From Nitrospirota bacterium (GTDB taxonomy: Bacteria; Nitrospirota; Thermodesulfovibrionia; Thermodesulfovibrionales; Dissulfurispiraceae), in the NCBI GenBank assembly GCA_040758355.1, contig JBFLWF010000051.1, positions 1 to 11,718 on the forward strand: a DNA stretch of 11,718 nucleotides, written 5' to 3'. Every line of letters starts with the position of its first letter. The first letter of the stretch is position 1. This document shows positions 1 through 11,718 of this stretch, in pieces. Made by a program: the position numbers and the translations under genes. Under the pieces are notes generated by a model. The model ran no database searches and was not told the origin of the DNA. It worked only from the letters and a program-made list of their open reading frames with translations.

Positions 1-61
1 CAAGTTTTACTGCCTCCTGCCGAAATTCCTTCGTGTACCTTCCATACGGTAACCTTTCCAT
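1..61 (-). CDS. IS3-family transposase OrfA, N-terminus (partial)
   Basis: My translation from ATG at 61: MERLPYGRYTKEFRQEAVKL, matching the HTH_Tnp_1-type 'RYTxEFKxEAVKL' start. GGAGG at 69-73 (minus). Confidence 0.8.
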   Translation of the reverse strand, partial: MERLPYGRYTKEFRQEAVKL

Positions 62-125
62 CTGAACACCTCCGTTAACTTATTTTACCTCAACTTTTGG
101 TGTCCACTTTTCTTATCCTACCTCA
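1..125 (-). mobile_element. IS3-family insertion sequence, left end (continues out of the window to the left)
   Basis: The minus strand from 125 reads TGAGGTAGGATAAGAAAAGTGGACACCAAAAG. The TG start and GTGGACAC core are typical of IS3-family IRL. A GGAGG RBS and an OrfA-like ORF follow. Confidence 0.75.
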
Positions 126-550
126 GACCTCAAGTAGTTGAGGCTGAGCATTGTCCCTCTCTTCCTTAGCTGATTCGATTTTTTTACCAACTGTACCAAG
201 CCTGTCTTGTCTTACCTTTTCATTATAGAAAGCCGCGCTAAATTCATTGAATTCATTATTTAGCATATTTATTCCATCAACACCACTTCGCGACTGCCAA
301 TGCATCCACTCAATAGTTTGCTCATTATTCCAACCATGTTTACGCCCCTCATACATAACAAACTGTGTCATAACATCGTGCTGATTCATTTTGGACAGTG
401 CCTCAGTTCTTTCTGCCCTTTGTAAGTTTCCATAAGATTCGACCAGCCCTAATTTTTCCGCTATGGTAGACAAATCTTTTGTTGCATCTGATGTTTGAGA
501 GACCTCCCTAAAAGCTTTGTTTCGTGCAGACCTGAATGAATCAGAAAGAG
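123..550 (-). pseudogene. Internal fragment of a larger gene, possibly the C-terminal region of an F-type TraG-like conjugation protein
   Basis: The frame stays open upstream of the track's TTG (DSLSDSFRSARNKAFREVSQTSDATKD...) to a stop at 576-578 inside the IS481 fragment. Its TGA (123-125) is the IS3 terminus. The Ser-rich helical sequence and NQHDVMTQFV recall TraG C-termini (weak, from memory). Confidence 0.4.
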
Positions 551-844
551 AATCTCGGAGAGTTTGATAAGGCGCTTAAAAAAGACGGCATACCTCATCT
601 GTTCAGTTATCCAAGATGTCCTAAAATAAATGCTCACATCGAGAGGTATAACAGAACCATACAGGAAGAGTTTATAGATAATCATCTGGACATCATCCAC
701 GACAAGAAGCTGTTTCATCAGGAGCTTGCCGATTATCTGATCTTCTACAATACCAAAAGAGTTCATAAATCACTTAACAAAAAGACACCAATGCAGTTTA
801 TAATTGAAAAAGGAGGAATGTCGCAAAAGTCCTTATCTCGTACA
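548..844 (+). mobile_element. IS481-like element, 3' remnant including right end
   Basis: Integrase-core fragment ending ...ATGTCGCAAAAGTCCTTATCTCGTACA. An ACA terminus is expected for IS481-family (TGT...ACA) ends, and the frame reads through it into flanking DNA. Confidence 0.6.
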
Positions 845-849
845 AAAAC

Positions 850-878
850 TTTTAACGTCGGAACTTTTTTGGTAAAAT
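850..878 (+). promoter_or_regulatory. Candidate extended -10 promoter for the small-gene run
   Basis: TG-G-TAAAAT at 870-878 with a weak -35 (TTTAAC, 851-856). Confidence 0.35.
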
Positions 879-897
879 ACGACAGAGGATTGATGAT

Positions 898-957
898 ATG
901 AAATTCCTTTTTCTCTATGGTGAAATTAAAAAGTTCATATCGGGCAAGTCCGTATGA
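898..957 (+). CDS. Possible 19-aa peptide MKFLFLYGEIKKFISGKSV
   Basis: AGAGGA upstream. The stop overlaps the next start as ATGA (954-957). Confidence 0.25.
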   Translation: MKFLFLYGEIKKFISGKSV

Positions 958-1172
958 GAAAGCAATATAAAAAGAAAAAAAGGTCATGCAAGCTTTGTAA
1001 GCCTCATAAAATGGGTATTGAAAAAAGATGGAAACCGCAAGAAGCCGAACAGATAAGGATTGCTGAAAAACAAATAAGAAGCATAGCAAATAATATTGAG
1101 GAAAGTGTTTTAGAGTGGGTTGAGGCTGAACAAGCTTGGAGTGAGCTATTAAAAGAAAGAGATAGATTCTAA
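954..1172 (+). CDS. Small basic protein with a CxxCKPHK motif
   Basis: 72 aa. Lys/Arg-rich N-terminus, SCKLCKPHKMG, acidic helical C-terminus. Confidence 0.6.
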   Translation: MRKQYKKKKRSCKLCKPHKMGIEKRWKPQEAEQIRIAEKQIRSIANNIEESVLEWVEAEQAWSELLKERDRF

Positions 1173-1191
1173 CAATTATGCGGAGTAAATA

Positions 1192-1389
1192 ATGTTGAAA
1201 AAAGTATTTTTTGATAAAGAACAGCACAAGGTGCATTTCTTTTACGGCTTGCCGTTGCCGGAAGCCGACCATTTAGACGAATATATTGTCGATGAATTCA
1301 CGCTGGAAAGCGTTTTAGGCTTTATGGTTAATACTGCAAGTTTTGTAGAAAAAAGGATTGTAGATGCCAAAGGGAGGATAGAGGACTGA
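1192..1389 (+). CDS. Hypothetical protein (65 aa)
   Basis: GGAG RBS at ~1182-1185; tightly packed in the + strand run. Confidence 0.6.
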   Translation: MLKKVFFDKEQHKVHFFYGLPLPEADHLDEYIVDEFTLESVLGFMVNTASFVEKRIVDAKGRIED

Positions 1390-1390
1390 A

Positions 1391-1486
1391 ATGAATTACT
1401 GGAGCAGAGAAAATAGCTGGATGGAAATAATAGGGGCATGGGCTATAACCTTTATTCTTTTTTCAATTACGCTTTTCATCAATTAA
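1391..1486 (+). CDS. Small membrane peptide MNYWSRENSWMEIIGAWAITFILFSITLFIN (possibly frameshifted)
   Basis: GAGGA at 1381-1385 and one hydrophobic segment. Removing one A near 1481 would give the basic tail ...LFIIKKSKA*, like its neighbours. Confidence 0.45.
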   Translation: MNYWSRENSWMEIIGAWAITFILFSITLFIN

Positions 1487-1514
1487 GAAGAGTAAGGCGT
1501 AGACGGATAATTCA

Positions 1515-1631
1515 ATGATGGAAGCAGTATTGGTCATACTTATAGGCACAGCAGTGATGGTAGGGATTTATCTGATAGCCCTCGGGCATTACGAAAAGAC
1601 GCATCCGAAGACAAAGAAGCAGAGAAAGTAA
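1515..1631 (+). CDS. Single-TM microprotein, paralog 1 (38 aa; module A, short tail)
   Basis: MMEAVLVILIGTAVMVGIYLIALGHYEKTHPKTKKQRK*; colinear with the 2950-3171 paralog. Not in the ORF track. Confidence 0.75.
   Translation: MMEAVLVILIGTAVMVGIYLIALGHYEKTHPKTKKQRK
1518..1619 (+). repeat. Direct repeat A, copy 1 (copy 2 at 2956-3057)
   Basis: 35 bp exact (1518-1552 = 2956-2990), then 32 bp divergent, then 25 bp exact (1585-1609 = 3023-3047). Confidence 0.95.
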
Positions 1632-1635
1632 AAAG

Positions 1636-1851
1636 ATGGTAGGCATTTATTTTATTTTTGCGGCTGTACTGATAATAGCTCTCTGGGGTCTTATCGTTGC
1701 TTACAGGGAAGATCGACTAGAAGCTAAAAAGGAGCAGGAAAAAGAAGATAAATTAGAAAAGATAGAACGAGTATTGAAGGTATATGCCCAGAAAAACCAG
1801 GATATGGCAGAGGCGATAAAGAAGGCAGGCTTTAATTTATTTGGGGAGTAA
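1636..1851 (+). CDS. Single-TM microprotein, paralog 2 (71 aa; module B + tail C)
   Basis: N-terminal TM helix, YRED, then the tail EDKLEKIERVLKVYAQKNQDMAEA shared with 2950-3171. Confidence 0.8.
   Translation: MVGIYFIFAAVLIIALWGLIVAYREDRLEAKKEQEKEDKLEKIERVLKVYAQKNQDMAEAIKKAGFNLFGE
1747..1814 (+). repeat. Direct repeat C, copy 1 (68 bp exact; copy 2 at 3079-3146)
   Basis: GATAAATTAGAAAAGATAGAACGAGTATTGAAGGTATATGCCCAGAAAAACCAGGATATGGCAGAGGC. Confidence 0.95.
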
Positions 1852-1855
1852 AAAA

Positions 1856-2056
1856 ATGGACATTGAAGAAGTTACAGAAAAACTGGCCAGAAGATTGACA
1901 GATGTTGTCCTTAAAGAAAAAGGAAAATTCGATATTGAAGATATATTAATAAAAATTGAGGGCGATATAAAACAAATCAAAATAATGCTTGCTGTTGCTA
2001 CTGGCTTGACTATTTGCATTTTTTTTATGGTAATGAAATCGCTGTTGGCGATCTAA
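1856..2056 (+). CDS. Coiled-coil protein with a C-terminal TM anchor, DUF1640/CCDC90-like
   Basis: KIEGDIKQIKIMLAVATGLTICIFF resembles the 'KxEGExxLxKWMLG+TM' end of this family. The ATG at 1856 has a GGGGAG RBS. Confidence 0.55.
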   Translation: MDIEEVTEKLARRLTDVVLKEKGKFDIEDILIKIEGDIKQIKIMLAVATGLTICIFFMVMKSLLAI

Positions 2057-2082
2057 ATGCCAAGGAAAAAAGGATGGATTAA

Positions 2083-2340
2083 ATGAGAACGAGCAATTCA
2101 TTAATAACCTCTGATTTTGAAATGGCAGTTAAAAGTCTGATTAAGAACAGAAAAGACGCCAGAGACTACCTAAACACAATTGAACGGTCTTTGAACTCGG
2201 TTTATCAAACTATTGACGAAATTTCTGTACGGAAAAGTCTTGATGAAAATACCACGGATGAAGTTAAAATGCTTATAACTCCTTATTTATTGCTAAGCGT
2301 ACTGTCAAGGCTTGTTCAACAGACTGGAGGAGACAAATAA
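2083..2340 (+). CDS. Hypothetical helical protein (85 aa)
   Basis: AAGGATGGA upstream; amphipathic helical pattern. Confidence 0.6.
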   Translation: MRTSNSLITSDFEMAVKSLIKNRKDARDYLNTIERSLNSVYQTIDEISVRKSLDENTTDEVKMLITPYLLLSVLSRLVQQTGGDK

Positions 2341-2369
2341 CATGATAAGAACAAAACCATCTTACTACC

Positions 2370-2432
2370 TTTAATATCCGCCGCGATGCCAACAAAAAAG
2401 AAAGGGGTATTTATGAGCAGGAAAAAGCTTAA
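2370..2432 (+). pseudogene. C-terminal remnant of a BrnT-family toxin
   Basis: CGC GAT GCC AAC AAA AAA GAA AGG GGT ATT TAT GAG CAG GAA AAA GCT TAA = RDANKKERGIYEQEKA*, preceded out of frame by ATA TCC GCC (ISA). This matches the BrnT ISAR...KER..YE terminus and overlaps the antitoxin start. Confidence 0.7.
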
Positions 2433-2696
2433 ACCAATACCTAAATTTAAATCTGAAGATGAAGAGCGTGAGTTCTGGGCGACTCACGATACAACAAAAT
2501 ACCTTGACTGGTCAAAGGCAGTAAAGGCGAAATTCCCTAACCTTAAGCTTTCCACAAGGTCTATATCGCTTAGATTGCCGGTGTCCCTACTTGAGGAGAT
2601 ATCAAGATCGAGGCTAATAAAAAGGACGTGCCATACCAGTCTCTTATTAAGGTATGGCTTGCCGAAAAAGTACAAAAGAAAGCATTCGCGAAATAA
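2413..2696 (+). pseudogene. Frameshifted BrnA/CopG-family antitoxin
   Basis: MSRKKLKPIPKFKSEDEEREFWATHD...SISLRLPVSLLEEI, then an extra AT at 2599-2602 (GAGATATCAAG). The other frame continues KIEANKKDVPYQSLIKVWLAEKV...*. Repaired length is 93 aa. Confidence 0.9.
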
Positions 2697-2758
2697 AATA
2701 TCATGTCAGCTTTCAGCCGCAAACCTCAAACGAAAAGAATCATACAATTACTGCTCTA

Positions 2759-2804
2759 AAGGAGGTTTATGAGGCTGAAGATCGTTTTGGCCAAAGGGCG
2801 TTGA
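2759..2804 (+). pseudogene. Possible N-terminal stub of a HicB-like antitoxin
   Basis: A perfect AAGGAGG RBS precedes ATG 2769 (MRLKIVL, a HicB-like start), which stops after 11 codons. Confidence 0.3.
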
Positions 2805-2949
2805 TTTATGTTTGTGCTGACGGGGAGCGATATATAAATTCAGCTATCGAAAATACAGAAAAAAATTTAAAAAATATACGGCGTATTTATTTTTGTGGGG
2901 TTTAGCGAGGCTTTTTAATACCCCCTCTCCTGAAAAGAGATGTAATGAC

Positions 2950-3171
2950 ATGGAAATGGAAGCAGTATTGGTCATACTTATAGGCACAGCTATAATAATT
3001 ACAGGTTCTTTGCTGTTTCTTAGGCATTACGAAAAGACGCATCCGAAAACAAATAAGATGCAGGATCGGAAGAAAGAGGATAAATTAGAAAAGATAGAAC
3101 GAGTATTGAAGGTATATGCCCAGAAAAACCAGGATATGGCAGAGGCTTTAAGGCATGTAGGACTATTATAA
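2950..3171 (+). CDS. Single-TM microprotein, paralog 3 (module A + tail C)
   Basis: MEMEAVLVILIGTAIIITGSLLFLRHYEKTHPK...EDKLEKIERVLKVYAQKNQDMAEALRHVGLL. Start placed at 2950/2956 by homology to paralog 1. Confidence 0.8.
   Translation: MEMEAVLVILIGTAIIITGSLLFLRHYEKTHPKTNKMQDRKKEDKLEKIERVLKVYAQKNQDMAEALRHVGLL
2956..3057 (+). repeat. Direct repeat A, copy 2
   Basis: Ungapped and colinear with 1518-1619. Confidence 0.95.
3079..3146 (+). repeat. Direct repeat C, copy 2
   Basis: Identical to 1747-1814. Confidence 0.95.
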
Positions 3172-3185
3172 GCCCTCACAGTTTT

Positions 3186-3194
3186 TGATATAAT
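3186..3194 (+). promoter_or_regulatory. Extended -10 element upstream of paralog 4
   Basis: TG-A-TATAAT, perfect consensus, in intergenic DNA. Confidence 0.45.
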
Positions 3195-3295
3195 TAAATC
3201 AGATTGAGGATCGGTTCCCCGAATTTTTTAGGCCATGAAGAGTAAGAGCATGGTACGGCGGGGCAAGGGGATGAATTATAATCACGGGAATAAAT

Positions 3296-3388
3296 ATGGA
3301 TGGCGTATATGTTATCCTTGCAGGCTTGATTGTTTTGGCGATATGGGCATTTATCATCTCATATCGTGAAGATCATCCTAAAAAATAA
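3296..3388 (+). CDS. Single-TM microprotein, paralog 4 (30 aa; module B, short tail)
   Basis: MDGVYVILAGLIVLAIWAFIISYREDHPKK*. It is 12/26 identical and ungapped to the paralog 2 N-terminus, and ends in HPK like module A. Not in the ORF track. Confidence 0.75.
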   Translation: MDGVYVILAGLIVLAIWAFIISYREDHPKK

Positions 3389-3428
3389 AAACTGAACTCT
3401 AAATAACAAATCTTATCAAAGCGGCTGT

Positions 3429-3720
3429 TATCAAGGAGTTGCACGGATTTCATCCGTCATATGCCAAATGGTTTTAGAATAACTAAACTCATAATAACCC
3501 TGTAATATCAATCAGTTAGCTATCCGGTGCTTTCAAGTTCAGTATTACTTTTGGAAAAATATTATAAATATCAAATAGTTAATTTTTACCTTCCCCTATA
3601 AAACGCCATAAACCTCCCATAAACATCCGTCATATGCCAACTGGATTTTTCGGCATCTGGTGATTTCAAATTTAGTATTGACCCGATCAATACGATATTG
3701 ATTAAGTATTGAGGGATCAA
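3429..3720. promoter_or_regulatory. Structured cis site: three IHF boxes plus direct and inverted repeats (att arm / res / origin candidate)
   Basis: WATCAANNNNTTR at 3429-3441, 3506-3518 and 3569-3581. CATCCGTCATATGCCAA at 3451 and 3624. A 25-mer (21/25) at 3522 and 3655. CCATAAAC at 3606 and 3617. TATTGA cluster at 3675-3712. Confidence 0.55.
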
Positions 3721-3750
3721 GCCGTGCGGAGTCTACCTCATTTAATTGTT

Positions 3751-4218
3751 TTATGAATAATCCTGTTCACTAATTGAAGATAATAACGCAAAGAAAGCCG
3801 AACGAGATTTTTCATTCAATAAAACAGGAGAGCCGGCATTTAAGAAAATTTTTACTGCGTCTTCAGGGTTATGTCTGGATGTAAATGGAACGCGTGATGG
3901 TGAAAAGTAAGTTTTTCCACTCTGCACCGCAGCATCAAGGAGTTGGCGGATTTCTAAATAGCGGGAACGGCGAGCAGCCGTTAAAAGTAATCCATCGAAG
4001 ACCACAAATAAAATACCAATCGCCGGAATTTCAACTTCCGCTAAGGCAGCTAATAAAGGAAGATTTGTTTCTGGGCCATCATCATCGCTCATGTCAGCAG
4101 TTTTTTCTTCTGGAGAAGCGAAAAAAATTATCCGTTTAGTATTTTGGTTTTGAAGGGTCTGGAATAAAGCTTCGAGATTTTCATAAGTTGTTTTGGTTTT
4201 ATATCGCATTACAGACAT
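3751..4218 (-). CDS. Hypothetical protein (155 aa), probably co-transcribed with the XRE gene
   Basis: Strong AAAAGGAGG RBS; starts 40 bp after the XRE stop. Confidence 0.75.
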   Translation of the reverse strand: MSVMRYKTKTTYENLEALFQTLQNQNTKRIIFFASPEEKTADMSDDDGPETNLPLLAALAEVEIPAIGILFVVFDGLLLTAARRSRYLEIRQLLDAAVQSGKTYFSPSRVPFTSRHNPEDAVKIFLNAGSPVLLNEKSRSAFFALLSSISEQDYS

Positions 4219-4258
4219 AAACGCCTCCTTTTAAAATGAAATGACGACTTCAATATTT

Positions 4259-4972
4259 TTATATCGGCAAATCCTTCGATTCTAAGTCGTTTGCAGATAT
4301 TTCATAGAATTCCATAATTTCTAAAATTTCTAAAATTTTATTATGCTTGATTTTGTTAATAATAAATCTTTTAGATTCATCGATCATAGATAAATAATCA
4401 GAAGGAGAAAAAATAAGTTCAGGTGCGACGATAGAAAAAAAGGATTGTATAAATTTGGAAACATTCTCTTTAGGAAAGGGGAAGTTATAGACCCTTTCAA
4501 TATCATTTTCAGATAAGATAATGTCAAGCTTAAGAGGCTTAATATTGGAAGAAATTTGCAAGGCTATTTGTTCGGCAATATCACTATAAATAAAAAGGTA
4601 CTGATGATTTATCTTCAATACAAGAACTGTCTCATTTACTATATATAAATCAGTAATTTTATTTTCCTCGACAAACTGCCGGAGTAGTCTTAAATCTTTA
4701 ATATCTTTGCTTATTAATTTACCCATGTTTGAAAAGAAAACAACATCGGCGGAGAAAATTGGCGGCGTATTGAAATGATAAAATTGTGGAGAGATAAAGA
4801 AAGCATGCTCAATGCTTTTTACAAGATCACTTCTTAGTCTGAATCTCGATGATTCGATCATTGCAATATTTCTTTGCTTAACACCGAAAAGCGCGGCAAG
4901 GTCATCTTGAACCAATCCATTAAATAGACGAAAGAGCCTTAAAAAGTTTTCAGGTTTTGTAGGTGGCTGCAT
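4259..4972 (-). CDS. XRE/Cro-CI-type HTH regulator with an unknown C-terminal domain
   Basis: LRLFRLFNGLVQDDLAALFGVKQRNIAMIESSR fits the HTH_XRE pattern; divergent, repressor-like position. Confidence 0.8.
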   Translation of the reverse strand: MQPPTKPENFLRLFRLFNGLVQDDLAALFGVKQRNIAMIESSRFRLRSDLVKSIEHAFFISPQFYHFNTPPIFSADVVFFSNMGKLISKDIKDLRLLRQFVEENKITDLYIVNETVLVLKINHQYLFIYSDIAEQIALQISSNIKPLKLDIILSENDIERVYNFPFPKENVSKFIQSFFSIVAPELIFSPSDYLSMIDESKRFIINKIKHNKILEILEIMEFYEISANDLESKDLPI

Positions 4973-4977
4973 GTAAT

Positions 4978-5006
4978 AGAATACAATAGAACATTTTAAA
5001 ACGCAA
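4978..5006 (-). promoter_or_regulatory. Leftward promoter for the XRE gene (leaderless)
   Basis: TTGCGT (5006-5001), 17 bp, TATTCT (4983-4978), 5 nt, ATG. No RBS. Confidence 0.6.
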
Positions 5007-5059
5007 GAGGCGCACTATTTTTTAAAAAGGATAAAAACATATAAATACAAAAAAACCTC

Positions 5060-5109
5060 TTGACATGGCCCGTAATACCATGTAATACTACATTATATCA
5101 CATGGTATT
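5060..5109 (+). promoter_or_regulatory. Rightward promoter with an overlapping operator-like inverted repeat
   Basis: TTGACA at 5060-5065 and TGt-AATACT at 5081-5089. Perfect IR AATACCATGT (5074-5083) / ACATGGTATT (5100-5109). GTAATAC x2 at a 10-bp period. Confidence 0.6.
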
Positions 5110-5146
5110 TCCCGCCGGCCCTGGCGCCAACCTGTCCGGCGGGAAA
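5108..5146 (+). promoter_or_regulatory. GC-rich 5' UTR hairpin abutting the RBS
   Basis: TTTCCCGCCGG / CCGGCGGGAAA, an 11-bp perfect stem with a 17-nt loop. AAGGAGG follows immediately. Confidence 0.55.
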
Positions 5147-5157
5147 AGGAGGCCAGC

Positions 5158-5706
5158 ATGAAACAGGTAGTCGCAGCCGTACCCCCTGAGGATAGTATAC
5201 TATCCTCAGGGAAAAAAGAAAAACTGTATTATCGCATCCTCGCCGATGCCCGTAGGGCGCGGGTTTACGGCGGTTGGGCCGAAGATGTGGCTCACGAGGC
5301 GTGGATCATCGCCACACAGCGAGGGTATTACCATCCTCGCATGCTCCGCGAGGCGGCAAGAAATCTGGGTTTGTGGCGAGAGGCTGCCACAGAACAGCTA
5401 CAGGAGCGGATTTGCGAGGATGACCCCGAAAAAATTTTCGAGAAAAATCAAAAAATCCAGGCTGTCCGGGCCGTCTTGAAAAAATTATCTTGCCGATGCC
5501 AACTCGTTGTTTTTCTTCACTTTTTTAAGGGGATGAGCCTGCGAAATATAGCGAAAATGAGCGGCGAAAACCTGACGGCGGTCTACGCCTGCCTGAAACA
5601 GGCTGAGGCCGCGCTGCGCGTGCATCTTGCTGATTTCGCGCCTGAGGCACGGCGTGAATCCGCTTCTGGTGCGGATTTGCCGCTTTTTAAGGAGGTGGCG
5701 GCATGA
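5158..5706 (+). CDS. ECF-like sigma-70 factor / sigma region-4 HTH protein
   Basis: Region-2-like AEDVAHEAWI and ...EAARNL; region-4 pattern LKKLSCRCQLVVFLHFFKGMSLRNIAKMSGENLTAVYACLKQA; strong RBS. Confidence 0.7.
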   Translation: MKQVVAAVPPEDSILSSGKKEKLYYRILADARRARVYGGWAEDVAHEAWIIATQRGYYHPRMLREAARNLGLWREAATEQLQERICEDDPEKIFEKNQKIQAVRAVLKKLSCRCQLVVFLHFFKGMSLRNIAKMSGENLTAVYACLKQAEAALRVHLADFAPEARRESASGADLPLFKEVAA

Positions 5707-6548
5707 GCGACCTGATCACCCTGAAGACTCATAGAAACGAAAAGTTTTCAACTATCTATCTGGGCGCGATTGAGGATCCGCGCCTTTCATGGAAGGCGAA
5801 AGGCATTCATACATACTTGATTTCGCGACCCACGGGGTGGAAAGTCAGACTCGCTGATTTGTTGCGTCGCGCCGGCGACGGGAAGGCAAGTTTGTTGAGG
5901 GGAATCGGTGAACTGAAAGATCATGGTTATGTCGTAATCACCCGGACTAACGACGAAAAAGGTAGATTTACAGGAACCCTATGGGAAGTGTATGAGGGGT
6001 CTCAAACCGTTGAGAAAAGCCAATCTTGTCCATACTCCGATTTTCCAGACACGGAAAAACCGGAATCCGGAAAACCCGTATACGGAAAATCAGACCATAT
6101 AATATATAACAGTACTAATATAGACCATACTAATATAACAACAACACCCACCCACCACCCTGTTGTCGTTTCTGAGGGAAAAGAAAAAGACAACGGCTTT
6201 ATGGAGGCCATATCAGAAGGCGCGATTCGCGCCGCGATGAAAGCTTATCGGCCTGAAGCCCATGCAGCCTACCAGCCTGAAACGGCCATGGAAGGGATTC
6301 GGCGCATACTGTCGTGGATGTGTATGATGCCGCGTCCTAAAAATCCAGCGGGATTCCTTCTTTCGATGGCCCGCAAGGGCATGGACAAGCCTGCCGCTGT
6401 GGTTCGTGCCGAGCAGGAAGCTGAGGCAGAACGCCGAGAAGCCGAGGAGAGGCGCCGGAGGCGGGAGGAGGAGGAGAAAATCCGGAGCGATGACATCGGC
6501 GAGGAAGTGCGAAAATTTGTTAAGCAATTCTGCAGGGCGGCGGTATGA
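5703..6548 (+). CDS. Phage/ICE-type HTH replication initiator (replisome-organizer-like)
   Basis: DPRLSWKAKGIHTYLISRPTGW...DGKASLLRGIGELKDHGYV winged-HTH; P-spaced pentapeptide linker with an N/T-rich tract; C-terminal KNPAGFL. ATGA overlap with the sigma gene and a GGAGGT RBS. Confidence 0.7.
   Translation: MSDLITLKTHRNEKFSTIYLGAIEDPRLSWKAKGIHTYLISRPTGWKVRLADLLRRAGDGKASLLRGIGELKDHGYVVITRTNDEKGRFTGTLWEVYEGSQTVEKSQSCPYSDFPDTEKPESGKPVYGKSDHIIYNSTNIDHTNITTTPTHHPVVVSEGKEKDNGFMEAISEGAIRAAMKAYRPEAHAAYQPETAMEGIRRILSWMCMMPRPKNPAGFLLSMARKGMDKPAAVVRAEQEAEAERREAEERRRRREEEEKIRSDDIGEEVRKFVKQFCRAAV
6030..6137 (+). repeat. 15-bp period iteron-like repeats plus an AT-rich tract inside rep (candidate oriV)
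   Basis: CCATACTCCGATTTT / CCAGACACGGAAAAA / CCGGAATCCGGAAAA / CCCGTATACGGAAAA, then TACTAATATA at 6113 and 6128. Confidence 0.6.
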
Positions 6549-6568
6549 ATTACGCCGCCGCTGTTTTT

Positions 6569-6871
6569 CTATTTCGCTTTTACTGGAGCGCCAAATCTCT
6601 TAAGGGAGAAAAGCACATCCGAAGCAAGGAGATTCCCTTTTATCCCGGCCTCCAAAAAGATATCCATTGCCTCTATTGTGTTTATACCCAAGAGCCTTGC
6701 AGCTTCCCGAAGGGTGATCTTCCCTTGTTTGTAGAGATTTCCCAAGTAGGTTTCAAATCCGATCCTGATAAGCTTTCTCATAGCGGACGACTCTTCTATT
6801 TTTTCTTCGTTCTTAACTACCTCAAGAGCGGACAATATCTCTTCCGGGATGCGTATGGATTTTGTTTTCAT
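6569..6871 (-). CDS. UPF0175-family antitoxin-like protein
   Basis: MKTKSIRIPEE (RHH-like) and LYKQGKITLREAARLLGI. ATG 6871 overlaps the PIN stop (ATGA). Confidence 0.85.
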   Translation of the reverse strand: MKTKSIRIPEEILSALEVVKNEEKIEESSAMRKLIRIGFETYLGNLYKQGKITLREAARLLGINTIEAMDIFLEAGIKGNLLASDVLFSLKRFGAPVKAK

Positions 6872-7338
6872 TGCAGCCTCCAATTCTCTAATACCAGCTT
6901 AACGGTATTGTATTCATCATCGCTCACAAATGGCGATAAGTCCTCCAGTTTCTCAGTTGCCTCTTTTACAGTTAAAACTCCTTCTTTTAACAGTATAACA
7001 ATAAACACCGAGGGTGTTATATATGGGATATCTAAGAGGCGCAATTTTCTAATAAATTTTTTATCATCGCTGCATACAGCAGTAAATTTACTTTGCCGAT
7101 ATAAAGACAATATCGTATCTTCGCCTTTTATGCCTGCTGTTGCAGCCTTGCTTACAAGCAAAAGCTTCTTATCGATGTTTTCTTTGATTATAGCTGCATC
7201 AGGCCGATCACCGGCATTATCTAAAACTTCTTTCTTTACAAGAAGCGGTATAACTACCGAGAAATGTTTGCATACCAGTTCTTTAAGCTTGGATTTTGTC
7301 AGCTTAATTAGACAATCGGCATCCATTAATACTTTCAT
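6868..7338 (-). CDS. PIN-domain (VapC/DUF3368-like) toxin-type nuclease
   Basis: MKVLMDADCLI, VKKEV, GE and SDDKKF acidic PIN motifs. Confidence 0.85.
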   Translation of the reverse strand: MKVLMDADCLIKLTKSKLKELVCKHFSVVIPLLVKKEVLDNAGDRPDAAIIKENIDKKLLLVSKAATAGIKGEDTILSLYRQSKFTAVCSDDKKFIRKLRLLDIPYITPSVFIVILLKEGVLTVKEATEKLEDLSPFVSDDEYNTVKLVLENWRLQ

Positions 7339-7345
7339 GTATTAC

Positions 7346-7374
7346 ATTGTAAGAAATATATGGCAATTTGTCAA
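7346..7374 (-). promoter_or_regulatory. Near-consensus sigma70 promoter for the PIN-UPF0175 operon (leaderless)
   Basis: TTGACA (7374-7369), 17 bp, TACAAT (7351-7346), 7 nt, ATG. Confidence 0.75.
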
Positions 7375-7456
7375 ATTTAAAAAATCAAATCCCAAACAAA
7401 ATGGGGTTTCGATGCATTTTATATGGTAGAAACCAAGAAATCAGGAGGTGGAAAAA

Positions 7457-7762
7457 ATGACAGAAAGGCTTATCACAGTTGACGAAGTGGCTGAAATGCT
7501 GGGGTTTACAACACAGGGTGTCTACTCGCTCGTCTTTAAAAAGAAAATACCGGCAGTGAAAATCAGCAAACGTGCTTTAAGATTCAGACCCTCGGATATC
7601 GAGGCCTGGCTTCAGGAGAAAACCCAGCAGCCAGTGCAAGCTGCCATTTCGCAGCAGCCAGCACGAAAAAGCCCGGGCAGGCCGAGGAAGAACGGCACAG
7701 TAAGAAATGATTATGTTAACCACATAATCGAAAGCGCTAAAAAGGAGGTTTTAAATGTCTAA
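7457..7762 (+). CDS. Excisionase/AlpA-like HTH DNA-binding protein with an AT-hook-like motif
   Basis: LITVDEVAEMLGFTTQGVYSLV...IPAVKI...LRFRPSDIEAWL (HTH_17-like) and RKSPGRPRK. GGAGG at 7444-7448 favours ATG 7457. Confidence 0.85.
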   Translation: MTERLITVDEVAEMLGFTTQGVYSLVFKKKIPAVKISKRALRFRPSDIEAWLQEKTQQPVQAAISQQPARKSPGRPRKNGTVRNDYVNHIIESAKKEVLNV

Positions 7763-8084
7763 TCTATTTAAGATTTTACTTTTCACAAGTCCGGTGCTGG
7801 GTTTGTTTTTCTACTATGTCGTCTCTGAACAGTCAAGGATCAACACCGAGATAAAAAAAGACGATGCTGCATTTGAACGGTCATGGAATGAGGATGAGGC
7901 AGACTTTGCGAAGGGTAAAGAGCAGAAGCAGAAATACCTTGATCGTGCAGCAAAGGCAGAGGAGAAGCTCAAAGAGCTTGAACAGAAGGAAAAAGAGAAA
8001 GAGCAGAAGTCCGAGAAGTTTAAAAAGGACTTTGAGAAGGCCATTGAGGATTATGAAAAAGAACAACAGAAAGGAGGTAGTTAA
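7755..8084 (+). CDS. Membrane-anchored coiled-coil protein
   Basis: N-terminal hydrophobic segment and E/K-rich coil; AAGGAGG RBS; overlaps both neighbours. Confidence 0.8.
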   Translation: MSNLFKILLFTSPVLGLFFYYVVSEQSRINTEIKKDDAAFERSWNEDEADFAKGKEQKQKYLDRAAKAEEKLKELEQKEKEKEQKSEKFKKDFEKAIEDYEKEQQKGGS

Positions 8085-8425
8085 TGAACGATATTAAAGC
8101 CCTTGCGCGGAGCATCGTAAGATATGAGTTATTCGTCATCCATAATGCACCATCATTCATTCTCGATAAAGAGACTGAACTGATTGTCAAGAGATCAGTT
8201 AATGTGTCCCCGCTCGACCTGCAAAGTGCTATCGAGGAGGTTGTAGTAGATAGGCTGCAGGAATCAGTTAGTCTCGAATGTCTCAAATGTATCCATTCCG
8301 TCGATTGTTTCGACATCGAGGATGCACTTATTAGCGCCTTAGAGACTAAATACAGCGTCAATAGAGATACAATCAGGAGTAAGCTCTTTGATAGCCTTGC
8401 CCACGCAACAGTAAGCTCGTTATGA
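8084..8425 (+). CDS. Hypothetical protein (113 aa) upstream of the relaxase
   Basis: AAGGAGG RBS, TAATG overlap, contains CLKC. Confidence 0.75.
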   Translation: MNDIKALARSIVRYELFVIHNAPSFILDKETELIVKRSVNVSPLDLQSAIEEVVVDRLQESVSLECLKCIHSVDCFDIEDALISALETKYSVNRDTIRSKLFDSLAHATVSSL

Positions 8426-8432
8426 CGACTTT

Positions 8433-8487
8433 GGGATATAGGACGATAATTCCTATATCCCTAAAATAGAAAAGGGCTTTAAAAGCC
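8433..8487. other. Candidate oriT / protein-binding inverted repeats
   Basis: GGGATATAGGA-CGATAAT-TCCTATATCCC (11-7-11, perfect) and GGCTTT-A-AAAGCC, followed by an AT-rich tract, directly 5' of the relaxase. Confidence 0.4.
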
Positions 8488-8547
8488 TTAAATTAAAAGT
8501 CAGTTTGTTATGTTTTTATATGTTTTTAAAATATTTTTTTCGGAGGG

Positions 8548-11500
8548 ATGATGGTAACTATAAGCGATATATATAACAAGCTTTCAGAGTATGAGAAAGA
8601 TAACTACTACCTGAAAGACGAGATGGGCAATGAATTAAAACCTCAGCTTATTGGTAACGGATGGGAGAAGTTAGCCGGGGGACAGGAGATTGAGATGAAC
8701 GAGAACACATACAAATCCCTTAAAGACGGTATTAATCCTTTTACATCAGAACAACTTGTACCTCCAGGCGTGAACGGAGAGAGACGACCAGGGTATAATC
8801 TCACGTTCAACCCACATAAATCGTTTAGTGTATTGGCTCACAGTAGCCATGAGTATAACCAGATTGTTAATAACCTCATAGATAAAGCTGTTAATGATGT
8901 TATGGCTTATTTTGAGAAACACCTTGTCCAGGTCAGGCAGACGCAAGCCGGCGTAACAGAGCCTGTTAAAACAGGAAATATGCTCGCCATGAGAGTTGAT
9001 CACAGTGTAAACCGAGATGGGGATATCCACAAGCATCCTCATATCGTTGTTTTTAATATGTCATATAACGAACAAACGGGGAAATGGCAGGCAGTGCATA
9101 GCGACCCGTTTCATACTGATTTACTCACTATACTATTCAACAATCAGCTTGCCTATTACGCAAAAGAAGCAGGATTGCCTATTGAATTTATAAAAAGCGA
9201 TTCTGGCCGAACCGAGTATGCAGCTATCGCAGGGGTGCCGGAAAAGGCAATCGAAGTAACATCAGAGCGTGCAAAACAAATAGACAAATATATTGAAGAC
9301 CACAGGGAAGAATTGCTTACTAAATACCCTAATGCCGGTGAAGGTGAGTTAAAACAAATCGCGGCTATAGAAACAAGGCAGGCAAAACAAGCTATGACCC
9401 CACAGGAAATACAGAAGCGATTTGAGGATAAGCTTGAAAAAAACGATCTTACTAAAGAGGGTATTGTTGACGCTGTTATTAATAAAGCACACGAATACCA
9501 GGGACGCGAGGATCAAAAGCTTGACCGGTATGAGGTTGTCAGAACAGCTGTAAATTCCTTGAGCGATTATCAATCCGTATTTTCCCATCAGGATATCCTG
9601 AAAAACTCGGCAGCCATCGCAAAAGGGGATGTTTCCTTGAAAGAAATAGAATATGCCCTAAAAGAACTCCGGGGCGAAAATATAAAGCTTAAAGAAACTC
9701 ATACCATCAAAAACGGCACGAGGACTTATGCCGATAGTCTTTATACCACAAAAGAGGTTATGGATGCAGAGAAAAAAATTCTAAACGCCGTCAAGGACGG
9801 GCAGGGGAAAGCCAGCCCTATTATGGACAGGGAGGCGGTTAATAATTTTCTTCAACAGAACCATCCTAAGCTCACTCAATCGCAGAAAGATACTCTTACT
9901 TTTCTTATGTCCAGCCATGACAGTATCAATGCAGTACAGGGTTTCGCCGGAACTGGAAAAACAACCGTGATGAAAACTGCAAGGGAGTTGTTAGATGCAA
10001 ATGGCTACAAGGCCGTTGGGCTGTCAGAGACCAACACCGCAGTCAATGAGATGAAAGCCGCAGGAATAGGTGATGCTATGACTGTATCAAAGTTTTTACA
10101 CTCTTATGCAGCGCAGAAATCGCTTGACGATAGAACTGTAGTTATTATTGATGAAAGCTCATTTTTGGGCAGTAAAAATTTTAGCAAGCTGATAGATATA
10201 GCTCAGCGGCAAGGATCCCGATTCTCGCTTTGGGGAGATAAAGATCAGTTGCCGCCAGTTGCCGCAGGTGGTATGTTTACTCACCTTATCGAGAACAAGA
10301 TTATTAATTATGTTGAGTTGAAGGATATCGTGAGGCAAAAGGACGAGGCATACAAAAGCGCCGTGTACGACATAATCAATAAAGACATATCAAGTGCTGT
10401 TAATAAAATTGAAGCTAAAGAGGACCTTCACGAGGTTACTTTCCAAAGTGTGAAAGAAAAAAATCCAAATCTCTCCGATAGAGAGATCCGTCAGTTGCAA
10501 CTCGAGGCCATAAGGGAAAAGACAGTTGAACTTTATGTGAAAAATGACGGCTACCGAAATTTTGTAGGTTCTGTTGCGACAAACGAACAGAGAAGCTGGT
10601 TAAATGAACGGATAAGGACAGAATTGCAGGGGAAAGGCGTTATCTCTAAAGAACAAGCTGATATTACTATATACGCAAGCAAAAACCTTTCGGATGTTGA
10701 AAGGTTTAAAGCCGATTCTTACGGTGTTGGAGACAAGCTGTATGTGATTAAAGGCGGAGCAGGCATTAAAGTAGGGTCAGAGCTTACAGTAAGCAGAGTG
10801 GATGCCGAGAAAAACAAAATTTATGCGACTGACAGCAAAGGCTTTGAGCGAGAGATAGACATCCGCAGACACGGTGAAAAGTTTGCAGCTTACAGCCCTG
10901 AGAAGATTCAGCTTGCCAAAGGAGATAAAGTAATTTTTAACAAATCAATCAAAGACGGTCCTGCTAACTCCGATATCGCATATGTCAAATCGGTCAATAA
11001 AGACGAAAAAGGTAATGTGAAGTCTGTAACTTTCGATTATATGGGAAAGGAATACACTACCGACTCTAAACACTTCGAACACGGATATGCTTATACTGCA
11101 TACAAAAGCCAGGGCAAAACCTCACAGGGAGTTATTTATACCGCAACAAAAACACAAGCAGAAGGGAAATATCAGGAGTTTTATGTTTCGATATCGAGAG
11201 GTAAGGAGAGAGCTATTATTGTAACAGATTCCAAAGAACAGTTAATTAAAGACGCCGCTAAAACTGTTGAGAAGGAAACCACCCTTAAATATACAAAATC
11301 GGGCGATATGGATAAGATTATTAACCATGAACTTAAGAAAGAACAAAGAGAACTTCTTAATGTAGACATACAGATTGCAAAACTGAAGGAAGAAGGGAAG
11401 GACACCGGCGCACTTGAACAGAAGAGAGCCGAGCATCAGGAGAAGATTAACATTCTCAGGGATGCACGGCAGGCGCTTAAAAACGATAGGGAGAATGTAC

Positions 11501-11697
11501 ACCAACAGAAGGAGGCCTATAATTTTAAGCCAGAGCTAAAGAAAAAGGGAGAAGCTTATTTCCGCATCGACAAGACAAAAGATAAAAATATCGGCTCATC
11601 GTGGAAGAGAGTGGGTAAACCGATGGACTTGAAGCGGTATAACATGGCTTCAAATAATGGGGAAAGAGCTTTCAAAGGGGCGAGAAAATCCGTATGA
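8548..11697 (+). CDS. trwC: MOBF conjugative relaxase-helicase (TrwC/TraI-like)
   Basis: DNYY; RPGYNLTFNPHKSFS; H152-x10-H163-x-H165. RecD-like helicase motifs QGFAGTGKTT, IIDES, GDKDQLPPV, IVRQ, HGYAYTAYKSQGKT and FYVSISRGK. Confidence 0.95.
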   Translation: MMVTISDIYNKLSEYEKDNYYLKDEMGNELKPQLIGNGWEKLAGGQEIEMNENTYKSLKDGINPFTSEQLVPPGVNGERRPGYNLTFNPHKSFSVLAHSSHEYNQIVNNLIDKAVNDVMAYFEKHLVQVRQTQAGVTEPVKTGNMLAMRVDHSVNRDGDIHKHPHIVVFNMSYNEQTGKWQAVHSDPFHTDLLTILFNNQLAYYAKEAGLPIEFIKSDSGRTEYAAIAGVPEKAIEVTSERAKQIDKYIEDHREELLTKYPNAGEGELKQIAAIETRQAKQAMTPQEIQKRFEDKLEKNDLTKEGIVDAVINKAHEYQGREDQKLDRYEVVRTAVNSLSDYQSVFSHQDILKNSAAIAKGDVSLKEIEYALKELRGENIKLKETHTIKNGTRTYADSLYTTKEVMDAEKKILNAVKDGQGKASPIMDREAVNNFLQQNHPKLTQSQKDTLTFLMSSHDSINAVQGFAGTGKTTVMKTARELLDANGYKAVGLSETNTAVNEMKAAGIGDAMTVSKFLHSYAAQKSLDDRTVVIIDESSFLGSKNFSKLIDIAQRQGSRFSLWGDKDQLPPVAAGGMFTHLIENKIINYVELKDIVRQKDEAYKSAVYDIINKDISSAVNKIEAKEDLHEVTFQSVKEKNPNLSDREIRQLQLEAIREKTVELYVKNDGYRNFVGSVATNEQRSWLNERIRTELQGKGVISKEQADITIYASKNLSDVERFKADSYGVGDKLYVIKGGAGIKVGSELTVSRVDAEKNKIYATDSKGFEREIDIRRHGEKFAAYSPEKIQLAKGDKVIFNKSIKDGPANSDIAYVKSVNKDEKGNVKSVTFDYMGKEYTTDSKHFEHGYAYTAYKSQGKTSQGVIYTATKTQAEGKYQEFYVSISRGKERAIIVTDSKEQLIKDAAKTVEKETTLKYTKSGDMDKIINHELKKEQRELLNVDIQIAKLKEEGKDTGALEQKRAEHQEKINILRDARQALKNDRENVHQQKEAYNFKPELKKKGEAYFRIDKTKDKNIGSSWKRVGKPMDLKRYNMASNNGERAFKGARKSV

Positions 11698-11718
11698 TTA
11701 CCGTATGGGAAAAAATAG

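Follow-up and report, generated by a model that had tools for sequence, protein, structure and literature searches.

The question raised by this locus is how four small genes, each encoding a single transmembrane (TM) helix, came to stand together with two kinds of head, here called A and B, that both occur with and without the same tail, C. The stretch analysed (the window, 11,718 nt) is the entire contig C51 of a 93-contig genome, with multicopy insertion sequence (IS) ends on both sides. A preliminary description had read the four genes as two pairs with a reciprocally swapped tail, forming a combinatorially diversifying system. Our comparisons with related genomes point to a different origin, and the best overall explanation, which we consider fairly probable, would be that they are orphaned second genes of a two-gene membrane module, for which a toxin-antidote function may be inferred.

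The four single-TM open reading frames (ORFs) were confirmed at their positions, all on the forward strand. Gene 1 (1515..1631) encodes an A-type microprotein of 38 aa, an orphan without upstream two-TM gene, with a weak -10-like hexamer (1506-1511) just 5' of its start. Gene 2 (1636..1851, 71 aa) combines a B head with tail C and belongs to a family of 68-77 aa TM+C proteins also found elsewhere. Gene 3 (2950..3171, 73 aa, or 71 aa from 2956) joins an A head in frame with tail C, the junction lying at about 3048-3062, where other A genes stop. Gene 4 (3296..3388, 30 aa) is a B-type microprotein, an orphan partner of DUF6722, with a -10-like hexamer at 3277-3282. In each of the four proteins a single hydrophobic helix lies at the N-terminus; basic residues are absent ahead of it and number 3-6 among the 15 residues that follow, and the motif HPK comes after the helix in three of the four. 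The 68 bp core of tail C is identical in its two copies (1747..1814 and 3079..3146, forward strand), and the A heads of genes 1 and 3 have exact identities of 35 bp and 25 bp. These identities are far above chance, since repeats reached at most 17 bp when the window was resampled 200 times under a Markov model. The existence of an unnamed single-TM microprotein family, with heads that carry or lack tail C and with C copied recently, is supported as previously proposed. None of the four reading frames is interrupted, and -10-like boxes precede genes 1 and 4, so that the four genes may be made as protein; single sites are weak evidence, as a promoter scan gave 5 sites against 9.1 expected.

The origin of gene 4 was indicated by its relatives. 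A six-sequence B model matched 19 of the 151 genomes of the order (16 kept once four weak rows in long frames were dropped), and its matches were genes of 29-38 aa, nearly all of 31-37 aa, mostly directly 3' of a 63-66 aa gene passing the DUF6722 (PF20482) cut-off, at unrelated loci; the window itself has no DUF6722 gene. PF20482 was detected in 14 of 151 genomes across the phylum and in 24 of 251 genomes, with up to 6 copies, against none of 14 control genomes. At every locus where this first gene was whole, a single-helix partner came next, and an intact DUF6722 operon is present in the window's own genome, on contig C39. Gene 4 is 77% identical to the partner at locus L021, where the gene upstream of that partner scores above the PF20482 cut-off. 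Genes 2 and 4 match a model of 24 partners in intact operons, whereas genes 1 and 3 miss it and are linked to DUF6722 partners via profile comparison only. All four genes have the layout of the partners (30-40 aa, an N-terminal TM helix and a basic C-terminal stretch), with an extra tail in genes 2 and 3. On these comparisons, we take gene 4 to be the second gene of a DUF6722 plus single-TM microprotein operon found across the order. The literature searched held nothing naming DUF6722 or PF20482 and nothing relevant on the module, which is thus widespread yet previously undescribed within that scope. The partner reaches the cut-off of no family in Pfam, NCBIfam, PHROG or PADLOC, annotation often misses this second gene, and DUF6722 was not found in a plasmid search. 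Several intact modules adjoin housekeeping genes, namely tonB/exbB/exbD in four loci and ispD/ispF in two.

The two genes of intact modules are adjacent, with gaps of -7 to +12 nt, and differ markedly in their translation signals. Among 25 of the 30 PF20482 loci, those with both starts assignable (two of them with a broken first gene), a ribosome-binding motif lies 5' of 24 of the 25 partners and of none of the 25 first genes, and a -10-like box lies 4-10 nt 5' of 13 of the 25 first genes. Leaderless genes follow a rule of spacing between the -10 box and the start, and the position of the box here suggests leaderless translation of the first gene. The fold of DUF6722 was predicted as two helices forming a helical hairpin (pLDDT 86), with no PDB match at E 0.001, and the predicted complex with the partner scored 0.01 against a mark of 0.32, a value that speaks neither for nor against a complex. 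The pairing of a short with a tailed gene is not fixed, since tandems of two short genes also occur (L025, L116 and L117).

The A profile, searched in 151 genomes, retrieved members of the genus only (three genomes after removal of one weak row), plus one further record. In these matches the A gene is always 33 aa long or broken, and stands behind a gene for a 56 aa two-helix protein. Comparison of the A and B profiles gave an hhalign value of 88.6% (E 2.7e-6, from shallow alignments), which, along with the HPK motif, agrees with the relatedness of the heads noticed earlier. The A and B modules have a common layout and possibly a common ancestry, and their upstream genes are not detectably related. 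A homology of the 56 aa protein to DUF6722 was considered and rejected, as 323 of 500 shuffles scored as well, and no other relation between the two was detected.

Tail C has a separate and larger background. A three-sequence C model matched 47 of 251 genomes, with up to 23 matches each. At 28 of 30 loci inspected, C forms the end of a 127-190 aa protein, preceded by a signal-like N-terminal part, then a coiled coil, then a TM helix. This long family has no Pfam or NCBIfam family at cut-off; it may resemble DUF1640/CCDC90-type proteins, a likeness on which a literature search found nothing. Tail C is therefore best described as the C-terminal module of a large unnamed multicopy membrane family, and would be a cytoplasmic module common to this family and to the microproteins, the window genes lacking the exported coiled coil of the long forms. 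One long-form C locus was found in a metagenome scan, and TM+C was not found in viral contigs. Short TM+C genes were found at four loci in other families and as 12 proteins of 68-77 aa among 28 matches; six of these 12 have B-like heads, and one, other than the best, was seen on 10 contigs. The best relatives of gene 2, P0009 and P0011, are 64% and 59% identical to it over 90% of length. B+C genes with good ribosome-binding sites and without DUF6722 also occur in L093 and L094, so the tailed forms may serve a separate purpose. The B+C form is thus an older, real family in unrelated genomes, of which gene 2 is an ordinary member and not the product of a local swap. The search for new head-tail combinations that had been suggested yielded B+C and at least three head types joined to C in other genomes, whereas A+C was found in the window alone (a single one of 151 genomes, with no further protein record). 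The latter blanks are weak: a phmmer search of the 37 aa tail against 1.84 billion representatives returned gene 2 only, though relatives exist, which indicates that single short queries are insensitive. A single-sequence search with gene 2 likewise returned only the two window proteins, and in the ESM Atlas the leads for gene 2 were all under 0.9, with nothing for the tail.

The window carries a TrwC relaxase/helicase gene (8548..11697, forward strand; PF08751, E 2e-48), together with helix-turn-helix regulators and an integrase-core fragment identified by a family scan of its proteins. The contig, as marked by the TrwC relaxase/helicase, is a mobilisable or conjugative element, and related elements are present in the same-genus genomes G001 and G002, the latter including a gene that we take to be a tyrosine integrase from its motif. 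Between genes 2 and 3, a CopG-type antitoxin gene (2413..2696, forward strand; PF12441, E 1e-23) is frameshifted in alignment by a 2 nt insertion relative to the intact G002 copy, which we read as a sign of erosion around the four microprotein genes. Gene 2 is followed by a gene without Pfam family (1856..2056, forward strand) encoding a 66 aa protein with a coil and a C-terminal TM helix. Genes looking similar to it come after the module in L040, L041, L054, L102 and L116, a resemblance that amounted to one weak 15-residue match when tested.

The same erosion is visible in the microprotein genes themselves. The upstream two-helix gene is missing for all four, with no DUF6722 match in the window, and a ribosome-binding motif precedes none of the four, against 24 of 25 partners in relatives. 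The last 18 nt of gene 1 (1614..1631, forward strand), where the ribosome-binding site is degraded, resemble the 3' end of DUF6722 genes, with 15 of 18 nt identical to the two best of 25 such ends and at least 14 of 18 for 5 of the 25; among 3652 control ORF ends, 1 reaches 15 and 4 reach 14. We read this as a scar, probably left when a DUF6722 gene lying between genes 1 and 2 was deleted. A comparable junction with a DUF6722-end scar occurs in a tandem of the G002 element, and a junction of this kind is also present in L036. Upstream of gene 3, positions 2934..2949 (forward strand) correspond to a 3' remnant of the two-TM gene that precedes A in G003 (blastn of 2934-3053 against L013 1488-1601, 74%), with an altered ribosome-binding site. 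About 16 nt of the gene upstream of A thus remain in front of gene 3, which departs from the other A genes at their stop codon and continues into C. Gene 3 aligns collinearly with the span of genes 1 and 2 but is 106 bp shorter (offsets 1438 and 1332), and the A+C combination looks like a local deletion/frameshift fusion.

These features would fit a history in which modules were inserted in tandem into the cargo region of the TrwC element and short deletions took out their first genes, while the central part dropped out of another, related A / B+C array and left A running into C as gene 3, and gene conversion or recent duplication left the identical patches. Judging from these alignments, it is quite likely that the four genes are orphaned partners in eroding mobile-element cargo, plus one local fusion. 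Invariant genes in relatives beside decaying duplicates here, the outcome named beforehand as one that would speak against a diversifying system, is largely what we found. The locus itself is mostly eroding cargo, and its value lies in exposing a two-gene membrane module for which no literature was found.

The function of this module was approached through its decay in other genomes. Over 64 places outside the window, scored by eye and not independent of one another (L109 changed class on re-reading), 43 modules were intact, 8 had a broken first gene with a remnant, 5 lacked the first gene, 5 had both genes broken and 3 were unscorable, whereas the second gene alone was never broken. Given a 2:1 mutational target for the first gene, whose lost start codons are hard to call if it is leaderless, loss of the first gene only has P 0.039 (8 vs 0) or 0.005 (13 vs 0). 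The available text of PMC13617665 reports a similar imbalance in validated toxin-antitoxin (TA) systems, with the toxin alone lost 185 times and the antitoxin alone 8 times, and that of PMC7167474 indicates that toxin-first operons exist and that antitoxin excess is the rule. Taken with these precedents, the one-sided decay suggests a harmful two-helix first gene and a neutralising microprotein. The two-TM protein (a hairpin of 55-66 aa, DUF6722 in the B type), weakly translated and probably leaderless, would be harmful, and the strongly translated single-helix microprotein of 30-40 aa would neutralise it in the membrane, which would explain why the first gene can go alone and the second cannot. 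That the intact module is such a toxin-first membrane addiction pair is a plausible proposal, which we judge somewhat short of probable. In that case the four genes of the window would act as spare antidotes, probably at low expression. The toxin/modulator role suggested earlier for short and tailed forms survives in this altered shape, the likely toxin being the missing two-TM gene and not a gene of the window. A broader proposition, which we put forward tentatively and consider rather doubtful, is that DUF6722 and its single-helix partner form an all-membrane toxin-antidote system, and that orphan antidotes with two specificities accumulate on the element, some carrying a cytoplasmic tail from the coiled-coil family, and would disarm such modules in new hosts. 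This gives a first, cheap hypothesis for DUF6722 as the toxin of a membrane pair, with two genes under 200 bp; if true, a protein-protein addiction pair made of membrane helices only would be an unusual kind of TA system.

Several known systems resemble this module in part. The toxin-first type II TA operons higBA, hicAB, mqsRA and rnlAB are alike in having two small coupled genes of which the second is translated better and the first is lost first (PMC7167474, PMC13617665). They differ in that the products of the module are both membrane helices without nuclease domain; typical type II antitoxins have a DNA-binding domain, whereas no DNA-binding family was found in either module gene. An enrichment of TA genes around the modules was rejected: named TA families lay near 3 of 30 intact modules and 2 of 20 control stretches of the window's own genome (the scan covering the longest ORFs, 143 of 273 and 115 of 162). 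The small membrane toxins GhoT, Hok and TisB consist of one or two hydrophobic helices, are similar in size to the module proteins and are controlled by RNA or RNase. The candidate antidote here is instead a membrane microprotein, and the non-coding segment of the window had no antisense match among the best 15 blastn rows. Orphan antitoxins are common on conjugative elements according to the portion of PMC11541004 available, and the window likewise brings together, on a relaxase-bearing element, second genes and a CopG-type antitoxin gene that all lack their partners; the G002 element has a similar tandem. The window differs from the cases in that portion by its broken CopG gene and altered ribosome-binding sites. 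Among exclusion proteins and holins, SieB (E 0.03) and holin (E 0.012) matches both fell below cut-off, beside weak spanin rows (E 0.003-0.006).

Alternatively, the module could be benign, serving as a membrane regulator of two subunits or as a small channel; its microprotein would be kept for acting alone on a host membrane protein, and tail C would add a cytoplasmic interaction helix borrowed from the coiled-coil family. The setting of intact copies beside tonB/exbB/exbD and ispD/ispF and not in TA islands is in its favour, as are the two genomes in which B+C genes are intact although DUF6722 is missing, and the long C-family genes that adjoin the module in G090 and G227. The patchy occurrence at unrelated loci, in variable copy number, together with the one-sided decay, is however better explained by a selfish or costly first gene, and we regard a benign module as unlikely.

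Active combinatorial diversification, in which heads and tails recombine via conserved patches to yield variant exclusion or recognition peptides, was the mechanism first proposed and is now improbable. The pattern within the A heads speaks for it: genes 1 and 3 are identical at 35 of 36 nt in codons 1-12 and 30 of 33 nt in codons 23-33, with 12 of 30 nt in codons 13-22 between these patches, where gene 1 resembles the A gene of G003 (25 of 30 nt) and gene 3 is nearer that of G004 (19 of 30). This strong divergence of the A-head middle was absent from the preliminary description. The in-frame junction of gene 3, the several head types joined to C and the rearrangement of the region in comparison with G002 are also compatible with diversification. 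The B heads, however, do not follow the same pattern, being identical at 47 of 78 nt between genes 2 and 4 (60%, longest common word 9 nt), whereas tail C is identical at 68 of 68 nt, with flanks at 12 of 17 and 12 of 25. Near-identical B heads would be expected from a reciprocal exchange and were not seen, so the event from which gene 3 arose did not yield gene 4 as its other product. The reciprocal B product is thus missing, no recombinase family was found among the 22 window proteins scanned, no long inverted repeats were found around the four genes, which share one strand, and no donor copy of A, B or C was detected elsewhere in the genome at the E-values used. The 60% identity of the B heads and the lack of recombinase and of long inverted repeats also separate the locus from shufflon-type switching. 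Altered ribosome-binding sites, the restriction of A+C to this window, the greater age of the B+C family and the occurrence of short forms as normal partners of a two-TM gene weigh further against a swap mechanism.

Nor do genes 3 and 4 form a pair. They lie 124 nt apart, separated by a conserved non-coding segment (3181..3271, forward strand) that begins with an extended -10-like box (3186-3194), occurs in 3 of 121 genomes, once each, and is kept in the related elements of G001 and G002, where these microprotein genes are absent. The segment has no Rfam match and showed covariation in 0 of 15 pairs; positions 3195-3275 had no second match in the contig among the best 15 short blastn rows, where an antisense RNA as in type I TA systems could escape if it overlapped an opposite-strand gene. 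The link previously drawn between the MVGIY stretch inside gene 1 and the start of gene 2 also dissolves, as matching 15-mers with at most one mismatch turn up at a rate of 0.56 per resampled region, and 900-3700 contains two that are unrelated to it. The MVGIY-like start of gene 2 is rather that of a B subfamily beginning with MGIYFIFAA in other genomes (53 of 72 nt identical to L046).

Finally, an assembly artefact behind the repeats, conceivable for a short-read draft of 93 contigs whose contig here ends in multicopy IS sequence, is very improbable, since 123 of 186 contig ends have an exact 127 nt in common with another end, which, given the way such assemblers work, suggests words of about 127 in the assembly, exceeding the 68 bp repeat, and since both copies of C have distinct flanks that match relatives.

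Genes 3 and 4 of the four single-TM microprotein ORFs are separated in the window by a non-coding segment of ~80 nt (3181-3271), which lies downstream of an extended -10-like box and is shared, at 83-85% identity and as one copy per element, by three related relaxase elements, the one in the window and two others (L010, 9127-9215; L009 of the same-genus genome G002, 15888-15970). This segment is a candidate small RNA or transfer/attachment site; searches revealed no Rfam match, and no covariation was detected among the three sequences. A 25 nt direct repeat (92%; 3451-3475 and 3624-3648), one copy of which also occurs close to the conserved segment in the G002 element, is possibly a protein-binding or recombination site. 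An inverted repeat of ~27 nt (85%) has its arms in two intergenic regions, upstream of the 5158 operon (5019-5058) and upstream of the relaxase (8502-8531), and may represent an operator common to both.

Near the microprotein genes, the CopG-type antitoxin gene (2413-2696) carries a 2 nt insertion; upstream of its intact G002 copy, the cognate toxin gene is apparently absent as well. At 1392-1483 lies what remains of a truncated gene for a 103 aa membrane protein that G002 carries intact (L009, 15995-16306), with an orientation opposite to that of the antitoxin gene. Within a low-GC insert, two overlapping minus-strand genes (6569-7338), one with a weak UPF0175 match, give the impression of an intact TA-like pair. 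The 72 aa basic ORF at 954-1172, which belongs to no family, has a paralogue (42% identity) on contig C16 of the same genome.

In other genomes, tail C terminates an unnamed family of 127-190 aa proteins (L063-L091, e.g. L077 on contig C105 of genome G170), for which no Pfam or NCBIfam family reached cut-off. These proteins combine a signal-like start, a coiled coil of variable length, a TM helix, a conserved motif and tail C, and their genes form tandem arrays of up to 23 copies per genome.

Three genes (L031, L052, L135) for DUF6722, the 2-TM first member of the two-gene module, display ATA or ATT at the expected start-codon position after a -10-like box, reflecting either start-codon loss or unusual initiation. 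DUF6722 operons adjoin tonB/exbB/exbD genes at four loci (L120, L126, L128, L129) and ispD/ispF genes at two (L107, L110).
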